From contig DATKGV010000006.1 in the NCBI GenBank assembly GCA_035510575.1, forward strand, positions 1 through 62,319: a stretch of 62,319 nucleotides of DNA. The letters run 5' to 3'. The first letter of the stretch is position 1; every line of letters begins with the position of its first letter. Position numbers and translations under genes: made by a program. This DNA is from Minisyncoccota bacterium (GTDB lineage: Bacteria; Patescibacteriota; Minisyncoccia; Phycocordibacterales; UBA9973). Under the pieces are notes generated by a model. The model worked only from the letters and a program-made list of their open reading frames with translations. It had not been told where the DNA came from and ran no database searches. Positions 1-62,319 of this stretch are shown in pieces.

Positions 1-292
1 GAGGGGAGCAAAAGGGAAATTTTTGGCTCGAACCGATGCGACTTTTCATTTTAGATAGCAAACAAGCCATAATTATTGCTTCAGAAGAAAATTTGGAAGA
101 CAAGAAAAATTTTCTTAAAAAGATTGGCTCGAACCATCTTCTCGACGCTCGCACGCTTTTATTTTCTCCGAAAAAATCTTGGGAAATCCTTTTGAATTCT
201 TCCGTTTCCGAAATTCCCGCCGAACTCTCGCGCGCTTCGCGCGCGCCGAATTTTGAGACTCTACCTAGCTGGCTCCGGGTATACTTCAAAAT

Positions 293-509
293 CCGAACTC
301 ATTTTCAAAACAATATTGAAAGCTAATCTCACGCTCGACGTTTTTCTTAATTTTAATATTTCTACTACGCTCTGATAATGTGCTAATTCAAAATACGGAC
401 TCGGAAAATGGAAACAAAATTTTGGGGATTAGGATCCCGCCACAGGCGGGCAAGTTCCATTTTCCTCGACTGTGTCTTTTGGCGAGATTTCAAATTCTGC
501 CCGCAGGAG
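293..509. repeat. Left arm of a ~200-bp imperfect inverted repeat (partner 8312-8510)
   Basis: The reverse complement of 293-509 aligns with 8312-8510 at roughly 85% identity by eye (ctgcccgcaggag 497-509 vs ctcctgcgggcag 8312-8324). Both arms keep the ggaaaatggaa/ttccattttcc hairpin. The left arm has an extra small hairpin insert, cccgccacaggcggg, at 436-450. Confidence 0.85.
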
Positions 510-565
510 GGGTTTGGGGAGGAATGCGGGCGGGTATTAAATTTAATGAAATTTTTTGTAAAATA

Positions 566-574
566 TGCTATAAT
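566..574 (+). promoter_or_regulatory. Extended -10 element TGCTATAAT, 6 nt upstream of ATG 581
   Basis: TGnTATAAT match. The spacing puts the transcription start at or next to the start codon. Confidence 0.6.
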
Positions 575-580
575 GAACAC

Positions 581-1600
581 ATGTCAAAAATAGATTTAAT
601 TAAAAAAATTGAAGCTAAAAGAGGGTCAAAAGTTATCACTTATATTACCAGCGATAGACAAGGACCAGTTAATGCTCGCGTAGCTATGGATATAATTCCG
701 ATTATTAGCGAGCAACTTCGTAAAATTGGAAAAACTACTAAAATTGACCTTTTCTTATATACAGCCGGAGGCGATACGATGGTTCCTTGGCGTTTAGTTT
801 CAATGATTCGCGAATATTGCGATACTTTTTCTGTACTTGTGCCTTACAAGGCGCACAGCGCCGGAACAATGATTGCCCTCGGTGCTGATGAAATTGTGAT
901 GAGCGACCTGTCAGAAATTTCACCGATTGATCCATCAACGGCAAATGTTTTTAATCCGTCCGACCCAACTAACCCGCAAAATAAAATTCCAATTTCCGTG
1001 GAGGATGTTATCGCATACTTTGACTTGGCGAAAAATAAATTTGGTATAAAAAGTGATGAGGATTTAACTAAAATATTTAATAAATTTGTGGAAGCCAATC
1101 CGCAAATTCATCCGCTTGCTTTGGGAAATGTGAACCGCACTCACAATCTTATTCGTCTTATTGCAAAACGTTTGCTCAAGAGCCATAAAGAGCCAATAAA
1201 GGAAGATCAGATTGAAAAAATAGTTGAATTTTTTACTGAAAAACTATATTCGCATACTTATTTTATTGGCAGAAAAGAAGCCAAGGAAGAACTGGGCGTA
1301 AAATCAGTCATGGAAGCAGATTTAGACCTTTCTAATCTGATGTCCGATTTGTACGCAGAATATGCAAAAGAAATGGAGTTGCAAAATACTATTTGGAATC
1401 CGGAAAACGAGCTTGGAATGAATACAAGTCAAAATAAAAAAGAATATAAAGTAGCTTTTGTGGAAAGCGCCATTCTTTCAAAGGTATATCAATTAACAAT
1501 GGAATTTAAACGCCAGCAGGTAATGGTAGCTCAACCAAACGGCGTTCAAATCCCGCAAGAACAAGTCGCTATGCGGGTGGTGGCTCAGGGGTGGAAATAA
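581..1600 (+). CDS. SDH-family (ClpP/S49-like fold) serine protease
   Basis: MSKIDLIKKIE...ITYITSDRQG...FLYTAGGD...VPYKAHSAGTMIALGADEIVM...ISPIDPS resembles the serine dehydrogenase proteinase / ClpP-class family. The 380-580 part of the tracked ORF crosses the inverted repeat and lies upstream of the -10 box, so ATG 581 is preferred. Confidence 0.7.
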   Translation: MSKIDLIKKIEAKRGSKVITYITSDRQGPVNARVAMDIIPIISEQLRKIGKTTKIDLFLYTAGGDTMVPWRLVSMIREYCDTFSVLVPYKAHSAGTMIALGADEIVMSDLSEISPIDPSTANVFNPSDPTNPQNKIPISVEDVIAYFDLAKNKFGIKSDEDLTKIFNKFVEANPQIHPLALGNVNRTHNLIRLIAKRLLKSHKEPIKEDQIEKIVEFFTEKLYSHTYFIGRKEAKEELGVKSVMEADLDLSNLMSDLYAEYAKEMELQNTIWNPENELGMNTSQNKKEYKVAFVESAILSKVYQLTMEFKRQQVMVAQPNGVQIPQEQVAMRVVAQGWK

Positions 1601-1604
1601 AAAT

Positions 1605-2276
1605 ATGAAAAAAATAAATATTTTTGTGCGGTTAATTATCATTTTAATTATATCAATATTTTTGCTGTGGTTATCTTTTTACTTTTTAAGTATCAAAATT
1701 GATTCTAATTTTTTTGTAGCACTATCAACTTTAATTGTTGGTTTTGGAGCTATTTATATTTACATAACACAAAGATTTGATTCAAAGGAAGATGCAGCAA
1801 AAATTATAATTCAAGAGATTAGAAGAGCAGAAGATATTATTTCTGATTACAAAAATACGGGTTCTTATCAATTTGCAAAAAAAATTATTGCTACAAATAG
1901 TTGGAACAAAAATATTCATTACTTTGTTGATGATTTATCACCCGATGAATTAGATAAAATAAGTGACCTTTATTCAAATGGTGAGTTTTTAGATTCACAA
2001 ATACAATTAATCGCTAAGATAACCCTAGAGGATGATATTAAACGAGTATCAATTCAAAGAGAATTTAATATAGACCAACAAGAAGAAAAAATAAAAAGCA
2101 CAAATGATCTAACTATTTTTGATTTAGTTCAAATTAACAAAAATTCTGGAAAACTTCAAATTGAACCAGTGCCCGCCTTATGGAAGCCAAGATTAGACCA
2201 AATTAGTTTAACCTTAACTCTAATTTATCATTCCACGATTGTGTTGAAATTAAAAAAAATTGCTGGACTTGAGTGA
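1605..2276 (+). CDS. Membrane protein (two N-terminal TM helices plus a soluble tail), unknown function
   Basis: Hydrophobic N-terminus IFVRLIIILIISIFLLWLSFYFL and FFVALSTLIVGFGAIYIYI. Starts 5 nt after the protease stop. Confidence 0.6.
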   Translation: MKKINIFVRLIIILIISIFLLWLSFYFLSIKIDSNFFVALSTLIVGFGAIYIYITQRFDSKEDAAKIIIQEIRRAEDIISDYKNTGSYQFAKKIIATNSWNKNIHYFVDDLSPDELDKISDLYSNGEFLDSQIQLIAKITLEDDIKRVSIQREFNIDQQEEKIKSTNDLTIFDLVQINKNSGKLQIEPVPALWKPRLDQISLTLTLIYHSTIVLKLKKIAGLE

Positions 2277-2333
2277 TTTTTCCTTTATTTTTAAAGAAAA
2301 ATGTGCTAAAATGCGAATATTGTTCGTGTTTTT

Positions 2334-2990
2334 ATGGATTATTCAACTTACAAAAACTCAATCATAATTCTTGATCAGTCTGCTTGGCAACAGGTTGCTT
2401 TTTCACTTTCCAATATTGATGTGTATAAATTCCTTTCAGATAACAAAATTAAGGCTGTTGCTACATCGGATTCTGCACAGGAACTGTCCTATCAAGCTTA
2501 TAATCCAACACTTTTTGGTGGTCAATATGCAAGTACTGTGACAGCTTCTGAATTAAACTCTAAACAAAGTTATATTCTTTCTAGCTCGAATGGGTCGCTT
2601 ACTTTTCCAAGCTTAGATACAGGATATAACATTGATATTTTGAACCCATTTATTTATTCTATTCCGCGGACACTTTGGGATACTTCTATAGTAATGGAAA
2701 AGTTAAAAAGAGCAACTCGAAGTCAGGCAGATGTAAGTAATATTTATCTTTGCAGAATTTTAAAAGAGATGAATTTAAATTTCTTTATTTTTACAAATGA
2801 TCAAAATCAAATTAAGCAAATAAAAATTGAAGGATTTAAATATTTAAGACCAGATCAACTTTTTTCTTGGATGTGTAGGGAAAATTTTATTGATCCGCGA
2901 AAAGGTGGCTGGAATTTTAAAAAGAGAAAAGAACATAATAAGCAGTGGACTAAACCAGATGTTAAATTTAAGGATATATTAGATTTATGA
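2334..2990 (+). CDS. Hypothetical protein, possibly a PIN-like nuclease fold
   Basis: 218-aa ORF. IIILDQSAW near the N-terminus and FIFTNDQNQ near residue 150 resemble PIN acidic motifs (weak). Its stop overlaps the mod start (ATGA). Confidence 0.5.
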   Translation: MDYSTYKNSIIILDQSAWQQVAFSLSNIDVYKFLSDNKIKAVATSDSAQELSYQAYNPTLFGGQYASTVTASELNSKQSYILSSSNGSLTFPSLDTGYNIDILNPFIYSIPRTLWDTSIVMEKLKRATRSQADVSNIYLCRILKEMNLNFFIFTNDQNQIKQIKIEGFKYLRPDQLFSWMCRENFIDPRKGGWNFKKRKEHNKQWTKPDVKFKDILDL

Positions 2991-4717
2991 ATAAATACGA
3001 TAAATTTTCAAAAGAAGATTTAATAAAGGTTGTTGAAAAACTGGAATCTCGCAAAAAATACGGGTTGATTTGGGATGAGGAAAAAGTTAAAGAGCAATTT
3101 GAAAAAGATGCCGAAAATGCGTTACCGGTTTTGAAGGAAATTAAGGGAAAGGAAATTAAAGACAAAAATGATAAGCCTGTTAATATTTTAATTGAAGGCG
3201 ATAATTATCATGCTTTGTCGGTTTTGAATTTTACGCATCAAGAAAAAATTAACGCAATTTATATCGACCCGCCATATAACACAGGAGCAAAAGATTGGAA
3301 ATATAATAATGATTATATAGATTCAACTGATTCGTATCGGCACAGTAAGTGGATCTCTTTTATGGATAAAAGACTTAGGCTCGCAAAAAATCTTTTAACA
3401 GAGGAAGGCATAATTTGTGTGACTATTGACGACTATGAAATTCCAAGACTTTTACTTTTAATGGAAGAAATTTTTGGAGAATTTAATCATCTTGGCACAA
3501 TTGCTATTAGAAACAATCCTGCGGGCAGATCAACCACAAAAGGAGTTTCAATCACCCATGAATATGCTATTTTTTTTGGAAAATCAGATATCTCTCAAGT
3601 TTTTCGTTTAGAAAGAAGTCAGATACAAAAAGATAGATACGATCAAAAAGACAACAAGGGTTCTTTTGAATGGGTAAATTTTAGAAAACCGGGCAGTATG
3701 CGCGCTGAATCCCCCAGTATGTTCTATCCTGTTTTTATAACGACAGATTCTGTGAGAATTCCAAACATGAAATGGGATTCAATAAAAGAAGAATGGATTG
3801 CCTTAGAAAAACCTCAAAAAAATGAAAAAATATTATATCCAGTCGATGATAACGGCGAAGAAAGACGATGGCGATATGGTGTAGAGAGAGCTAGGGCAGA
3901 AATTGACGAATTTAAACCAAAAATACAGAAAGGTAAACTGCATGCTTATGTTAAAGGCAGGCTAAACGATGAAGGAATTTTACCAATGACATGGTGGGAT
4001 AAAAAAGAGTATTCCTCTACGGCTTATGGTACAAACCTGCTTAAAGATATGTTTTCTGAACTTCAAGCTTTTTCTTATCCAAAATCTATTTTTGCGGTAA
4101 TGGATTGCTTAAAAGTTATGTCGGACAAGAAGGATGCTATTATTTTAGATTTTTTTGCTGGTTCAGGTACTACGGGTCATGCAGTATTAGAATTAAATAA
4201 ACAAGATGGTGGAAGCCGGCAATTTATTCTTTGTACAAACAATGAAAAGAATATTGCCACAGAAGTATGTTATCCAAGAATTGAAAAAGTAATTCAAGGG
4301 TACAAAAATCAAAAAGGTAAAAAAGTTGAAGGTTTAGGAGGTTCTCTTAAATATTTAAAAACAAAATTCGTTAAAAATGCTTCAAGCAAAGACGACTTCA
4401 AAATTCGCATAACTAAAGAATGCACGGAGATGCTCTGTTTGCGAGAAGGTATTTTTGACGAAATAAAAAAGACGAATGATTATAGAATTTTTCAACAGGG
4501 CGACAAAACTTTAGCGGTATATTATTCTTTGGAACATAAAACTTTATCCGAACTTAAAAAAGAGTTAAATAAAATTGACGGGGAAAAAATCTTTTATTGT
4601 TTTACCCTTGACCCTCTCGGCTTAGATAAAAGCGATTTCAGAGGTTGGAATAATGTTTCTTTGGAATCCATTCCGCAAAAAATACTAGATGTATATAAAC
4701 AAATTTATGAATATTAA
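2987..4717 (+). CDS. mod: Type III restriction-modification DNA methyltransferase (Mod; beta-class N6A/N4C)
   Basis: Motif IV IYIDPPYNTG precedes motif I ILDFFAGSGTTGHA. The gene sits immediately upstream of, and overlaps, a res helicase-nuclease gene. Confidence 0.85.
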   Translation: MNKYDKFSKEDLIKVVEKLESRKKYGLIWDEEKVKEQFEKDAENALPVLKEIKGKEIKDKNDKPVNILIEGDNYHALSVLNFTHQEKINAIYIDPPYNTGAKDWKYNNDYIDSTDSYRHSKWISFMDKRLRLAKNLLTEEGIICVTIDDYEIPRLLLLMEEIFGEFNHLGTIAIRNNPAGRSTTKGVSITHEYAIFFGKSDISQVFRLERSQIQKDRYDQKDNKGSFEWVNFRKPGSMRAESPSMFYPVFITTDSVRIPNMKWDSIKEEWIALEKPQKNEKILYPVDDNGEERRWRYGVERARAEIDEFKPKIQKGKLHAYVKGRLNDEGILPMTWWDKKEYSSTAYGTNLLKDMFSELQAFSYPKSIFAVMDCLKVMSDKKDAIILDFFAGSGTTGHAVLELNKQDGGSRQFILCTNNEKNIATEVCYPRIEKVIQGYKNQKGKKVEGLGGSLKYLKTKFVKNASSKDDFKIRITKECTEMLCLREGIFDEIKKTNDYRIFQQGDKTLAVYYSLEHKTLSELKKELNKIDGEKIFYCFTLDPLGLDKSDFRGWNNVSLESIPQKILDVYKQIYEY

Positions 4718-7037
4718 TCTTAAACCATATCAAGAAAAAGCCGTTGATCAGTTGATTGAAACTGCTGTTAAGTTGTTAAATTTTGACGGACCGGGCGAAG
4801 CCTTGGTTTTTCAAGCCCCTACCGGTTCGGGTAAAACTATTATGACTGCTAAATTTATTGAGGGACTTATCAAAGAACTTCCCAATGACGATATTTGTTT
4901 CGTGTGGATGAGTATTGGTAAAGGCGAATTGCATTTGCAAAGCAAGCATTCTTTGGAAAAAGTTTTTGCCGGATTTCCTCGGGTTACTTTGGCCGAAGAA
5001 GAATTTTCAGGTGGACGAGAGAGAATTGTTAAAAATGAAGTCGTGGTGGCTAATTGGGAAAAATTACGAAGCAAAGACAGTAAGACCGGCGAATGGAAAG
5101 TGCTTTTAATGAAAGACGGCGAAAAATTAAATTTCCGTGATGTGTTGGAAAAAACTAGAGAGCAAAGAAAAATTATTTTGATTATTGATGAAAGCCACAC
5201 TAACGCCACCAGCGAAAGAGCTCAAGAATTACGACAGATTATTTCGGCTGACTTGGTTATGGAAATGAGCGCTACGCCAAAATTAATACCAACTGCGGCT
5301 CAGTTGTTTGAAACCAAAGCTGGTTTTGTGAAAGTAAATTCTAAAGATGTAATTGAGGAAGGAATGATTAAAAAAGAATTAATAATTAATGAGGATATAG
5401 AAAAAATTGCAAAGTCGGAAGAAGATTCTCAAACGGCTGTACTAGAAGCTTCCTTTCAAAAGCGACTTGAGCTTTTGAAAGCTTTTAAAAAAGAAGGATC
5501 GAGTATTAATCCTTTGGTTTTAGTACAAATTCCAACAGCCGAAGCCGGCGAGCAAAAAATTGAAGCGGTCAGAAAATTTTTAGCTAGTAAAAATATCACT
5601 GAACGCAAAGATGGACATGGCAACGGGAAACTTGCCGTTTGGTTGGCTGAGCAAAAATCAGAGCTGATTGATTGGATTTCCGAACCGGACAATGAAATTG
5701 AATTTTTAATTTTTAAACAAGCCATTGATACCGGCTGGGATTGTCCTCGAGCTCACATCTTGGTTAAATTCCGAGAAACCCATAATATTGTTTTTGAAAT
5801 CCAAACCGTTGGTCGTATTTTACGAATGCCAGAACAGAAACATTATGCTAATGAAATTTTAAACAAGGGTTATATTTATACCAACCTACAATCAATTTCA
5901 GTTAAAAAAGAAGAATACAATCCGAATATCATCAAACATCTTAAGGCAACTCGTATTAAGAAATATAAACCGATTAAAATTGAATCATACTACAAAGCTC
6001 GTGCTGATTATGGCGATATTACTTCAAGTTTTGTGCCAGTATTTGAAAAGACAGCGAATGCGTATTTTGGCATTTCTAAAAATGGAAAACTTAAGGAAAA
6101 TATAAAAGCAGTTGAAAATAAAGATATTAACCTCGATATTAAAAAGTATCAACAAGAGTTAATTGCTGACACTTCGCTTGATGTGAAAAGTTTTGACGAA
6201 ATTGAAGGAAAAATAAATCCTGACGCATGGGCTAGATTAAATGTTGCAACTGACGAATTGCAGATTTTATTTGAACAAGTTATTAAAAACAACTTAGGAT
6301 CGTTTAAAAATGTTAAGCGTTCTGTTCCGGCTGTTAAAACGGCTATTTATCTTTGGTTTAATAATAATCTTGATGCAGAAAATTGGCCTGACCCGTCTCT
6401 TTTAACTCAAAAAATATTTTTGAATAATAAAAACAGAATTGTGTTTGAACATATCTTATCAAAAGCCATTAGTGAATATGTAATAGTTAAAGAGAAAGAA
6501 GTCCGCAAGCGTGTAGAGGAAAGCGAACAAAAATATTCTTTTGAACTTCAAAAAGAACAATTTTATAATGAATACACTGACGAAATAATTACGGTAAAAA
6601 ATTATGCTTACGAGCCATGTTATTTAAATACAGACCGATCTAACCCAGAGCGGGAATTTGAAACATTTTTAAATATTAATACTTCAAAAATTGATTGGTG
6701 GTGGAAAAATGGAGAAAACAAGCAGGATTATTTTGGTGTTAAATATGAATATCAAAATAATATTTATACTTTTTATCCAGACTACTTAGTTAAATTAACT
6801 GGCGGTCGTCTTGGATTTTTTGAAGTTAAAGATTCAGGCGATCGTGATGGAAAAACTTACACTAAAGCCAAGGCAGAAGCTTTGCAAAAATATATCGCAA
6901 GTCAAAAAAGTAAAAAGTTATTCGGCGGTATTGTTATAGAAAAAAATCGTGCATGGCTTATTAACGACAATAAAATTTTTGATTGGGAAAAATGCGAGCG
7001 TGGTGTTTGGGATGAGTGGGAAGTTTTAAAGTTATAA
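4689..7037 (+). CDS. res: Type III restriction enzyme Res subunit (SF2 helicase plus PD-(D/E)xK nuclease)
   Basis: FQAPTGSGKT (motif I), IIDESH (motif II), QTVGRILR (motif VI), and C-terminal FYPDYLV...FFEVKD. An alternative start is ATG 4707. Confidence 0.85.
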   Translation: MYINKFMNINLKPYQEKAVDQLIETAVKLLNFDGPGEALVFQAPTGSGKTIMTAKFIEGLIKELPNDDICFVWMSIGKGELHLQSKHSLEKVFAGFPRVTLAEEEFSGGRERIVKNEVVVANWEKLRSKDSKTGEWKVLLMKDGEKLNFRDVLEKTREQRKIILIIDESHTNATSERAQELRQIISADLVMEMSATPKLIPTAAQLFETKAGFVKVNSKDVIEEGMIKKELIINEDIEKIAKSEEDSQTAVLEASFQKRLELLKAFKKEGSSINPLVLVQIPTAEAGEQKIEAVRKFLASKNITERKDGHGNGKLAVWLAEQKSELIDWISEPDNEIEFLIFKQAIDTGWDCPRAHILVKFRETHNIVFEIQTVGRILRMPEQKHYANEILNKGYIYTNLQSISVKKEEYNPNIIKHLKATRIKKYKPIKIESYYKARADYGDITSSFVPVFEKTANAYFGISKNGKLKENIKAVENKDINLDIKKYQQELIADTSLDVKSFDEIEGKINPDAWARLNVATDELQILFEQVIKNNLGSFKNVKRSVPAVKTAIYLWFNNNLDAENWPDPSLLTQKIFLNNKNRIVFEHILSKAISEYVIVKEKEVRKRVEESEQKYSFELQKEQFYNEYTDEIITVKNYAYEPCYLNTDRSNPEREFETFLNINTSKIDWWWKNGENKQDYFGVKYEYQNNIYTFYPDYLVKLTGGRLGFFEVKDSGDRDGKTYTKAKAEALQKYIASQKSKKLFGGIVIEKNRAWLINDNKIFDWEKCERGVWDEWEVLKL

Positions 7038-7042
7038 TTTTT

Positions 7043-7174
7043 ATGGACGAAGAATTATTTGAATTTGCCAAAGATAATGATTTGAGTTTTGAAGAAGCGG
7101 AAGAGGTTCAGAATTTTGCGGACGAAGAAGATCTTGATTTAGATGAAGCTTTAGAAATTTGGCAAGAATTATAA
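7043..7174 (+). CDS. Small highly acidic protein (43 aa), not in the ORF track
   Basis: Hand translation gives MDEELFEFAKDNDLSFEEAEEVQNFADEEDLDLDEALEIWQEL, with 19 D/E and 1 K. It starts 6 nt after the res stop and ends 1 nt before the next ATG. Confidence 0.5.
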   Translation: MDEELFEFAKDNDLSFEEAEEVQNFADEEDLDLDEALEIWQEL

Positions 7175-7175
7175 T

Positions 7176-7811
7176 ATGGCAGATGAACCATTAAACAATG
7201 AGCAAATAGAGCCTTCTGGCGCATTACCCATAAATATAATGGGTTCTGAACCCTCCAATATGCCCCCTGAAGCCCTAGAATCCCCTAAAAACGCAGATAT
7301 ACCCGTTTCCCTCAATAATGATAATCCTGAAAATAGCCCTATTTCTACACCCATACCCGAAGAAGCTAAATCCGAGGAACTGCCCGCCGAAGGCGGAAAA
7401 ACCAAGGAAATTTCTGAACCTGTGCAAACTCCTGAAACCCGAACGGCTCAAATACCAGTAAATGAGCCGTTGAACCCAGAACCTGAGCCATTAAAATCTG
7501 CACCAGTTTCACCTCCGCAATCACAGCCAGCTCCCGTTCCGATTTTTGTTGAATCGCAACAAAATAAAATTTCTCTTGCTCGTGAACTTCTCATTAAAGC
7601 TCGAAATGCAATTCAATTCCGAAAAAGAAAAAAGTTGGATCGTGTTATGACTTTGTTTCTAAAAAAATCTAAAATCACGAATGATGAAGTGCGGGAATTT
7701 TTGCACGTCTCTGATGCCACAGCGGAAAGATATTTAAATGTTTTGGAAAAAGAAAATAGAATCAAGCAAGTCGGTAAAACAGGACACGCGGTTTCGTATT
7801 CTCGAATTTAA
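7176..7811 (+). CDS. Proline-rich protein with a C-terminal winged-helix DNA-binding domain
   Basis: Low-complexity P/E-rich N-terminal ~130 aa. The C-terminus NDEVREFLHVSDATAERYLNVLEKENRIKQVGKTGHAVSYSRI looks like a wHTH. Confidence 0.65.
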   Translation: MADEPLNNEQIEPSGALPINIMGSEPSNMPPEALESPKNADIPVSLNNDNPENSPISTPIPEEAKSEELPAEGGKTKEISEPVQTPETRTAQIPVNEPLNPEPEPLKSAPVSPPQSQPAPVPIFVESQQNKISLARELLIKARNAIQFRKRKKLDRVMTLFLKKSKITNDEVREFLHVSDATAERYLNVLEKENRIKQVGKTGHAVSYSRI

Positions 7812-7904
7812 TCTGAATTTTTTTGGGGAGTAGGTTTGCGTGCACGCACGGGTGGGGTAGAGTTTTTGTGTAATCACAAAAACTCGGGGCAAGCACGAGT
7901 ATTT

Positions 7905-8214
7905 CGCCTCGGGCATTTTCCGCTAGGGTGTCCATGACTAAAGGACGAGTGCCTGACCCGAATTGCAATCCAGAAATCGAAAGCGAAAGCTACACACTAA
8001 ACACAATATTGAAAAACGTAGAGTGGGGATGGCGAGGGCAGACTCCTCGTAATCGAGGAGAGCCCGACCCGGGGAGAGGAAACTTCCTCTCCCCAAGAAG
8101 TTGCGGGCAATCAAGTGAACGGCTCATTTACTGGTATTTGAGCCGTTCGGTTATTTTGTTTGCTCGCTCATAGGCATCTAGGCACTCGTAGCCCTAGCGG
8201 AAATGCCCGAGGCG
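7905..8214 (+). ncRNA. GC-rich structured element closed by a long-range 24+10 bp stem (unclassified ncRNA or MITE-like element)
   Basis: cgcctcgggcattttccgctaggg (7905-7928) pairs with ccctagcggaaatgcccgaggcg (8192-8214). acgagtgcct (7945-7954) pairs with aggcactcgt (8180-8189). Internal hairpins: ctcctcg-taat-cgaggag, ggggagagga-aact-tcctctcccc, gaacggctca...tgagccgttc. The overlapping ORF 7928-8173 looks non-protein. Confidence 0.45.
8117..8161 (+). terminator. Intrinsic-terminator-like hairpin inside the structured element
   Basis: gaacggctca / tgagccgttc stem followed by ggttattttgttt. Confidence 0.5.
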
Positions 8215-8264
8215 GATGCCGAGGGTGTACCTCTAAACTTTAAATAACCACTGAACTAGAAAAA

Positions 8265-8273
8265 TGGTATAAT
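8265..8273 (+). promoter_or_regulatory. Extended -10 TGGTATAAT reading into the right repeat arm and tRNA-Arg
   Basis: Exact TGnTATAAT match about 410 nt upstream of the tRNA. Confidence 0.45.
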
Positions 8274-8311
8274 TTGCCCGAGACAATGTTTTGAATTTTG
8301 GTTTTGAATTT

Positions 8312-8510
8312 CTCCTGCGGGCAGAATTTGAAATCTCGCCAAAAGACACAGCCGAGGAAAATGGAAATCCTAATCCCCAAAATATTTGTTTCCATTTTCC
8401 GAGTCCGCATTTTCAATTTCGCATTACCACATTAGTAGAGCGTGGTAGAAAGTTTAAAATAAATTCATTCGTGGAGCGTGAGATTAGTGTTTATTTTGAA
8501 AATGGGTTCG
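8312..8510. repeat. Right arm of the inverted repeat (partner 293-509)
   Basis: See the left arm. Frames of overlapping ORFs are not conserved between the copies (small frame-breaking indels), so both arms are non-coding. Confidence 0.85.
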
Positions 8511-8684
8511 AGCTTGGTACAATAAAGACACAAACGAGCAAGGCGAGTGCAGTGCGCGATAGCAAAGCATGATATGCTTTGCGTGAGGGACGAGAAGACC
8601 TTGAGTATATCGCACGGAGCGAAGCGAGTACGATACGAAAGGTGTACCGAATCTGTAAGATTCTAGTCCCGAATTGTATTAGAT

Positions 8685-8756
8685 GCCCCTGTAGTTTAAT
8701 GGATAGAACTGCGGACTTCTAAGCCGTTAATCGAGGTTCGATTCCTCGCGGGGGCA
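8685..8756 (+). tRNA. tRNA-Arg (anticodon TCT)
   Basis: Cloverleaf folded by hand: acceptor gcccctg/cgggggc, D stem gttt/gaac, anticodon loop cTTCTaa, T arm cgagg-ttcgatt-cctcg. There is one A-G mismatch at the base of the anticodon stem. CCA is not encoded. Confidence 0.85.
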
Positions 8757-8870
8757 CACGTTAGTGAGACCGACCGAGACGGCTTAATGCCGGCTCTTCG
8801 GAGAGTTAAGCACAAAAAGATATTCCTAGTGAGTGCCAGAAAAATATTATATAATTGTGGTAATAATTAA

Positions 8871-9548
8871 ATGAGAGTATTTATAAATAAAATTAAATCC
8901 TATTTTTTAGCGCATAAGTTTTTTGTCATAAGCCTTTTCATTATAATAATCACAATTCTAATTTTTGAACCAGGATTATTTCTTGCAATACCATTTTTCT
9001 TTATTTCGTCTTTTAAAGATGCGCTTATCAGTTTAAACAGCTTCATTTACTTTGTTGGCCAACTTCTATATCTCGGCTTGGTTATTTGGGCCGCAATTCA
9101 TGTCCATAAAATAAATTCAGGCCCAAAAACAGAAGTTACCAGCAAATATCCAGCCATTCAAACAATCTGGTTTTGGTGGATTATAATAACTTTTTCTTAC
9201 ATGTTTTGTATTTTTAGTTATGATCCACAAAGTAGCTTTAATGTAATAAGTCGTCTTGGTGGGATTTTTGGTTTATTTACTCCTATTGGTCCGGAAAATT
9301 TTGTATTATTTTCTTTTCTTATTTTGATAGTGGTCCTGGTTGTGATTTCCAAGATGGAAAAGAAAACGAGACAAATTGAAAAAATATCCGCAAGAAAAAA
9401 AATTCTGTATTCATTATGTGTGCTTTTTGTTTTGACTTTTTTTGTTGATCTTTTTGGAATGTTTACTTCCTTTGGAAGTTATAAATACTTTATTCAATAT
9501 ACGATATTAAACCGCAGCGCTTACATGGATTTAAGAAATATTCAATAG
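8871..9548 (+). CDS. Polytopic membrane protein, unknown function
   Basis: 225-aa ORF with about 6 hydrophobic segments. Confidence 0.6.
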   Translation: MRVFINKIKSYFLAHKFFVISLFIIIITILIFEPGLFLAIPFFFISSFKDALISLNSFIYFVGQLLYLGLVIWAAIHVHKINSGPKTEVTSKYPAIQTIWFWWIIITFSYMFCIFSYDPQSSFNVISRLGGIFGLFTPIGPENFVLFSFLILIVVLVVISKMEKKTRQIEKISARKKILYSLCVLFVLTFFVDLFGMFTSFGSYKYFIQYTILNRSAYMDLRNIQ

Positions 9549-9666
9549 ATTTTTGATTCATAATTATATTTTTGAGAATATTATAACACAACACTTGCAA
9601 AAAATGTCAAAAAAGTATAGGATAGTGTAAATCTGTAGTTATTTGAAAAGAAAGGAGGAAGACACC

Positions 9667-9732
9667 ATGAAAACGCCGAAAAGGCGCATCAAGGTGCGCA
9701 TCGGCAAAGGCAGTTGCGCCAGGTGCGACTAG
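9667..9732 (+). CDS. 21-aa candidate RiPP precursor peptide MKTPKRRIKVRIGKGSCARCD (not in the ORF track)
   Basis: Strong SD aaggagg lies 5 nt upstream of ATG 9667, and the stop is TAG 9730-9732. A hairpin follows, then the radical SAM/SPASM gene on the same strand. Confidence 0.6.
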   Translation: MKTPKRRIKVRIGKGSCARCD

Positions 9733-9741
9733 TTCACAGCC

Positions 9742-9780
9742 GAGGGGGCGGATACTCGTATCTTCCCCCTCATTATTTTT
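9742..9780 (+). terminator. Hairpin plus T-tract between the peptide gene and the radical SAM gene (leaky terminator/attenuator)
   Basis: gaggggg (9742-9748) pairs with ccccctc (9765-9771). An inner gatac/gtatc stem is present, followed by attattttt. Confidence 0.55.
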
Positions 9781-9799
9781 ATAGAAAGGAAGTGTGTAC

Positions 9800-10879
9800 A
9801 TGGAATGTAAGATTGAAATGCCTCGTCTGGAAGTTGAAACCGAAAACTCGATTTATGAGATCGAATTCGGCGAAATCCAGATAGAGATCACTGGCAAGTG
9901 CAACATGCGCTGTCAGCATTGCAGGGCGGCTAGCCAGCCCAAACAAGACATGCCGATTGATCAGATTATAAAGATCATCCGGTTCGCTCGGCAGTTCAGC
10001 CCAGACTATAAGGAGATCGTACTCTCTGGAGGTGAACCGCTTTTGCATCGTAACTTCGCTGAGGTTCTGAGGCAAGTTCGTTGCAACGGTGGTGAGTTCA
10101 TCACCCTCACAACCAACGGGTCTCTACTCACAAAAGAGCACCTCTCGCTCATTGGAGAGCTGTCCTTTCCGCGCTTTATGCTTTCGGTAAGTCTGGATAG
10201 CCTCAATCCCGAGGAACACGATAAGTTTCGTGTTTATGAAGGGGCTTTTCCCAAGGCTGTTGCGGCTCTGCGTCAGGTGGCGGAGAGCGGATTGCCAAAC
10301 GTTGTCGCTTCAATGCGCTCAACCATTCGGGCATCTCAAATCGGCGAGATGGAAAACATGGTGGACTTCGCCAGAAACCTAGGATGCAAGCGTGTAAGCT
10401 TTTCCGCAATACATCCCGCGGGAAGAGCTATCGAGCGTGACGATCTCTGGATGACTCGCGAACAGAAGTATGCGTTTGTGACTGAGGTTTATCGACTGAA
10501 GGCGTTATTCCCTGACCTCAACGTCACTACAAACGACCCGCTCAAGTGTCTGCTCCGAGGAGAAAACGACATGGGGAAAAACGGGGAGTTGGTTTTTGAC
10601 GGCTGTAGCGCCGGCGCTATTACTTTCAACGTCAACTCCGACGGCACCATGACTCCGTGCGCCTTACTCGATATCCCGATGATGAACACCTTCTCTCTTT
10701 CCATTGAGGAAATGACCGAACGTTATCGGGAGAATCCGATTGTCAAAAACATGCTGGAGATGAACCTGAAGGGTAAGTGCGGCGCTTGCCACCTAAAATA
10801 TCAATGTGGCGGATGCCGGGCTCGTGCCCTGATTCAGATGGGGGATTTCTTGGAAGAGGACCCTCATTGCTGGCTGTAA
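9800..10879 (+). CDS. Radical SAM enzyme with a C-terminal SPASM domain (peptide maturase-like)
   Basis: GKCNMRCQHC (CX3CX2C). SPASM cysteines at FDGCSAG...TPCALL and GKCGACHLKYQCGGCRARA. ATG 9800 is preferred over GTG 9794. Confidence 0.85.
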   Translation: MECKIEMPRLEVETENSIYEIEFGEIQIEITGKCNMRCQHCRAASQPKQDMPIDQIIKIIRFARQFSPDYKEIVLSGGEPLLHRNFAEVLRQVRCNGGEFITLTTNGSLLTKEHLSLIGELSFPRFMLSVSLDSLNPEEHDKFRVYEGAFPKAVAALRQVAESGLPNVVASMRSTIRASQIGEMENMVDFARNLGCKRVSFSAIHPAGRAIERDDLWMTREQKYAFVTEVYRLKALFPDLNVTTNDPLKCLLRGENDMGKNGELVFDGCSAGAITFNVNSDGTMTPCALLDIPMMNTFSLSIEEMTERYRENPIVKNMLEMNLKGKCGACHLKYQCGGCRARALIQMGDFLEEDPHCWL

Positions 10880-10913
10880 TTATCCTTCCAAACAACAAGA
10901 CCGCTTTTCAACG

Positions 10914-10945
10914 AAAACCGTTAGGAGGGCGGTTTTCTATTTATA
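10914..10945 (+). terminator. Intrinsic terminator after the radical SAM gene
   Basis: aaaaccg / cggtttt stem followed by a T-rich run. Confidence 0.55.
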
Positions 10946-10972
10946 TTATGTATTTTATTGTATAATGAAATT

Positions 10973-11437
10973 ATGAATAATGATTTAAAAAAATTTATAG
11001 ATGAAAAATTCACAAAACAAGGCAAGGCTTTAGATTTAGGGGCCGGTGATTTCTTTGACGTCGCTTGTTTAAAACAACTAGGGTGGAAATGTGAAGGTGT
11101 TGATATAAAAACAGGTGTTAATTTAGAAAAAATTTATGAATCAAAAAATGAACCTTTTGATCTGGTTTATTCAAATTATGTAATTCATAAACTAAAAAAT
11201 AGAAAGAATCTTATTCAAACAATATATAATAATTTAAAAAACAATGGATGGTTTTTTATTCAAACTTTTGATAAATCCGACTCAAACAGCACATCTGACA
11301 TATCTCGCGATTATTTGCAAAAAATATTAACTGCACAAGGATTTAAAAATATTAAAATAAAATTGTTCAGCTATTATGATAACGATGAAGGCCACAAGCA
11401 TTGGCATAAAATTTTAGAAGCAACTGGGCAAAAATAA
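10973..11437 (+). CDS. Class I SAM-dependent methyltransferase
   Basis: Motif I ALDLGAGDFFD. TATAAT at 10961-10966 lies 6 nt upstream of ATG 10973, so the tracked TTG 10958 falls inside the -10 box. Confidence 0.7.
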   Translation: MNNDLKKFIDEKFTKQGKALDLGAGDFFDVACLKQLGWKCEGVDIKTGVNLEKIYESKNEPFDLVYSNYVIHKLKNRKNLIQTIYNNLKNNGWFFIQTFDKSDSNSTSDISRDYLQKILTAQGFKNIKIKLFSYYDNDEGHKHWHKILEATGQK

Positions 11438-11472
11438 TTTTTTGTAAGTTTAAATGTATTTACGATTTTTTT

Positions 11473-11501
11473 TTGACATAAACCCATATTAAGTGTATAA
11501 T
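11473..11501 (+). promoter_or_regulatory. Consensus sigma70-type promoter (TTGACA-17 nt-TATAAT)
   Basis: TTGACA at 11473-11478, a 17-nt spacer, and TATAAT at 11496-11501. Confidence 0.7.
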
Positions 11502-11539
11502 ATGAAGGTAAGGTTCTTTTAGAAAGAGAGGGATAAATA

Positions 11540-12058
11540 ATGTCAACGTTGCTTAAGCTGGTCTCTACGGCGGTCGTTTTGGCAACCACCAAGCCTTTTG
11601 TTTCGAAGGAGAAATTCGTTCGCGACACCAGCACAAAGGCCAAAGTGAAAATCTCCGGACTCGGAGGAAATTTCACTGCGTGGTTTCTCGAAGGCGACGG
11701 CAAAGTGGAAGCGCCTATCACAAAAACTTCCATCCACATCCACCGGCTGAAAAAGGCCTCAGTGGACACTATGATCATTGAGGAAATCGGCGGAGAAACA
11801 AAAGCCGAAACCACGCTCACCGCAATCTACTCAATGATGAAGAAGCAACCGAGGGGCAAGAAGGGTCTCCTGCTCACTGATGGGTGGGCAAACATCTTCT
11901 ATGTCCGCGATAAGAACGGCGTGCTTCGCGCAGTTAGCGTGGACTGGAACGGTGACGGTTGGCATGTTTTCGGATGCCGTACCGACTACACTGTTGCGTG
12001 GGGTGGCGGCTCTAAGTCATCTCCTCGCAATTTCGTTCTAACGTCCTCATCGAGTTAA
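11540..12058 (+). CDS. Hypothetical protein (172 aa), GC-rich orphan
   Basis: Consensus promoter and a purine-rich RBS region upstream, with a terminator downstream. No motif recognised. The antisense ORF 11374-11820 is rejected. Confidence 0.6.
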   Translation: MSTLLKLVSTAVVLATTKPFVSKEKFVRDTSTKAKVKISGLGGNFTAWFLEGDGKVEAPITKTSIHIHRLKKASVDTMIIEEIGGETKAETTLTAIYSMMKKQPRGKKGLLLTDGWANIFYVRDKNGVLRAVSVDWNGDGWHVFGCRTDYTVAWGGGSKSSPRNFVLTSSSS

Positions 12059-12079
12059 TCTTCGGACAGCCGAACATCC

Positions 12080-12117
12080 AGACACTCGGTTCGCTCAGGC
12101 GGGCCGGGTGTCTTTTA
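12080..12117 (+). terminator. Intrinsic terminator
   Basis: agacactcgg...ccgggtgtct stem followed by tttt. Confidence 0.6.
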
Positions 12118-12180
12118 AATATACTTTTTTAATTTTAAATTCTCACAAATTCTTATTGTGTTTTGTGATATAATTTTATT

Positions 12181-12774
12181 ATGCAAACTGAAATTGAAGC
12201 AAAATTTTTAGATATCGATGTTGAAAAAACTAGAGCTAAACTCAGAGAAGTGGGGGCGGTATTGGAGTATCCTGAACGCTTGATGAAACGAACAACCTAT
12301 GATCTTAAAGATAAAAGTTTGCGTAATGAAAAAGCTTGGGTGCGAGTCCGAGATGAAGGCAGTGGCAAAATAACTTTAAGTTACAAGAAACTTGTCGATC
12401 GGACACTTCATGGAACCAAAGAAATAACCGTAGATGTTAGTAGCTTTGAAACCACGTGCGAATTTCTGGAAGCTTGCGGTTTTGAAAGTAAATCGTATCA
12501 AGAAACCAAAAGAGAAAAGTGGATGCTGGGAAAATCAGAAATAACAATAGATACTTGGCCTTGGATACCAACTTTTTTAGAAATAGAATCAGAAAGTGAA
12601 GAAGAAATAAAGAGAGTAGCAGACTTAGTTGGTTTTGATTGGGGCACAGCTCTGCATGGCAGCGTAGAGGTGGCGTATCAAAAAGTTTTTAATGTGACAG
12701 AAGATGAAATCGATAGCTGGAAAGAAATTACTTTTATTTTGGTGCCGGAATGGCTGGAAATTAAGAGAAAATAG
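12181..12774 (+). CDS. CYTH-domain protein (CyaB-type class IV adenylyl cyclase / triphosphatase fold)
   Basis: N-terminal EIEAKF (ExExK) and later alternating charged beta-strand motifs (VRVRD, LSYKK, FLEIESE). Confidence 0.75.
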   Translation: MQTEIEAKFLDIDVEKTRAKLREVGAVLEYPERLMKRTTYDLKDKSLRNEKAWVRVRDEGSGKITLSYKKLVDRTLHGTKEITVDVSSFETTCEFLEACGFESKSYQETKREKWMLGKSEITIDTWPWIPTFLEIESESEEEIKRVADLVGFDWGTALHGSVEVAYQKVFNVTEDEIDSWKEITFILVPEWLEIKRK

Positions 12775-12787
12775 TTAAATTTATATA

Positions 12788-13294
12788 ATGAAAAAAGAAA
12801 TTCTTAATAAAATACTTATTGTTGGAGATGCGGGTCGTGGAAAATCTACCCTTGCATCAAAACTCTCTCAAAAGTTAGGAATACAAAATTATTCAACAGA
12901 TGATTTCTACTATGAAGTAAAATTTTCAAAGATACGGAACAGACAAGAAAGCATTGATCAGATCAATCAAATTTATCCAGAAGAAAAGTGGATTGTAGAG
13001 GGCACAACCGAATATTTACTTGAAGCTGGTCTTGATTCCGCAGATATTATTATTCATCTTAAATATAAAAAAATCCTTACTCAGTGGATGTTTCTTGTTA
13101 AACGATATTTTCAAAGAGACAATGATACAATATCAGGAGTGTTACATCTTATGAGACATGTTCTTTATAAGAAATACGACTTAGGATATAGAAAAGGAAA
13201 ACGAACACCCTCCATACTTATAGAATCACACAAACACAAAGTAATTACACTTTCTTCTTTTAAAGAAATCGACGAGTTTATAAATTCTTTATAA
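12788..13294 (+). CDS. P-loop NTPase / adenylate-kinase-like (topology-modulation-type) protein
   Basis: Walker A motif IVGDAGRGKSTLA; small 168-aa kinase-like protein. Confidence 0.65.
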   Translation: MKKEILNKILIVGDAGRGKSTLASKLSQKLGIQNYSTDDFYYEVKFSKIRNRQESIDQINQIYPEEKWIVEGTTEYLLEAGLDSADIIIHLKYKKILTQWMFLVKRYFQRDNDTISGVLHLMRHVLYKKYDLGYRKGKRTPSILIESHKHKVITLSSFKEIDEFINSL

Positions 13295-13313
13295 TTTTTG
13301 ATAAAATAAATTT

Positions 13314-13967
13314 ATGGAAAAAGAAGAAGATAAAAATTACTGCACTCTATATTTAGTACGTCATGGAGAGACAGAATGGAACGTTAAAAAGATAAATCAA
13401 GGTCAGTCTGAATCCTATTTGACTGAAAATGGCATAGAGCAGGCAAAAGAAACAGCCGAAAGACTTAGAGATATTAAATTTGACGCGATTTTTTCTTCTG
13501 ATTTAGATCGCACTTATAAAACTGCAGAAATTATTAAACTTGATCGTGATATTATCATCCAAACGTCAAAGTTGTTGAGGGAACGCTCATATGGAAGCTT
13601 TGAAGGGAAACATGCTGATGTGTTGAAAAACACACTGAAAGATAAATTAGAAGAAAGAGAAAATTTGCCAGAAAGTGAATATAATTCATTCAGACTTGCA
13701 CCCGACATTGAAACCACTGAAGAAATTTTAACTAGATTTTTAATAAAACTTAGAGAAATAGCTGTTGCGTATCCAAATAAAAATATATTAGTTGTTAGCC
13801 ATGCTGGACCCATTAGAAATTTTCTTATTAAAATAGGTTATGCGGAAAGAAAAGTCTTATCGGGTGGAACTTTCAAACAAGGAGGATATGTAAAAGTACT
13901 CTCAGAAGGTGTAAACTTTTTTGTGAAAGAAGTGTACGGTATCAGAAAGCCAGAAGGGAGTGAATAA
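13314..13967 (+). CDS. Histidine phosphatase family (phosphoglycerate mutase-like) protein
   Basis: LYLVRHGETEWN (RHG motif) and SHAGPIR. Confidence 0.8.
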   Translation: MEKEEDKNYCTLYLVRHGETEWNVKKINQGQSESYLTENGIEQAKETAERLRDIKFDAIFSSDLDRTYKTAEIIKLDRDIIIQTSKLLRERSYGSFEGKHADVLKNTLKDKLEERENLPESEYNSFRLAPDIETTEEILTRFLIKLREIAVAYPNKNILVVSHAGPIRNFLIKIGYAERKVLSGGTFKQGGYVKVLSEGVNFFVKEVYGIRKPEGSE

Positions 13968-13981
13968 TGTATAATTAAAAT

Positions 13982-14497
13982 ATGGAAATAAAATCAATCC
14001 TTACAGATAGTCGCGGGCAGATTATAAATGTTCTTTATAAGGATGTTGAAAGTGAGTTGGATTTTCAAGAAAAAAAAATTTCTGGTGTACACGTACTTTG
14101 TTTCTGCAAAGATAAATTAGTCATCGTGTATTCAGAATCAAAGGGTTATTGGGGTCCGCCAGGTGGCGGTGTAGAAAAAGGAGAAAGCGTAAGAGATGCA
14201 GTGAGAAGAGAAATTAAAGAAGAAACAAATATGAAAGTGATTAAGCAAAGGTTCATAGGCATGCAAGATAGATTTGAACCTAAAAGAACCGTTTCTCAAG
14301 CAAGGTCTGTGTGTATTGCCGAACCCTATGGAGAATTTACTCACGATCCAGACGGTGGAGAAGTCACAGAAATAAAATTAATCGACCCGAAAGACTACAA
14401 AAAATATTTCGATTGGGGAATAGTCGGAGACAGATTAATGGAAAGAGCATTAGAAACAAAAGCACAAATGGAGTTAGAACTTAATTACACAACCTAG
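13982..14497 (+). CDS. NUDIX hydrolase
   Basis: Nudix box GGGVEKGESVRDAVRREIKEETN. Confidence 0.85.
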   Translation: MEIKSILTDSRGQIINVLYKDVESELDFQEKKISGVHVLCFCKDKLVIVYSESKGYWGPPGGGVEKGESVRDAVRREIKEETNMKVIKQRFIGMQDRFEPKRTVSQARSVCIAEPYGEFTHDPDGGEVTEIKLIDPKDYKKYFDWGIVGDRLMERALETKAQMELELNYTT

Positions 14498-14518
14498 GTG
14501 GTGTTACATTCTGTTACC

Positions 14519-14869
14519 TTACCCAATCCGCACCTGCTTGTTATTCATCAAAATTTTACTCCTCAAGCATGTCAGCAGTTCCCGTTTTTCTTCCATGGTG
14601 CCATCTCTTAAAATATATTTGGCATAATTTCTAATATCAATTTCTTCAACATCCACCGCCTTCTCTTTTATACCAAGCAATCCTGATTGAAATTTTTTGT
14701 GTCGTTCAATTTCGGCTTTAATCTTTTTTCTCATGCCAATTTCATCGATATCTATTTGATCCATCAGTCCGGCAAGTTGTTCAATCAAATATTCTTCCCT
14801 TACATAGCCAGACTTACAATTTTTGTCCTGAAACCTGCAACAGAGGTTGGTATAAAGCAGATATTCAAG
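14519..14869 (-). pseudogene. C-terminal fragment of a large serine recombinase (zinc ribbon plus coiled coil)
   Basis: The open frame reads ...LYTNLCCRFQDKNCKSGYVREEYLIEQLAG...RNYAKYILRDGTMEEKRELLTCLRSKILMNNKQVRIG. There is no catalytic N-terminal domain, and a stop lies at 14870-14872. Confidence 0.6.
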
Positions 14870-14883
14870 TCAGAATAACTGTT

Positions 14884-15351
14884 TTGATTAAACTGAAATC
14901 GCAGGAGGATTTACAAAACTTGCAAATAAAGCTCGTGAGCAACCCAACCGGTTTCAACCAAATAGACAAAAGATGGGTTGACGATTATGTCGAGCTTTGG
15001 AAAATTCCGCAAGATGTGATAAAAATCTTGAAACTTTTCACTGGAGAAACAAAGTCGACGAAAAAAGGATTGAAGGATTCTCGAAGGATGTTTTTGATCG
15101 AAATGAGCGAATCTGATCAAAACAAACTCCTTGATTTTCTTAAGAAAAACAAAATTTTGATAGTTTCGGATATTCTCAAAGGCAGAGGTGAATTTTCCGC
15201 TGATTGGACACTGGTAATTTTGAAAGTTAATGGAGAAAGTCGATGGGTTTTGAAATCTATAAATCATGTTATGAACGTTTTCGGTTCCGGAGATATAAGG
15301 ATAACAGATATTGTCTCTGATGGAGATATCTGCATAGGTATTTGCCAATAA
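14884..15351 (+). CDS. Hypothetical protein, possibly a truncated restriction-endonuclease-like remnant
   Basis: TTG-initiated 155-aa ORF with a lysine-rich, protein-like composition. It is bracketed by the two recombinase fragments. The nuclease idea is only an impression. Confidence 0.3.
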   Translation: MIKLKSQEDLQNLQIKLVSNPTGFNQIDKRWVDDYVELWKIPQDVIKILKLFTGETKSTKKGLKDSRRMFLIEMSESDQNKLLDFLKKNKILIVSDILKGRGEFSADWTLVILKVNGESRWVLKSINHVMNVFGSGDIRITDIVSDGDICIGICQ

Positions 15352-15439
15352 ATTAATAGTCCATAAGGGTTTAATAAAATTCGCATTAATAATGGTAGTT
15401 ATTTAACTGGGCTGATCTGGGTCATCATATTAAATATTT

Positions 15440-15565
15440 CTACCCAATTTTCAACTCTTTATTATTCATCACCACTTTGCTCCTCAAACATGTAAGTAAT
15501 TCTCGTTTCTCTTCCATCGTGCCATCTCTTAAAATATATTTAGCATAGTTTCGCATGCCAATTCC
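15440..15565 (-). pseudogene. Second, shorter copy of the recombinase 3' end
   Basis: Encodes ...GIGMRNYAKYILRDGTMEEKRELLTCLRSKVVMNNKELKIG*. About 80% nucleotide identity to 14519-14640, in direct orientation. Confidence 0.6.
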
Positions 15566-15569
15566 TTGC

Positions 15570-15578
15570 GGGGGGGGG
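15570..15578. repeat. G9 homopolymer
   Basis: gcggggggggg tract that abuts the truncated recombinase fragment. Confidence 0.9.
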
Positions 15579-15620
15579 TTACTTATGGTATAAACTAATT
15601 AAACAAATAAATCTTTAAGT

Positions 15621-15899
15621 ATGGAAAAAATAAAAGTTTTATGGCATAGCGGTCTTAATGGTTCTGCTACTTATTCGATTTTTAATGGAAAAGGAGAAAA
15701 AGTAATCACAAATAAACCGATAGAGATAATAGTTGAAGAAATCAAAAGAATTTATCCTAAAATAGCGGAGGAAATCAGGATTAAATCAAGGAGTTATGAT
15801 TTCGATAGCATTAAAAGTATTAATCTATCAACTATGCAACCCTCATTAAGACAAAAGATTGTGGAATTAATTAAAGAAACTAAATTTTCCTACAAATAA
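15621..15899 (+). CDS. Hypothetical small protein (92 aa)
   Basis: ORF only; a terminator-like hairpin follows at ~15913-15945. Confidence 0.45.
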   Translation: MEKIKVLWHSGLNGSATYSIFNGKGEKVITNKPIEIIVEEIKRIYPKIAEEIRIKSRSYDFDSIKSINLSTMQPSLRQKIVELIKETKFSYK

Positions 15900-15996
15900 A
15901 ATCAGTTTAACCAAAGGACAACGCAAGTTGCCCTTTAATTTTGGCATAGCACATTTTTGCACCATTTTGAGTGCAATTATAGTATAATATAAGAGT

Positions 15997-17820
15997 ATGA
16001 AACATCTAATATTTAAAAAATCTGTTTTGTTTTCCATATTATTTTTAATGCTCTTTTCTGTTTCTATTGCTTATGCATCTACTCCTACTTTGTCGGTTTC
16101 GCCTATTGGCGACGGAGATTCCGTGCAAGTGAATGTTACCGGCGATTCAAATCAAAGTGTTATATTGTTCTACACGAAATCAGGCACTGGACCAACACTT
16201 ACTGCAATCGGCGCTACAAATGCAAATGGCATACTTTCAACCGCAGTAAGTTCCTCTCAAAATGGAATTGTTTCAAATAGTTTAGTCTATGTGGCCACTG
16301 GAGGTGTTAGCGGTTCGCAATCAGCTACAGTAGCATGGCCTTCGGTCTCATCGCTAATTTCAAGTAGTAATATGCTTTCCTTAAGTCAGACTGGTCTTGT
16401 TCTTTCAATCGGACAATCAATTACGATTACGGCAAGCAATCTTAATTCAAGTTCTTTATATCAATCAAGCAATTCAAATCCGCAAATTGCCAATTTTAGC
16501 ATTAGCGGATCTCAGATTACAGTTACAGGAAATAGTTATGGTTCTACAACAGGAACGTTTTGCTTAATAAGCAACACTTCAAATTGCTCGAGCGTTTATG
16601 TTATCGTTCAAAATTCAAATGCTCAGCCGTTAACCTTTAGTCAAAGTAGTATTTCTTTATCTTCTGGACAAACTGTTTCTATACAAATTTCTGGAGGGTC
16701 TGGATCTTATTCAGTGCTTAATAATTCAAGTCAAAATAACGGTTTGGTGACAACAAGTATTTCAGGATCAACAATTACTTTAACAACAACAAGTACGACA
16801 GGTTCTTCTTCTATTACTGTATGTTCAGCAAATATGACATCCTGCGGAATTATTAATGTGACTATCGGCAATGCAGTTTCTTCTGTTATCTCATTTAGTC
16901 AAACTAATCCGACGGTAACAGTAGGGCAGAGTTTAAATATAAGCATATTTGGCCCAACAAATAGTTTGTTTTATGTTTCTTCAAGTTCAAATCCAAGCAT
17001 TGTGCAAGCAAATTTATCCGCTTCTACGTTAACGCTTCTTGGGATTGCCAACGGTTCTTCCACGATAAATGTTTGCGTATCACCAAGCAATTGCGGATCA
17101 CTAACTGTGACAGTAAATTCAAATTCCACTAATGGCGGAGCTTTGGTATTAAGCCAAGATGTTATAACTCTTTCAGTTGGGCAGACAAGCAGTATTACAA
17201 TTTCTGGAGGGTCTATGCCTTATAATATTCTTTCAACGGCAAATAATATTTTTCAACCTACGTTAAATACCAATATTCTTACATTATATGGCATTGGCGC
17301 TGGTTCTGGAGCAATGAATGTATGTTCTTCTTATGGAAGTTGCGCCACTATTTCCGTGACAGTAATAAATGGATCTTCAACTTCTATATTGCCTGCTGGC
17401 TGTTCTTCAACATCAGGGTACAGTCAAACGACGGGCCAGCTTTGCAGTTCCATGCCCGGCGCGATAACGCCGGTTGCTATTCCATCGGATTGCACCGGAG
17501 CACTATACAGTATTTCTACAGGCCAAGCTTGTCCAACGAGCACAATAACTCAAGCTGCCCAGCCTGCCGTTGTTTCTACACCTACACCAAAAATCGTTGC
17601 AGCAATTTCTGAATTTACAAAGTCGCTTAAATTAGGTTCTACTGGAACAGAAGTCATATCTCTGCAAAAGAAATTAAAAACCTTAGGATTTTATGCAGGC
17701 AAAATTGACGGAGGATTTGGATCTGCCACCAAGAAGGCAGTCAAAGCATTTCAGAAAGCCCACAAGCTTCCTCAAGTCGGCAGTGTCGGTCCAAGCACCA
17801 GAGCGTTGCTGAATAAATAG
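15997..17820 (+). CDS. Secreted S/T-rich protein with ~5 Ig-like repeats and a C-terminal peptidoglycan-binding domain
   Basis: Signal peptide. Repeating ~80-aa units (L.xSQ...GQ...I..SG...paired Cys...V). C-terminus LKLGSTGTEVISLQKKLKTLGFYAGKIDGGFGSATKKAVKAFQ (PG_binding_1-like). Confidence 0.7.
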   Translation: MKHLIFKKSVLFSILFLMLFSVSIAYASTPTLSVSPIGDGDSVQVNVTGDSNQSVILFYTKSGTGPTLTAIGATNANGILSTAVSSSQNGIVSNSLVYVATGGVSGSQSATVAWPSVSSLISSSNMLSLSQTGLVLSIGQSITITASNLNSSSLYQSSNSNPQIANFSISGSQITVTGNSYGSTTGTFCLISNTSNCSSVYVIVQNSNAQPLTFSQSSISLSSGQTVSIQISGGSGSYSVLNNSSQNNGLVTTSISGSTITLTTTSTTGSSSITVCSANMTSCGIINVTIGNAVSSVISFSQTNPTVTVGQSLNISIFGPTNSLFYVSSSSNPSIVQANLSASTLTLLGIANGSSTINVCVSPSNCGSLTVTVNSNSTNGGALVLSQDVITLSVGQTSSITISGGSMPYNILSTANNIFQPTLNTNILTLYGIGAGSGAMNVCSSYGSCATISVTVINGSSTSILPAGCSSTSGYSQTTGQLCSSMPGAITPVAIPSDCTGALYSISTGQACPTSTITQAAQPAVVSTPTPKIVAAISEFTKSLKLGSTGTEVISLQKKLKTLGFYAGKIDGGFGSATKKAVKAFQKAHKLPQVGSVGPSTRALLNK

Positions 17821-17864
17821 TGATTATGCGCCGAGGCGGCTGGAACGTATGATATAATCAGCGT

Positions 17865-18596
17865 ATGCCTAGAATAATTCACGGTTTTCATTTAACCAGA
17901 AAAAGAAAGCATAGAATAACGACTGGCTTGATTTTGTTCGTTATCCTGATAATTATTTTAACCATCAGCGTTTCCGCCGGCAGCTCCATAGGCCAGCTCT
18001 TAAGCGCCCTCTCGATTTCTCTTTTTCGCCTTGTTGTTGCTTATATCATATCTCTCATAATTGCCGCGATAATCGCTGTTTTGGTAAGCGACAATAAAAT
18101 CGGCGATTCGCTGATTCCTGTTTTTGATTTGATGCAGAACCTTCCATCTTTCGCCCTGATTCCCATCTTTGTCCTCTGGCTTGGCTACACGAATCTGATG
18201 ACAATTATTTTTGCCACCACATCCATTTTGTGGCCGATACTTTTTTATATGCTCCATGCCTTAAAGACAGTCAATAAGGACGAAGAAGACGCCGCCAAAA
18301 TATTTGGAGCCAGAGGATTAAAAAAGATTTTATTTTTTTCATTGCCGGTCGCTTTTCCTTCGGCCGTTACCGGCTCTATTGTCGGTTTCAGCATCGGCTG
18401 GGAAGCTATTATCGGCGTGGAGATAATCGGACTTTCCTCCGGCATCGGCCCGTTCCTCAATGCTTCCTCCGGCATCGGCAATTATAACAAAACCCTGATT
18501 TTAGGAATTTCAGCTTTGCTTTTGGTTGTATTTTTAATCAACAGATTGGTCTGGATGCCGCTTCTTAAAAAATCTCAATTATATGCAGAACAATAA
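17865..18596 (+). CDS. ABC transporter permease (nitrate/sulfonate/taurine-type)
   Basis: Multi-TM protein with an EAA-like loop EEDAAKIFGARGLKKILFFSLP. Overlaps the ATPase gene. Confidence 0.75.
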   Translation: MPRIIHGFHLTRKRKHRITTGLILFVILIIILTISVSAGSSIGQLLSALSISLFRLVVAYIISLIIAAIIAVLVSDNKIGDSLIPVFDLMQNLPSFALIPIFVLWLGYTNLMTIIFATTSILWPILFYMLHALKTVNKDEEDAAKIFGARGLKKILFFSLPVAFPSAVTGSIVGFSIGWEAIIGVEIIGLSSGIGPFLNASSGIGNYNKTLILGISALLLVVFLINRLVWMPLLKKSQLYAEQ

Positions 18597-19323
18597 AGAA
18601 ACAATCATATCGACTTCAAATATTTTTTACACGTATTTAAATGAAGAATCCGGCGAGCATTTCAATGTTCTTAGAGATATTTCGTTAAGCGTCAATTCTG
18701 GGGAATTTGTTTCTTTAGTCGGGCCGTCCGGTTGCGGCAAGTCAACGCTTTTAAGAATTCTTTCCGGCTTAACAAAAGCAAAAAGGGGGAATGTCATTTC
18801 CAAAACAAAAAAGATAGCCATGGTTTTCCAAAACTTCGCTCTTTTCCCATGGCTCTCAGTCAAGGAAAATATTGAATTCGGCTTGAAGATGGAAGGAATC
18901 AAAAAAATAGAAAGGGAAAAGATTGTCGCGGAGAAAATCAGGGAAGTCGGACTTTCCGGTTTTGAAAATAAATATCCGGTTGAACTTTCCGGCGGAATGA
19001 AGCAAAGAGTCGGCATTGCCAGAGCTCTGGCTGTCAGCCCTGACCTCTTGTTGATGGACGAGCCGTTTTCAAGCCTGGATGTTCTGACTGCCGAGAAATT
19101 GCGCGCTGAACTTTTGGATATTTGGCTGAAATACAAGGTGACTATAATTATGGTTACTCATTTGGTTGAAGAAGCGGTGGAACTTTCTGACAGGATTTTT
19201 GTCTTTGCTCCAAGGCCGACTTTTATAAAAGACGTTATTGAAGTGAGAATCCCGCGGCCTCGCAACGAAAGATCGAAGGAGTATTACGATTTGGTTGATA
19301 AAATCGCCAAGCAGATAGAATAG
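18583..19323 (+). CDS. ABC transporter ATP-binding protein
   Basis: GPSGCGKST (Walker A), LSGGMKQR (signature), LLLMDEPFSSLD (Walker B). Confidence 0.9.
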   Translation: MQNNKETIISTSNIFYTYLNEESGEHFNVLRDISLSVNSGEFVSLVGPSGCGKSTLLRILSGLTKAKRGNVISKTKKIAMVFQNFALFPWLSVKENIEFGLKMEGIKKIEREKIVAEKIREVGLSGFENKYPVELSGGMKQRVGIARALAVSPDLLLMDEPFSSLDVLTAEKLRAELLDIWLKYKVTIIMVTHLVEEAVELSDRIFVFAPRPTFIKDVIEVRIPRPRNERSKEYYDLVDKIAKQIE

Positions 19324-19373
19324 ATTTATTAAAAATATGTTTTATGTAACAAAAAAATGTTATTATATGCGGT

Positions 19374-20471
19374 ATGAATAAAATTTTTATTTTGCTGGCG
19401 GTTATTTTTGCTCTTTTATTTTTACAAGCGAAAAATACGGAAGCAAGCTATCACTTTTCAGATTATCGGGGCAGGCCGCCAATTCACATTTATGGCGGGA
19501 CGACAAAAAAACCGAACGGCCTTTCGCCTGCGCAAATAAAAAGCGCTTACAATCTTCCATCTTCCGGCGGCAAGGGCGCGATTGTCATTATCGGCGCCTA
19601 TGATGACAAGACCATTGAAAAAGATCTTAATGATTTCAGCGCGGAATTCAATCTGCCTTCATGTACGGCAGCAAACGGATGTTTTGAAAAGCATAAAATG
19701 GCAAGCGCCGTGAAAAGCGACAGCGGTTGGGCGATGGAAACTTCATTGGATATAGAGTGGGCGCATGCGATAGCTCCGCAGGCAAAAATTCTTTTGGTTG
19801 AAGCTACAACTCCGTCCGGAGCAAATTTATTGAAAGCGGTTGATTACGCTGCCAGCCGAAAAGACGCGAGCGCGATTTCCATGAGCTGGGGCGGAGCTGA
19901 ATTTCCTGAAGAACTTTCTCTTGATTCGCATTTCAACAGCGTCTCCGGCGCGCCATTCTTCGCTTCATCGGGAGATAATGGAGCGGGAGCTTCGTGGCCG
20001 GCATCATCTCCTGATGTCATAGGCGTCGGCGGAACTTCAATTTCTTTCAAGGCAAATGGAAGCTTCAATAAAGAAACAGCTTGGTCTGGAAGCGGCGGCG
20101 GAGTGAGCGCTTATGAAAAAGAACCCGTTTATCAAAATGGATATTCAATAACGAAAGCAAATGGAATGCGGGCAATTCCCGATGTGTCTTATAATGCCGA
20201 TCCGGTTTCTGGTTTCTCAATTATAAAAAATGGCAGATGGTATGTAGTAGGCGGGACTTCCGCTGGCGCTCCGCAATGGGCGGGCATAACGGCGCTTGGC
20301 AGCGGAATAAAAAATGATCAGCTTTATGCCGACAAAACCGGAGGGAATAACGCAAAATATTTTCGCGATATTACCAGCGGTTCAAACGGCGACTGCAAAT
20401 ATTATTGCGATGCTCGCAAGCATTACGATTATATTACCGGTCTCGGCAGCCCTTTGACCGTTAATTTTTAA
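19374..20471 (+). CDS. Secreted serine peptidase, sedolisin (S53)/subtilase-like
   Basis: Signal peptide. SLDIEWAHAIAP, SMSWGG and GGTSAGAPQWAG (catalytic Ser context). Confidence 0.65.
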   Translation: MNKIFILLAVIFALLFLQAKNTEASYHFSDYRGRPPIHIYGGTTKKPNGLSPAQIKSAYNLPSSGGKGAIVIIGAYDDKTIEKDLNDFSAEFNLPSCTAANGCFEKHKMASAVKSDSGWAMETSLDIEWAHAIAPQAKILLVEATTPSGANLLKAVDYAASRKDASAISMSWGGAEFPEELSLDSHFNSVSGAPFFASSGDNGAGASWPASSPDVIGVGGTSISFKANGSFNKETAWSGSGGGVSAYEKEPVYQNGYSITKANGMRAIPDVSYNADPVSGFSIIKNGRWYVVGGTSAGAPQWAGITALGSGIKNDQLYADKTGGNNAKYFRDITSGSNGDCKYYCDARKHYDYITGLGSPLTVNF

Positions 20472-20474
20472 AAA

Positions 20475-21302
20475 ATGAAAAAAATAAAAATCCTATTTGA
20501 AGACAAGAACTTGCTGGCGCTTGATAAGCCGGCCGGCATTGCTGTCCACGCGGATGCCAAAAATTTTAAGCAGAAAACAATCGCTGATTTCATCATCAAG
20601 CATGACAAATCTATCGCCGATGTCGGCGAGCCAATGACTGCGGAGTATAAGGGCAAAGAGATTAAGATAAAACGCCCTGGCATTGTGCATCGATTGGACA
20701 AAGAAACGTCGGGAGTGTTGCTTGTCGCCAAAAATCAAAAGACCTTCAATTTCTTGAAAGAACAATTTCAAAATCATTCTATCCAGAAAGTTTATCGAAT
20801 GTTCGTTTATGGTTTTGTGTCTGATCCCAAGGCCTCGCTTCTGACTGGAAAGCGGGGAGTGATAAATGCGCCGATTGGCAGAAGCCCGAATGATATTCGC
20901 ATGTGGACGGCAGGCCGTGGAGCGCGCGAACCGGTTCACGAAGCGGTGACTGAATACATAGTTTTAAATAGATTCAAAGACCCCTCCGCCTTTGGCACCT
21001 CCCCTTCAAAGGGGAGGAAAGACGAGACAAATTTCTCTTATATTGAGGCATATCCGAAAACCGGCCGGACTCACCAGATACGCGTGCATATGCGCTACAT
21101 CAACCACCCAATAGTTTCTGATCCGCTTTATCGCGGAGAAAAAGATTTGGCGCTTGGCATGAAGCGCTTGGCGCTTCATGCCTTATCTATAACTTTCCGC
21201 ATGCCTAATGGCGAATTAAAGACAGTTGCGTCGCCACTGCCGGCAGATTTTAAAAAAGTTATAAAAAAATATTTGCCTGCCGGCAAGAAAAATCTGAAAT
21301 AA
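20475..21302 (+). CDS. RluA-family pseudouridine synthase
   Basis: HRLDKETSGVLLVAK catalytic motif and HQIRVH. Confidence 0.85.
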   Translation: MKKIKILFEDKNLLALDKPAGIAVHADAKNFKQKTIADFIIKHDKSIADVGEPMTAEYKGKEIKIKRPGIVHRLDKETSGVLLVAKNQKTFNFLKEQFQNHSIQKVYRMFVYGFVSDPKASLLTGKRGVINAPIGRSPNDIRMWTAGRGAREPVHEAVTEYIVLNRFKDPSAFGTSPSKGRKDETNFSYIEAYPKTGRTHQIRVHMRYINHPIVSDPLYRGEKDLALGMKRLALHALSITFRMPNGELKTVASPLPADFKKVIKKYLPAGKKNLK

Positions 21303-21345
21303 AATATATTTGCTTAATATGGTTATTTATGCTAAAGTGGGCGCT

Positions 21346-21744
21346 ATGGAAAAAACTAAATTGCAATTTACCCCAGTAGAACAAGAATCGAGAAAAAAGC
21401 TTGATTTCAAAGCTGGTGATACTGTTCGAGTTTGGAGTAAGATTCAAGAAAAAGGAAAAACCCGTCTGCAGGCCTTTGAAGGCCTCGTTCTTGCTCGCAA
21501 GCATGGCGCTGAAAGCGGCGCGACGTTTACTATCCGCAAAGTTGCTTCAGGCGTGGGAGTGGAGCGCATCTTCCCATTATATTCTCCTAATATTGATAAG
21601 ATAGAAATAGTGCGAAAATCAAAAACTCGCCGAAACAAGCTTTATCATATACGCGCAAAGGCGGTCAAAGAAGTCAAGAAGCGACTAAAAAGCATTACGC
21701 TTTCAAAAGACGAATCAGCCGATGCGTCAACAAAAGAAGAATAA
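21346..21744 (+). CDS. rplS: 50S ribosomal protein L19
   Basis: FKAGDTVRVWSKIQEKGKTRLQAFEGLVLARK...ATFTIRK...GVERIFPLYSP. Confidence 0.9.
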   Translation: MEKTKLQFTPVEQESRKKLDFKAGDTVRVWSKIQEKGKTRLQAFEGLVLARKHGAESGATFTIRKVASGVGVERIFPLYSPNIDKIEIVRKSKTRRNKLYHIRAKAVKEVKKRLKSITLSKDESADASTKEE

Positions 21745-21748
21745 AATC

Positions 21749-21775
21749 AAAACCCGCACAGTGCGGGTTTTGTAT
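21749..21775 (+). terminator. Intrinsic terminator after rplS
   Basis: aaaacccgca-cag-tgcgggtttt. Confidence 0.7.
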
Positions 21776-21823
21776 TGGATTTAATTGGTAGACGCTATTA
21801 CATTGAGATGATATAATATACAT

Positions 21824-22498
21824 ATGGTTAAAAAAGGACCGAAACCAAAAAAGATTATAGATGAAACATGGAGGCCAAATTTAGCTTACGCAATCGGACT
21901 GATTGCTACTGATGGATGTTTATCTCATGACGGATTATTAATTGACTTAACATCAAAAGATAGAGAACAATTACTTAATTTTTCTAAATGTTTAGGTGTG
22001 AATTTTAATATAGGCACTAAAAAGAATAGTAGTGGACAGGAATGTTTAAGGATTCAATTTAAAAATAGATTTTTTTATGATTTTCTTTTATCTATTGGAT
22101 TAACTCCAAAAAAGTCATTAACAATGGGAGTGTTGGATATACCAGATAAATATTTCTTTGATTTTCTGCGTGGATGTTTTGATGGAGATGGAAGTTTTTA
22201 TTCTTATTGGGATAAAAGGTGGCGATCTAGTTTTATGTTCTACATAGAATTTATTTCTGCTAGTAAAAAGCATATTGATTGGTTAAGAAAAGAATTAAAA
22301 GATAGATTAAATATTTTTGGTCATATGGTAAAAGATGGGAAAAACAGCACATATCAACTTAAATATGCTAAAAAAGAATCTCTAGAAATTATTAAGAAAA
22401 TATACTATGATAGGGAAGTCATATGTTTGACTCGTAAAAGATTAAAGATAGAAAAAGCTTTAAAGATTAATCATAAACAGCAACAAACATACTCTTGA
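21824..22498 (+). CDS. Free-standing LAGLIDADG homing endonuclease (two-motif type)
   Basis: LAYAIGLIATDGCL and FLRGCFDGDGSF. TGATATAAT lies 6 nt upstream of the ATG. Confidence 0.85.
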   Translation: MVKKGPKPKKIIDETWRPNLAYAIGLIATDGCLSHDGLLIDLTSKDREQLLNFSKCLGVNFNIGTKKNSSGQECLRIQFKNRFFYDFLLSIGLTPKKSLTMGVLDIPDKYFFDFLRGCFDGDGSFYSYWDKRWRSSFMFYIEFISASKKHIDWLRKELKDRLNIFGHMVKDGKNSTYQLKYAKKESLEIIKKIYYDREVICLTRKRLKIEKALKINHKQQQTYS

Positions 22499-22507
22499 CG
22501 AAATCTT

Positions 22508-22590
22508 GCGCAGGTGTTGTAACGGTAGCCAAGCTGCCTTGAGGTGGCAGTGCCCGCAAGGGCGTGGAGGTTCAAGTCCTCTCCTGCGCA
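22508..22590 (+). tRNA. tRNA-Leu (anticodon GAG), long variable arm
   Basis: Acceptor gcgcagg/cctgcgc, anticodon arm ctgcc-ttGAGgt-ggcag, variable arm tgcccgcaagggcgt, T arm ggagg-ttcaagt-cctct. Confidence 0.85.
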
Positions 22591-22596
22591 CATTTA

Positions 22597-22621
22597 AAAA
22601 GCCGACATTTGTCGGCTTTTC
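22597..22621 (+). terminator. Intrinsic terminator after tRNA-Leu
   Basis: aaaagccgac-attt-gtcggctttt. Confidence 0.7.
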
Positions 22622-22636
22622 TTGTATAATGTTTAT

Positions 22637-23185
22637 ATGAATAAAGTTATTTTTGCAGGTGGATGCTTTTGGTGTGTAGAACATGATTTGCGTGAGGCAA
22701 ATGGTGTTATAAATGTAGTATCAGGATATACCGGAGGCGACGAATCAACTGCCACCTATGAGCAAGTTTCTTCACATGCAACAAAACACCGCGAAGCTGT
22801 GGAAGTAGAATATGATTCATTAAAGACATCATTCAAAAAGTTAACACAATTTTTCCTTGATCATATTGATCCGACTGATAATGGCGGACAATTTGGAGAC
22901 AGAGGTGAGAATTATCAAACAGTGATTTATTATAGTAGTGACGCAGAAAAAGAAATTGCTGAAGATTTACTAAAAGAATTAGATGAAAGTCATATGTACG
23001 ATAAGCCCCATGTAGTGAAAGTGGAAAAGGTCATGCCATTCTATAAAGCTGAAGAATATCATCAGCGATATGCAGAGAAGAATCCAGAAAAATATGAAGC
23101 ATATCATAAGGGTTCAGGTCGCGAGTATTTTGTGAATCGAACTTGCGCTATAAGAGAAGAGAAGCATATAATGTGGAAAGAATAA
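22637..23185 (+). CDS. msrA: Peptide methionine sulfoxide reductase MsrA
   Basis: GGCFWCVE active-site motif and GYTGG. TATAAT lies 6 nt upstream of ATG 22637. Confidence 0.9.
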   Translation: MNKVIFAGGCFWCVEHDLREANGVINVVSGYTGGDESTATYEQVSSHATKHREAVEVEYDSLKTSFKKLTQFFLDHIDPTDNGGQFGDRGENYQTVIYYSSDAEKEIAEDLLKELDESHMYDKPHVVKVEKVMPFYKAEEYHQRYAEKNPEKYEAYHKGSGREYFVNRTCAIREEKHIMWKE

Positions 23186-23189
23186 TTTT

Positions 23190-23495
23190 ATGCTATTAAT
23201 CTTACTTTACATTTTACAATGGATATCAATAATCATATTGCTTGCAGTATTTATAATGCTTTTCTTGTGGATGTGGAATCTTATAAAAGAAAGAGTTCCA
23301 TTTTTCTCAGTGCCAAATTTCACACTCAAAGATATTTACAAAGAACTTAATATAAAAGATGACAGCGTATTATATGATCTTGGCTGTGGCGATGGGCAAG
23401 TGTTTTTTTATTTAAATAAATTGATCTTGATAGGAACAAATACTAGCTTGCGCGCAAGCTATGCATCTATTAATTTTGAACATAAGTTGTTATAA
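23190..23495 (+). CDS. Short membrane-anchored fragment with only SAM-MTase motif I (probably truncated)
   Basis: An N-terminal TM helix, then LYDLGCGDGQV. The ORF stops ~30 aa later without the rest of a methyltransferase fold. Confidence 0.35.
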   Translation: MLLILLYILQWISIIILLAVFIMLFLWMWNLIKERVPFFSVPNFTLKDIYKELNIKDDSVLYDLGCGDGQVFFYLNKLILIGTNTSLRASYASINFEHKLL

Positions 23496-23503
23496 TACAA
23501 TGT

Positions 23504-25636
23504 ATGATAACTGAAGATTTAATCGCTTATATACAGTCGCAAGCCAAGAAGAATATTTCTAGAGATGAAATCGCATCGCGCCTTGCGGAAGCCGGCTGGC
23601 ATGATGATGACATAAAAGAAGCTCTTGATAAAATAATAACAGCAGCTCCCGTTGCCGCGCCTGCCCTTGATATTTCTCCCGATAAAATTGAGGAACCCAA
23701 AAAAGAATTTGATCCTTATCGAGAATTGCCGGAAATTGCAAAGATTGACGTTGCCACTCCAATCACGGGTAAAACCGAATCTCCTAAAATAGAATTGCCA
23801 AAAACGGAATCGCCGAAAGTATGGACTCCCATGGCTGTGAAGCCCCAGCCCGACAAAGTCATTCTGGCAGGAAAGGTTGTTGAACCGCCTCCGGTTATAA
23901 ATGCGAATCCGCAAGCTGTAAAAGTTGAAACCCCGATTGCCAATCAGCCAGCCATAAAAAAAGAAATACCGGTAATTTCCGTAAAGAATAATTTGGAAAT
24001 CCGCAATGAAGAAATTTCCTCACCGCAAAAAACAGCGTCGGAAATTCCGCCGTTGCCAGCTTCACCCGCAATCCCACCAGCACCTTCAATGATTACAAAA
24101 CCGGCAATGTCTGAGATGAAAATCAAATCAGAAGCGCCGCCGCCTGATAATCTACCTAAAATCGCAATGACGGCTTCTTACGCGCAGGATGTGCTTTCCG
24201 CAAGCAAAACAGAAAAAGAATCGAATCAGAATAGGAAAAAAATATTCGTAAAACTGCTGATTATCATAGCTGCAATTATTGTTATGGGCGGAACTTTTTT
24301 CGCTTTTGTGGAGGGCTATATAAAAATTCCAGTTTTTAAGATAAATCTGCTCTTGGTTAAGAAAGATCCAAAGGGCCTGCTTCTGAACACCTCTATCGCG
24401 CTTCGCGCTCTGAAATCATACAAAATAGAAACGAGTGCAACTATATCGTCTCCGTCATTTGCGAATATCACATCCGGCCTTGTCAGCGGAGAGGCCGTAA
24501 CTTCAACGGATAGAGATTTTATTTCAATCAACAGCCAAGGTTTGATCAATCAAAGCAATTCATCATCGCCATTGTCTGATTATGCCATGTCTATCAGCAG
24601 TTCCGTCTTGAAAGACAGCATTGCAACTGACTTGAAATATGACGGCAAAACGCTATTCGTAAATGTGCCCGACTTAAGCCAAATTTTAAACGGCAATTCT
24701 CCCGCATCCGGAGTGGTTGCGATCCCCAATGAGGATCTTGGCTTGATAGCAGGTTTATTCCCAAGCAGCTTGAAAGGCGATATATCAAAAATTGACATAT
24801 ATAAGGTTTTATTGAGCAGCGTAGCTTATTCTTCGAACGATCAGGTAAGCGCGGCTCTCGGCGAATTTGCCAATAGCGTCAGTTTTGTGGACAAGGGCAG
24901 TGAGAATATAAATAATCTGCCTACTTATCATTATGAAATAAATGCCGACAAACCAACGACTAAGAAATTCTTAACCGCTCTTTCTTATGTATTTGCGGTC
25001 AATCTTTCCGATAATAACAAAGCTAATTTGGATGACGTTCTAGGTTCTGCCAGCATTGATTCATTTGAAGTTTGGATAGGCAAGAATGACGATTATATCC
25101 ACAGATATAAATTCACTCTTTCCGTTCCTCTGTCGAAAGTTATAGGGCTTGCCGACAAAAGCATTGCCGATAACGAGGTCACGCTTGACTGGCAGACGAC
25201 CTATTATGATTTTGATGTTGCCAATGGCATAAAGATGCCGGAGAGTTCGATCAGCATCGCTGATTTTATTAAAAGCGTCAACGACATGAAAATTAAAAAT
25301 ACAATCTCATCATTCAGCTCCGCCGCAAGGAATTTGTTCAATGCTTACGGCAGTTATGGCAAGCGCTCCAATCTGTCAGGCAATTGCGCCAATCCCAATT
25401 CAGGTTCGTTATTCTCGCCTCTTGGCTATCCGAAGAGCGCAAGCACTCAAGTCGGGAACATAGCAAGCATCATGAATTCTCTTCTTGATGAGACCGGCAA
25501 TATTGCGTCTTGTTATTCAACTACTCGCGCATGGGCATTGGCCGGCGCGCTTTCCGACTCCAAACTATTCTGCGCTGACAGCGCCGGCGCTTCAAAAATA
25601 ATGGACGCTAAAATTACAGGCACTGTCTGCAAATAA
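23504..25636 (+). CDS. Large membrane-anchored protein with a proline-rich linker, unknown function
   Basis: 710-aa ORF: a small N-terminal domain, a P-rich region, one TM helix (LLIIIAAIIVMGGTFFAFV), and a large C-terminal domain. Confidence 0.6.
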   Translation: MITEDLIAYIQSQAKKNISRDEIASRLAEAGWHDDDIKEALDKIITAAPVAAPALDISPDKIEEPKKEFDPYRELPEIAKIDVATPITGKTESPKIELPKTESPKVWTPMAVKPQPDKVILAGKVVEPPPVINANPQAVKVETPIANQPAIKKEIPVISVKNNLEIRNEEISSPQKTASEIPPLPASPAIPPAPSMITKPAMSEMKIKSEAPPPDNLPKIAMTASYAQDVLSASKTEKESNQNRKKIFVKLLIIIAAIIVMGGTFFAFVEGYIKIPVFKINLLLVKKDPKGLLLNTSIALRALKSYKIETSATISSPSFANITSGLVSGEAVTSTDRDFISINSQGLINQSNSSSPLSDYAMSISSSVLKDSIATDLKYDGKTLFVNVPDLSQILNGNSPASGVVAIPNEDLGLIAGLFPSSLKGDISKIDIYKVLLSSVAYSSNDQVSAALGEFANSVSFVDKGSENINNLPTYHYEINADKPTTKKFLTALSYVFAVNLSDNNKANLDDVLGSASIDSFEVWIGKNDDYIHRYKFTLSVPLSKVIGLADKSIADNEVTLDWQTTYYDFDVANGIKMPESSISIADFIKSVNDMKIKNTISSFSSAARNLFNAYGSYGKRSNLSGNCANPNSGSLFSPLGYPKSASTQVGNIASIMNSLLDETGNIASCYSTTRAWALAGALSDSKLFCADSAGASKIMDAKITGTVCK

Positions 25637-25640
25637 TATT

Positions 25641-26060
25641 ATGCAAAATATCTTGATTATTTTAATAATTCTTCTGGGAATTATCGGCTTTTTGCTCGCC
25701 TCATATATCTATAACAAGAAAAAAACAAAAAAGAAGCTCATCTGCCCTATGCACTCAAACTGCGAACAGGTCATAAATTCCGATTATTCAAAAATTATCG
25801 GCATTCCTGTCGAAGTTCTGGGGATAATTTATTATCTTTTCACTTTTGTAGCTTATGGCTTGATTCTTATTTTTAATATCCAGTTTGCTGCTTTATTCTT
25901 GTTGCTACTCGGCATCAGCATTTGCTCAGTCGGCTTTTCTGTTTACCTTATATCTGTTCAAATTATTGTCATTAAGCAATGGTGCATCTGGTGCCTGTCA
26001 TCATCTTTTATCTCGCTGCTGATTTTCGCCTTGGCATATTTGCACTTTATTTTGCAGTAA
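25641..26060 (+). CDS. Vitamin K epoxide reductase (VKOR) family protein
   Basis: 4-TM protein with a loop Cys pair (CPMHSNC) and CIWC in the last helix. Confidence 0.7.
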   Translation: MQNILIILIILLGIIGFLLASYIYNKKKTKKKLICPMHSNCEQVINSDYSKIIGIPVEVLGIIYYLFTFVAYGLILIFNIQFAALFLLLLGISICSVGFSVYLISVQIIVIKQWCIWCLSSSFISLLIFALAYLHFILQ

Positions 26061-26143
26061 ATTGCTAAACAGAAAGCTAGATTTATAGGCGATTTTCTGA
26101 TATAACATGGTAATCAATCCTATTTAATTTGGATTGGTATTAT

Positions 26144-26216
26144 GGTGCCTATAGTGTAACGGTTAGCACTAGAGTTTGTGGAACTCTCGGCCTGGGTTCA
26201 AATCCCAGTAGGCACC
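26144..26216 (+). tRNA. tRNA-His (anticodon GTG) with encoded G-1
   Basis: G-1 plus acceptor gtgccta/taggcac with C73, anticodon arm agagt-ttGTGga-actct, T arm ctggg-ttcaaat-cccag. Confidence 0.85.
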
Positions 26217-26539
26217 CACACCTATGTTTTTATAGTCGTAAATCATATAATATACACATGTTTTATTTGTATATCCTAAAAAGTAAAAAAGATAATAATC
26301 TGTACTTTGGTTCAACAAATGATTTACGACGCAGGCTTTTAGATCATAATACTGGCAAAGTTCCATCTACAAAAACTCGCCGTCCTTTTGAAATCAGATA
26401 TTATGAAGCTTATTTTGATGAAGAAACTGCCCGTAAAAGAGAATCTTCCTTAAAAAAGGACGGCAGAGCATTATCTCAACTTAAAATTCGTATCAGAAAA
26501 AGCCTGCAATAAAAATATGGGTGTGGGTGTAGGCACCCA
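26217..26539 (+). mobile_element. Miniature GIY-YIG cassette inserted at the tRNA-His 3' end
   Basis: The 10-nt taggcaccca occurs at 26209-26218 (tRNA 3' end) and again at 26530-26539. Inverted repeats cacccacacctat (26213-26225) and tgggtgtgggtg (26518-26529) bracket the GIY-YIG ORF. Confidence 0.55.
26258..26512 (+). CDS. GIY-YIG nuclease family protein (84 aa)
   Basis: MFYLYILKS...LYFGSTNDLRRRLLDHN...YYEAY...ARKRESSLK. The tracked ORF start 26129 runs through the tRNA and is rejected. Confidence 0.85.
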   Translation: MFYLYILKSKKDNNLYFGSTNDLRRRLLDHNTGKVPSTKTRRPFEIRYYEAYFDEETARKRESSLKKDGRALSQLKIRIRKSLQ

Positions 26540-26579
26540 GCGAATAGACGTCCTCGTATTAACTTGATATACTTTACGT

Positions 26580-27383
26580 ATGGAAGAGATGAAGGGAGCG
26601 AATTATAGAAGAAACATATTGTCGGTTATCTTGCTCGTCGTTGCGGTAGGGGCCTTTGTCTATTTTGCTTTGACTCAAAAACCCAAAGAAATTTACACGT
26701 CTTCATCTAATAATAATCAGCTAGTCATAACTACCGAATCGGCTGGCATTTCTTCAACTAATGATGGCAATATGAGTAAAACAACTATCAATTCAATCAC
26801 CTCAAATTCCGCCGTTTTAAACGGATCTTATGTCAATGGACAGAATTTATCCACTTGGTTTCTATATGGAGTTGATCCGAATTTATTGGTAAATGTCGGC
26901 AAGACCAATCCGGCTCTTCAGTCGAGCAAATCGGATAATTTTTCGGAAACTGTTTCAAATCTTGGATCAAATATGGAATGGTTCTACAGAGCCGTCGGCC
27001 AGAATTCCGGCGGTCCGTTGGTATACGGCCAAATTTTAACTTTTAAGACAAAATCCGACACGACAGGCCAAGCGCCCATAGTAGAGACAAGCATGGAAAA
27101 TAATGACTGGCAATGCGGAAGCAATCTGACGAACGAAAATATTTGTCTTGTTGGCGAGTTTATAGGGAACGGCCTTCCGACGAAAGCATGGTTTGAATAC
27201 GGAACTACGAAATCCCTAGGGAAATCCACCGCGCCGAAAAATGTCGGAACCGGCTATGGTGATTTTAAAGAGCAGGAATACTTCAAGCCAGGCGTCCAAT
27301 ATTATGTAAGAATTGCGGCTAAAAACAGTTCGGGAACGACTCGCGGAGAAATTATTGATTATTCTGTCTTAATATCTAAGTAA
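26580..27383 (+). CDS. Membrane-anchored extracellular protein with two beta-sandwich-like repeats
   Basis: N-terminal TM helix and two similar segments (...NGSYVNGQ...WFLYG / ...GEFIGNGLPTKAWFEYG). Confidence 0.55.
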   Translation: MEEMKGANYRRNILSVILLVVAVGAFVYFALTQKPKEIYTSSSNNNQLVITTESAGISSTNDGNMSKTTINSITSNSAVLNGSYVNGQNLSTWFLYGVDPNLLVNVGKTNPALQSSKSDNFSETVSNLGSNMEWFYRAVGQNSGGPLVYGQILTFKTKSDTTGQAPIVETSMENNDWQCGSNLTNENICLVGEFIGNGLPTKAWFEYGTTKSLGKSTAPKNVGTGYGDFKEQEYFKPGVQYYVRIAAKNSSGTTRGEIIDYSVLISK

Positions 27384-27391
27384 ATAATTTA

Positions 27392-27958
27392 ATGGACATA
27401 CCGACATATATCGTAATCTCCTCGCTTGCTGTTTTTATCGCCATCATTATTTTACTTAAGCTGTCTCGCGCGCCAGAGCTGCGCTGGCTCGGTGTCTTGT
27501 CGTTTTCCGCTTCGGCTATTTGGATTTGCCTGACGCTCTGCGGCGAATTTCTTTATCATTGGACTAAAAATTCAATGTGCTCGAAATATCTGGGTTGCGG
27601 AGAAGGATTTTTCGGCTATGACGCGTTTCAGCATTTGTTTGCCGGAATTGCGATAGCGCTCGCCATTGTCTATCTATGCCGGCGCTTTCCTAAATATTCC
27701 ATTCTGCGTTCAAGATTATGGGAAAATATTTTAATAATTATAGCTTTGGTTGCGCTTATTGCGGTCGTGTGGGAATTTGCCGAGTGTGCCCACGATTTCT
27801 TCAGAGTTTCCGCGCTCCATGAACAATTGGTAAGCTATCGGCTGCATTTTCAATTTAATTATCTCGACCAGCCGACGAATCTTGATACCATGGGCGACTT
27901 GGCTTTCAGCTTGTGCGGTTCCATAGCGGCTTTATTTTTTGCAAAATTAAAAGAATGA
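27392..27958 (+). CDS. Polytopic membrane protein, unknown function
   Basis: 188-aa hydrophobic ORF. Confidence 0.55.
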   Translation: MDIPTYIVISSLAVFIAIIILLKLSRAPELRWLGVLSFSASAIWICLTLCGEFLYHWTKNSMCSKYLGCGEGFFGYDAFQHLFAGIAIALAIVYLCRRFPKYSILRSRLWENILIIIALVALIAVVWEFAECAHDFFRVSALHEQLVSYRLHFQFNYLDQPTNLDTMGDLAFSLCGSIAALFFAKLKE

Positions 27959-27989
27959 GCATAACTCAATAAAAATATTATCAAAATTT

Positions 27990-28583
27990 ATGATTCATAA
28001 CCTTATAATATTTCTTGAAAGTTCAAAATACATACTTCTGTTTTTAGGAGCTTTTTTTGAGGGCCCTGTTTTCATGATTTCCGGCGGATTTCTGTGGCAT
28101 ATCGGGCAATTTAAATTTTTCCCGATGTATATGGCTCTGGTCTTCGGTGATTTTTCTGCCGATGTTATGTGGTATTGGGTCGGATATATAGGCGCTCGTC
28201 CGCTAGTTTTCAAATATGGCAAATATCTGGGCATCACGCCGGAGATAATTGACAAGGTTGAGCAAGAATTTAAAAAATACCACGAAAAAATATTAATTTT
28301 CTCCAAGCTTACCATGGGTTTCGGCTTTGCCCTGGCGATTCTGATATTTTCCGGCATTGCCAAGATATCATTCAAGAAATATGCCGCCATAAATTTAATC
28401 GGAGGATTTGTCTGGGTATCGTTTCTTATAACTGTCGGTTATATTTTTGGCGACGTTTATGGATTAATCCCAGCCTCATTAAAGTATATTTTCATCCTTA
28501 TAATGCTTGTTGCAGTTTTCTTGCTCTTGCGGAAATTAAAGATATATTTAGCTAAAAGGAAAAATGCTATAATACTGAAATGA
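27990..28583 (+). CDS. DedA-family membrane protein
   Basis: FLGAFFEGPV...VFGDFSADVMWYWVGY is typical of the DedA/SNARE-associated family. Confidence 0.7.
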   Translation: MIHNLIIFLESSKYILLFLGAFFEGPVFMISGGFLWHIGQFKFFPMYMALVFGDFSADVMWYWVGYIGARPLVFKYGKYLGITPEIIDKVEQEFKKYHEKILIFSKLTMGFGFALAILIFSGIAKISFKKYAAINLIGGFVWVSFLITVGYIFGDVYGLIPASLKYIFILIMLVAVFLLLRKLKIYLAKRKNAIILK

Positions 28584-29302
28584 TTTCCATAATAATACCG
28601 ACTCTCAATGAAGAAAAAGTTATAGAGAAAACGCTGGCATCTTTGCGCAAGCTCATCAATGTGCCGTATGAAATTATTATATCTGACGGCAAGAGCACGG
28701 ATAAAACCGTGGAGATTGCAAAAAAATATGCCGATCATGTGGTGGAATATAAAGGGCAAAACCGCCAGACAATTGCGCAGGGCAGAAATGACGGCGCAAA
28801 GGCGGCTCGAGGCGATTTTCTGGTATTTTTAGATGCGGATTGCGTTATACCGGATTCAAATGAATTTTTCTCGCAAGCATTAAGGAATTTCAATGAAAAA
28901 AAGGGCATTATCGCGCTGACTGGAAACATCCGAGTTCTCAAGCAATATGAGACATTGGCTGATCGCCTGGTTTTTCTTTACATGAATTCTTTTTTCAGAT
29001 TTGCGAATAATGTCCTTCATAAAGGCCAGGCGCCGGGAGAATTCCAGATGATTCGAAAGTCGGCTTTTGAATCGGTTCATGGTTTCCGCGAAGATCTTGT
29101 AGCTGGGGAAGATGTTGATATGTTTTTACGCTTATCTAAAATCGGGTCCACCTTTTTTGATAAAAATCTTACTGTCTTTCATACCGGCAGGCGGGCTCAT
29201 AAAATCGGCTGGCCGCGCCTTTTATGGATGTGGTTTATGAATTCAATGCACGTTTCAATTTTTAACAAGTCAAAATCAAAAGAATGGACCGCCATACGCT
29301 AG
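28580..29302 (+). CDS. Family 2 glycosyltransferase
   Basis: ISIIIPTLNEE...ISDGKSTD...FLDAD. Confidence 0.8.
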   Translation: MISIIIPTLNEEKVIEKTLASLRKLINVPYEIIISDGKSTDKTVEIAKKYADHVVEYKGQNRQTIAQGRNDGAKAARGDFLVFLDADCVIPDSNEFFSQALRNFNEKKGIIALTGNIRVLKQYETLADRLVFLYMNSFFRFANNVLHKGQAPGEFQMIRKSAFESVHGFREDLVAGEDVDMFLRLSKIGSTFFDKNLTVFHTGRRAHKIGWPRLLWMWFMNSMHVSIFNKSKSKEWTAIR

Positions 29303-29306
29303 CATT

Positions 29307-30014
29307 ATGAAAATATCGCTAATCATACCGGCATACAATGAGGAGAAATATATAAGCGCGTGCCTGGAAAGCGTTGCCAAAAACGGCGCCGGCCTTTTTG
29401 AAATCATGGTGGTTGACAATGGAAGTACGGATGCCACTTTGGATGCGGTGCGTCTATTTCCAAATGTTCGAGTAGTCAAAGAGGCCTCAAAAGGTGTAAC
29501 CAAAGCGCGCGAGCGGGGCTTTATCGAATCAAAAGGGGATATTGTTGCGTTTATTGATGCTGACACAAAACTGCCGGCAGGATGGGTTGATTTGATTTCA
29601 GATATTTTTTCAAAAAATCCCAAAGTGGTCTGTTTAAGCGGACCTTATATATATGAGGATGTGTCTTTGATTGCAAGATTCTCAGTACGGCTATATTATT
29701 TGTTGGCCCGGCCGATATATCATCTCTTGGGATATATGGCTACATCCGGAAATTTGGCCGCGCGAAAATCAGCGCTCATTGAAATCAACGGTTTTGACAC
29801 TAGCATTGATTTCTATGGAGACGACACGAGCATAGCCAAGCAGCTTCATAAAGTCGGAAAAGTTCTCTTTCTTAAAAAATTTTGTGTGCATACTTCGCCT
29901 CGGCGCTTTAATAAAGAAGGCACTCTTCGCACGGGCTATCGTTATTTTATTAATTTCTTTTCCATAGTATTTTTCGGCAAGCCGATATCAAAAAATCATA
30001 CTGATATAAGGTAA
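29307..30014 (+). CDS. Family 2 glycosyltransferase
   Basis: ISLIIPAYNEEKYI...VDNGSTD...FIDAD. Confidence 0.8.
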   Translation: MKISLIIPAYNEEKYISACLESVAKNGAGLFEIMVVDNGSTDATLDAVRLFPNVRVVKEASKGVTKARERGFIESKGDIVAFIDADTKLPAGWVDLISDIFSKNPKVVCLSGPYIYEDVSLIARFSVRLYYLLARPIYHLLGYMATSGNLAARKSALIEINGFDTSIDFYGDDTSIAKQLHKVGKVLFLKKFCVHTSPRRFNKEGTLRTGYRYFINFFSIVFFGKPISKNHTDIR

Positions 30015-30029
30015 TAATATTTATCATTT

Positions 30030-30053
30030 AAAAAGGCCCGTCAGGGCCTTTTT
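30030..30053. terminator. Bidirectional intrinsic terminator between convergent genes
   Basis: aaaaaggccc-gtca-gggccttttt. Confidence 0.75.
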
Positions 30054-30076
30054 AAATGATAGGGAAACTTTAATTT

Positions 30077-30823
30077 TTAGAAACCGAAGATTCTAGAAAA
30101 GAAACTGCCGATGGCTCCAAAAAATCCCTTAGATTCTTTCTTGGCGCTTACCTGGTCAATAATTGATGAAGCTGTCATTGCGGTTCCATTTATTGTACCT
30201 TGAGCTATAACATTATCTCCGACTGTTATGCTTGCGATTGTTCCGGTTGCATTTCCTTTTTGAATTTTGGCATTTGTCGCATCAATAGTGTAAGTGACAT
30301 TGCTCTTATTTGTAATTGTCACTGTTTCACCGCTGACTGCAGTTACATTGCCGGCTATAACCGGCTCTCCATTGCCTTGCACGATCATTTTTGAGTTGGG
30401 CATTGCGCTTCCGGCTCTAGTGCCGATGCCATCGCGGATAGTTTTCGCAACTACCGATGTGCCTGTAACTGAACCTTCCACCATAACTGTATCACCAACG
30501 GCAATACTTGAAACAGACGAGCTGTTATTGTCTTTGGTTACAATGGCATTGCTTGCATCAACAGTATAAACTGTCGGTATTGCTGTGCTATTCGCTTTTG
30601 GGCCAATTTTGCTTGCAACTGTTATGCTTGTTCCATTTACTGCCGAAACAGTTCCAAAAACGCCGGGAATTCTGTTCATCATAATACGGCCCTTGCCGTT
30701 AAATCCGCGGTTGCCCTGGCTTGCAGCACTGCTATTTGTCTGGGCAAAAGCCGATGAGGCCAAAGCCAAACTTGCCACAATGCCTGTTATTAACAATAAT
30801 GAAGAATATTTTTTGTTTATCAT
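30077..30823 (-). CDS. Secreted repeat protein (DUF5666-like repeats)
   Basis: Signal peptide and repeated G.V.AV.G..ITV....YTVDA..A.I...GD.V..EG modules. Confidence 0.6.
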   Translation of the reverse strand: MINKKYSSLLLITGIVASLALASSAFAQTNSSAASQGNRGFNGKGRIMMNRIPGVFGTVSAVNGTSITVASKIGPKANSTAIPTVYTVDASNAIVTKDNNSSSVSSIAVGDTVMVEGSVTGTSVVAKTIRDGIGTRAGSAMPNSKMIVQGNGEPVIAGNVTAVSGETVTITNKSNVTYTIDATNAKIQKGNATGTIASITVGDNVIAQGTINGTAMTASSIIDQVSAKKESKGFFGAIGSFFSRIFGF

Positions 30824-30931
30824 ATTTTATCGCTATTTATAAAGGAATTAGATCGACTTCCAATCCCGCCCTAGTAAATACGTAAAGCATCCCAGCATGG
30901 GTGCAATATGTTATAATTACCGCATAAGTTT

Positions 30932-31582
30932 ATGAAAATCATTAAAATATACGTGCCAAAATACATAATAATATTGCTCGGACTCGCCGTAATGTTGAAT
31001 ATCGGGCGGATTTTCCTATTTGCAAGCGATTATTATGTTTATCTATTATGGAACATAGTTTTAGCGATTCTGCCGTTCATTATAAGTTCAATGCTCCTTT
31101 TGCGCGCCCAAAAAGGCAAATTTAATATTGCTTTCTTTATTATCGGCGGAATTTTATGGCTTCTTCTTATACCGAATGCGCCTTATATCGTAACTGATCT
31201 TATTCACATACATGAACAATCAAGAATGCCAATCCTCTATGATTCTTTCCTTTTGTTTAGTTCGGCTTTAGTTGGTTTGATATTGGGAATGTATTCACTG
31301 TCGCAGATTGATCAAATTATTAGAATGAAATTTAAAAAATTTGCGTCTAGCGCTATTATTGCGGGGATTATTTTATTTACATCATTTGGAGTTTACTTGG
31401 GACGATTTCTTCGTTTTAATAGTTGGGATATTTTTAATAATCCAATGACTTTTATAAATGGCGTTTGGAATATTTTCTCACAGCCGAATAATATTGCTCA
31501 GGCGTCTGTCTACACTCTATTATTTTTCTTTTTTATTTATATGTCATATGGCGCTTGGAAGAATGCTAATATAAAAATCTGA
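30932..31582 (+). CDS. DUF1361-like membrane protein
   Basis: LWNIVLAILPF...IPNAPYIVTDLIHI. Confidence 0.6.
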   Translation: MKIIKIYVPKYIIILLGLAVMLNIGRIFLFASDYYVYLLWNIVLAILPFIISSMLLLRAQKGKFNIAFFIIGGILWLLLIPNAPYIVTDLIHIHEQSRMPILYDSFLLFSSALVGLILGMYSLSQIDQIIRMKFKKFASSAIIAGIILFTSFGVYLGRFLRFNSWDIFNNPMTFINGVWNIFSQPNNIAQASVYTLLFFFFIYMSYGAWKNANIKI

Positions 31583-33360
31583 TGGAAAAAGATTATTCAA
31601 ATCTGCACAGAATGCTTGTGCTTAAATATTTCTGGCAAGTTATCAAACGATTCAAGATTTCTTTTTTTTCAGTTGTTTTCTTCACAATAATCGCTTCGAT
31701 TCTTGATGTCTACATACCTCTTAAATATTTGAATCTCTGGAATGTTTTAAGCGCTAATAACTTTTCATTTATTTATTCTGCCAAATTGATAATCATATTG
31801 ATATTAATTTTAAATCTTGTCCGCTGGATTTTCCGCAGAATTGGCGGTTTTTCCAATGCTTATTTCCAAGCAGAAGTAATGGCCGGACTGCGCGCGCAGG
31901 CGTTCTCTTACATGATAGGGCAGTCACATTCATTTTTTTCCAATAATTTTGGCGGATCATTGACCAGGAAAATAAATAAATACGCCAATGCTTTTGAAAA
32001 AATAACTGATAGAATGGTATCAGATGGCTTGCCTCTAGTTGTCCGCGGTATTGGAACCGTTATTGCTATATATACGTTGCTTCCCAAATATGCTCTAATA
32101 TTGGGAATATTTTGTATTATATTTTTAATTACAGCCTTTTTTATTACTCGATACAAGCTTAAATATGAAATAATTGCCGCCGAGTCCGATACAAAAACCA
32201 CCGGAGCATTATCCGATTCAATAAGCAATCACTCGTCAATCCAATTATTTACGGGACATGAATATGAAAAAGAACGCGTCGGCAATGTTATAGAAGAGCA
32301 AAGGCATTCAGTTTTATTTAACTGGTATTTATGGGAAGTTCTTAATTCTGTTGAAGGTTTATATGCTGTCGCTATTGAATTTATCATTTTCTGGTTTGCG
32401 ATTGGAGATTGGAAACTTGGTCTTATTGGTCTACCTGTTATGGTTTTACTTCAAACTTATCTGATTCGCTTGATGGAAAATCTATGGAATTTTACTGGAA
32501 TTATCCGCGCTTTCTATGAGGCCTTCGCCGATGCGCAAGAAATGGCAATAATTATTGATACCCCAAACACCGTAGCTGATAATTCAACATCGCAGGTTAT
32601 TAAAAATATTAAAGGCAATGTTGTTTTTGATAAAGTAACATACGTATATGAGCAGAATAACAAAAAGATATTTGATAATTTCTCCATTACAATACCGGCT
32701 GGACAGAAGATTGCCATTGTCGGCTCATCCGGCGCGGGAAAATCCACATTTGTCCGGCTCTTGATGAGATTGTTCAATCTGACTTCTGGAAAAATAACAA
32801 TAGACGGCATTGATATAAATTCCATAACTCAAAAAAATCTCCGCGAACAGATATCTTTCGTTCCGCAAGATCCGGTTCTATTCCATCGCACTTTGATGGA
32901 AAATATCCGCTATGGCCGGCGCAATGCGACAGATGAAGAAGTGAAAAATGCAGCCAGCTTGGCTCACTGCGACGAATTTATTGATGAATTGCCAAATAAG
33001 TACGATACATATGTAGGCGAGCGCGGAGTGAAACTCTCAGGCGGAGAGCGCCAGCGAGTGGCTATCGCCCGAGCAATTCTTAAAAATGCTCCAATTCTCG
33101 TGCTTGATGAAGCCACTTCTTCGCTTGATTCCCATTCGGAGTCCCTTATTCAAGACGCCTTGCACTCGCTTATCCAGGGCAGGACTACCATTGTCATAGC
33201 TCACCGACTTTCAACCATTCGTGAAATGGATCGCATTGTTGTCATTTCTCGCGGCAAAATAGCGGAAGACGGGACTCATGACGAATTGATAACAAAGAAA
33301 AATGGCTTGTATAAAAAGCTTTGGGACTTGCAGGCCGGCGGATTTAAAACTAGAATCTAA
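31582..33360 (+). CDS. ABC exporter, fused permease/ATPase (MsbA-like)
   Basis: 6-TM N-terminal half. GSSGAGKST, LSGGERQR, LVLDEATSSLD. Confidence 0.9.
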   Translation: MEKDYSNLHRMLVLKYFWQVIKRFKISFFSVVFFTIIASILDVYIPLKYLNLWNVLSANNFSFIYSAKLIIILILILNLVRWIFRRIGGFSNAYFQAEVMAGLRAQAFSYMIGQSHSFFSNNFGGSLTRKINKYANAFEKITDRMVSDGLPLVVRGIGTVIAIYTLLPKYALILGIFCIIFLITAFFITRYKLKYEIIAAESDTKTTGALSDSISNHSSIQLFTGHEYEKERVGNVIEEQRHSVLFNWYLWEVLNSVEGLYAVAIEFIIFWFAIGDWKLGLIGLPVMVLLQTYLIRLMENLWNFTGIIRAFYEAFADAQEMAIIIDTPNTVADNSTSQVIKNIKGNVVFDKVTYVYEQNNKKIFDNFSITIPAGQKIAIVGSSGAGKSTFVRLLMRLFNLTSGKITIDGIDINSITQKNLREQISFVPQDPVLFHRTLMENIRYGRRNATDEEVKNAASLAHCDEFIDELPNKYDTYVGERGVKLSGGERQRVAIARAILKNAPILVLDEATSSLDSHSESLIQDALHSLIQGRTTIVIAHRLSTIREMDRIVVISRGKIAEDGTHDELITKKNGLYKKLWDLQAGGFKTRI

Positions 33361-33406
33361 CTAGATAGCGCTTTAGGCACTATCTAGTGCCTAAAGCGCT
33401 ATCTAG
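33361..33406. terminator. Perfect 21-bp palindrome (4-nt loop) between convergent genes
   Basis: ctagatagcgctttaggcact-atct-agtgcctaaagcgctatctag. The 3' arm contains the stop codon of the minus-strand gene. Confidence 0.6.
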
Positions 33407-34320
33407 GACTTATTTAATTTTATAGATTTCCATACGAAGTAACTAATTATTAAAAATGTTATAAGCGGAGATATATATGAAGGCGTTTCAAAGCCGAAAG
33501 AGTCGGCGAGCATTATAATGCCAAGGGCAAAAATTGAATACATCGCCCCATTTTTCAAATAAGCATATTTTTTTATGTTATTGATATTGCTCAATGTCAG
33601 CTTGCGCATTATGTAGGCGCCAAGCCCGTTGCCTATGATGATCAGAGGAACAGAAAGCGTGAAGGCGAAAGCTCCAAGCACTCCGTCTACGGAAAACGTG
33701 GCGTCTATTATTTCAAGATAAAGTATTTTTGAAATGTCGCTCATGCCGTTTTGATCGCCTAATAATTTCTGTTCGCTTTTCTCGGCGTTCTCCTTGAATC
33801 CATGCGTAATAAAAAATGCCGTTGAACCGATGACTGCTCCAAAGGCGAGCATCGAGCTTATCTTAAGAGCATACCAGACAATAATCGCAAGTATTACGGA
33901 AACAATGGCAAAAAACCATGCTCCATATTTTTGGAAAAATTTCTCTCCGCGCAAGCCGATATTTTTCTCTTCAAGAAATAGCCAGTGAAAAAATAAGAAA
34001 ATAAGAAACACTCCGCCGCCGATGAGAAGAATAGGGGATGCCAGCGCTATGGCGCTATGAATGCTTGAATTGTTTGAAAATGCGGCAGTCAGAGATCCTA
34101 TTGGACCAAGCGATGGAACTGTCGCCCATATTATTATCCATGGCAGAAATCCTCTGATCACAATAACAGCAAATAAGAAGCCCCAAAGCATGAACCACTT
34201 CTGGCTCTTCGGCTTCATTACGCTTAGAATTTCGGCATTAATAACGGCGTTATCAACGCTTGAAATAATTTCAAAGAGACATAATCCTAAAACCGTAATA
34301 ATCATTGTTCCAATAGCCAT
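33403..34320 (-). CDS. TerC-related / DUF475 integral membrane protein
   Basis: EIISSVDNAVINA motif and ~8 TM segments. Confidence 0.65.
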   Translation of the reverse strand: MAIGTMIITVLGLCLFEIISSVDNAVINAEILSVMKPKSQKWFMLWGFLFAVIVIRGFLPWIIIWATVPSLGPIGSLTAAFSNNSSIHSAIALASPILLIGGGVFLIFLFFHWLFLEEKNIGLRGEKFFQKYGAWFFAIVSVILAIIVWYALKISSMLAFGAVIGSTAFFITHGFKENAEKSEQKLLGDQNGMSDISKILYLEIIDATFSVDGVLGAFAFTLSVPLIIIGNGLGAYIMRKLTLSNINNIKKYAYLKNGAMYSIFALGIIMLADSFGFETPSYISPLITFLIISYFVWKSIKLNKS

Positions 34321-34554
34321 ATATTGTAGTATACATATTTTATTCTGAAATTTCCATGTATTTTAATTCCCCTCTTGAGGGGTGCCTAAAAGGCGGGGTG
34401 GATGGGTGGAGCATTTGATCTTATGTTATAATCAATTTGTGGAAAAAGAAAATAAAATTAGTTGAGATGATAGAAATGAAAAAGGCTCCTTAGGCATTTA
34501 GCCGTTCGGAACCTCTTTCGTCGTAATATTTATATATTAACAAATGTAAGTCAT

Positions 34555-36261
34555 ATGTCAAGCAAAATAAGTGAAACCAAAACCTGTCAAAACTGCAAAA
34601 AAGACTTTATAATTGAGCCAGATGACTTTTCCTTTTATGAGAAAATAAAGGTTCCAGCGCCGACTTGGTGTCCGGAATGCAGGCAACAGCGTCGCTATGC
34701 TTGGCGTAATGAGAGAACTTTATATAGAAGGAATTGCGATTTATGCGGTAAAAGCACAGTTACTATATATTCGCCAAATAAAAATCTTAAAGTTTATTGT
34801 TTAAAATGTTGGTGGGGTGATGGATGGGATCCGGCTTCATATGGTCGTGATTTTGATTTTTCCAGATCATTTTTTGAGCAATATCATGAATTGCAACGTG
34901 AAGTTCCTAGAATGGCTGTTTTAAATGTAAATAGTGTTAATTCTGAATACACAAATCATTCAGGAGAAAATAAAAATGTATATTTATCTTTTTGCACTTT
35001 TGGATCAGAAGATGTTTCCCATTCTACTTGGGTTTTTGATTCAAGAAATTCCATGGATTGCAGTTATATTTATAGTGGAGGCGAAAGACTTTATGAATGT
35101 ATTGATTCACGTAAAGCCTACCATTGCCAATTTAGTTTTCTTTTAGAGAATTGTGTTGATTGTCTCTATTGTTATGATTGCCATGGATGCAATGATTGTT
35201 TTATGTCCTCAAACTTAAGAAACAAAAGCTATTATTTTAAAAATCAAAAATATACTCGTGAAGCATATTTAGAAAAAATAGCAGAATATAATTTAAGTTC
35301 ATATACAACGCGTGAAGAATTAAAAAAAGAATTTTTTGATTTTATGAAAAATAATTCTATTCATCGTTATGTAATAAGTGAACGAAATTATAATTGCAAT
35401 GGAAGTATGTTATTTAATAGTAAGAATTCAAATAATTGTTTTGATGCTGAAGAACTTGAAGATACAAAAAATATTTATGCCTCATTAAAATTAAAAAATT
35501 CAATGGATTTGTATCATGTTGGAAAATTCAGCGAACTCGCGTATGAAATTCAAGGAAGTAGAGGACTTTATAATAGTAAATCTTGCTATCTTTGTTATGA
35601 TAATCAAAACATAGAATATTCCGATTCTTGCCAGAACAGTCAAAATCTTTTTGGTTGTATTTCTATTAAGAAAGGCGAATATATGATTTTAAATAAAAAA
35701 TATAGTAAAGATGACTATTTAAAATTAAAAGAAAAGATTATTGAGCATATGAAAAAAACCGGGGAATATGGAGAATTTTTCCCGCCATCTGTTGCACCAG
35801 TTTGCTATAACGAATCGCAAGGGAATTATTATATGCCTGAGACAAAAGAAGAAATTTTATCTCGCGGTTGGCTTTGGGAAGATAAAGTTCCGGGAATTTT
35901 CGGCAAAGAAACTGTTCTTTCAGAAGAAATTCCAGATAGCATAGAAGAAGTGGGAGATGAAGCGCTTTCTTCAATCTATAAATGCATTGATTGCACGAAA
36001 AATTATAATATAATTCCTGATGAATTAACATTTTATCATCGCGAAAAAATTCCTTTGCCTCATAAATGCCCGGAGTGCCGTTATAAAGGACGTTTTACTA
36101 TCAGATTGCCTCGCAATCTCTGGCATAGATCATGCATGTGTGACAAAACTGGTCATTTTCACGGCGAAAATCATTGCCAAGTAGAATTTGAGACAAGCTA
36201 TGCGCCAGAAAGGCCGGAAATCGTCTATTGCGAGAAATGTTATCAACAGGAGGTGTATTAA
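34555..36261 (+). CDS. Cysteine-rich multi-zinc-ribbon protein (568 aa), unknown function
   Basis: N-terminal CQNC...CPEC...CDLC...CLKC. A central Cys-rich block CVDCLYCYDCHGCNDC. C-terminal CIDC...CPEC...CEKC. Confidence 0.7.
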   Translation: MSSKISETKTCQNCKKDFIIEPDDFSFYEKIKVPAPTWCPECRQQRRYAWRNERTLYRRNCDLCGKSTVTIYSPNKNLKVYCLKCWWGDGWDPASYGRDFDFSRSFFEQYHELQREVPRMAVLNVNSVNSEYTNHSGENKNVYLSFCTFGSEDVSHSTWVFDSRNSMDCSYIYSGGERLYECIDSRKAYHCQFSFLLENCVDCLYCYDCHGCNDCFMSSNLRNKSYYFKNQKYTREAYLEKIAEYNLSSYTTREELKKEFFDFMKNNSIHRYVISERNYNCNGSMLFNSKNSNNCFDAEELEDTKNIYASLKLKNSMDLYHVGKFSELAYEIQGSRGLYNSKSCYLCYDNQNIEYSDSCQNSQNLFGCISIKKGEYMILNKKYSKDDYLKLKEKIIEHMKKTGEYGEFFPPSVAPVCYNESQGNYYMPETKEEILSRGWLWEDKVPGIFGKETVLSEEIPDSIEEVGDEALSSIYKCIDCTKNYNIIPDELTFYHREKIPLPHKCPECRYKGRFTIRLPRNLWHRSCMCDKTGHFHGENHCQVEFETSYAPERPEIVYCEKCYQQEVY

Positions 36262-36281
36262 ATCGTAAATTTTGTATGAAA

Positions 36282-36320
36282 AGCCCCGAAAAAATTTTCA
36301 ATTTTTTCGGGGCTGGCTTT
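36282..36320 (+). terminator. Intrinsic terminator
   Basis: agccccgaaaaaa / ttttttcggggct 13-bp stem. Confidence 0.7.
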
Positions 36321-36466
36321 TCCCAAAAACTCCATCAAAAAATACGCTATCCTAGAACGATTTTTTAGGATTGTTGCGCAAGAATATTGACGAGTTCTGC
36401 AAGGCATTTCAGATAGAGTAATCTTGCATGCAAAGCTCTTGTAATAAAATTTAAAGAAGGAGTATA

Positions 36467-36505
36467 ATGAACTTCCAAACATTGGGAGATCGCATTATCA
36501 GCTAA
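36467..36505 (+). CDS. 12-codon upstream ORF MNFQTLGDRIIS with a strong SD, ending 12 nt before the nrdJ ATG
   Basis: aaggag lies 5 nt upstream of ATG 36467. nrdJ has no visible SD of its own. Confidence 0.3.
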   Translation: MNFQTLGDRIIS

Positions 36506-36517
36506 AATTTTACAAAC

Positions 36518-38911
36518 ATGCCTTCAAAAAAGAAAATGCCAGTTGCAAAAAAAGCGGCAAGAAAAATAATCAGCGCAAAAACCGGCGAAAAAGCGCCTGA
36601 AGCCGCAAAAGTTGTAAAAACAGCCGTTAAGAATGATTTTATCAAGAGCGTTCAAAAAAGGGATGGCACAATTGTCCCTTTTAACATTGAAAAAATCAAG
36701 AATGCTATTAATAAAGCCATGCTTGCCTCAGGCGAAGGGTCTCCTCGCGATGCGGAACTGGTTTCCAATCGAGTTTTAATGGAATTGGTTCGCATTAAGA
36801 AGAAGCACAAGAACTTCATACCGACTGTTGAAGGCATTCAGGACACTGTTGAGCAGGAATTGATGCTTTCCGACTACGTAAAAACGTCAAAGAATTATAT
36901 TCTTTATCGCGAGGAAAGATCAAGATTGCGCGCTCATGGCATTACCGTGCCAAAGCATGTAAAGGACTTGACTGAGAAAAGTAAAAAGTATTTCAAAACC
37001 CCGCTTGGCGAGTTTGTTTATTTCCGAAGCTACTCAAAATGGATTCCGGAAGAAGGGCGCCGCGAAACATGGATAGAAACAGTTGATCGTTATGTGGCTT
37101 TCATGAAAGAAAATCTCGGCAATAAATTAAAATCGTCCGAATATGAAGAAATAAAAAATTATATTCTCGATAATAAAGCAATGCCGTCCATGCGCCTGCT
37201 CCAGTTCGCCGGCAAAGCCGCAAATGCCACCAATGTCTGCGCTTACAATTGCTCATTCATCGCGCCGGCTAGTTTCCAAGATATTGCCGAGATCATGTAC
37301 ATATCAATGTGCGGCACCGGTGCCGGCTGGTCTGTTGAAAGTCAGAATGTGCAGAAGCTTCCCCAGATCAAAATCCAAAATGGAGAAAAATTGCCGACGC
37401 ATGTTATCGCTGACAGCAAAGAGGGCTGGTCTGATGCTTTTGCTCTCGGCATGAGAACTTGGGCGGACGGCAAAGATATTGATTTTGATTTTTCAAAACT
37501 TCGCCCGGCTGGCGCGCGCCTCATGACCATGGGTGGCAAAAGTTCAGGTCCTGATCCGCTTCGCAGATTATTATTATTTACTCGAAGCAAATTCTTTTCA
37601 AAGCAGGGACGCCGTCTTTCTAATTTGGATGTTCATGACATCATTTGCATGGTGGGAGATTGCGTTGTATCCGGCGGCGTGCGCCGAAGCGCGATGATTT
37701 CACTTTCTGATCTTGATGATAATGATGTTCGCGATGCGAAGAAAGGCCAATTTTATCTGACTGATCCCCACAGATCTCTTGCCAATAATTCAGCCGTTTA
37801 TCTTGAGAAGCCCAATGCCACGCAATTCTTAGACGAATGGATGTCCCTTATGAAGTCAGGAAGCGGCGAAAGAGGTATATTTAATCGCGGTTCTCTTGCT
37901 AAAACCTTGCCCCAGCGCCGAGTTGATTATCTTAGATCAGAAGGCTATTTTGACGCGTCCGGCGAGCGCATTGTCGGCTCCATAGGCACAAATCCATGCG
38001 GGGAAATAATCTTGCAATCAAAGCAATTTTGCAACCTTTCTGAGGTTATCTGCCGCGGAAATGATACAAAAGAGTCGCTTTTGAATAAGGTCCGCATTGC
38101 GACAATTCTTGGAACCTATCAGTCATCACTCACTAATTTCTCATATCTTTCCAAAGAGTGGAAGGAACATTGCGAAGCTGAGCGTCTTTTAGGCGTGTCT
38201 CTGACCGGCCAGTGGGATTGCCCAGCTGTCCGCAATGCCGAAGTTCTTAAGTCCTTGAAAGATGAGGCAATAAAAGTCAACAAAATTTACGCCAAGCGTT
38301 TCGGCATCAATCCATCGATGGCAATTACTTGCGTCAAGCCGTCAGGCACCGTCTCCAAGACATTCGATACCGGCTCGGGCATGCATCCGCGCCATGCGCC
38401 ATATTACATCCAGCGCATCCGCATTTCCGCAACTGATTCATTATTCAAGATGCTGAGAGATCAAGGCGTGCCTTATCATCCGGAAGTCGGCCAAACAATG
38501 GAAGATGCCAATACTTACGTGATGGAATTTCCGATGAAATCGCCGGACGGCTCGATTTTCAAAAATGATTTGTCGTCTATCGACCAGCTTAAGCATTGGA
38601 AGATAGTCAAAGAAAATTACACGGAGCATAATCCTTCGGTTACGATTTCAGTCGGCGAAGACGAGTGGCTGACAGTTGCGAACTGGATATATGAGAACTG
38701 GGATATCATCGGCGGCCTTTCATTCTTGCCTAGATCAAATCATGTATATCGGCTGGCTCCTTATGAGGAAATCACTAAAGAGCAATATGAAACTCTGATG
38801 GAAAAATTCCCAGAGATTGATTATTCTAAAATCATTACTTACGAAAAAGTTGATGAAACCGAACAAAAGCGCGAGCTTGCCTGCGTGGCCGGGGTCTGCG
38901 AGATAGTTTAA
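36518..38911 (+). CDS. nrdJ: Class II (adenosylcobalamin-dependent) ribonucleotide reductase with an N-terminal ATP-cone
   Basis: ATP-cone VQKRDGTIVPFNIEKIKNAINKA. Active-site GTNPCGEI. C-terminal Cys pair ACVAGVCEIV. Single ~800-aa chain with no beta-subunit gene nearby. Confidence 0.8.
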   Translation: MPSKKKMPVAKKAARKIISAKTGEKAPEAAKVVKTAVKNDFIKSVQKRDGTIVPFNIEKIKNAINKAMLASGEGSPRDAELVSNRVLMELVRIKKKHKNFIPTVEGIQDTVEQELMLSDYVKTSKNYILYREERSRLRAHGITVPKHVKDLTEKSKKYFKTPLGEFVYFRSYSKWIPEEGRRETWIETVDRYVAFMKENLGNKLKSSEYEEIKNYILDNKAMPSMRLLQFAGKAANATNVCAYNCSFIAPASFQDIAEIMYISMCGTGAGWSVESQNVQKLPQIKIQNGEKLPTHVIADSKEGWSDAFALGMRTWADGKDIDFDFSKLRPAGARLMTMGGKSSGPDPLRRLLLFTRSKFFSKQGRRLSNLDVHDIICMVGDCVVSGGVRRSAMISLSDLDDNDVRDAKKGQFYLTDPHRSLANNSAVYLEKPNATQFLDEWMSLMKSGSGERGIFNRGSLAKTLPQRRVDYLRSEGYFDASGERIVGSIGTNPCGEIILQSKQFCNLSEVICRGNDTKESLLNKVRIATILGTYQSSLTNFSYLSKEWKEHCEAERLLGVSLTGQWDCPAVRNAEVLKSLKDEAIKVNKIYAKRFGINPSMAITCVKPSGTVSKTFDTGSGMHPRHAPYYIQRIRISATDSLFKMLRDQGVPYHPEVGQTMEDANTYVMEFPMKSPDGSIFKNDLSSIDQLKHWKIVKENYTEHNPSVTISVGEDEWLTVANWIYENWDIIGGLSFLPRSNHVYRLAPYEEITKEQYETLMEKFPEIDYSKIITYEKVDETEQKRELACVAGVCEIV

Positions 38912-38922
38912 ATTAAAATTGC

Positions 38923-39447
38923 ATGAAAAAAAATTATTTTAAATATATCGTCTTATTCGTCGCGGCGCTGATTGTCAGATTATTGCCGTTTCGCGCTCCG
39001 AACTTGGAGCCGATTATGTCCATGCAAATGCCATTAGCAAAAATGTATGGCGGATTGTCTGCGTTTGTATTTGGCTTTATGTCGATAGCGGTTTATGACT
39101 CGTTTACAGCCGGCCTTGGTGTCTGGACATGGATTTCCGCCGTTGCTTACGGACTTGTCGGTCTTGGCGCCAGAACTTATTTGAAAAATCGCTCATCAAA
39201 TTGGAAAAACTATGCTATTTACGCCATAATAGGCACAATTTCTTTTGATGCTTTGACTGGCCTTACGCTTGGACCGATATTCTTCGGCCAAGCATTTATT
39301 ATGGCGCTCCTTGGTCAGATACCATTTACCGCTATCCACTTGCTTGGCAATGTATCATTTGCTATAGTTCTCTCACCGGTGATTGCAAAATGGATAGAGA
39401 GAAGTGAAAGTGTTTCTGTTGCTGTTCCGGAAACAGTTAGAGTTTAA
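38923..39447 (+). CDS. Small 5-6 TM membrane protein (possible vitamin-transporter S-component-like)
   Basis: Hydrophobic 174-aa ORF 11 nt downstream of nrdJ. The function is inferred from context only. Confidence 0.4.
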   Translation: MKKNYFKYIVLFVAALIVRLLPFRAPNLEPIMSMQMPLAKMYGGLSAFVFGFMSIAVYDSFTAGLGVWTWISAVAYGLVGLGARTYLKNRSSNWKNYAIYAIIGTISFDALTGLTLGPIFFGQAFIMALLGQIPFTAIHLLGNVSFAIVLSPVIAKWIERSESVSVAVPETVRV

Positions 39448-39475
39448 TTCATTTAAAATTTAAAACTTTTGTATT

Positions 39476-39605
39476 TGGAAGTGAGGTTTACCCGCGCCTT
39501 AGGCGGGGTGCATTCCTCCACTGTGCCGCAACGGTAAAGCCCCATATGGGGACAAGTCCGATCTTTATGCAGAAGCGTTCGTCCCGAGCAGGAATGTACA
39601 TATTT
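39476..39605 (+). promoter_or_regulatory. Cobalamin riboswitch (probable)
   Basis: ggcGGGGTGCATTCCTCCACTGTGCCGCAACGGTAAAGCC matches the conserved GGUG..A.UCC...CUG..CCGCAACGGUAA core. A degenerate B12-box-like AAGTCCGATC lies downstream, followed by a terminator. Confidence 0.6.
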
Positions 39606-39611
39606 TGTATT

Positions 39612-39638
39612 AAAAACTCCCGCTCGGCGGGAGTTTTT
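39612..39638 (+). terminator. Riboswitch expression-platform terminator
   Basis: aaaaactcccgc-tcg-gcgggagttttt. Confidence 0.75.
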
Positions 39639-39662
39639 AATTATTAATTTTTAGAGAATGTC

Positions 39663-40109
39663 ATGAAGAAAAATAAATCATACATATATATATTTCTTAT
39701 CCTTATTATTTGCATATCAATCAGTGTTTTTGCTTTCGTGAAATTTTCCCCTACTCCAGGTGTAGGGGATATCCCCTACACCTGGAGTAGGGGAATAAAT
39801 CAAAATGTTTCGACAAGCGATACAGTTACGCTCATTGCGCAAAATAAAACATACACTATCCAAATAAAAAATGGTAATACAGTATATGATGCTATGAATA
39901 CTCTAGAAAACACCAAAGGAAGCAATTTTACATTTCATACAAAAGAATATTCAGGTCTTGGAAATTTTATTGATGATATAAACGGATCAAAGGGAACCCC
40001 CGGCAATTATTGGATTTATTATGTTAATAATAAAGAAGCGCCGATTGGCATTTCAAAATACGTTCTCAAGTCGGGGGACGTTATTTCTTGGGAACAAGGA
40101 GCATTTTAA
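39663..40109 (+). CDS. DUF4430 (transcobalamin beta-domain-like) secreted protein
   Basis: Signal/TM helix, then GNFIDDINGSKGTPGNYWIYYVNNKEAPIGISKYVLKSGDVISW. Confidence 0.7.
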   Translation: MKKNKSYIYIFLILIICISISVFAFVKFSPTPGVGDIPYTWSRGINQNVSTSDTVTLIAQNKTYTIQIKNGNTVYDAMNTLENTKGSNFTFHTKEYSGLGNFIDDINGSKGTPGNYWIYYVNNKEAPIGISKYVLKSGDVISWEQGAF

Positions 40110-40114
40110 AGCCT

Positions 40115-41674
40115 ATGAAAAATAAAATTATTTTAACAACAGTCATAAGTTTAGCAATCTTTTGCATTTTTGGGAAAGCGCAGGCGGACACAATGGTTCA
40201 TCTTGATATTGAAGGACCAAACGGAGCGATTTATAACCAAAATATCTCTGTTGCGCCTTGCGATAGCGATCATCATGGAGCTATGCAAATTACAGCATAT
40301 TGCGCAATTCTGCAATCAGGAGTTCCAAGCGTATGGGATTGGACATGGCCACCGGGAGCTTTTGTAACTTCTATTAATAATATTGCTGGTTATACAAGCA
40401 AAGATGCCGGCAATAATGATGTGTACCACTATTGGAATTGGTCAGTAAATGGAATTGATGGAACAACCGGCTTGAATGAATATGAATTACAATCCAATGA
40501 TTCTATTTTGTTGAATTTTATAGATCCTGACAGTTCAACTGTCAATCAAGGAGGCCTGCCGTTAGAAATTGCTCCGATATTTTCCGTTGGCAAAGCTAAT
40601 TCTTTTTTGGCTTCAAATCAAAAATCTGATAGTTCGTTCGGAGATATGCTTTATACCGACTGGGTGGCTATTTCTGTCGGCGCTTCTTCTGGCAATACTT
40701 CTTTTTTTTCATCTTTAAAAAACTTTTTACAGAACAATATTTTTAATTCATCTGTCGTGACAGACAACGAACGCCATGCTCTGGCTCTCATGGCCCTTGG
40801 CATAAATCCATATGATGGAACAAGCGTAAATTATATTAAAAAAATTACCGATTCATTTGATGGGACGCAAATAGGCGATCCAACGCTGGTAAATGACGAT
40901 ATTTTTGGATTGATTGTCTTATCAAAAGCCGGATATATGCAAAATGATGAAATTATTTTAAAAGATATCAATTATATTTTAAGCAAGCAAGAAAACAACG
41001 GCTCATGGAGCGGAAGCGCAGATATGACTTCGGCAGGAATACAAGCGTTGCACATTTACTCTAATGTTTCTGGAATTGCAAACGCAATTGCAAAAGCCGA
41101 AAATTATTTAATCCAGAATCAAAATCAAAATGATGGCGGTTTTGGCAATAATTTTTCTACAAGCTGGGCTCTTCAAGCTTTATCTTTAGATCCATCCCTT
41201 TCAAATGCCACAAGCAAAGCTGATGCTTATCTTGCCAATAATCAGCAAAATGACGGCGGTATGGAAGATTTAACTTCCGATGCTTCAAATCGAATTTGGT
41301 CGACGGCTTATGCTATACCAGCCATCCTTCATAAAAGCTTTAGCGATAGTGTCCAATCATTTTCAAAATATATTCCTCCTGTGCCTGATCCTACTGCTTC
41401 AGCTCCAATTGAAGAAAATATTATCACTGTCCAAAAAGAAATTATTATTCCGCCAATATCGGCAAAAATTGCAGGAAACATAAAAATTAAACAGCCTCCT
41501 AAAATTGCTATTTTTAAAAATAAATCAATAAAACCAGTTTCAGAAAATATAAATCTTTCTGCCAGCGCGGCTGATGCATCATCGAATCATGGTTTGTCAC
41601 ATAACGTTGCGCATTCCGTTGCAAGCGCTATATTAGCTCCGTTTAGATGGCTTTTAGTTCATTTGGGATTCTGA
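40115..41674 (+). CDS. Secreted DUF4430 domain fused to prenyltransferase/terpene-cyclase-like alpha-toroid repeats
   Basis: Signal peptide MKNKIILTTVISLAIFCIFGKAQA. FVTSINNIAGY...YWNWSVNGIDG...YELQSNDSILLNF. Repeats NGSWSG..MTSAGIQAL, DGGFGNN.STSWALQAL, DGGMEDL...WSTAYAI. Confidence 0.65.
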   Translation: MKNKIILTTVISLAIFCIFGKAQADTMVHLDIEGPNGAIYNQNISVAPCDSDHHGAMQITAYCAILQSGVPSVWDWTWPPGAFVTSINNIAGYTSKDAGNNDVYHYWNWSVNGIDGTTGLNEYELQSNDSILLNFIDPDSSTVNQGGLPLEIAPIFSVGKANSFLASNQKSDSSFGDMLYTDWVAISVGASSGNTSFFSSLKNFLQNNIFNSSVVTDNERHALALMALGINPYDGTSVNYIKKITDSFDGTQIGDPTLVNDDIFGLIVLSKAGYMQNDEIILKDINYILSKQENNGSWSGSADMTSAGIQALHIYSNVSGIANAIAKAENYLIQNQNQNDGGFGNNFSTSWALQALSLDPSLSNATSKADAYLANNQQNDGGMEDLTSDASNRIWSTAYAIPAILHKSFSDSVQSFSKYIPPVPDPTASAPIEENIITVQKEIIIPPISAKIAGNIKIKQPPKIAIFKNKSIKPVSENINLSASAADASSNHGLSHNVAHSVASAILAPFRWLLVHLGF

Positions 41675-41686
41675 TATAATGAACTT

Positions 41687-42256
41687 ATGAAATCAAAAAA
41701 GACAATATTTATATTATCAATAGCTGTTATCGTCATTGTTGTTATAGGCCTAGGAGTGTTAATGAATGGCCCGTCCAAGCCCGGCAAGCTTGATGACTTT
41801 GCCAAAAGCTTGAAATCAAACGGAGCCGAATTCTACGGCGCATTCTGGTGCCCGCATTGCCAAGCTCAAAAAGCCGAATTCGGCTCGTCGGAAAAATATC
41901 TTCCATATATAGAATGCTCGAATCCGGACAATACTCCCACGCAGATCTGCATTGATAAGAAAATTGAGGGATATCCGACATGGAAATTCAAGAATGGCAT
42001 TACTATAAATTCCAGTTCTGCTCCTATTGTTTGCCAAGTTAAACCTGGCGTAAAAGGAGAATCGGAGCTTTGTACCAATGTCTCATCGCAATACTACAAG
42101 ACGTGGATATTCCCTGAATATCAATTCTCCATCAAGAGTCCGACAGATCCTATAAAGGCCGGCAATGTTTGGAAATTCCCATCTGAAGCCGAAGCAACAG
42201 GAGAAATACCTCTGTCATTTTTGGCGCAGCAAATCGGTTACACTCTCCCTCAATGA
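41687..42256 (+). CDS. Membrane-anchored thioredoxin-like protein (VKOR-partner-type CxxC)
   Basis: TM anchor, then FYGAFWCPHCQAQKAEFG. Confidence 0.7.
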   Translation: MKSKKTIFILSIAVIVIVVIGLGVLMNGPSKPGKLDDFAKSLKSNGAEFYGAFWCPHCQAQKAEFGSSEKYLPYIECSNPDNTPTQICIDKKIEGYPTWKFKNGITINSSSAPIVCQVKPGVKGESELCTNVSSQYYKTWIFPEYQFSIKSPTDPIKAGNVWKFPSEAEATGEIPLSFLAQQIGYTLPQ

Positions 42257-42259
42257 AAT

Positions 42260-42805
42260 ATGCCATCATATCTTGAAACATTAAATCAATTACTTTCTGT
42301 CGGTATAATTATCCTACAGATTATAATTATAGTTATTGCTGTTAATTTAATATTTTTCCGATCGCGCAATAATATTACACTTATATTTTTCAAGAGATAT
42401 GGATTTTATTTTGGTTTTATTGTTGCTTTAAGTTCTGTTTTTATAAGTCTTTTTTATTCCAATGTCATTGGCTTTCCGCCATGCGAGCTTTGCTGGATCC
42501 AGCGCATTTTCCTCTATCCGCAGGCAATTCTTTTCGGGATGGAATTATACAAGCGCGATAAAACTATGGTTGATTACAGCATAGCTCTGGCAATTTTCGG
42601 TTCGTTGGTTTCCCTTTATCATGTCTATGTAGAAAATGGCGGATCATCATCTCTGGCTTGCGCGAACGGTTTAACCCATCAAATATCTTGCGCTACTCGT
42701 TATGTCTATGAATTTAGCTATATAACCATACCCATAATGGCGTTGACTACTTCACTTTTTATAATTACATTACTTGTGAATTATAAATATATGTCTCGTC
42801 AGTAA
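42260..42805 (+). CDS. DsbB/BdbC-family disulfide bond formation protein
   Basis: FPPCELCWIQRIFLYP and a second Cys pair (LACANG...ISCATRY) in a 4-TM protein. Confidence 0.75.
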   Translation: MPSYLETLNQLLSVGIIILQIIIIVIAVNLIFFRSRNNITLIFFKRYGFYFGFIVALSSVFISLFYSNVIGFPPCELCWIQRIFLYPQAILFGMELYKRDKTMVDYSIALAIFGSLVSLYHVYVENGGSSSLACANGLTHQISCATRYVYEFSYITIPIMALTTSLFIITLLVNYKYMSRQ

Positions 42806-42840
42806 TTTTTATTAATGATCTTTGTTTAAAATTTTAGTAT

Positions 42841-42888
42841 ACAAAATCAACGGCCGTATAAAATGTATACTAATTTATATTAAATCAT
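42841..42888. repeat. ~48-nt direct repeat, copy 1 (partner 43369-43416)
   Basis: acaaaatcaacggccgtataaaatgtatactaat... vs acaatttcaacggccgtgtaaagtgtatactaat... Confidence 0.8.
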
Positions 42889-43360
42889 CTTCTGTTGCTT
42901 TGAAGAATTTTATATATTGTAAAAGTTTTTCTTTTTGGAGATAGATTATAAATTCTTTTGGAAGTGTTGGCCCAAACCAAACGCTTTGTTGTACAAAATC
43001 AAATCCAAATTCAATAAGTTCATGACGAAACCAATCGCGATATTTTCTTTTTTTCTCAGGAATATCAAAAATAACCATAGTTGTTTTGACTTGTTTTATT
43101 TTTGGCCTTTCAGGAGCAAAAGAAATAATGGCCGAATTCTTTTGTAATAGAATTTCTTTCCCAAGTGGGGTAATTCGCCAAGTTTTATTCTTATTAGATA
43201 ATAATCCCTTTTTCTTTAATCTTGAAAGTGTTCCTTTTATACTTGTCTCACTTTCTTTACTATTGAAACCATTTTCATATAAAAGTGAATAGATCGTTTT
43301 ATATCCACCAGGATAATTACTAACAGTTTTTAATATTGATTTAACTAGACTCATATACAT
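42875..43360 (-). CDS. wHTH plus ferredoxin-like (PaaX/Cas2-fold-like) putative regulator
   Basis: N-terminal wHTH-like region (TLSRLKKKGLL...WRITPLGKE). C-terminal MVIFDIPEKKRKYRDWFRHELIEFGFDFVQQSVWFGP resembles the PaaX middle domain / Cas2 fold. ATG 43360 (or 43354) is preferred over the tracked TTG 43378 because TGTATAAT lies just upstream. Confidence 0.45.
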   Translation of the reverse strand: MYMSLVKSILKTVSNYPGGYKTIYSLLYENGFNSKESETSIKGTLSRLKKKGLLSNKNKTWRITPLGKEILLQKNSAIISFAPERPKIKQVKTTMVIFDIPEKKRKYRDWFRHELIEFGFDFVQQSVWFGPTLPKEFIIYLQKEKLLQYIKFFKATEDDLI

Positions 43361-43368
43361 AATATTAT

Positions 43369-43416
43369 ACAATTTCAACGGCCGTGTAAAGTGTATACTA
43401 ATGATGTTTAAATCAT
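43369..43416. repeat. ~48-nt direct repeat, copy 2
   Basis: See copy 1. Confidence 0.8.
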
Positions 43417-43475
43417 TATATTGTAAGGTGTATTTTGAACATTAGTTTTATTAAGATTTGTGATAAAATGTAGTT

Positions 43476-44088
43476 ATGGAAGCACAAAAGAAAATCTGTC
43501 AGAATTGCAAAAACGGCTTTATAATTGAGCCAGATGATTTTTCTTTTTATGAGAAGATGGAAGTAAATATACCTAAACTATGTCCTAATTGCAGAGCAAT
43601 TTTGCGTTTAAGTTTTCGCAATGAAAGAGTATTTTATAAACGTAAATGTGATAAATGCGGTACAGATGTAGTATCAATGTATTCACCAAACAAACCATTT
43701 ACTGTGTGGTGCTATGATTGCTGGTTTTCTGATGATTGGGGAGGAGAAGATTTTGACTTAGATTATAATCCTGATCAACCATTCTTTAAACAATTTGAAA
43801 AGTTATGGAAATCTGTTCCAAAAGTTGCCCTCATATATGTACGTAGTCCAGGAAGTGATTATACAAATATCGCTGCGGATACCTATACCGACAGAATGTT
43901 TCTTTTGCAGGCATTTAGAACGTGAAAATATGCGTGGCGGATATGATTTAATTAATAGAAAATGCGACTGTTCACAAGAAAACCATGAGCATAAAGGTCA
44001 GTGTCAGAATACATTTGAAACCTTTTTTACCCAAAAAGAACCCAGACCAATTTATTGTGAAGAATGCTACCAAAAAGAGGTTTATTAA
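43476..44088 (+). pseudogene. Collapsed paralog of the 34555-36261 zinc-ribbon gene (internal deletion plus frameshift)
   Basis: ORF 43476-43925 matches the first ~140 aa of the 568-aa protein (ICQNCKNGFIIEPDDFSFYEK...). Frame +1 ORF 43795-44088 matches its last ~60 aa (...IYCEECYQKEVY). The junction is near 43870-43890. Confidence 0.65.
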
Positions 44089-44143
44089 TAAGGTTAAAAA
44101 GGAAAACCTTAAGAATTAAGGTATTTTGTGGTATAATAGCAAC

Positions 44144-44902
44144 ATGAAAAAGCTGATAGTTGCTAATTGGAAAATGAATCCGCAATCACAAAAAGAGGCG
44201 GAAATTGTTTTTAATGGCATCGTTAAAATCGCAAAAAGTTCCAGAAATATTGATATTATAGTTTGTCCGCCATTCCCATTCTTGTCAATTGGAAAGAAAA
44301 TAAAAATAAAAATAAAAAATCTTATGCTTGGCGCGCAAAATGCTTCTGAAGAAGCAGAGGGCGCGTATACTGGCGAGGTTTCTCCGAAGATGCTTGCCGG
44401 ACTTGGCGTGAAGTATGTGATCGTGGGACATTCAGAAAGACGAGCTCTGGGCGAGACAGATCAAACAATAAATAAGAAAATAATAAATGCGCTTAAATCA
44501 AAAATTTCACCGATACTCTGCATAGGAGAAAGTATCCGCGATGCAGGCGGCGATTATCTTTCCTTCATCAAGCAAGAACTTCATGAATGCTTGAAATCGA
44601 TTCCTAAGGCCCAGATAAGTAATATTGTTGTTGCCTATGAACCGATATGGGCTATCGGCGAAAATGCAAATCGCGAAGCAACACCCGAAGAATTTACAGA
44701 AGCGCGAATCCTTATCAGAAAAATAATTTCTGATCTTTATGATTCAAAAACCGCTCATTCGGTAATGATACTTTACGGCGGTTCAGTTCATGAAGATAAC
44801 GCAAAAGAGTTTATGTTAAACGGCGGAGCGGACGGATTGCTTGTCGGCCGAGACAGTTTATCTCCGAAAAAATTCGCCTTAATAATAAATGCCGCCAAAT
44901 AA
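44144..44902 (+). CDS. tpiA: Triosephosphate isomerase
   Basis: MKKLIVANWKMN, VGHSERR, AYEPIWAIG. TGGTATAAT (44129-44137) lies 6 nt upstream of the ATG. Confidence 0.9.
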   Translation: MKKLIVANWKMNPQSQKEAEIVFNGIVKIAKSSRNIDIIVCPPFPFLSIGKKIKIKIKNLMLGAQNASEEAEGAYTGEVSPKMLAGLGVKYVIVGHSERRALGETDQTINKKIINALKSKISPILCIGESIRDAGGDYLSFIKQELHECLKSIPKAQISNIVVAYEPIWAIGENANREATPEEFTEARILIRKIISDLYDSKTAHSVMILYGGSVHEDNAKEFMLNGGADGLLVGRDSLSPKKFALIINAAK

Positions 44903-44903
44903 T

Positions 44904-46061
44904 ATGAAATCAATAAAAGAAATCGGCAATATTTCCGGCAAGCGAATACTCGTGCGCGTCGATTTTAATGTGCCGATGAAACCTGCCCGCCCTCACGAAG
45001 GTTCGGGAGCAGGCGGGGATGGAAAAATCATCGATGATTTTCGAATAAGAAAATCTCTTCCAACTATTGATTATCTGCATAAAAAAGGCGCCATCATTAT
45101 TTTGCTTTCTCATTTGGGCGAAGACGGCAAAGAAAGCTTGGCGCCAGTGGCCTTAAGGCTTAAAAAATACATACCAAAAGTTAATTTTATAAAAACGGCT
45201 ATATTCTCGGATGAAACCGAAAAAATTATAAGCGATTTGAAAAAAGGCGATATCATCCTATTGGAAAATTTGCGCCGCGAACCCGTTGAAAAGAATAATT
45301 CCCCGTCATTTGCCCGCGCCCTCTCGCGATACGGCGAGATTTATGTCAATGAGGCCTTTTCTGTGTCTCATCGAGTGCATGCTTCAATCGTCGGCATTAC
45401 GAAATATTTGCCGGGTTTCGCAGGATTGCAGTTTATGGAAGAAATCAAAAATTTATCCCGCGCTTTTGATCCTGAACATCCGTTTCTATTCATATTAGGC
45501 GGAGCCAAATTTGAGACGAAAATTCCATTAATCAAGAAATTTCTTCGCGATGCAGATTTTGTTTTTGTATCCGGAGCGCTGGCGAATGATTTCTTTAAAG
45601 CCAAAGGTTATGAAGTTGGCGTTTCTCTTGTAGATAATGCCAATTTCCAAATTGCATCTCTATTGAAGCGCAAGAATTTGCTGCTGCCGATAGATGCTGA
45701 AGTTATTAAAGGATCCAAGCGTCGTTTTGTTGAACCAAACAAGGTTGATAAGGATGAAAATATCGTTGATGTAGGCCCAAGAACCGTAGAAATGCTCAAA
45801 GGACTGATTGAAAAATCAAAATTTATTCTTTGGAATGGACCGCTTGGTAAATATGAATCAGGTTTTGGCGGAGCAACTGAACAAGTGCTTAAAATGGTTT
45901 CAAAATCAAAAGCATACAGCATTATCGGCGGGGGTGATACCGTAGCCCTTGTTTCAAAACTGAAACTTGAGAATAATTTCGGTTTTGTTTCTACTGGCGG
46001 AGGAGCAACTCTCGATTTCTTGGCCAAAGGCACTTTGCCGGGAATTAAGGCGTTGAAATAA
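44904..46061 (+). CDS. pgk: Phosphoglycerate kinase
   Basis: KRILVRVDFNVP, SHLG, STGGGA(T)LDFL. It has an insert (PARPHEGSGAGGDGK) after the DFNVP motif. Confidence 0.9.
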   Translation: MKSIKEIGNISGKRILVRVDFNVPMKPARPHEGSGAGGDGKIIDDFRIRKSLPTIDYLHKKGAIIILLSHLGEDGKESLAPVALRLKKYIPKVNFIKTAIFSDETEKIISDLKKGDIILLENLRREPVEKNNSPSFARALSRYGEIYVNEAFSVSHRVHASIVGITKYLPGFAGLQFMEEIKNLSRAFDPEHPFLFILGGAKFETKIPLIKKFLRDADFVFVSGALANDFFKAKGYEVGVSLVDNANFQIASLLKRKNLLLPIDAEVIKGSKRRFVEPNKVDKDENIVDVGPRTVEMLKGLIEKSKFILWNGPLGKYESGFGGATEQVLKMVSKSKAYSIIGGGDTVALVSKLKLENNFGFVSTGGGATLDFLAKGTLPGIKALK

Positions 46062-46063
46062 TT

Positions 46064-46459
46064 TTAAATTGCCTTAATTATTTTATTTATTGTTTTTTCA
46101 GCTTCTAATTCTTTATATTCTCTTGTTGGTAAATTTTTAAAATTATCTCCATTATATCTTGGTATTAAATGTATATGAAAATGGGGGATTTCATTGCCTA
46201 CAATTCCTACTTGGACATAATCGCATTTCAGCCCCTTTTTAAGTGCGAGCATCATTTTCTTTGTGAGCTTGAATATCTCTTCAATTGTCTTATCGTCTGC
46301 TTCTTGCATCCAAGCAAAATGTTTTTTGGGTATTATTAAAAGATGCCCATGGTTTACTGGCTTTATATCAAGAAAAACTAAGAAGCTCTTATTCTCATAA
46401 ATTTTATGGCAAGGAATTTCTCCTTTTGCAATTTTGCAGAAAATACAATTATTATTCAT
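46064..46459 (-). CDS. HIT-family nucleotide hydrolase/transferase
   Basis: CIFCKI...HFHIHLIPR histidine triad. Confidence 0.85.
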   Translation of the reverse strand: MNNNCIFCKIAKGEIPCHKIYENKSFLVFLDIKPVNHGHLLIIPKKHFAWMQEADDKTIEEIFKLTKKMMLALKKGLKCDYVQVGIVGNEIPHFHIHLIPRYNGDNFKNLPTREYKELEAEKTINKIIKAI

Positions 46460-46487
46460 GCACCTATTATATGGTACAATCGTCTAT

Positions 46488-48179
46488 ATGCCAAATCATG
46501 TTGAATTACTTGAACTTCTTTTGAAGAATCGCGGAATTTTGCCGGAAAATAAAGAACGATTTTTAAATCCATCATATGAAAATGATCTTTATGACCCATA
46601 TCTTTTGAAAGATATGGAGAAAGCCGTTGTGAGAATTTTTGAGAGCATTGAAGCCAAAGAAAAAATAGTTATTTATAGCGATTATGATTGCGATGGCATA
46701 CCTGCAGCAGTTATTATGAATGATTTTCTGAAGAAGATTAATTATGAAAATTTTATAGTATACATTCCTGACCGTCATGATGAAGGGTATGGACTGCACA
46801 TGGACGCTATAGAGCAATTCATAAAAGATGAAGTAAAACTTTTGATTACTTTTGATCTTGGAATTACAGCCATAGATGAAGTCGCACAAGCACAGGCCTG
46901 TGGCATGGATGTGATTATTACTGATCATCATTTGGCCCGCCTGCTCCCGAACATTCGTGAGGGTGGGCAGGTTCAAGAAAATATTCCTAAAGCTTTTGCC
47001 ATAATTAATCCGAAGCAAAATGGATGTATTTATCCAGATAAGATGTTATGCGGCGCTTCGCTTGCGTTCAAACTAGTCCAAGCATTGATAAAAAAATACG
47101 GAGAATATTGGAAAATACAAAATGGCTGGGAAAAGTGGTTGCTTGATATGGCCGGCATTGCCACACTTTCTGATCAAGTTCCACTTATAGATGAGAACAG
47201 AGTGCTAGCTTACTATGGACTGAAAGTTTTGCAGAAAACGCGCCGGCCCGGGCTTGCGGAACTCTTTAATAAAGCTGGTGTGGATGTTTCAAAATTGAAC
47301 GAAGAAGATGTGACTTTTACTTTAGCGCCAAGATTAAATGCTGCAAGCCGAATGGATTCGCCTATGCGGGCCTTTGAAGTTCTTGCAACTACTGATGCAA
47401 AAGAAGCGAAAACTTTAGCGGATCATCTTCTTAAGATAAATGATGAACGTAAATATATCGTGGCTCATATTATGAAAGAAGTAAAAGGAATTATGAATAA
47501 AAGAGAAGAAAAGCCGATAATAGTTATAGGCAATCCTAATTGGCGCGTGGGGGTCTTGGGGCTGATTGCTTCAAAAGTTGCTGAAGAATATAAAAAGCCG
47601 GCCTTTGTCTGGGGCAAAGAAGGTTCTGATATTATTCGCGGATCATGTCGCTCATGGGGAAATATTAATCTTGTAAATACAATGTTATCATTGCCGGAAA
47701 AAAGTTTACTTGAATTCGGCGGGCATGTCAGCGCTGGCGGGTTTGCTGTGGCTCATGAAGAAATACATTTTCTTGAAGAACGATTATTAAAAGTTTTTGC
47801 TGAAAATTCTGTAGAAGAAAAAATTGAAGAGGAGCGTATGATTGATGCAACAATTACAATCAATGATGTAAATAATGATAATTATAATGTCATAGAAAAA
47901 TTGGCGCCGTTTGGAGTAGGAAATCCAAAGCCGACTTTTCTGTTGAAAAAGGCGCTAATTATAAATGTAAAAGAATTCGGCAAAGACAAAAATCATTTAG
48001 AATTAACTTTCTTGAATAGTAAAAATAAACCGGTTAAAGCTATTACATTTTTTAAGACGCGCGAAAGTTTTAATACCAAAATTAATGCGGGAGATATCAT
48101 AGATTTTATAGCCACTTTTGAAAAAAGTTATTTCGGCGGCCGCACTGAGCTAAGATTAAGAATTGTTGATATTTTATAA
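46488..48179 (+). CDS. recJ: Single-stranded-DNA-specific exonuclease RecJ
   Basis: DYDCDGI, ITDHH, GGH..A.G (DHH/DHHA1). TGGTACAAT lies 7 nt upstream of ATG 46488. The tracked start 46434 overlaps the divergent HIT gene. Confidence 0.85.
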   Translation: MPNHVELLELLLKNRGILPENKERFLNPSYENDLYDPYLLKDMEKAVVRIFESIEAKEKIVIYSDYDCDGIPAAVIMNDFLKKINYENFIVYIPDRHDEGYGLHMDAIEQFIKDEVKLLITFDLGITAIDEVAQAQACGMDVIITDHHLARLLPNIREGGQVQENIPKAFAIINPKQNGCIYPDKMLCGASLAFKLVQALIKKYGEYWKIQNGWEKWLLDMAGIATLSDQVPLIDENRVLAYYGLKVLQKTRRPGLAELFNKAGVDVSKLNEEDVTFTLAPRLNAASRMDSPMRAFEVLATTDAKEAKTLADHLLKINDERKYIVAHIMKEVKGIMNKREEKPIIVIGNPNWRVGVLGLIASKVAEEYKKPAFVWGKEGSDIIRGSCRSWGNINLVNTMLSLPEKSLLEFGGHVSAGGFAVAHEEIHFLEERLLKVFAENSVEEKIEEERMIDATITINDVNNDNYNVIEKLAPFGVGNPKPTFLLKKALIINVKEFGKDKNHLELTFLNSKNKPVKAITFFKTRESFNTKINAGDIIDFIATFEKSYFGGRTELRLRIVDIL

Positions 48180-48497
48180 TCTGCGGAAGCAAGGCTTCCG
48201 CAAACTTGGCTTCCGCAAGCTTCATAAACTCTTTATTTGATATATATACAAGATATGATAGTTTTTGTTTCTTTATAAAATTTATACTCAATTCATACGA
48301 TCGTGATAAATGAGTATAAGGTTATAAAAACCCATATAAATTAAGCACAAGTTTGACCTTGACAAAATGATAATTTGTGTGATACAACACAGAAGAATAA
48401 AGGTTGTTCTACTTCCTATTAGTAGATATAGCGAGAAAGGAGAAACTCGCAGAATGGCAAAGGCAAAAAAATAATCTTAAATTTAATACATTAAAAA

Positions 48498-49064
48498 ATG
48501 AATACGTTTGCAAAAGCTGGAAGAATCGCGTTATCGCATCTCTTTACAAAAAAAGAACTCTTTACAACTACACGTTACGAAGAAATGGGAATGGTAACTG
48601 TATTTCCAAGAGAAGTAGCTATGTCCAAATATCCTATTGACCTTGAGGAAGAATATTTAGGTCATATGGTTGGCACACTAGGAAGAGAAAAGAATTACAA
48701 AATATTTTTCTGGAGTGTAGAGATGGGCTTAACTGAAATCTTACTTGTTTCTGGTGAAAACGAAGGCAAATTATCAGATTTACTTTGTAGGTTTGCTGAG
48801 GGGACAATTACTCACATAGTGATTGCAGAAAAGTATGAATGGGATAGCTCTTCTCGTGTAGAGTGGGAATTAAGAAAAAATAAGGAAAACTCAAATGCTA
48901 TCAACCAATGTGTAATAGAGAAGGTTAGTGTTTACTCTATGACAGAAGAACAGAAGCGGTATATAACTGGTCGTATTCACAATGAGGAATTAGATCAATT
49001 TGAGAGTGAAGAAGAATTTACTTTCAATCATGGTTATTTTTCAGAAAGATTAGTTAAAAAATAA
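48498..49064 (+). CDS. Hypothetical protein (188 aa)
   Basis: ORF followed by the terminator hairpin aaacccttagatag...ctatctaagggttt. No motif recognised, and the start is uncertain. Confidence 0.45.
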   Translation: MNTFAKAGRIALSHLFTKKELFTTTRYEEMGMVTVFPREVAMSKYPIDLEEEYLGHMVGTLGREKNYKIFFWSVEMGLTEILLVSGENEGKLSDLLCRFAEGTITHIVIAEKYEWDSSSRVEWELRKNKENSNAINQCVIEKVSVYSMTEEQKRYITGRIHNEELDQFESEEEFTFNHGYFSERLVKK

Positions 49065-49126
49065 ACCCTTAGATAGAAAACTCTATCTAAGGGTTTTCTA
49101 TTTATAAATTTGATATAATATAAACT

Positions 49127-49594
49127 ATGAACAAAGTTGTTGAAATATATACTGATGGATCGTCATTGGGGAATCCGGGGCCGGGCGGATGGGGAACAGT
49201 AATTACGATTGACGGCAAAGTTACGGATGAATTTGGCGGACACGAAAAAAATACGACGAATAATAAAATGGAGCTTAAAGGCGTAATTGAGGCCTTGAAG
49301 CATATAAATAAAAATCATAAAAATACAGAAGTTATAATTCATGCTGATTCGGCTTATGTCTTGGGAGGTGTAACAACTTGGATACATAACTGGGAGAAGA
49401 ATGGTTGGAGAACTGCAAATAAAAAGCCAGTTCTTAATAAGGACTTATGGCAAGAATTAATTGCACTCGTGAGATCATTTGACGGTAAACTGACTTTTCA
49501 GAAAGTTAAAAGCCATTCTGGTATACTTCATAATGAGCGAGCTGATGAGATTGCGACTTCTTGTTCATCTCTCCAGAAAAAACATATTTTGTAA
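49127..49594 (+). CDS. rnhA: Ribonuclease HI
   Basis: IYTDGSSLGNPGPGGWG...NNKMEL...HSG...NERADE. Confidence 0.9.
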   Translation: MNKVVEIYTDGSSLGNPGPGGWGTVITIDGKVTDEFGGHEKNTTNNKMELKGVIEALKHINKNHKNTEVIIHADSAYVLGGVTTWIHNWEKNGWRTANKKPVLNKDLWQELIALVRSFDGKLTFQKVKSHSGILHNERADEIATSCSSLQKKHIL

Positions 49595-49595
49595 A

Positions 49596-49691
49596 AAATT
49601 AAATCAAATAAAGTCCTATGAACAATGGTCTGGCTCCTTGTCCTCCCTCATCCGAGGACCTTGTGAAGAGGAGCTTTATTTGATTTAATTT
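49596..49691. other. 96-nt element closed by a perfect 18-bp AT-rich stem
   Basis: aaattaaatcaaataaag (49596-49613) pairs with ctttatttgatttaattt (49674-49691). There is an inner gtcctc/gaggac hairpin. It fills the whole rnhA-comEC spacer. Confidence 0.6.
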
Positions 49692-49699
49692 AAAATAAG

Positions 49700-50992
49700 A
49701 TGTCCAAAAAAGAAATTCTTATAATTATTATTTTGATAGCGATCGCAATTGTGCGATTTTTCTTTTTCTTGCCTAAACCGCCGGATTATAAAAATGCCAT
49801 AGGAAAACAAGTGGATGTAGAAGGCATAATTGTAAATACTCCTGACATAAGATTAAATAATCAGCGCCTCACTCTTAATCCGACTGATCAAGAATCAAAT
49901 ATTTTAATAGTTGCTCCGCTTGATATCAAGATTTCATATGGCGATAAAATTAAAGCGAGCGGAATACTTGAAACGCCGGAAAATTTTATGACGACAGCCG
50001 GCAAGGAATTCGATTATGAAAAATATCTGGCAAATCAAGATATTTATTTTGTCATTAAGAATGCTGAAGTGGAAGTAATATCACACAATAATGGAAGCGC
50101 GTTAAAATCATGGCTTTATAATCTTCGCAATTCATTTATGAAAAATATCGGGCAAGTTATCACATCACCTGAGAGCGATTTAGCTGACGGGCTAGTGCTT
50201 GGCGCGCGCGGCGGATTTGATAATGATATGAAGAATGAATTTATTTCTACCGGCACGATTAATATTATTGTGCTCTCTGGCTACAATGTGACAATTGTCG
50301 CTGAAGGAGTCATGAAAGTTCTTGGCTTGTTGCTTTCGCAAACAATTTCAATAATATTTGGCATAATTGTTGTCATTTTATTTATCGTCATGTCCGGATC
50401 ATCTTCCACGGCCATTCGCGCGGGCATTATGGCAGTCATTGCGCTTTTCGCTCGGATGACTGGGCGAACTTATGACGCAGGGCGAGCACTTGTGATTGCC
50501 GGATTTGTCATGATTGCTTATGATCCAAGAGTACTCACTGACATATCTTTCCAGCTTTCATTTTTGGCAACTGGCGGAGTTTTATTTATAACGCCGAAAG
50601 TCATACATTGGGTCAGATTCTTGCCAATGCGTTTCAAATTGCGCGAACTTGTGGCGACAACGCTTGGCGCGACAATTGCCGTACTGCCAATACTTCTTTA
50701 CGCGACTGGCATACTTTCAATAGTGTCGCTTCCAGCTAATATTTTAATTTTGCCTTTAATTCCTTTGACAATGCTGTTTATTTTTATTACAGGATTGATT
50801 GTTTTTATTTCGCCAATTATCGCTTTGCCGTTTGCCTATATTACTCATTTATTACTGCTGTATATTCTTTCTATAATTAATTTCTTCGCTTCGCTTCCAT
50901 TTGCAAGCGTCACAATCCAATCATTTCCTTTGATTATCACAATTTTGATTTATGGATTTCTGGCTTGGTGGGTATTTAGAAAGAATTCTTAA
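49700..50992 (+). CDS. comEC: ComEC/Rec2 membrane channel portion (DUF4131 plus Competence domains) without the MBL domain
   Basis: N-terminal OB-like region followed by ~9 TM helices with the typical ...LVLGARGGF...FISTGTINIIVLSGYNV... block. Confidence 0.7.
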   Translation: MSKKEILIIIILIAIAIVRFFFFLPKPPDYKNAIGKQVDVEGIIVNTPDIRLNNQRLTLNPTDQESNILIVAPLDIKISYGDKIKASGILETPENFMTTAGKEFDYEKYLANQDIYFVIKNAEVEVISHNNGSALKSWLYNLRNSFMKNIGQVITSPESDLADGLVLGARGGFDNDMKNEFISTGTINIIVLSGYNVTIVAEGVMKVLGLLLSQTISIIFGIIVVILFIVMSGSSSTAIRAGIMAVIALFARMTGRTYDAGRALVIAGFVMIAYDPRVLTDISFQLSFLATGGVLFITPKVIHWVRFLPMRFKLRELVATTLGATIAVLPILLYATGILSIVSLPANILILPLIPLTMLFIFITGLIVFISPIIALPFAYITHLLLLYILSIINFFASLPFASVTIQSFPLIITILIYGFLAWWVFRKNS

Positions 50993-51569
50993 AATTTTCT
51001 TCTATAATTTCCCAGTTTAAGTTTGCAAAGAATGCTTCTATATATTTTTTCTTCTCGCTTGTAGGATAATCATAGACATAAGCATGCTCCCACATATCAA
51101 GACAAAGAATGGGAGATGCTCCTACTAAATGTCCCAGATGTTGTTCATCAACCCAAGCATTAAAAAGATTGTTGGTTTCTTTATCATAGTAAAGCATAGC
51201 CCAGCCGACTCCGCGAGTTAAAGCCAAAGTTTTAAAATCTTCCAGCCAATTTTCAAAATTTCCACTATATTTCGCGATCGCGTATTTCAGTGGAGAATCA
51301 TCTTTTAATTGTTTTGCTTCACCTGATAGAGAAGAAAAATAAATTTCATGATTTCTCATTCCTCCCCATTCAAAAGAAAACCGACGATGAAGTTCACTTA
51401 ATATATATGCGTTGTCATTTCGATTTTCTTTATATTCTTTAATTTTGTTTAGTACTAAATTAGCATTTGTTACATATCCTTTATATAATTTCAAATGCTC
51501 TTCAATATTTTTCTCTCCAATTCCAGCTAACTTTGGAATTGAAAATGTTTTTGGTGTGAATGTTTCCAT
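50976..51569 (-). CDS. sodA: Fe/Mn superoxide dismutase family protein
   Basis: LDMWEHAYVYDY (DxWEHAYY motif), GWAMLYYD, NHEIYF. The N-terminal His motifs are divergent. Confidence 0.75.
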   Translation of the reverse strand: METFTPKTFSIPKLAGIGEKNIEEHLKLYKGYVTNANLVLNKIKEYKENRNDNAYILSELHRRFSFEWGGMRNHEIYFSSLSGEAKQLKDDSPLKYAIAKYSGNFENWLEDFKTLALTRGVGWAMLYYDKETNNLFNAWVDEQHLGHLVGASPILCLDMWEHAYVYDYPTSEKKKYIEAFFANLNWEIIEENFKNSF

Positions 51570-51581
51570 AATTTATTTTTC

Positions 51582-51669
51582 GTAAAACTTTCTTATAAAA
51601 AAGTCCTCGGATCTCCTCGCCAAATTCTTTTAGAAGCTCGGTCAGACATTTTTTCTAAGAAAGTTTTAC
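51582..51669. other. 88-nt element closed by a perfect 14-bp stem
   Basis: gtaaaactttctta (51582-51595) pairs with taagaaagttttac (51656-51669). The stem is extended by aaaaaagtc/gacatttttt. Confidence 0.55.
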
Positions 51670-51707
51670 TCCAATTAATTAATAAATGTTAATATACTAA
51701 GTATAGC

Positions 51708-52574
51708 ATGAAAAACTTTCGCCAATACCTGCCGCAAATCCTGATTATAATCCTTTTTATATCAGCTTTTTTTATTTGGTATTTTATTTATTTTCATCAG
51801 CATAATAATTATTTAAAAGTTGCATTTCTTGATGTCGGGCAAGGCGATTCCATCTATATTGAAGCTCCAAACGGCAAGCAGATGCTGATAGACGGCGGGC
51901 CTGACACGAAAGTTCTTTCGCGACTAGCGGAAGTTATGCCATTTGGCGATAGGTCTATTGATCTAATATTAGCCACTCATAATGATTCCGATCACATTGG
52001 AGGACTTCCTTATGTGTTAGATCATTATAAAGTTGGAAATATAATTGAAAATGGAGTAATAGGAACGACAAAAATTTATCAGAATCTTGATAATAAGATT
52101 AAAAACAATAATATTGGCGAGATTGTTGCCCGACGCGGAATGCACATAATTCTTGATCAAGAGAAAAATATTTATCTTGATATTTTATTCCCTGATCGTG
52201 ACGTTACGAGTTTTGATTCTAATGACGGATCGATAGTCGGCCGGCTAGTTTATGGCAATGAATCATTCATGCTGACAGGTGATGCGACAAAATATACGGA
52301 ATATTTAATTATGCATAATGAAAATTCATCCACGCTCCATGCGAATATCTTGAAGCTTGGACATCATGGTTCGAAATATTCTTCAGGTGAGTTATGGCTT
52401 GAAGCGGTGCATCCGGATATGGCTATTATTTCTGCAGGCAAAAATAATAGGTACGGCCATCCGAATCAAGAAGTTCTAGACCGACTAAACGCGCTTCATA
52501 TACCATATCTATCCACAATCAAAAAAGGCACTATCATCTTTGAGACTGATGGTGCAAAAATGCTTACTTTATGA
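51708..52574 (+). CDS. ComEC-type metallo-beta-lactamase domain protein with its own TM anchor
   Basis: VAFLDVGQGDSIYIE, ATHNDSDHIGG, LGHHGS, RYGHP. Confidence 0.75.
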   Translation: MKNFRQYLPQILIIILFISAFFIWYFIYFHQHNNYLKVAFLDVGQGDSIYIEAPNGKQMLIDGGPDTKVLSRLAEVMPFGDRSIDLILATHNDSDHIGGLPYVLDHYKVGNIIENGVIGTTKIYQNLDNKIKNNNIGEIVARRGMHIILDQEKNIYLDILFPDRDVTSFDSNDGSIVGRLVYGNESFMLTGDATKYTEYLIMHNENSSTLHANILKLGHHGSKYSSGELWLEAVHPDMAIISAGKNNRYGHPNQEVLDRLNALHIPYLSTIKKGTIIFETDGAKMLTL

Positions 52575-52809
52575 TTCCAGCTTTCTTTAGAACCGCATAA
52601 GCGCCATGCTTATTGATGGTCTTGATAGCTTGGGTTGAGATTGTAAGAGGAAAATATTTCTTAAGCTCGGGAACGTAAACACGCTTCTTTTGCATGTTGG
52701 GATATTTGCGGACTTTGCCGGTCGGATTGAACTTGGTGGCGCGGACAACATTGGAATAGCCGCCTCCGACAATTGAGCCCTTTTTAGTTATCACGCATAC
52801 TTTTGCCAT
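52564..52809 (-). CDS. rpmB: 50S ribosomal protein L28
   Basis: MAKVCVITKKG...GGYSNVVRATKF...RVYVPEL. Confidence 0.85.
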   Translation of the reverse strand: MAKVCVITKKGSIVGGGYSNVVRATKFNPTGKVRKYPNMQKKRVYVPELKKYFPLTISTQAIKTINKHGAYAVLKKAGIIK

Positions 52810-52843
52810 AGATGAGTGTTATGCTATCATATAGGGCGCACCT

Positions 52844-53485
52844 ATGCAAGCTATTGATGGAATATTTTATATAGCAGTCCTTATAATGTCCGTAGTCGTC
52901 CATGAATATGCTCACGGCTATGCGGCTTATCTTTTGGGCGATAATACGGCACGTTTAAGCGGCCGCCTGACATTAAATCCTATCAAGCATCTGGATCTTT
53001 TTGGATCAATAATTTTGCCTTTGCTTCTTATAATTATGAAAGCCGGTTTTCTGGTCGGGTGGGCCAAGCCGGTGCCTTATAATCCCAACAATTTGCGCGA
53101 TAAGAAAAAAGGAACCATCATAGTTGCCGTGGCTGGCATCGCCGCCAACATTACTATTGCCATTTTGTTCGGCCTGCTGATACGATTTGCCCCGTTTTTC
53201 GGTTTGCCCGCATACACTTCTGACCTGTTATTGCTTAACCCATTTTATAAGATAGCGACAATTATAGTCCTGCTTAATTTAGTTCTGGCAATTTTCAACC
53301 TGATACCGATTCCTCCGCTTGATGGGTCAAAAATCCTATTTTCAATTATTCCGCCAAAATTTCAATATATTGAAAATTTCTTGGAAAGATGGGGCATATT
53401 TATCTTGCTTTTCTTCATAATTTTTCTTTGGAGTGAAGTTTCTCCGCTGATATATGCGCTGTTTTCTTTAATTACCGGATTGTAG
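52844..53485 (+). CDS. Site-2 protease family (M50) membrane metalloprotease
   Basis: HEYAHGYAA (HExxH) and NLIPIPPLDGS. Confidence 0.85.
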   Translation: MQAIDGIFYIAVLIMSVVVHEYAHGYAAYLLGDNTARLSGRLTLNPIKHLDLFGSIILPLLLIIMKAGFLVGWAKPVPYNPNNLRDKKKGTIIVAVAGIAANITIAILFGLLIRFAPFFGLPAYTSDLLLLNPFYKIATIIVLLNLVLAIFNLIPIPPLDGSKILFSIIPPKFQYIENFLERWGIFILLFFIIFLWSEVSPLIYALFSLITGL

Positions 53486-53511
53486 TATTCATGTTATAAT
53501 CTAGGTATAAC

Positions 53512-55782
53512 ATGAAGATTGTTTTATTTTTTAAATACCTATTTAAAAATCATTGGCCTCGCGTCCTCTCGGTCTTTTTCTTCGTTTTACTGCTCATATC
53601 ATACGCCAGAATATTCGCTATCGGTTCGCCGTATGCGCCGGGCGCAACTCTTGACCCGGCTTGTGTCCCGGGAGAGACAAACTGCATAGTTCAGACCTTG
53701 CCTGATCAGACAGGCCACCCAGGCGATGTCTTAACTACTGATGGCACAACCACAAGCTGGGCAGCAGGCGGTGGCGGAGAACCAGTAATTACTCTCGGAA
53801 CTACTTCTCAATATTGGCGTGGCGACAAATCATGGCAAACATTAGACACATTGGCTGTTGCAGAAAACACCAAACTGTATTTCACTAACACAAGAGCCAT
53901 AGGTTCCACTTTAACTGGCTATACATCAGGATCTGGAACAATATCTTCTGCAGATTCAATCCTTTCTGCAATTCAAAAACTCAATGGAAATATTGGAGCC
54001 ATATCTGTGCCATCTGCCAGAACAGCGGGAAATGTTGGTATTGGATACTTAAATTACAACGGAACCACAAAAGCTGCTGGTCAACTTGATGGAGGAGCAA
54101 CAGCTCCATCTCATACTACACGATTGAATTATGATGGTTATTTGTATGCAACTAAAATATTTAATGCAAGCGGTGAAATAACACAAGGAGGAGGATTACT
54201 TGGCTCGACAAATTCACTAGGTAATGAAACTTGGCTGGGAACAAGTGTTACAAATATGGGAACGGCAGCAACTTTAAATACTGTATTTTTGGGACTTGGT
54301 TCCGGTGAAAATGCAACTAACGCCACTTTCTCAACTTTCGTTGGTGTTGACGCAGGTCAAAATTCTACCGAAGCTACTTTTTCAAATTTTATTGGTAATG
54401 GTACTGGTGCTCTTGCTATCAATGCTTCCTTCTCAGATTTTATGGGTGCTGGTGCCGGTCAAGGTGCTACTAACGCAGCTAATTCTATATTTATTGGATA
54501 TCAAGCAGGTAATGGTGATTTGGTTGATAATGTAACAATTCCCGGCACTTCCATCTTAATCGGTGATAACACAAGCACTGGCACATTCTCAAACTCAATA
54601 GCAATTGGCTCAACTGCTACCAACTCAATGTCAAACCAATTCCTAATTGCTCCTGCATATAATAACTGGCAAATAGCTGGAGTTAATTATGTAATGCCGG
54701 CTTCTCAAGGTGGAGCAGGTACTATACTTATTAATGATGGCTCGGGAGGATTAAGTTGGGGAACTATAACGGTAACCACTAATTTTTCATTAGTTAATAA
54801 TTCAAATGATGATAGTATACAATTAGCCAATAATTCTACTGGAGTTGGTCTCTATACAGATAATAATTCTACAGGATATGCTTCATTTATAAGTAATAAT
54901 TCTACTGGGTATGGTTTGTTTATACGTAGCCCCTTAGGTGTTCCTCTAAGAATAGTAGATGGCTCTTCTAATGTAAAATTTAACGTAGATAAAGATGGAA
55001 ACATAACTTCTGCAACTCTTGCAGGTGTGGGTAATAGAGCAGTGTATTCAGATGCTAATGGGGTGCTTACAAATACATCATCAGACGCAAGATTAAAGAA
55101 AAATGTTGAAACTTTATCAGATAATCTTGATGTACTATTAACATTATCAAAATTGCGTGGCGTTTATTATAATTGGGATACTTCAATACCGGCCGTAGCT
55201 AACCTAGGTTCTCAGCGTGAAATTGGTATGATTGCTCAGGAAGTTCAAGCTGTAATGCCAGAGTTAGTAGGTCAGAATAGCACCGGATATTTATCTCTTG
55301 ATTATCCTAAATTGACTGCCTATCTGGTAGAAGTTGCCAAAGCTGAGCAAGCCGAAATAACTAATCTTAATCTTAAAGTCGCCGACCTGTCATCGCTTGA
55401 TACGACTAATGCCACATCACTGGGGTCGCTGATTAAGGAATTCTTGGAAGATGTAAAGAATGGTATAGGAACTGTATTCTTTGATCAGGTTAATACAAAG
55501 AAATTATGCCTTGATGATTTGTGCATTAATAAAGATCAACTACAGCAAGTATTGAACCAAATTCCCGCCACAAATAGCGCAACCGCGCTACCTTCTGCGC
55601 CAGACGCTCCAGCACCGCCGGAAAGTTCAACGACTGATACCTCAACTGCTTCGGCGCCAGATACGGCAAATGATTCTTCCCAGACCCCTTCAACTACAAA
55701 CGATCCAACTGCAAATACTTCAACCACTACGGATACTTCAACTTCTACAACAACGCCAAATACGACTAACGCTTCAAATTAG
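53512..55782 (+). CDS. Membrane-anchored tail-fibre-like protein with a peptidase S74 intramolecular-chaperone domain
   Basis: N-terminal TM helix. G/N/T-rich beta-helix-like middle region. SSDARLKKNVETL...LRGVYYNW...REIGMIAQEV..VMPELV...YLSLDYPKLTAYL (about nt 55078-55370). T/P-rich C-terminal tail. Confidence 0.7.
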   Translation: MKIVLFFKYLFKNHWPRVLSVFFFVLLLISYARIFAIGSPYAPGATLDPACVPGETNCIVQTLPDQTGHPGDVLTTDGTTTSWAAGGGGEPVITLGTTSQYWRGDKSWQTLDTLAVAENTKLYFTNTRAIGSTLTGYTSGSGTISSADSILSAIQKLNGNIGAISVPSARTAGNVGIGYLNYNGTTKAAGQLDGGATAPSHTTRLNYDGYLYATKIFNASGEITQGGGLLGSTNSLGNETWLGTSVTNMGTAATLNTVFLGLGSGENATNATFSTFVGVDAGQNSTEATFSNFIGNGTGALAINASFSDFMGAGAGQGATNAANSIFIGYQAGNGDLVDNVTIPGTSILIGDNTSTGTFSNSIAIGSTATNSMSNQFLIAPAYNNWQIAGVNYVMPASQGGAGTILINDGSGGLSWGTITVTTNFSLVNNSNDDSIQLANNSTGVGLYTDNNSTGYASFISNNSTGYGLFIRSPLGVPLRIVDGSSNVKFNVDKDGNITSATLAGVGNRAVYSDANGVLTNTSSDARLKKNVETLSDNLDVLLTLSKLRGVYYNWDTSIPAVANLGSQREIGMIAQEVQAVMPELVGQNSTGYLSLDYPKLTAYLVEVAKAEQAEITNLNLKVADLSSLDTTNATSLGSLIKEFLEDVKNGIGTVFFDQVNTKKLCLDDLCINKDQLQQVLNQIPATNSATALPSAPDAPAPPESSTTDTSTASAPDTANDSSQTPSTTNDPTANTSTTTDTSTSTTTPNTTNASN

Positions 55783-55799
55783 TTGAAAATAAAGTTATA

Positions 55800-57848
55800 A
55801 TGAACAAAGTTATGAATTTTGCATTCACAAAATATTTCAAATATATTTTTTTCTTAATCTTAATGCTGTTTTGCTTGGCATTTAAAACTGATGCCTCTAT
55901 AATAGTCGGCACTATCAGTCCTACAAGCAATACTGCGCAGGTCTGCGAGACGCCCAGTTGCACTGTCTCTGCCACTTCGCCTGTGAACTTCGGCTATTTT
56001 ACGACTGCCACAAGCGCAAATGTCATTGTGACAGACACCGAACTTACCGGCTATATATGGGGCAAGTCCTTCGGCTGGGCGGTTCTTAATTGCGCAAACA
56101 CGACAAGCGGATGCAGTTCCACAAATGGCAATTTTAAAGTCGCGAATAATTTTAATGGAACATTGTCCGGTTACGCCTGGGGTGATAATTCTGGTTGGAT
56201 AAATTTCGGCCCATTTGGAAACAGTCCGACAAGCCAGATAACAATTAATGGTTCCGGCCAATTTAACGGCTATGCTTGGAGCCAAAATTACGGCTGGATA
56301 AAATTTAATTGCTCAGATCCGAATTATTGCGTGGCAACCGATTGGCGGCCGCGCAACACTCGTCCGGAGTGCAGCGACGGCATTGATAATGATGGCGATG
56401 GTCTTATTGATAGCGCAGATCCTGGTTGTCATACGGATGGCAATGCAAGCAATTCAGGCTCCTATGATCCGACTGACAATACTGAATTCACTTCTTCTGC
56501 CGGACCAATCAGTCCTCCTGCGCCTCCTGCTCCGCCTGGACCAATTACTCCACCCGTAACTCCACCAGAGACCCCTCCGGTTACACCTCCTGAAACTCCA
56601 CCTGTTACTCCACCTGTTACCCCGCCAGAAACAGTACCTCCACCCGTCACTCCTCCTGAAACTCCGCCGGTTACACCTCCAGAGACCCCGCCAGCAACTC
56701 CTCCCGAGACGCCTCCCGTCACACCGCCATCAATATCCGATATAGCTGGGACTATAACGAACACCATAAGCAACGGCGCAAGCGTGGTTGGCAGTTTGGT
56801 GTCTTCTGTATTAGGAGGAATAAATGATAACGCTAAAGTTGCGAAAGTTATTGCAACCAAAGCGGCTAAAAAAACTTCTGAAGTATTAAATACTCCTGCC
56901 GGCGATGTAACCGCCAAAACTGTCGTAACACTAGGCGCCGTATCCGGAGTATCTTTCAGCTTGGCGACCGCTTTGTTTGCCAATCCTCTTTCTTTTTCTG
57001 AAATATTTCTCATCCCTCTGCGCTTATGGGGTCTTTTGATGACAGCCCTTGGATTCAAAAAGCGCAATAGGCCATGGGGAACGGTCTATGACAGCGTCAC
57101 CAAACAGCCGCTTGATCCGGCTTATGTTGTCCTAGAGGATTTGAACGGCAATGAAGTGGCGACATCTATTACGGACTTGGATGGACGCTACGGATTCCTT
57201 GTGGCTCCCGGCCAATACAAGATGATTGCCAATAAGACGAATTATAATTTTCCTTCAAAGAATATGGCCGGCAAGGCAAACGACGAAATCTATCAGGATC
57301 TTTATTCAAATGAAGTTATTGATCTTGTCGCCGGGGGAGTCATCACCAAGAACATTCCGATGGATCCGATAAATTTTGACTGGAATGAATTTGCCAAAAA
57401 AGAGCAAAGCTTGATGAAATTTTATTCAAAAAAAGATGTCTGGCTTGCCCGCGTATCAAACATACTTTTCATTTTTGGTTTTTCAGTCACAGCTATTGCC
57501 ATGCTGGCGGCGCCCAAGACCTATAATATTGCCACCTTTGCGGTTTATGTCGCTCTATTTGTTTTGAAGCACACAGTGCTCAAACCAAGGCCTTTCGGCA
57601 ATGTGAAATATAAAGGAACAGACAGGCCGTTATCATTCGCCGTCATGAGAATATTCTCCGTCGGGGCCGAGCATGAAATAACTCATAAAATTACGGATAA
57701 AAACGGCAAATATTACTGTCTAGTTCCTAATGGCTTGTATTATGTGAAGATAGAAAATAAAAATCCTGATGCCAGCTATAGTTTGATATATACATCCGAG
57801 AATATTGAAGTCAAAGGAGGGTATATAAATAAGATGTTTGAGGTGTAA
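55800..57848 (+). CDS. Large surface protein: GYxWGxxxGW repeats, a PPxTPPET tandem-repeat linker, a TM region and a CarboxypepD_reg-like domain
   Basis: Signal peptide. GYIWGKSFGWAVLNC / GYAWGDNSGWINFG / GYAWSQNYGWIKFNC. ECSDGIDNDGDGLIDSADPGC. TDLDGRYGFLVAPGQYKM. Confidence 0.65.
   Translation: MNKVMNFAFTKYFKYIFFLILMLFCLAFKTDASIIVGTISPTSNTAQVCETPSCTVSATSPVNFGYFTTATSANVIVTDTELTGYIWGKSFGWAVLNCANTTSGCSSTNGNFKVANNFNGTLSGYAWGDNSGWINFGPFGNSPTSQITINGSGQFNGYAWSQNYGWIKFNCSDPNYCVATDWRPRNTRPECSDGIDNDGDGLIDSADPGCHTDGNASNSGSYDPTDNTEFTSSAGPISPPAPPAPPGPITPPVTPPETPPVTPPETPPVTPPVTPPETVPPPVTPPETPPVTPPETPPATPPETPPVTPPSISDIAGTITNTISNGASVVGSLVSSVLGGINDNAKVAKVIATKAAKKTSEVLNTPAGDVTAKTVVTLGAVSGVSFSLATALFANPLSFSEIFLIPLRLWGLLMTALGFKKRNRPWGTVYDSVTKQPLDPAYVVLEDLNGNEVATSITDLDGRYGFLVAPGQYKMIANKTNYNFPSKNMAGKANDEIYQDLYSNEVIDLVAGGVITKNIPMDPINFDWNEFAKKEQSLMKFYSKKDVWLARVSNILFIFGFSVTAIAMLAAPKTYNIATFAVYVALFVLKHTVLKPRPFGNVKYKGTDRPLSFAVMRIFSVGAEHEITHKITDKNGKYYCLVPNGLYYVKIENKNPDASYSLIYTSENIEVKGGYINKMFEV
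56511..56729 (+). repeat. Imperfect 12/24-nt tandem repeats encoding (P-P-V/E-T) units
   Basis: Reiterated actccacctgttac/acacctcctgaaac units. The protein reads PPVTPPETPPVTPPETPPVTPPVTPPET... Confidence 0.8.
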
Positions 57849-57923
57849 AAAAGGTCTTGCTTTTTTGACTGCATTATAGTAAAGTATTTCAACTAGTCAT
57901 TTTTGGCTATTTTATTTTTTCTT

Positions 57924-58349
57924 ATGCCTACAATCAATCAATTGGTTCGCAAGAGCCGCAAAATAACTAAAAAGAAATCCAAAGCCGTAGCTCTGGCCCG
58001 CGGTTTTAATTCCATCAAGAATAGGCCGGTTTTTTATCCTGCGCCATTCAAGCGCGGCGTCTGCACCAAAGTTTCCACGACTACTCCCAAGAAGCCGAAC
58101 TCAGCTCTGCGAAAAATTGCCCGCGTCCGGCTTACGAACGGAATGGAAGTGACAGCTTATATTCCTGGCGAGGGCCACAATCTCCAAGAGCACTCAGTCG
58201 TCATGATTCGCGGCGGGCGCGTCAAGGACTTGATCGGAGTGCGATATCATATAGTGCGCGGACGGCTTGATGCCACAGGCGTGGAAAAGCGCAAGCAGTC
58301 AAGAAGTTTATACGGCGTAAAAACTCCAAAGGCGCCAGTTAAAAAATAA
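57924..58349 (+). CDS. rpsL: 30S ribosomal protein S12
   Basis: [10 protein letters not shown]...[21 protein letters not shown]...[10 protein letters not shown]...[13 protein letters not shown]. Confidence 0.95.
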
Positions 58350-58360
58350 TTTTAAACAAT

Positions 58361-58831
58361 ATGCGAAGAAAAATTACAAATAGAAACATAGTGAATCCCG
58401 ACATAGTATATAAATCCCAAAAGCTTGCAAAGTTTATAAACAATATTATGCTGAATGGGAAAAAAGAGGCTGCCCGCAAATCAGTTTATATGGCCTTTAA
58501 TATTATCAAGGAAAAAACCGGCAATCCGAATCCTCTTGAAATTTTTGATACGGCCATAAAGAACGCCGGTCCGCAGGTTGAAGTCAGATCGCGACGAATC
58601 GGCGGCGCTAATTATCAAGTTCCCCGCGAAGTTCGTCCGGAACGCCGCATAGCTTTAGCAATGCGATGGATCATTGAAGCTGCCCGCAATAAGAAAGGAG
58701 CTCCGATACATGAAAAACTTGCTGAAGAATTAATTCTTGCTTCCAAGAACGAAGGCATAGCCGTCAAAAAGCGCGATGACACTCATAAAATGGCGGAAAG
58801 CAACAAGGCCTTCGCTCATTTTGCTTGGTAA
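58361..58831 (+). CDS. rpsG: 30S ribosomal protein S7
   Basis: ...NIMLNGKK..A......A......P.EVRSRRIGGANYQVP.EV...RR.ALA.RW. Confidence 0.95.
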   Translation: MRRKITNRNIVNPDIVYKSQKLAKFINNIMLNGKKEAARKSVYMAFNIIKEKTGNPNPLEIFDTAIKNAGPQVEVRSRRIGGANYQVPREVRPERRIALAMRWIIEAARNKKGAPIHEKLAEELILASKNEGIAVKKRDDTHKMAESNKAFAHFAW

Positions 58832-59530
58832 ACCCGCACACTCATATTACTATAGTTGCAATGTGGGTGTTTTCGTTTGTGTATCACAGATAATAATATT
58901 TAAAAATAATCTTATTTAAAGTAATAAATATAATATTGCAACAAAAACACAATAGTAATATGAGTGTGCGGGTAAATCTAAATCAGACAATTATGTATAA
59001 GTGTCTGAGCAGGAACTATCCTAAACTTCTAGAAATTCTTTCTTTTAGAAACCTTCTACTATTACCTCTTAATTTAAGAGCTTGCTCTCTTTCGCGAGCA
59101 TCTTTTTCATTTTTATATGCTTCATAATAAACAAGTTCGAATGGAATTCTAAATTGAGTTGAAAAAGATTTTCCATTTTGATGTTCATCAACTCTTCTCT
59201 TGAGATTGTTTGTACTCCCAATATATAGTTCTTTATCTTTTTGACTTTTTAGAATATAAACATAAAACATATATAAATAATAGCATATTAATTACTCCCC
59301 GAAAGGGGATTTTGCAAAAAAAGGGATTATGTTATATATTGTAGAAAGCGCATTAGGCGCTTTTTATTAACTTAACAAATTATATACGCTCAGTTCAAGT
59401 GATCTCGTAGTTTGGGTTTGGGTTTACCCGCACACTCAATATTACGAAGTGGCTTCGCCACGCACCATGCCCGCACACTTATGTATAAGTGTCTGGGCTA
59501 GGTGCATCGCAATATTGAGTGTTCGGGTAT
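58832..59530 (-). mobile_element. ~700-bp GIY-YIG cassette with palindromic ACCCGCACAC-type repeats, filling the rpsG-fusA spacer
   Basis: Perfect 22-bp stem 58832-58853 / 58952-58973. 17-nt direct repeat ttatgtataagtgtctg at 58991-59007 and 59479-59495. 19-bp stem 59425-59443 / 59511-59529 ending 1 nt before the fusA ATG. Confidence 0.55.
59016..59270 (-). CDS. GIY-YIG nuclease family protein (84 aa), paralog of 26258-26512
   Basis: MFYVYILKS...LYIGSTNNLKRRVDEHQ...YYEAY...AREREQALK. Confidence 0.85.
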   Translation of the reverse strand: MFYVYILKSQKDKELYIGSTNNLKRRVDEHQNGKSFSTQFRIPFELVYYEAYKNEKDAREREQALKLRGNSRRFLKERISRSLG

Positions 59531-61675
59531 ATGGAACGAGATTATCCACTAGAGAAAGTCAGAAATTTTGGAATTATAGCCCACATTGACGCCGGCAAGA
59601 CCACCACTACCGAGCGCGTGCTTTATTATACCGGCGTATCGCACAAGATCGGCGAAGTCCATGAAGGCGATACTATTATGGACTGGATGGAGCAGGAGCG
59701 CGAACGCGGCATTACCATTACTTCTGCCGCAACTACCTGTTTTTGGACGCCGACTTATGCTGATATCAAAGATAAATTAAAAAAGCATCGTTTTAATATT
59801 ATTGATACTCCGGGCCACATTGATTTTACCGTGGAAGTGAAGAGATCGCTTCGCGTGCTTGATGGCGCTGTTGTTGTTTTCGACGGCGTAGCCGGAGTCG
59901 AACCTCAAAGCGAAACCAATTGGCGCTATGCCGACGAAGCGCAAGTGCCCAGAGTTTGCTTCATCAACAAGCTTGATCGCACCGGCGCATCATTTGAACA
60001 TTCTTATAAAACTATTCTTGAACGCTTGAATAAAAATGCTGTCCGCATGCAAATTCCCATCGGGCTTGAAGATAATTTTGAAGGCGTCATAGATCTGCTT
60101 CGCATGAAGGCCTATTATTTTGAAGGCGATATGGGCAATAAAGTCGTTGAAAAAGACATACCCGAAAATTTAAAGGCCGAAGCGGAAAAATACCATCATG
60201 AATTGATCGAAAAAATTGTTGAACAGGATGATGCGGTTATGACTGAATATCTTGATGGAAAAATTCCAGACATATTGATACTCAAAAGTATAATGCGCAA
60301 GGCCGTTATTGCCAACAAAATATTTCCGGTATTTGCAGGCAGCGCGCTTAAGAATAAAGGCATTCAGCTTATACTTGATGCCGTCGTGGATTATCTTCCT
60401 AGTCCGCTTGATATTCCGGCCATAAAAGGAATTAATCCTGAAAATGAAGAAATTATAGAGCGTGTTGCTTCGGACGAAGAACCGTTTTCGGCGCTTGCCT
60501 TCAAAGTTGCCACGGACCCGTTCGTCGGACAGATTATTTTCTTCCGGGTTTATTCGGGCACACTTTCCGCCGGAAGCTACGTTTATAATCCTCGCACTCG
60601 CAACAAAGAGCGCATCGGAAGAATACTGCGCATGCATGCTAATGAACGCGAAGAAGTGAAGAAAGTTTTTGCCGGCGAGATTGCCGCCGCTGTCGGGCTT
60701 AAAGACACAATCACTTCGGACACTCTTTGCGATGAAGAGCATCCTATTGAGCTTTATCGCATCGTCTTTCCGGAACCGGTTATCTCTTTGCGCGTTGAAC
60801 CGAAAACGAAAGCCGACCAAGAGAAAATGGGCATGGCGCTTTCCCGCCTAGCCCAAGAAGATCCGACCTTCCGCGTCACGACCGATTCTGAAACGAATGA
60901 GACCATTATTTCCGGAATGGGAGAGCTTCATCTTGAAATTATTGTTGACCGCATGAGGCGCGAATTCTCTGTTGAAACAAATGTCGGCAAGCCGCAAGTG
61001 GCATATCGCGAAACAATAACTGGTACTGCAAGCATGGAAGGCAAATACATTAAGCAGTCAGGCGGGAGAGGCAATTACGGCCATGTCAAAATCAAGGTTA
61101 AGCCGATGGATATGACTGTTGATGAAACCGATCTTCCTAAAAATACTAAACGTGAAAAAGGTTTTGAATTTATCAACACCATCAAGGGAGGAGTTATTCC
61201 CCAAGAATATATTCCAGCTTGCGAGAAAGGATTCAAGGAAGGGCTCGACAGAGGAGTGATTGCCGGATTCAAGCTGGTTAATGTTTCTGTCGAGCTTTAT
61301 GATGGAAGTTATCATGAAGTTGATTCCAATGAAATGGCTTTCAAGATCGCAGCTTCCATGGCAGTGCAGGATGCCTGTAAAATGGCTCGCCCGGTAATTC
61401 TTGAACCAATGATGAAAGTTGAAGTTGTGACCCCCGATAAATTCATAGGCGATGTGACTGGAAGCTTATCATCGAAGCGCGGTCTCATCGAAGGCACGGA
61501 AGCCCGCGGATTAAATCAAGCAGTCAGAGCTGTTGTTCCTCTGTCTGAAATGTTCGGATACATGACGACTCTCCGTTCTATGACTGAAGGCCGAGCTGGA
61601 TTCACGATGGAATTCTTGCGTTATGATGTAGTTCCGCAGAATGTTGCCACGGCAATCATAGAATCAAGAAAATAA
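59531..61675 (+). CDS. fusA: Elongation factor G
   Basis: [31 protein letters not shown]. Full five-domain length. Confidence 0.95.
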
Positions 61676-61771
61676 TTTAAATGCTATAATATTATAGGAT
61701 AAATTTCCCTATATCCTAGCTAGCTTGCGAGAAGTTTTATTGTATGTTATAATGCGCGCGTATAACATAAT

Positions 61772-62319
61772 ATGAAAAATACTTTATTTCTTAAGCATTT
61801 ATTAAAAAATCATTGGCCCCGCATCCTCTCGGTAATTTTCTTCATATTATTATCAATATCATACGTTAAAATATTCGCTATCGGCTCGCCATACGCGCCG
61901 GGAGCAACATTAGATCCGGCCTGCGCTCCGGGAGATGCGAATTGCATAGTCCAAGTTATTCCTGCTAATCAGACCAGTAATATGGTAAGTAGCAATGGTT
62001 TAATAACTAACGGCACAAATGGAGATTTAGGCGGAGGCGGATTGCTCGGTTCAACAAGCACACTGGGAACAGAAACATGGCTGGGAACAGATCCAGCCAC
62101 TATGGGCACGGCCTCAACTACTAATACTGTGTTTATTGGAATTAATGCCGGCCAGAATGCCACTTCCGCTGCCAGCTCCATATTCATCGGAAATAATGCC
62201 GGTCTTAATGATTTAGTTGACAATGTAACTATACCCGGCACTTCCATTTTAATCGGTGACAACACCAGCACTGGCGGATTTCAAAACTCTATCGCTATCG
62301 GCGCAGGCGCTGTTAATAC
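61772..62319 (+). CDS. Paralog of the 53512-55782 tail-fibre-like protein (5' part; runs off the window)
   Basis: Hand translation gives MKNTLFLKHLLKNHWPRILSVIFFILLSISYVKIFAIGSPYAPGATLDPACAPGDANCIVQ..., about 80% nucleotide identity to 53512-53700. Not in the ORF track because no stop is reached. Confidence 0.75.
   Translation, partial: MKNTLFLKHLLKNHWPRILSVIFFILLSISYVKIFAIGSPYAPGATLDPACAPGDANCIVQVIPANQTSNMVSSNGLITNGTNGDLGGGGLLGSTSTLGTETWLGTDPATMGTASTTNTVFIGINAGQNATSAASSIFIGNNAGLNDLVDNVTIPGTSILIGDNTSTGGFQNSIAIGAGAVN

Follow-up and report, generated by a model that had tools for sequence, protein, structure and literature searches.

What kind of unit is formed by the seven genes packed between positions 581 and 7811 of a 62,319-nucleotide stretch of Patescibacteria DNA, here called the window? 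All seven open reading frames were on the + strand, as the initial annotation had described: an SDH-family protease (P1, 581-1600), a membrane protein (P2, 1605-2276, after a 4-nt gap), a PIN-like protein (P3, 2334-2990, after a 57-nt gap), a type III Mod methyltransferase (2987-4717, 4-nt overlap), a type III Res helicase-nuclease (4689-7037, 29-nt overlap), an acidic peptide (P6, 7043-7174, after a 5-nt gap), and a winged helix-turn-helix (wHTH) protein (P7, 7176-7811, after a 1-nt gap). That annotation had treated the operon as the organisational unit, a view that gave way to a recombinase-associated, invertible cassette bounded by inverted repeats. The region represents one member of a Patescibacteria gene-cassette family, and the seven genes are the payload of a segment of about 8.2 kb. 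The extended -10 element TGCTATAAT (566-574), said to be the only recognisable promoter, was indeed present, and its position was kept in loci L018 and L020; lying just 6 nt upstream of the ATG, it implied a leaderless mRNA. A second conserved extended -10, TGGTATAAT (8265-8273), faced outward downstream of the operon. A consensus scan was uninformative because its counts were near expectation (32 promoter-like sites versus 28.6 expected, and 6 terminator-like sites versus 7.0).

Profile searches, AF2 models, and Foldseek searches upheld the proposed gene identities, including the guess that P3 is PIN-like. P1, a ClpP-fold serine protease of 339 aa, matched Pfam PF01972 with 58.2 bits (cut-off 31.3; 8.7e-16) and phrog_11747 at 5.5e-38. 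The best 120 of its 2759 relatives were 74-95% identical to it and spanned Nomurabacteria, Zambryskibacteria, Moranbacteria, and Paceibacterota; such identity across lineages would be unusual in a defence gene under rapid evolution. P2, an all-helical protein anchored by two N-terminal transmembrane helices, had more than 157 homologues, and no structural relatives of its AF2 model (pLDDT 80.5) were found. The AF2 model of the 218-aa P3 (pLDDT 80.1, pTM 0.79) gave top Foldseek matches that were all PIN domains, with probability up to 0.99, and D14, E50, D133, and D156 were invariant. On the basis of this model, P3 has a PIN-like fold and is a putative nuclease.

The neighbourhoods of these genes did not bear out the protease-TM-PIN trio as a unit. 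All 18 P3 homologues lay directly 3' of an SDH protease, and in 4/4 contexts the protease was directly upstream without the TM gene. P2 homologues were located directly 3' of the protease in L007-11, L026, L027, L029, L039, and L040, and P3 was absent after the protease in cases that included the last five of these. The conserved module is therefore the SDH protease plus one variable downstream partner, and the window stacks two partner types, of which the P3 type is the rarer. Among the unbiased protease loci, a same-strand reading frame overlapped the protease or started within 45 nt of its stop in 20 of the 24 evaluable cases. The recurring partner families were the P2 type and DUF6941 (5 loci each), and also DUF2130, DUF6680, DUF2335, and XhlA-like proteins. 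The remark that the trio was not recognised as belonging to a named defence system agreed with PADLOC 2.0, which has no model matching P1-P3 and includes no SDH/ClpP-fold protease system.

P1 might instead serve Patescibacteria in housekeeping or quality control and do no more than mark the border of variable regions, in which case the genes downstream would be unrelated passengers. The extreme conservation of its best 120 of 2759 relatives and the great diversity of the downstream genes fit this explanation, but it is very unlikely in view of the abutting or overlapping partner starts and the recurrence of the same partner families. The protease also sits here in a mobile or invertible cassette and adjoins serine recombinases, Bro-N, RadC, RhuM/Fic, and AbiEii genes elsewhere, and its upstream synteny is not conserved, as L007 and L008 carry the same protease and P2 after different upstream genes.

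The type III R-M pair was apparently complete. Mod matched PADLOC MTase_III (1.6e-78) and Pfam N6_N4_Mtase (1.1e-31), with the motif order DPPY, target-recognition domain, FxGxG, and Res matched Pfam ResIII (7.7e-19) and PADLOC REase_III (2.4e-17). The Res of L020 was 96% identical to that of the window, and the L020 Mod orthologue aligned with the window Mod at its two ends only. The mod gene showed no simple-sequence repeat.

Do the seven genes nevertheless work as one defence system, in which the trio is an abortive-infection back-up mechanistically coupled to the type III R-M and P6 and the wHTH protein act as controller or antidote? This reading of the initial annotation is in keeping with the tight or overlapping spacing, with the single conserved leaderless promoter ahead of the block, and with the lack of a PADLOC model for P1-P3. 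Moreover, the protease module was directly 5' of Mod-Res in the window, L004/5, L014/15, L019, L020, and L029, and six independent divergent architectures of this order make some link to type III R-M plausible. That part of the proposed coupling stood; its generality did not, as 22 of 25 unbiased protease loci were without downstream R-M, and the sister cassettes L086 and L113 carried type III R-M without the protease. Together with the separate occurrence of P2 and P3, these contexts make a single seven-gene system quite unlikely.

The same conclusion was reached from the other end of the block. P6, of 43 aa with 19 D/E, had tblastn matches in L020, L080, L113, and L117, and P6-like acidic reading frames were located 3' of P7 in L058, L065, L084, and L100. 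P7 consists of a disordered, acidic, Pro-rich N-terminal region followed by a basic helix and a C-terminal wHTH domain, which matched HTH_24 at 6.5e-4, just under the Pfam cut-off, and was strongly conserved in 13 homologues. Homologues of P7 occurred in fixed geometry at about 30 of 73 motif loci, and P7 was the largest cassette gene family (17 loci) and the sole protein conserved across cassettes. P7 and P6-like peptides also accompanied type I and type II R-M and other unrelated cargo, so they can hardly be the operon's own controllers. Some cassettes have P6 again, and every P7 end has the wHTH protein, so both belong to the cassette backbone and not to the protease.

The boundaries of the cassette were given by an inverted-repeat search of the window, in which terminal inverted repeats of about 210 nt (294-509 and 8312-8510) enclosed the seven-gene block. 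The initial annotation had overlooked these repeats, together with a recombinase fragment (1-326) and a non-coding element (7812-8510). The left repeat (+ strand; inverted repeats I1-I3, I5, and I9) duplicates part of the non-coding element, matching profile positions 483-631 by nhmmer (509-341, minus strand). The right repeat, on the minus strand, is contiguous with the internal domain of the element, and conservation runs on to about 8530. Each repeat contains a conserved, imperfectly palindromic motif, GGCGAGA-TTTCAAA-TTCTGCC (478-507, and 8314-8343 on the minus strand), within an exact 40-nt core (470-509 in the left repeat); only two copies of the core were present in the 62-kb window, where none was expected. 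At the cargo end, a leader (510-580, + strand) conserved in L018 and L044 forms a conserved hairpin, in which the motif tail CTGCCCGCA pairs with TGCGGGC at about 524-530, and most of the 39 distinct cargo ends shared this extension. The right flank carries tRNA-Arg(TCT) (8685-8757, + strand) and a membrane-protein gene (8871-9548).

The motif, also conserved in L018 and L020, retrieved 73 metagenome loci. In the window, L075, and L103, a full copy of the non-coding element was accompanied by an inverted partial one, and convergent motif pairs lay 5.4-8.3 kb apart on three further contigs. The six complete elements shared one plan, namely repeat, promoter, variable cargo reading as one operon, P7 (sometimes accompanied by the acidic peptide), the element of about 640 nt, and repeat, and the ends of the partial loci were consistent with it. 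Type I, II, and III R-M genes and small Xre-type HTH proteins prevailed in the cargo; the same cassette type carries different defence genes across many ultra-small Patescibacteria. The differing flanks suggest that cassettes have moved between genomic sites; a search for an empty cassette site found none.

The conserved non-coding element comprises about 640-700 nt (7812-8510), of which the last ~150 nt are the repeat. Its internal domain (7823-8311, + strand) contains hairpin hp2 (8117-8148), a long closing stem (~7906-7929 with 8193-8215), and the outward-facing -10 element described above. Full-length copies were detected by nhmmer in more than 20 loci, and no Rfam match was found. The fold z-score was -8.55, 96.8% of cells were paired, and 23 double-change pairs were counted versus 11.9 +/- 1.8 in shuffles (0/500 shuffles reached 23) and at most 7 in the slid-register control. 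Hairpin hp1 (7441-7472, + strand; GAACGGCTCA-N12-TGAGCCGTTG) lies in the P7 coding sequence and showed nucleotide-level conservation in 13 other loci; it repeats hp2 in inverted orientation, forming a 33-nt perfect inverted repeat with 8118-8150.

One explanation of these features is that the ~640-nt element is a DNA platform and not an RNA, providing enhancer or accessory sites and operators for P7 and the recombinase. The majority of its helices are invariant perfect palindromes; hp1 and hp2, with 10-bp palindromic arms and a 12-bp spacer, have a typical dimer-operator geometry; and where helices are predicted on both strands, wobble pairs are few and evenly divided between the strands (12 versus 11 of 1187 cells). 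For the terminal part, a function as DNA is clear, since it contains the crossover. Against this, pairing was kept despite free sequence change in ACTCCTCG/CGAGGAG, ACTCCGAC/GTCGGAG, ACTCCGCC/GGCGGAG, and ACTGCTGG/CCAGCAG, as well as in helix 1 and the repeat hairpin, a pattern that marks a folded single strand as opposed to a site bound by protein. On the P7-sense strand, columns 139/427 and 454/462 as well as helix 1 contain near-invariant G.U pairs, which the opposite strand would have as A.C mismatches, and the element is directly 3' of the operon with no terminator between. The DNA platform is thus possible but doubtful, and we infer a role for the element, as we do for P7, within the cassette.

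The segment was present in both orientations within the same strain. In a second assembly with the inverted cassette, which was 100% identical to the window on either side of the junction, the single contig L044 spanned the inverted junction and its unique flank: the reverse complement of window 8312-9367 (1056/1056 nt), with the tRNA and membrane-protein flank reversed, was joined to window 510-3462 (2953/2953 nt) at the protease end. Junction analysis mapped the crossover to the 40-nt core at 470-509, the longest exact repeat shared by the two arms and far shorter than the assembler k of 141. In L041 the right-arm type likewise adjoined the protease (123/123 nt), and in the same two samples L047 and L050 had the opposite orientation; both orientations were together in one sample at 100% identity, with a second sample consistent with the same. 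At least 15 contigs ended within ~100 nt of the motif. The recombinase-side counterpart of the inverted junction was searched for, and none was recovered.

A candidate enzyme lies immediately outside the left repeat. Positions 1-326 (+ strand) are the 3' part of a large serine recombinase gene that is truncated where the contig begins; the gene reads toward the cassette and stops at 324-326 within the outer part of the repeat. Only its last ~107 residues are inside the window; by tblastn and BLASTP they were 54% identical to residues 409-484 of the 512-residue recombinase of L093 (E = 6e-23), which contains Resolvase, Recombinase, and Zn_ribbon_recom domains. Related full-length enzymes of one recombinase clade were immediately outside the repeat in 15 of 43 loci with at least 700 nt of outside flank, adjoining the cargo end in some and the P7 end in others; none was seen at the other 28 of the 43 informative metagenome ends. 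Large serine recombinases usually require sites of just ~50 bp, and the recombinase model leaves the ~490-nt internal domain and P7 without explanation.

Inversion might also be incidental: the repeats would be left over from duplication of a promoter or backbone region, RecA would on rare occasions recombine the 40-nt tract, and the recombinase would only be a genomic-island integrase, with no programmed switch or exchange. The crossover does fall in the longest identical tract, where homologous recombination would also act. Because the segment that flips carries the cargo promoter with it, no on/off effect of inversion is obvious, and in L021 and L023 a serine recombinase is beside the protease without flanking repeats. 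But the repeat architecture and near-invariant palindromic motif in six complete elements with unrelated cargo, the single recombinase clade abutting repeats at either end type, the two orientations at 100% identity, and the contig breaks near the motif render incidental inversion unlikely.

The window is thus probably a serine-recombinase-associated, invertible, and possibly exchangeable defence cassette with a type III R-M pair and a candidate protease-effector module. The recombinase would cut and rejoin DNA at the motif, which would flip the cassette and, between two sites, may permit cassettes to be swapped; flipping or swapping at the motif would explain unrelated cargo on one backbone in different lineages. 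The cargo of the window is two stacked modules, the R-M pair and the widespread SDH protease module, here with two partners. Tentatively, the latter could be a protease-gated effector pair for second-line defence or cassette addiction: sensing or processing would fall to the constant protease, and the membrane protein or nuclease paired with it would act as the effector.

A published description of such an invertible, serine-recombinase-associated defence cassette was not found, and its parts resemble several known systems. As in the serine-invertase switches Hin/hix of Salmonella, Gin/gix of phage Mu, Cin, and Pin, inverted, imperfectly palindromic sites bound the segment, the recombinase gene is immediately outside one repeat, both orientations coexist, and the crossover is inside a conserved core. 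However, the cassette recombinase, which would be the catalyst, is a large serine recombinase of about 500 aa (Resolvase, Recombinase, and Zn-ribbon) instead of an invertase of ~190 aa, the repeats are ~210 nt instead of ~26-34 bp, and the unit includes the 640-nt structured element and the wHTH protein. The switches flip a promoter or alternative gene ends, whereas the cassette flips a whole self-promoted operon of ~8 kb.

Phase-variable R-M systems are known as type I hsdS 'epigenetic invertons' and type III mod phasevarions, which shuffle hsdS half-genes or switch mod via simple-sequence repeats (PMC7672463, PMC7394358, PMC4948785). They share with the cassette the combination of R-M loci with inverted repeats and site-specific recombinases, and a Mod target-recognition domain that varies between close relatives, here the window and L020; unlike in them, a complete R-M operon with extra genes is flipped and no coding sequence is rearranged. 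The R-M pair itself had no noted difference from EcoP15I-like type III R-M: the mod gene comes first and overlaps res, Mod belongs to the beta-class N6-adenine methyltransferases, and Res has a superfamily-2 helicase domain and a C-terminal PD-(D/E)xK-like motif. Here the pair is cargo, with three co-oriented genes ahead of it.

The pdif modules of Acinetobacter plasmids, mobile insertion cassettes, and integron cassettes are cargo modules without their own recombinase. The cassette is similarly a discrete cargo bounded by recombination sites, with the recombinase encoded outside the unit and unrelated cargo, including defence and toxin-antitoxin genes, on one conserved framework. Its sites are unlike dif or attC, its recombinase is of the serine and not the tyrosine type, each cassette has a constant P7 gene and a large structured element, and exchange of cassettes is putative.

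In the modular defence systems CBASS, retrons, and Thoeris, the enzyme stays constant and the effectors can be swapped, and proteases occur in systems with BREX BrxL, CalpL, and IetS. Unlike these, the protease module has no signalling enzyme, its protease is far more conserved than typical defence genes, and its defence function is putative. Like the modular systems, it has one highly conserved enzyme gene followed by alternative effector-like partners (TM proteins, a PIN-like nuclease, and an XhlA-like protein), and the protease is found in island-like contexts beside R-M, RadC, RhuM/Fic, and AbiEii genes.

The operon is enclosed by an inverted repeat, whose arms (about 294-509 and 8312-8510 of the window) bracket the whole ~8-kb block, referred to below as the cassette. 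The 55-nt inner core of the repeat occurred in two copies only in the 62-kb window, versus 0 expected. Inside the arms, the sequence of the window bore out all seven forward-strand ORFs of the initial annotation, with their coordinates and spacing: an SDH protease (P1, 581-1600), a TM protein (P2, 1605-2276), a PIN-like protein (P3, 2334-2990), Mod (2987-4717), Res (4689-7037), an acidic peptide (P6, 7043-7174), which indeed contained 19 acidic residues among its 43 aa, and a wHTH protein (P7, 7176-7811). The end next to P7 carries a non-coding element and the opposite end carries the cargo. The extended -10 TGCTATAAT exists at 566-574, 6 nt ahead of the ATG, but its description as the only recognisable promoter cannot be asserted, since a generic scan returned promoter-like sites (32 versus 28.6 expected) and terminator-like sites (6 versus 7.0 expected) at the background level. 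Just 6-8 nt separated a TATAAT box from the start codon of the first gene in the window (566-583) and in two comparison contigs, L018 (~3015-3030) and L020 (~8930-8948), and this distance, read from sequence, suggests that leaderless mRNAs may be the norm for these cassettes.

A batch Pfam scan showed that the window is a chromosomal Patescibacteria contig encoding ribosomal proteins, EF-G, EF-Tu, PGK, and TIM, and the nearest named relatives were Candidatus Nomurabacteria, Parcubacteria, and Paceibacterota. Directly beside the cassette, a radical-SAM/SPASM-type gene (9794-10879) and an ORF at 11540-12058 had a G+C content of ~45-52% (window 9750-10900 and 11500-12250) versus ~30% in their neighbours, which suggests that they may be separate recent acquisitions. 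The same scan found an R.HinP1I-type restriction endonuclease and two GIY-YIG proteins encoded within 8871-62271, so the contig carries at least one further restriction-related locus.

Comparison of junctions with other assemblies of this organism showed that the cassette inverts. The contig L044, from the ENA assembly ERZ27248486, was the reverse complement of window 8312-9367 at 1056/1056 nt, covering the membrane-protein gene, tRNA-Arg, and the right arm, and then ran into window 510-3462 on the protease side, with 2953/2953 nt identical. The longest identical run common to both arms was 40 nt (470-509), far shorter than the k = 141 of this assembly, and the L044 join is therefore not a repeat-induced chimera. 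The crossover was confined to this 40-nt identical core. The orientation of the window was represented by L047 from the same ERZ27248486 and by L050 from JGI 3300014502, so that both orientations were found in one sample and in one population. In L041, also from JGI 3300014502, the right-arm type adjoined the protease at 123/123 nt; this contig lacks a unique flank and is only consistent with the inverted orientation. A metagenome scan for the other inversion junction with a 22-mer of the left flank of the window returned nothing. Between L047 and the window there were 40 differences, 35 of them within the non-coding element at 7750-8500 (compare L047:4300-5160) and only 3 across 3462-7750; this clustering of sequence differences suggests that the backbone may be exchanged or converted patchily within one population.

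Within the inner core of the repeat lies a ~30-nt motif, TTTGGCRAGATTTYAAATTCTGCCMGCRGG, whose dyad symmetry is imperfect (GGCGAGA-TTTCAAA-TTCTGCC). A Xer/dif-type site was considered and rejected, as the motif, judged by eye, showed no likeness to dif consensus sequences. The motif precedes the protease in L018 and a Fic gene in L020 as well, and a metagenome scan with it yielded 73 loci, in which it was linked to P7 homologues and not to the protease. In ~30 loci the P7 gene read toward a motif copy 0.5-1.2 kb away, as at the right end of the window. Profile searches found a full copy of the non-coding element (positions 2-630) at the P7 end and an inverted partial copy (positions 483-630) at the cargo end; this partial copy makes up the terminal ~150 nt of the repeat, which is ~210 nt long. 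The arrangement was present in six complete elements (5.4-8.9 kb), namely the window, L075, L103, and three contigs each split over two loci, and in all six the motif copies were convergent, as sites bounding an invertible segment are. At least 15 contigs began or ended within ~100 nt of the motif. The motif had no match in IMG/VR, blastn of 7812-8530 found no match in phage and plasmid collections, and no description of the backbone was found in the literature searched.

At the cargo ends, a forward-strand gene began ~95-145 nt past the motif; the first cargo gene encoded a small Xre-type HTH protein in ~20 loci, and a further conserved hairpin was present just inside the motif at most of these ends. 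The cargo consisted mostly of R-M genes (type I HsdM and HsdS, D12 and EcoRI-type methylases, N6_N4 methylases, and ResIII), together with S49, S51, and S24 peptidases and NUDIX proteins. P7 was the sole protein family common to the cassettes (17 loci). Its C-terminal wHTH was indicated by a Pfam match just below the cut-off and by alignment, and the alignment showed an N-terminal half that is variable, disordered, acidic, and rich in Pro, followed by a highly conserved basic helix and the wHTH. P7 is not an enzyme; as a recombinase it was rejected because the N-terminal half is disordered and variable and the conserved part comprises only a ~75-aa wHTH. P6-like acidic peptides recurred before or after P7 in some cassettes. 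The acidic peptide and the wHTH protein had been proposed as controllers of the operon, but both turned out to be parts of the cassette backbone. An extra small, very acidic ORF (MDEE...DEAEHVKEIMD..EGLDEEEAVELKDDL; A4 columns ~320-540) was observed downstream of the P7 stop, ahead of the non-coding element, in L058, L065, L084, and L100, and it resembles the P6 of the window, which precedes P7.

Alignment from the P7 stop to the repeat revealed a single non-coding element, ~640-700 nt long and highly conserved. The fold of window 7812-8240 was more stable than that of shuffled sequences (z = -8.55), and a 109-pair structure was 96.8% paired over 22 distinct copies. Changes on both sides occurred in 23 pairs, versus 11.9 +/- 1.8 in shuffles (0/500 reached 23) and at most 7 in slid registers. 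The clear compensatory stems were helix 1, ACTCCTCG/CGAGGAG with its variants, and the repeat hairpin, in which GGAAAATGGAAA/TTTCCATTTTCC changed to GGAAAAGCAAAA/TTTTGCTTTTC; most other helices were invariant. Mirror helices were predicted on both strands with 12 versus 11 wobble pairs, a G.U versus A.C count that is uninformative for the strand, and several near-invariant G.U pairs were observed on the P7-sense strand. Rfam gave no match for 7812-8510 at gathering scores in a search of the whole window, and at E <= 1 over 7700-8900 it gave tRNA alone. RNase P RNA, tmRNA, SRP RNA, 6S RNA, IS605/IS110-type guide RNAs, and retron RNA were dismissed by eye, as was a group II intron, whose domain V the hairpin GAACGGCUCA...UGAGCCGUUC superficially resembles; each of them lacked signature sequences, partner genes, or Rfam support.

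The 32-nt hairpin hp1 (7441-7472), within the P7 coding region, is an inverted copy of the invariant hp2 (8117-8148) of the element, and the match is perfect across 33 nt in the window. The nucleotide sequence of hp1, which encodes the invariant TAQIPVNEPL of P7, was conserved in 13 other loci, even where P7 was just ~50% identical. A second invertible segment between hp1 and hp2 was rejected since six assemblies were collinear across it and the frame after inversion would give only a short non-conserved tail. A kissing interaction between the two hairpins was set aside as well: the loop-loop complementarity was mostly kept, but a single compensatory change (L053, L075) is too weak. P7 and the structured element would serve recombination control, regulation, or maintenance.

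The commonest family just outside the repeats was that of large serine recombinases of ~500 aa, which combine Resolvase, Recombinase, and Zn_ribbon_recom domains; a member abutted a repeat in 15 of the 43 loci having at least 700 nt of outside flank. The gene read away from the cassette, with its start 355-664 nt from the motif, in L051, L054, L057, L065, L068, L083, L093, L109, and L121, and toward the cassette, with its end 180-270 nt from the motif, in L058, L060, L076, and L103; in L092 the match was ~2.5 kb from the motif. It lay beside the P7 end in L058, L065, L083, and L103 and beside the cargo end in some other loci, and its presence at either type of end is what a segment flipping next to a fixed gene predicts. 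One recombinase per element at one of the two ends would place it at about half of the ends, and the share observed, 35%, is in line with a recombinase in most elements. In the window, positions 1-326 encode a recombinase C-terminus that shares 54% identity with the L093 enzyme over residues 409-484 of the latter (E = 6e-23). This gene is cut by the contig start, leaving only the C-terminal fragment, whereas full-length genes occupy this position in related loci; a serine-recombinase gene stands beside the invertible segment. No recombinase was among the top families listed by the batch Pfam scan of the window, and the family surfaced only on annotation of the genes outside the repeats in related loci. 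Serine recombinases use imperfectly palindromic sites and invert the DNA between inverted sites, which provides a natural mechanism for the inversion observed at the motif. We infer that the recombinase itself catalyses the flipping, and possibly the exchange, of cassettes at the motif. In two further contigs the SDH protease gene directly adjoined a more distantly related large serine recombinase (L021:8225-9799 and L023:1043-2332; 30-34% identity with the L093 enzyme), and no flanking inverted repeats were found around these two loci.

The assignment of P1 as an SDH/ClpP-fold protease was confirmed by PF01972 (8.7e-16, 58.2 bits versus a cut-off of 31.3), and P1 also matched phrog_11747 at 5.5e-38. 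With the NCBIfam equivalog NF047768 it scored 72.2 bits against a cut-off of 250, and it is therefore a member of PF01972 and not of NF047768. HSAGT in its translation is a candidate catalytic-serine motif. P1 had no sequence relative among PDB sequences, and no described-system model of PADLOC-DB 2.0 was matched by P1, P2, or P3; a Cas6 match of P1 in PADLOC (E = 0.0043) was judged spurious. Relatives of P1 numbered 2759 at E <= 1e-10, and the best 120, which were 74-95% identical, spanned several candidate phyla or classes. The partners of the protease were assessed in an unbiased set of 25 loci from GTDB species representatives, anchored on the protease alone, of which 24 were evaluable for downstream spacing. 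A same-strand ORF began within 45 nt of the protease stop, or overlapped it, in 20/24. The partner families recurred but were unrelated to each other: P2-type TM proteins in 5 loci and DUF6941 in 5 (in four of the latter it precedes a coiled-coil protein that has TM helices at its C-terminus), and DUF2130, DUF6680, DUF2335, Bro-N, and an XhlA-like protein in others. In L026 two partner types were stacked (P2-type, then DUF6941), as P2 and P3 are in the window. The module had the kinds of neighbours that variable or defence islands typically contain: methyltransferases, DpnI, RadC, RhuM/Fic, AbiEii, NYN, Mrr, PDDEXK, Bro-N, and SLFN-like helicases. In addition, S49 peptidases were among the cargo in two cassettes, and an S49/NfeD-like ClpP-fold peptidase gene was observed outside another cassette, on the far side of the recombinase gene in its flank (L058:4961-5875), so ClpP-fold proteases of more than one family are associated with these elements.

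P2 and P3 themselves had no family match in Pfam, NCBIfam, PHROGs, or PADLOC, the sole PHROG match of P3 being an unknown-function family at E = 0.055. The description of P3 as PIN-like held for its fold and not for its sequence, in which no PIN profile of Pfam, NCBIfam, or PADLOC was matched at E <= 0.1. The AF2 model was confident and alpha/beta (pLDDT 80.1, pTM 0.79), and its top 17 Foldseek matches in the PDB were all PIN domains (Nmd4, HARP, AF0591, SMG6, and VapC4 among them) at probabilities of 0.5-0.99, with E-values of 6e-3 or worse and TM-scores of 0.29-0.58. Four acidic residues invariant in 17 sequences were placed by the model at candidate PIN-like positions: D14 after strand 10-13, E50 in helix 45-51, D133 at the start of helix 132-145, and D156 after strand 150-153. 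P2 was predicted to be a membrane-anchored helical protein, and the structure search found no meaningful match and no structural relatives for it.

The distribution of P2 and P3 argued against the protease-TM-PIN trio as a conserved system. Among only 18 relatives of P3, a homologue directly followed a ~341-aa SDH protease with no TM gene between them in four independent contexts (L001/2, L003, L004/5, and L006). Homologues of P2, which has more than 157 relatives, stood without P3 immediately 3' of the protease in L007-9 and L010/11; the P2 homologue was separated from the protease by other genes in L014, L012/13 had no protease, and L015 begins at the P2 gene, with its upstream side outside the contig. 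P2-type partners were also observed beside a DpnI-type methyl-dependent endonuclease (L010:8720-9490) and beside a type III pair with a DUF3800 gene between its two members (L015:679-5498). The conserved unit is the protease plus one variable partner. This pair may form a protease-gated effector module complementing or stabilising the accompanying type III R-M. An extra defence layer coupled to R-M, as first proposed, may exist; P6 and P7 belong to the backbone. No prior description of the module or of such islands was found in literature searches on SDH_sah/PF01972 and on Patescibacteria R-M islands.

The type III R-M pair was borne out by both PADLOC and Pfam profiles. Mod matched MTase_III (1.6e-78) and N6_N4_Mtase (1.1e-31), and in its translation IDPPYNTG (motif IV, DPPY) precedes DFFAGSGTTG (motif I, FxGxG) with the target-recognition domain between them, the order of type III N6-adenine methyltransferases. 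Res matched Pfam ResIII (7.7e-19) and PADLOC REase_III (2.4e-17), in agreement with a superfamily-2 helicase/ATPase, and a putative PD-(D/E)xK-like endonuclease motif, PDYLV...FFEVKD, was read by eye at its C-terminus. The mod gene lies directly upstream of res with a 29-nt overlap at 4689-4717, consistent with the gene order of type III R-M. Type III Mod-Res followed the protease module in six independent, divergent architectures (the window, L004/5, L014/15, L019, L020, and L029), three of which belong to the 25 unbiased protease-anchored loci. The association is thus a real enrichment and the link is not obligate.

The closest relative of the window's cargo was L020:8652-18846, with the gene order Fic, protease (91%), 80-aa protein, DUF2335, 179-aa protein, Mod, Res (96%), acidic peptide, TnsA-like protein, HTH-SocA/Panacea, and NUDIX. 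This block is flanked by two tRNA-Thr genes and has a perfect 30-nt inverted repeat (8733-8762 / 18737-18766); its motif is reduced to a 41-nt remnant, and it has neither P7 nor the structured element. Its Mod matches the window at the two ends alone (at the DNA level, 3011-3480 and from 4349 onward), its Res is 96% identical, and contigs break inside Mod, L044 and L047 at 3462 and L048, which begins there, at 3273. Judged from these sequences, the target-recognition domain of Mod (window 3273-4349) looks like a hot spot of allelic replacement.

The cassette anatomy, its inversion, the family of related cassettes with their cargo spectrum, the adjacent recombinase, the modular protease-partner organisation, and the PIN-like fold of P3 can be joined in one reading, which we offer tentatively and hold to be rather doubtful as a whole: an undescribed Patescibacteria system in which a chromosomal large serine recombinase flips and exchanges defence cassettes that have an RNA or folded-DNA backbone and carry protease-gated effector modules. 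Patescibacteria, whose genomes are tiny and mostly devoid of CRISPR, are thought to depend on R-M and DNA uptake, and the acquisition and reshuffling of their defence genes are poorly understood. With a conserved cassette framework that is served by a recombinase and carries all three main R-M types, the turnover of these genes would have a concrete mechanism, and the motif, P7, and the non-coding element would be sequence handles for finding defence cargo in uncultured lineages. New objects for experiments are a large serine recombinase whose natural inversion substrate is defined and which may be of use in genome engineering; a structured nucleic-acid element that is large, highly conserved, and missing from Rfam; and a widespread module of a protease and a variable partner that is absent from current defence catalogues and repeatedly precedes type III R-M.

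In the proposed mechanism, the recombinase would act on two inverted copies of one site and thereby flip self-contained defence cassettes. Recombination control or cassette maintenance would depend on the constant backbone, made up of the wHTH protein and a structured RNA (or folded DNA) of ~640 nt that would represent a new class. The SDH-protease/partner pairs carried by the cassettes would constitute a new family of defence modules with protease-gated effectors. The same recombinase would exchange cassettes between cells, a natural form of recombinase-mediated cassette exchange that would be analogous in role to the integrons.

Follow-up and report, generated by a model that had tools for sequence, protein, structure and literature searches.

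The window, by which we mean the whole analyzed stretch of 62,319 nucleotides from a Minisyncoccota bacterium (contig DATKGV010000006.1), carries three genes one after another, and these and all the signals described here lie on the + strand. The first gene (9667-9732; ATG start, TAG stop), present in a single copy in the window, encodes a peptide of 21 amino acids, MKTPKRRIKVRIGKGSCARCD, with a Lys/Arg-rich N-terminal part and a net charge of +7. A Shine-Dalgarno sequence, AAGGAGG (9652-9658), can be read 8 nt 5' of its ATG. The second gene (9800-10879; TAA stop) encodes a radical SAM/SPASM enzyme of 359 amino acids (Pfam Radical_SAM, 1e-24), for which the ATG at 9800 was preferred over the GTG at 9794 because the homologues also begin with MEC. 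Between the two genes lie a hairpin, H1 (9742-9782, with the stem at 9742-9771 and a U-rich tail at 9772-9782), and the ribosome-binding site of the enzyme gene, AAAGGAAG (9785-9792), read from the sequence. A canonical intrinsic terminator follows the enzyme gene (10897-10948, a hairpin at 10897-10936 plus a T-run; z = -3.1), and the third gene (10973-11437) encodes a class I SAM-dependent methyltransferase of 154 amino acids (Pfam Methyltransf_23, 4e-14). The Shine-Dalgarno sequence, the 21-aa ORF, the hairpin with its T-tract, and the 359-aa radical SAM protein with its CX3CX2C motif and SPASM cysteines had all been named in the original prediction and were confirmed in the sequence. The cassette had there been described as peptide plus enzyme, and both are real, but the methyltransferase gene and the enzyme gene's own terminator had been missed.

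Comparison of related loci shows that the short ORF is a real gene, co-conserved with the radical SAM/SPASM enzyme and the methyltransferase. A short + strand ORF lies directly 5' of the enzyme gene in each of the 67 related loci whose upstream DNA is long enough to show it (at least 200 nt), and no locus meeting that threshold was without it. Of these, 60 are metagenome or genome loci (encoding 43 distinct peptides), 5 are long contigs, and 2 are distant relatives; the metagenome search used an alignment, and the search of genome contigs with a single protein gave two loci. The original prediction would have been refuted by homologues never adjacent to a conserved short ORF, and the comparison showed the reverse, the conserved peptide always preceding them. 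One locus, L007, at first seemed to be a relative at 87% identity whose methyltransferase was 99% identical, suggestive of module swapping, but DNA alignment showed it to be the same DNA as the window and hence not an independent locus.

Conservation of the peptide is concentrated in its final 13 residues. The core reads K-V-R-I-G-K-G-S-C-x-x-C-D in the window and [KR]-V-R-I-G-K-G-S-C-x-I-C-D at the C terminus of the family (67 loci), the consensus of the peptide being MQPEIKKKPEKKRVKVRIGKGSCSICD, and the layout AAAGGAGG-n-ATG is the same in nearly all homologous loci. Gly13, Cys17, and Cys20 are invariant across the peptides, and two Ile positions are strongly conserved (41 and 38 of 46 distinct cores). 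Across the 46 distinct cores compared as DNA, most codon changes are synonymous, and even the codons of the invariant residues vary (GGC, GGT, GGA, or GGG for Gly and TGC or TGT for Cys). The core is near-invariant although the enzymes have diverged to 38 to 60% identity. The peptides are polybasic and 17 to 45 aa long, and they matched no NCBIfam or Pfam family even at an E value of 10. The ending C-x-x-C-D is found in 48 of the 60 loci; elsewhere Cys20 is followed by N, S, I, GD, TD, SD, or D and one more residue, with N, S, or I occurring only where that residue is C-terminal. Every peptide has a carboxylate, from an Asp side chain or the C terminus itself, at most two residues after Cys20.

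The enzyme has the radical SAM motif C34-x3-C38-x2-C41, which is conserved in 46 to 48 of 49 aligned representatives (the remainder being alignment gaps), and a seven-Cys SPASM set, C269-x12-G282-x4-C287, C327-x2-C330-x5-C336-x2-C339, and C357, which is near-invariant (46 to 49 of 49 family representatives) and in which the last spacing is CX2C, versus the textbook CX3C. The Pfam SPASM model gave no match at an E value of ≤0.01, and alignment over the full length was found to SPASM family models in NCBIfam. According to its AF2 model (pLDDT of 82), the enzyme has a peptide-maturase fold with the full SPASM set; the top Foldseek matches of the model were SkfB, SuiB, CteB, anSME, and PqqE, with EpeE also among the structural matches. 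An RRE, fused or stand-alone, is common but not universal in such cassettes and was not found here: there is no PqqD Pfam match in the enzyme, only 26 residues lie N-terminal to the cluster motif, and there is no conserved extra neighbor. A search of the NCBIfam radical SAM/SPASM subfamilies, advised by the original prediction, reached no family. The enzyme scored below every curated cutoff, and the best subthreshold neighbors were NirJ2, GeoRSP, TIGR04053, and AhbD, of which NirJ2 and AhbD are tetrapyrrole enzymes and were among the best matches of distant family members as well. Together with NirJ, these are the best HMMs, aligning end to end at 130 to 160 bits with similar length and no RRE, but they remain far below cutoffs of 395 to 515 bits (NirJ2, 159 versus 500; AhbD, 132 versus 500; NirJ, 109 versus 515). 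The substrates of AhbD and NirJ are tetrapyrroles, whereas the gene here follows that of a co-conserved peptide, and no haem genes were seen in the contexts examined. A 65-bit PADLOC match to the viperin defense protein pVip, a family with no SPASM domain, spans only the shared radical SAM core (residues 26 to 227), and this assignment was rejected.

Among the closest solved folds are SkfB (Foldseek E value of 7e-16) and CteB (3e-13), and the seven-Cys SPASM set is common to the enzyme, CteB, SkfB, and AlbA. Sequence identity to these three is only 19 to 22% (20 to 22% for CteB), the enzyme here is without an RRE, and its peptide, with 2 Cys in 21 aa, differs from the SCIFF precursor of thermocellin, CteA (six Cys in 45 residues), as well as from SkfA and SboA. 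The StsB model gave 72 bits against 625. An eighth cysteine, C250, was considered as a fourth ligand that auxiliary cluster I might have throughout the family, and this was ruled out since it is conserved only in a close clade (10 of 49 representatives). CteB has no Cys aligned to C250 either, so in both enzymes cluster I may be ligated by three Cys. From this pattern of conservation, a site on auxiliary cluster I may be left open for a Cys of the substrate, as is the case in CteB and PapB (PMC12373016).

The methyltransferase, a putative tailoring enzyme, is a dedicated member of the cassette. Among 58 informative distinct loci, it neighbors the other genes in 52 (downstream in 42, upstream of the peptide in 9, and on the opposite strand in 1) and is absent from the other 6. 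It has an invariant LDLGAG and a C-terminal GHKHWHKILE motif. Its family is small, with 296 matches that are mostly 154 to 160 aa long, and is for the most part restricted to the genomes that have the cassette; the named members are nearly all from CPR MAGs, one being labeled Ignavibacteria. The AF2 model (pLDDT of 95) has a generic small-molecule methyltransferase fold; the acceptor atom is not inferable from it, as the matches (TehB, BioC, JHAMT, PEAMT, and Ecm18) are only generic.

Both hairpins are conserved. H1 begins 9 nt past the peptide stop, where GAGGGGG (9742-9748) pairs with CCCCCTC (9765-9771) around an inner stem of GGAUAC/GUAUCU, followed by the tail AUUAUUUUUAU (9772-9782). The fold of the window's spacer (RNAfold, -20.4 kcal/mol; z = -2.3; 4 of 200 shuffles equally good) is modest when taken alone. 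A hairpin of -12 kcal/mol or better lies between peptide and enzyme genes in 41 of 48 distinct spacers, built from unrelated stem sequences and at a median of 14 nt after the peptide stop, and a T-rich tail follows in 24 of these 41. In sboA-albA, too, a hairpin is known to separate the gene of the precursor from that of its maturase. A structured leader was also seen in relatives. Behind the enzyme gene, a hairpin with at least five T in the next 12 nt was present in 38 of 39 distinct spacers to the methyltransferase gene. A search for an Rfam identity for H1 gave nothing credible (P2 sRNA, 28.8 bits versus a threshold of 80). We propose that H1 is a partial terminator or an mRNA-stabilizing structure; of the earlier view of a leaky RiPP terminator, the structure is borne out across loci, and attenuation of transcription is what we infer from it.

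The cassette stands out in base composition, with a GC content of 0.48 to 0.53 over positions 9650 to 10850 against 0.25 to 0.34 in the immediate flanks. GC3 is 0.82 in the peptide gene, 0.59 in the enzyme gene, and 0.20 to 0.30 in the neighbors (range across the window, 0.17 to 0.61). This contrast had been taken to imply horizontal acquisition, a reading that we abandon. A GC-rich enzyme gene beside an AT-rich methyltransferase gene recurs in about 30 related loci, with GC3 values of 0.48 to 0.65 and 0.19 to 0.29, respectively, in the clade of 77 to 82% identity. At 4-fold sites, the window's enzyme gene is only 28 to 44% identical to those of its 73 to 82% relatives, so synonymous sites are near saturation. 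The contrast is therefore old and gene specific, which rules it out as a mark of recent transfer.

The trio recurs in dozens of CPR/Patescibacteria genomes, under labels that include Paceibacteria, Moranbacteria, Magasanikbacteria, Falkowbacteria, and Saccharibacteria. The relatives of the enzyme form more than 120 clusters at 90% identity, are 62 to 86% identical, and are nearly all from CPR where named; in some genomes, the enzyme is present only as a pseudogene. Variants of the peptide track enzyme subclades, which supports a substrate and maturase relationship: a form with GQNNCRTCDS pairs with the enzyme group of 63 to 66% identity, and a form with GxGCCxECD pairs with the enzymes of loci L041 and L077. 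A sister enzyme family has a different Lys-rich peptide, ending in K-N-[ST]-C-[ST]-T-S-G-S-Y-K, in all four of its loci, and in locus L088, the sister-family peptide is encoded downstream of the enzyme. The viral contigs searched contained no relative of the cassette, which indicates that it is not phage-borne. Within the neighborhoods examined, no RRE protein, protease, exporter, or immunity gene was conserved near the cassette. We found no description of it in the open-access literature, and from the comparisons above, it very likely represents an undescribed family of enzyme-modified peptides and a new radical SAM RiPP family found largely in CPR.

The explanation that we favor, and consider probable as a whole, is a three-gene RiPP-type cassette confined almost entirely to CPR/Patescibacteria. 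The strong ribosome-binding site would drive translation of the 21-aa peptide, and H1 would keep the peptide message in excess of the enzyme message. The RRE-less enzyme would bind the K-V-R-I-G-K-G-S-C-x-x-C-D segment directly and cleave SAM, and the resulting 5'-deoxyadenosyl radical would remove a hydrogen atom from the core. An intramolecular thioether would then form between one of the invariant Cys residues (most likely Cys17), which would be presented to auxiliary cluster I, and the C-beta of the terminal Asp or the C-alpha of the C-terminal residue, the carbon beside the carboxylate. The product would be a small C-terminal macrocycle, as with PapB, which the 154-aa methyltransferase would then methylate, with the remaining thiol or a carboxylate as a plausible acceptor, and the terminator after the enzyme gene would end the transcription unit. 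The parts of this explanation differ in strength. That the peptide is the substrate of the enzyme is highly likely; a Cys thioether as the reaction is a tentative assignment with somewhat less than an even chance of being right; and the target of the methyltransferase is likewise our own reading. The absence of a match to any curated RiPP maturase family, of an RRE, and of a conserved protease, exporter, or immunity gene counts against the explanation, as do the tetrapyrrole enzymes among the best subthreshold matches, the modest margin of the window's own hairpin over shuffles, and the 7 of 48 spacers with no hairpin.

The thioether is modeled on PapB, the freyrasin maturase, which is also a radical SAM/SPASM enzyme. 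It abstracts a hydrogen from the carbon alpha to a carboxylate lying C-terminal to the donor Cys, and it also works with an alpha-carboxylate at the C terminus, whereas a carboxamide is not accepted (PMC12373016). In PapA, as here, a carboxylate lies C-terminal to Cys, the C-x-x-C-D ending being C-x3-D when counted from Cys17, and the presence in all peptides of a carboxylate within two residues of Cys20 fits a PapB-like rule. The C-terminal cross-linking by PapB was demonstrated for Gly, D-, and beta-residues and not for ordinary L-residues such as the Asn, Ser, and Ile seen here (PMC12373016). The systems also differ in that PapB has an RRE, that PapA is a longer peptide with six CX3D repeats in place of a single motif at the extreme C terminus of a 17- to 45-aa polybasic peptide, and that a dedicated methyltransferase accompanies the enzyme here. 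The original comparison with PapB-type maturases therefore holds for the peptide ending in 48 of 60 loci, but the enzyme scores 78.1 bits against a cutoff of 340 for the PapB model (NF047865), it has no RRE, and C-x3-D is not invariant. Two observations count against a thioether: the Asp can be replaced by other residues, and both Cys are conserved although a single thioether would require only one of them.

A substrate and maturase pair with other chemistry, such as formylglycine formation (anSME), L-to-D epimerization of the conserved Ile residues (YydG/EpeE), a sactionine (alpha-carbon) linkage to a residue preceding the Cys, or another cross-link such as a C-C bond, is the strongest alternative and in our view somewhat unlikely. 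The architecture of the enzyme is anSME-like (about 360 to 370 aa, a radical SAM core with full SPASM set, no RRE; TM-score of 0.67), anSME and EpeE are among the structural matches, and anSME recognizes a short Cys-containing motif directly, the same mode that we propose here. The conserved Ile positions and the replacement of Asp by N, S, or I would fit such chemistry, and in the close clade, C250 could complete the ligation of cluster I, as happens in anSME. However, the anSME motif C/S-x-P/A-x-R is absent from the peptide, identity is 16 to 18%, anSME acts on a sulfatase and not on a dedicated 21-aa peptide, and the 25 NCBIfam families that score best for the enzyme include no model of an anSME or an epimerase. 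Two invariant Cys with a nearby carboxylate are more simply read as Cys-based cross-linking.

It is less likely, although still worth weighing, that the product is an intracellular peptide-derived cofactor or metal-binding small molecule following PQQ or mycofactocin logic rather than a secreted bioactive peptide. Antimicrobial RiPP cores usually diversify, and the core here stays near-invariant, like PqqA and MftA. As in the MftA/MftB/MftC and PqqA/PqqD/PqqE systems, a short precursor (some only 17 to 21 aa) with a variable N-terminal part and a near-invariant C-terminal core precedes a radical SAM/SPASM gene, the reaction would center on C-terminal residues, and no exporter is present. Nor were conserved genes for a leader protease or for immunity seen in the contexts examined. 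The nearest HMMs are those of the cofactor maturases NirJ2 and AhbD, with weaker matches to MftC (69.8 bits versus 265) and PqqE (73.6 versus 381). On the other hand, an RRE protein of the PqqD/MftB kind is lacking, Tyr and Glu are absent from the core, the strongly polybasic N-terminal part is unlike PqqA or MftA, and no oxidoreductase or other client enzyme is conserved beside the cassette in the contexts examined. The six loci without the methyltransferase and the genomes with the enzyme only as a pseudogene would also be odd if the cofactor were essential.

We regard it as very unlikely that the ORF is a regulatory leader or arrest peptide controlling the hairpin and the expression of an enzyme that acts on some other substrate. 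The ORF does stay immediately 5' of the enzyme gene even where the methyltransferase has moved, the terminator-like hairpin is within reach of a terminating ribosome, and conservation of the last 13 residues is arrest-peptide-like. Yet in the seven spacers without a hairpin, the peptide is equally conserved; the sister-family peptide of L088 is encoded after the enzyme; we saw no alternative antiterminator pairing; and in the contexts examined, no evident pathway for a tetrapyrrole or another substrate was found close to the gene. An invariant Cys-x-x-Cys beside a radical SAM/SPASM enzyme with a peptide-maturase fold is, moreover, a classical RiPP signature. A chance frame in the 5' UTR of an ordinary radical SAM gene, suggested by a length of only 21 codons, by its being unannotated in the first track, and by its being called in few source assemblies, is refuted by the 67 loci, the invariant residues, the synonymous variation, and the strong Shine-Dalgarno sequence and can practically be dismissed.

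CPR/Patescibacteria have tiny genomes and are usually reported with few or no biosynthetic clusters; in one survey, the Patescibacteria MAGs contained no BGCs at all (PMC11613949). A wider and rather doubtful generalization of the three-gene cassette is that, with its sister family, it forms a RiPP system typical of ultrasmall episymbiotic prokaryotes (CPR and possibly DPANN archaea). In such a system, a new SPASM clade would recognize near-leaderless polybasic peptides of 17 to 45 aa without the help of an RRE and cross-link them at an invariant C-terminal Cys motif, and methylation would follow. The product would have a conserved cellular role, serving as a cofactor, metal carrier, or redox carrier or as a host attachment or signaling factor, and would not be a variable antibiotic. 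For enzymology, an RRE-less SPASM enzyme with a putative natural substrate of 17 to 21 aa is a compact model for leader-independent recognition, and the enzyme is possibly a natural C-terminal macrocyclase. That a near-invariant core is kept across diverse CPR-labeled genomes suggests a function that these organisms pay to keep.

Every element on which the original prediction of a RiPP cassette was built (Shine-Dalgarno sequence, short ORF, stem, radical SAM and SPASM cysteines) is present in the window sequence, and conservation shows that the short ORF is a gene. It runs from ATG 9667 to the TAG stop at 9730-9732 on the plus strand, 8 nt downstream of an AAGGAGG Shine-Dalgarno sequence read from the sequence (9652-9658, plus strand), and its product, MKTPKRRIKVRIGKGSCARCD, with four Lys, four Arg and one Asp, is encoded once in the window. 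We compared 2 genome loci, 80 metagenome loci and 5 long contigs, counting peptides wherever the sequence included the enzyme start and extended 200 nt or more upstream of it. Every such locus, 60 in all encoding 43 distinct peptides, and each of the 5 long contigs had the short ORF expected before maturase homologues, as a conserved plus-strand peptide gene whose end lies 13-206 nt upstream of the enzyme start; four seeming exceptions carry the motif plus a short follower, e.g., ...VKVRSGQNNCRTCDSNGPPTK. The consensus is a variable Lys-rich N-terminal part and then [KR]-V-R-I-G-K-G-S-C-x-I-C-D, in which Gly13, Cys17 and Cys20 are invariant, and among 46 distinct core DNA sequences all synonymous codons are in use at the invariant residues (GGC 30, GGT 7, GGA 7, GGG 2; TGC to TGT about 3:1). 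AAAGGAGG lies upstream of the peptide ATG in nearly all loci. Short peptides also precede two more remote enzymes that score about 390-406 bits against the family profile, MKTRRRIKSGKHACGRCSD (19 aa) in one case and MKIIKVESGANNCDTCI (17 aa) in the other, and the L077 enzyme (38% identity) follows ...VIRIGLGCCIECD.

A sister radical SAM/SPASM family supports the RiPP reading. The enzymes related to its member P0146 (L088-L091), from MAGs labelled Patescibacteria, Woesearchaeota and Rickettsiales, are accompanied in 4/4 loci by a distinct Lys-rich peptide (MKTKTKTNVTVVVKAAKNSCSTSGSYK, MKNKKKEVKKIKIEKNACCTCGSFK, ...KVCQNSCTTSGSYK and MIKKIRKIKVCKNTCSTSGSYK) ending in ...K-N-[ST]-C-[ST]-T-S-G-S-[YF]-K, downstream of the enzyme in one locus, and thus the peptide type shifts together with the enzyme clade. 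Both families' peptides have a basic N-terminal part followed by [KQ]-[GN]-[STAN]-Cys. An Amidohydro_2-like protein of ~255 aa and a GNAT acetyltransferase (3 loci each) replace the 154-aa methyltransferase of the cassette.

The cassette enzyme itself (359 aa, ATG 9800 to 10879, plus strand) carries C34-x3-C38-x2-C41 and seven C-terminal cysteines in SPASM arrangement, which are kept in 46-49 of 49 representatives. Its close relatives number more than 120 (62-86% identity, most of them 359 aa long), and those with names come almost entirely from CPR MAGs (Moranbacteria, Paceibacterota, Magasanikbacteria and 'Patescibacteria group'). An exhaustive profile search gave about 54 representative clusters (50% identity) above 200 bits, under which generic SPASM proteins form a plateau at 150-180 bits. 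No NCBIfam model reached its cut-off, either for the enzyme (score/cut-off: NirJ2 159/500, GeoRSP 150/400, TIGR04053 143/395, AhbD 132/500, PapB 78/340, StsB 72/625, PqqE 74/381, MftC 70/265) or for ten more remote family representatives. The folds closest to its AF2 model (pLDDT 82, pTM 0.84) are SkfB, SuiB, CteB, anSME and PqqE, every one of them a peptide-modifying enzyme. An RRE is absent because just 26 residues lie N-terminal of the cluster motif, and anSME has the same architecture. An eighth cysteine, C250, is kept only in the close clade, and CteB aligns a non-Cys there, leaving auxiliary cluster I with room for a substrate Cys, which may bind there as it does in CteB and PapB.

The CxxCD ending anticipated for homologous peptides holds in part: Asp follows the second Cys in 48 loci, and the others have N (3), S (3), I (1), GD, TD or SD, or, in 4, D with 4-7 further residues. 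N, S and I occur there only as the C-terminal residue, and therefore a carboxylate (Asp side chain or C-terminal alpha) always lies at most two residues past Cys20. This matches PapB, which abstracts H at the carbon alpha to a carboxylate, accepts a C-terminal carboxylate and not a carboxamide, is flexible in spacing, needs the donor Cys N-terminal of the acceptor and binds Cys through cluster AC1 (PMC12373016). Since the carboxylate rule is common to both, a PapB-like thioether, as originally proposed from the Cys-X3-Asp spacing, would be the favoured single reaction, at somewhat short of an even chance. The enzyme is outside the PapB family, however, two cysteines are invariant, and the C-terminal substrates published for PapB carry Gly, a D-residue or a beta-residue at the terminus (PMC12373016), all of which we count against the thioether. 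Formylglycine formation, epimerisation and a sactionine link are possible other chemistries.

The hairpin between the two genes (H1, 9742-9782, plus strand) starts 9 nt past the peptide stop, pairs GAGGGGG (9742-9748) with CCCCCTC (9765-9771), enclosing a further short stem, and continues in a U-rich run to 9782. At -20.4 kcal/mol (z = -2.3 versus shuffles), the fold of the window spacer is by itself suggestive and not compelling. A stable hairpin (-12 kcal/mol or better, usually -17 to -36) is found in 41/48 distinct peptide-rSAM spacers, starting a median of 14 nt past the peptide stop, with stems wholly unlike between clades (e.g., GAGGGGAGGG, CAAGGAGGGC, GGCGGGTAGCG and GTGGTGATTGT), and therefore it is the structure that is conserved. 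A T-rich tail follows only 24/41 hairpins, and a compact AT-rich subclade (L031, L033, L038, L053/L073, L065 and L070) has neither hairpin nor adjacent methyltransferase. A canonical terminator lies 3' of the rSAM gene in 38/39 distinct spacers (in the window at 10897-10936 plus T-run, plus strand, z = -3.1), and this layout therefore gives the units [peptide - H1 - rSAM - terminator] and [methyltransferase]. We infer that H1 may fix the peptide-to-enzyme ratio; sboA-albA and similar operons are the model for such a ratio-setting hairpin between peptide and enzyme genes.

Directly 5' of the peptide Shine-Dalgarno sequence, most relatives have a conserved structured leader of ~115 nt (L003:193-308, L012:3741-3856, L014:1344-1456, L083:5750-5864, L084:5603-5716 and about 20 more loci; consensus AGUCCUAUUUCUUUUAUUGCUCUUUUGGGUCAAUAAAGUUAAAUGAAAAUCCAUAGUGGAUUUUCAACCCAAAGAGUAAUU..AUAGGCAAGAAAGGAGG), for which RNAalifold predicts a long hairpin with interruptions, 24 pairs in all, 11 of them showing compensatory double changes. 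Further covariance model matches upstream of peptides are mostly the model's own sequences repeated, the distinct ones including L083 (74.7 bits) and L021/L023 (85 bits). With no matching Rfam family, and no covariance model hit at E <=1 in the window (9549-9666), the leader is a candidate new cis-regulatory RNA of the cassette that is missing from the window copy. Elsewhere in the window, some 415 nt with few ORFs (7826-8240, plus strand, GC 0.45-0.51), 450 nt upstream of tRNA-Arg(tct) (8685-8757), is a candidate large structured ncRNA: it folds at -189.8 kcal/mol (z = -10.5, 0/100 shuffles as good), with 7906-7928 pairing long-range with 8193-8215, has neither an Rfam match at E <=1 nor a tmRNA, and finds no counterpart among phage genomes or in the fetched loci. 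The 33-nt palindromic element TGAACGGCTCATTTACTGGTATTTGAGCCGTTC occurs as two exact inverted copies (8118-8150 and 7439-7471), one of them within ORF 7176-7811.

Clustering of all ORFs of the loci revealed one further conserved neighbour only, a 154-aa class I methyltransferase (10973-11437, plus strand; Pfam Methyltransf_23, 4e-14), which in 42 distinct loci is the gene immediately downstream of rSAM; in 9 it immediately precedes the peptide, in 1 it is downstream but on the opposite strand, and 6 loci with long flanks lack it. The family is small (296 database matches, mostly 154-160 aa), its named members are nearly all CPR MAGs, with one labelled Ignavibacteria, and its matches lie on contigs sized like those of the rSAM matches, which fits co-localisation. 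A strongly conserved GHKHWHKILE at its C-terminus (residues 141-151, window 11393-11425), with H141, H143, W144 and H145 invariant among 19 aligned homologues, may serve to bind a metal or the substrate. The AF2 model (pLDDT 95) matches generic small-molecule methyltransferases only (e.g., TehB, BioC, JHAMT and Ecm18), and therefore the acceptor atom is not readable from structure. No conserved RRE protein, protease, transporter or immunity gene was found near the cassette by ORF clustering or in the 5 long contigs. A 172-aa orphan ORF (11540-12058, plus strand, GC3 0.61) separates the AT-rich methyltransferase from a CYTH-domain gene; it has no Pfam, NCBIfam or PADLOC match and is not conserved beside the cassette elsewhere. 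Upstream of the cassette is a Type III restriction-modification pair (2987-7037, plus strand), Mod at 2987-4717 (PADLOC MTase_III, 1.6e-78) and Res at 4689-7037 (Pfam ResIII, 7.7e-19).

The GC contrast originally taken to suggest horizontal acquisition is real (about 0.50 over 9650-10850 against 0.25-0.34 alongside; GC3 0.82 for the peptide and 0.59 for rSAM versus 0.20-0.30 for neighbours) but is no sign of recent arrival. About 30 loci keep the rSAM-high, methyltransferase-low contrast regardless of flank GC, and four-fold sites between rSAM genes are 28-53% identical, close to saturation, so that the GC-richness is old and gene-specific. The contrast also runs inside the cassette (GC3 0.5-0.8 for peptide and rSAM, about 0.2 for the adjoining methyltransferase), and GC3 ranges widely across the window, where the orphan gene is GC3-rich as well. 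Lateral spread within CPR is plausible because flanking genes are unlike from locus to locus, one Saccharibacteria-labelled MAG has a copy with 80% identity, and the cassette is also on short contigs assigned to Ignavibacteria and Planctomycetaceae bins; against it, the gene order rSAM-MT-CYTH-NUDIX is common to the window and locus L084. A Saccharibacteria-labelled MAG (L002:3286-4870, the same as L072) carries rSAM as a pseudogene, in which an IS200-like Y1 transposase gene (Pfam Y1_Tnp, 3e-10), bordered by CTGTGCAAAGTCGAACTTTGCACAG hairpins, takes the place of residues 1-70 and a frameshift occurs near residue 260; the adjoining methyltransferase is intact.

In Pfam and NCBIfam, the peptide is without any family and both enzymes are without one at threshold. 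We found no description of the cassette in the full-text open-access literature, and the Patescibacteria MAGs examined in one survey were without BGCs (PMC11613949). The cassette is of the established rSAM/SPASM RiPP type and differs from known cassettes of that type in having no RRE, minimal polybasic precursors with the core at the extreme C-terminus, a dedicated methyltransferase, and named members that are almost all CPR.
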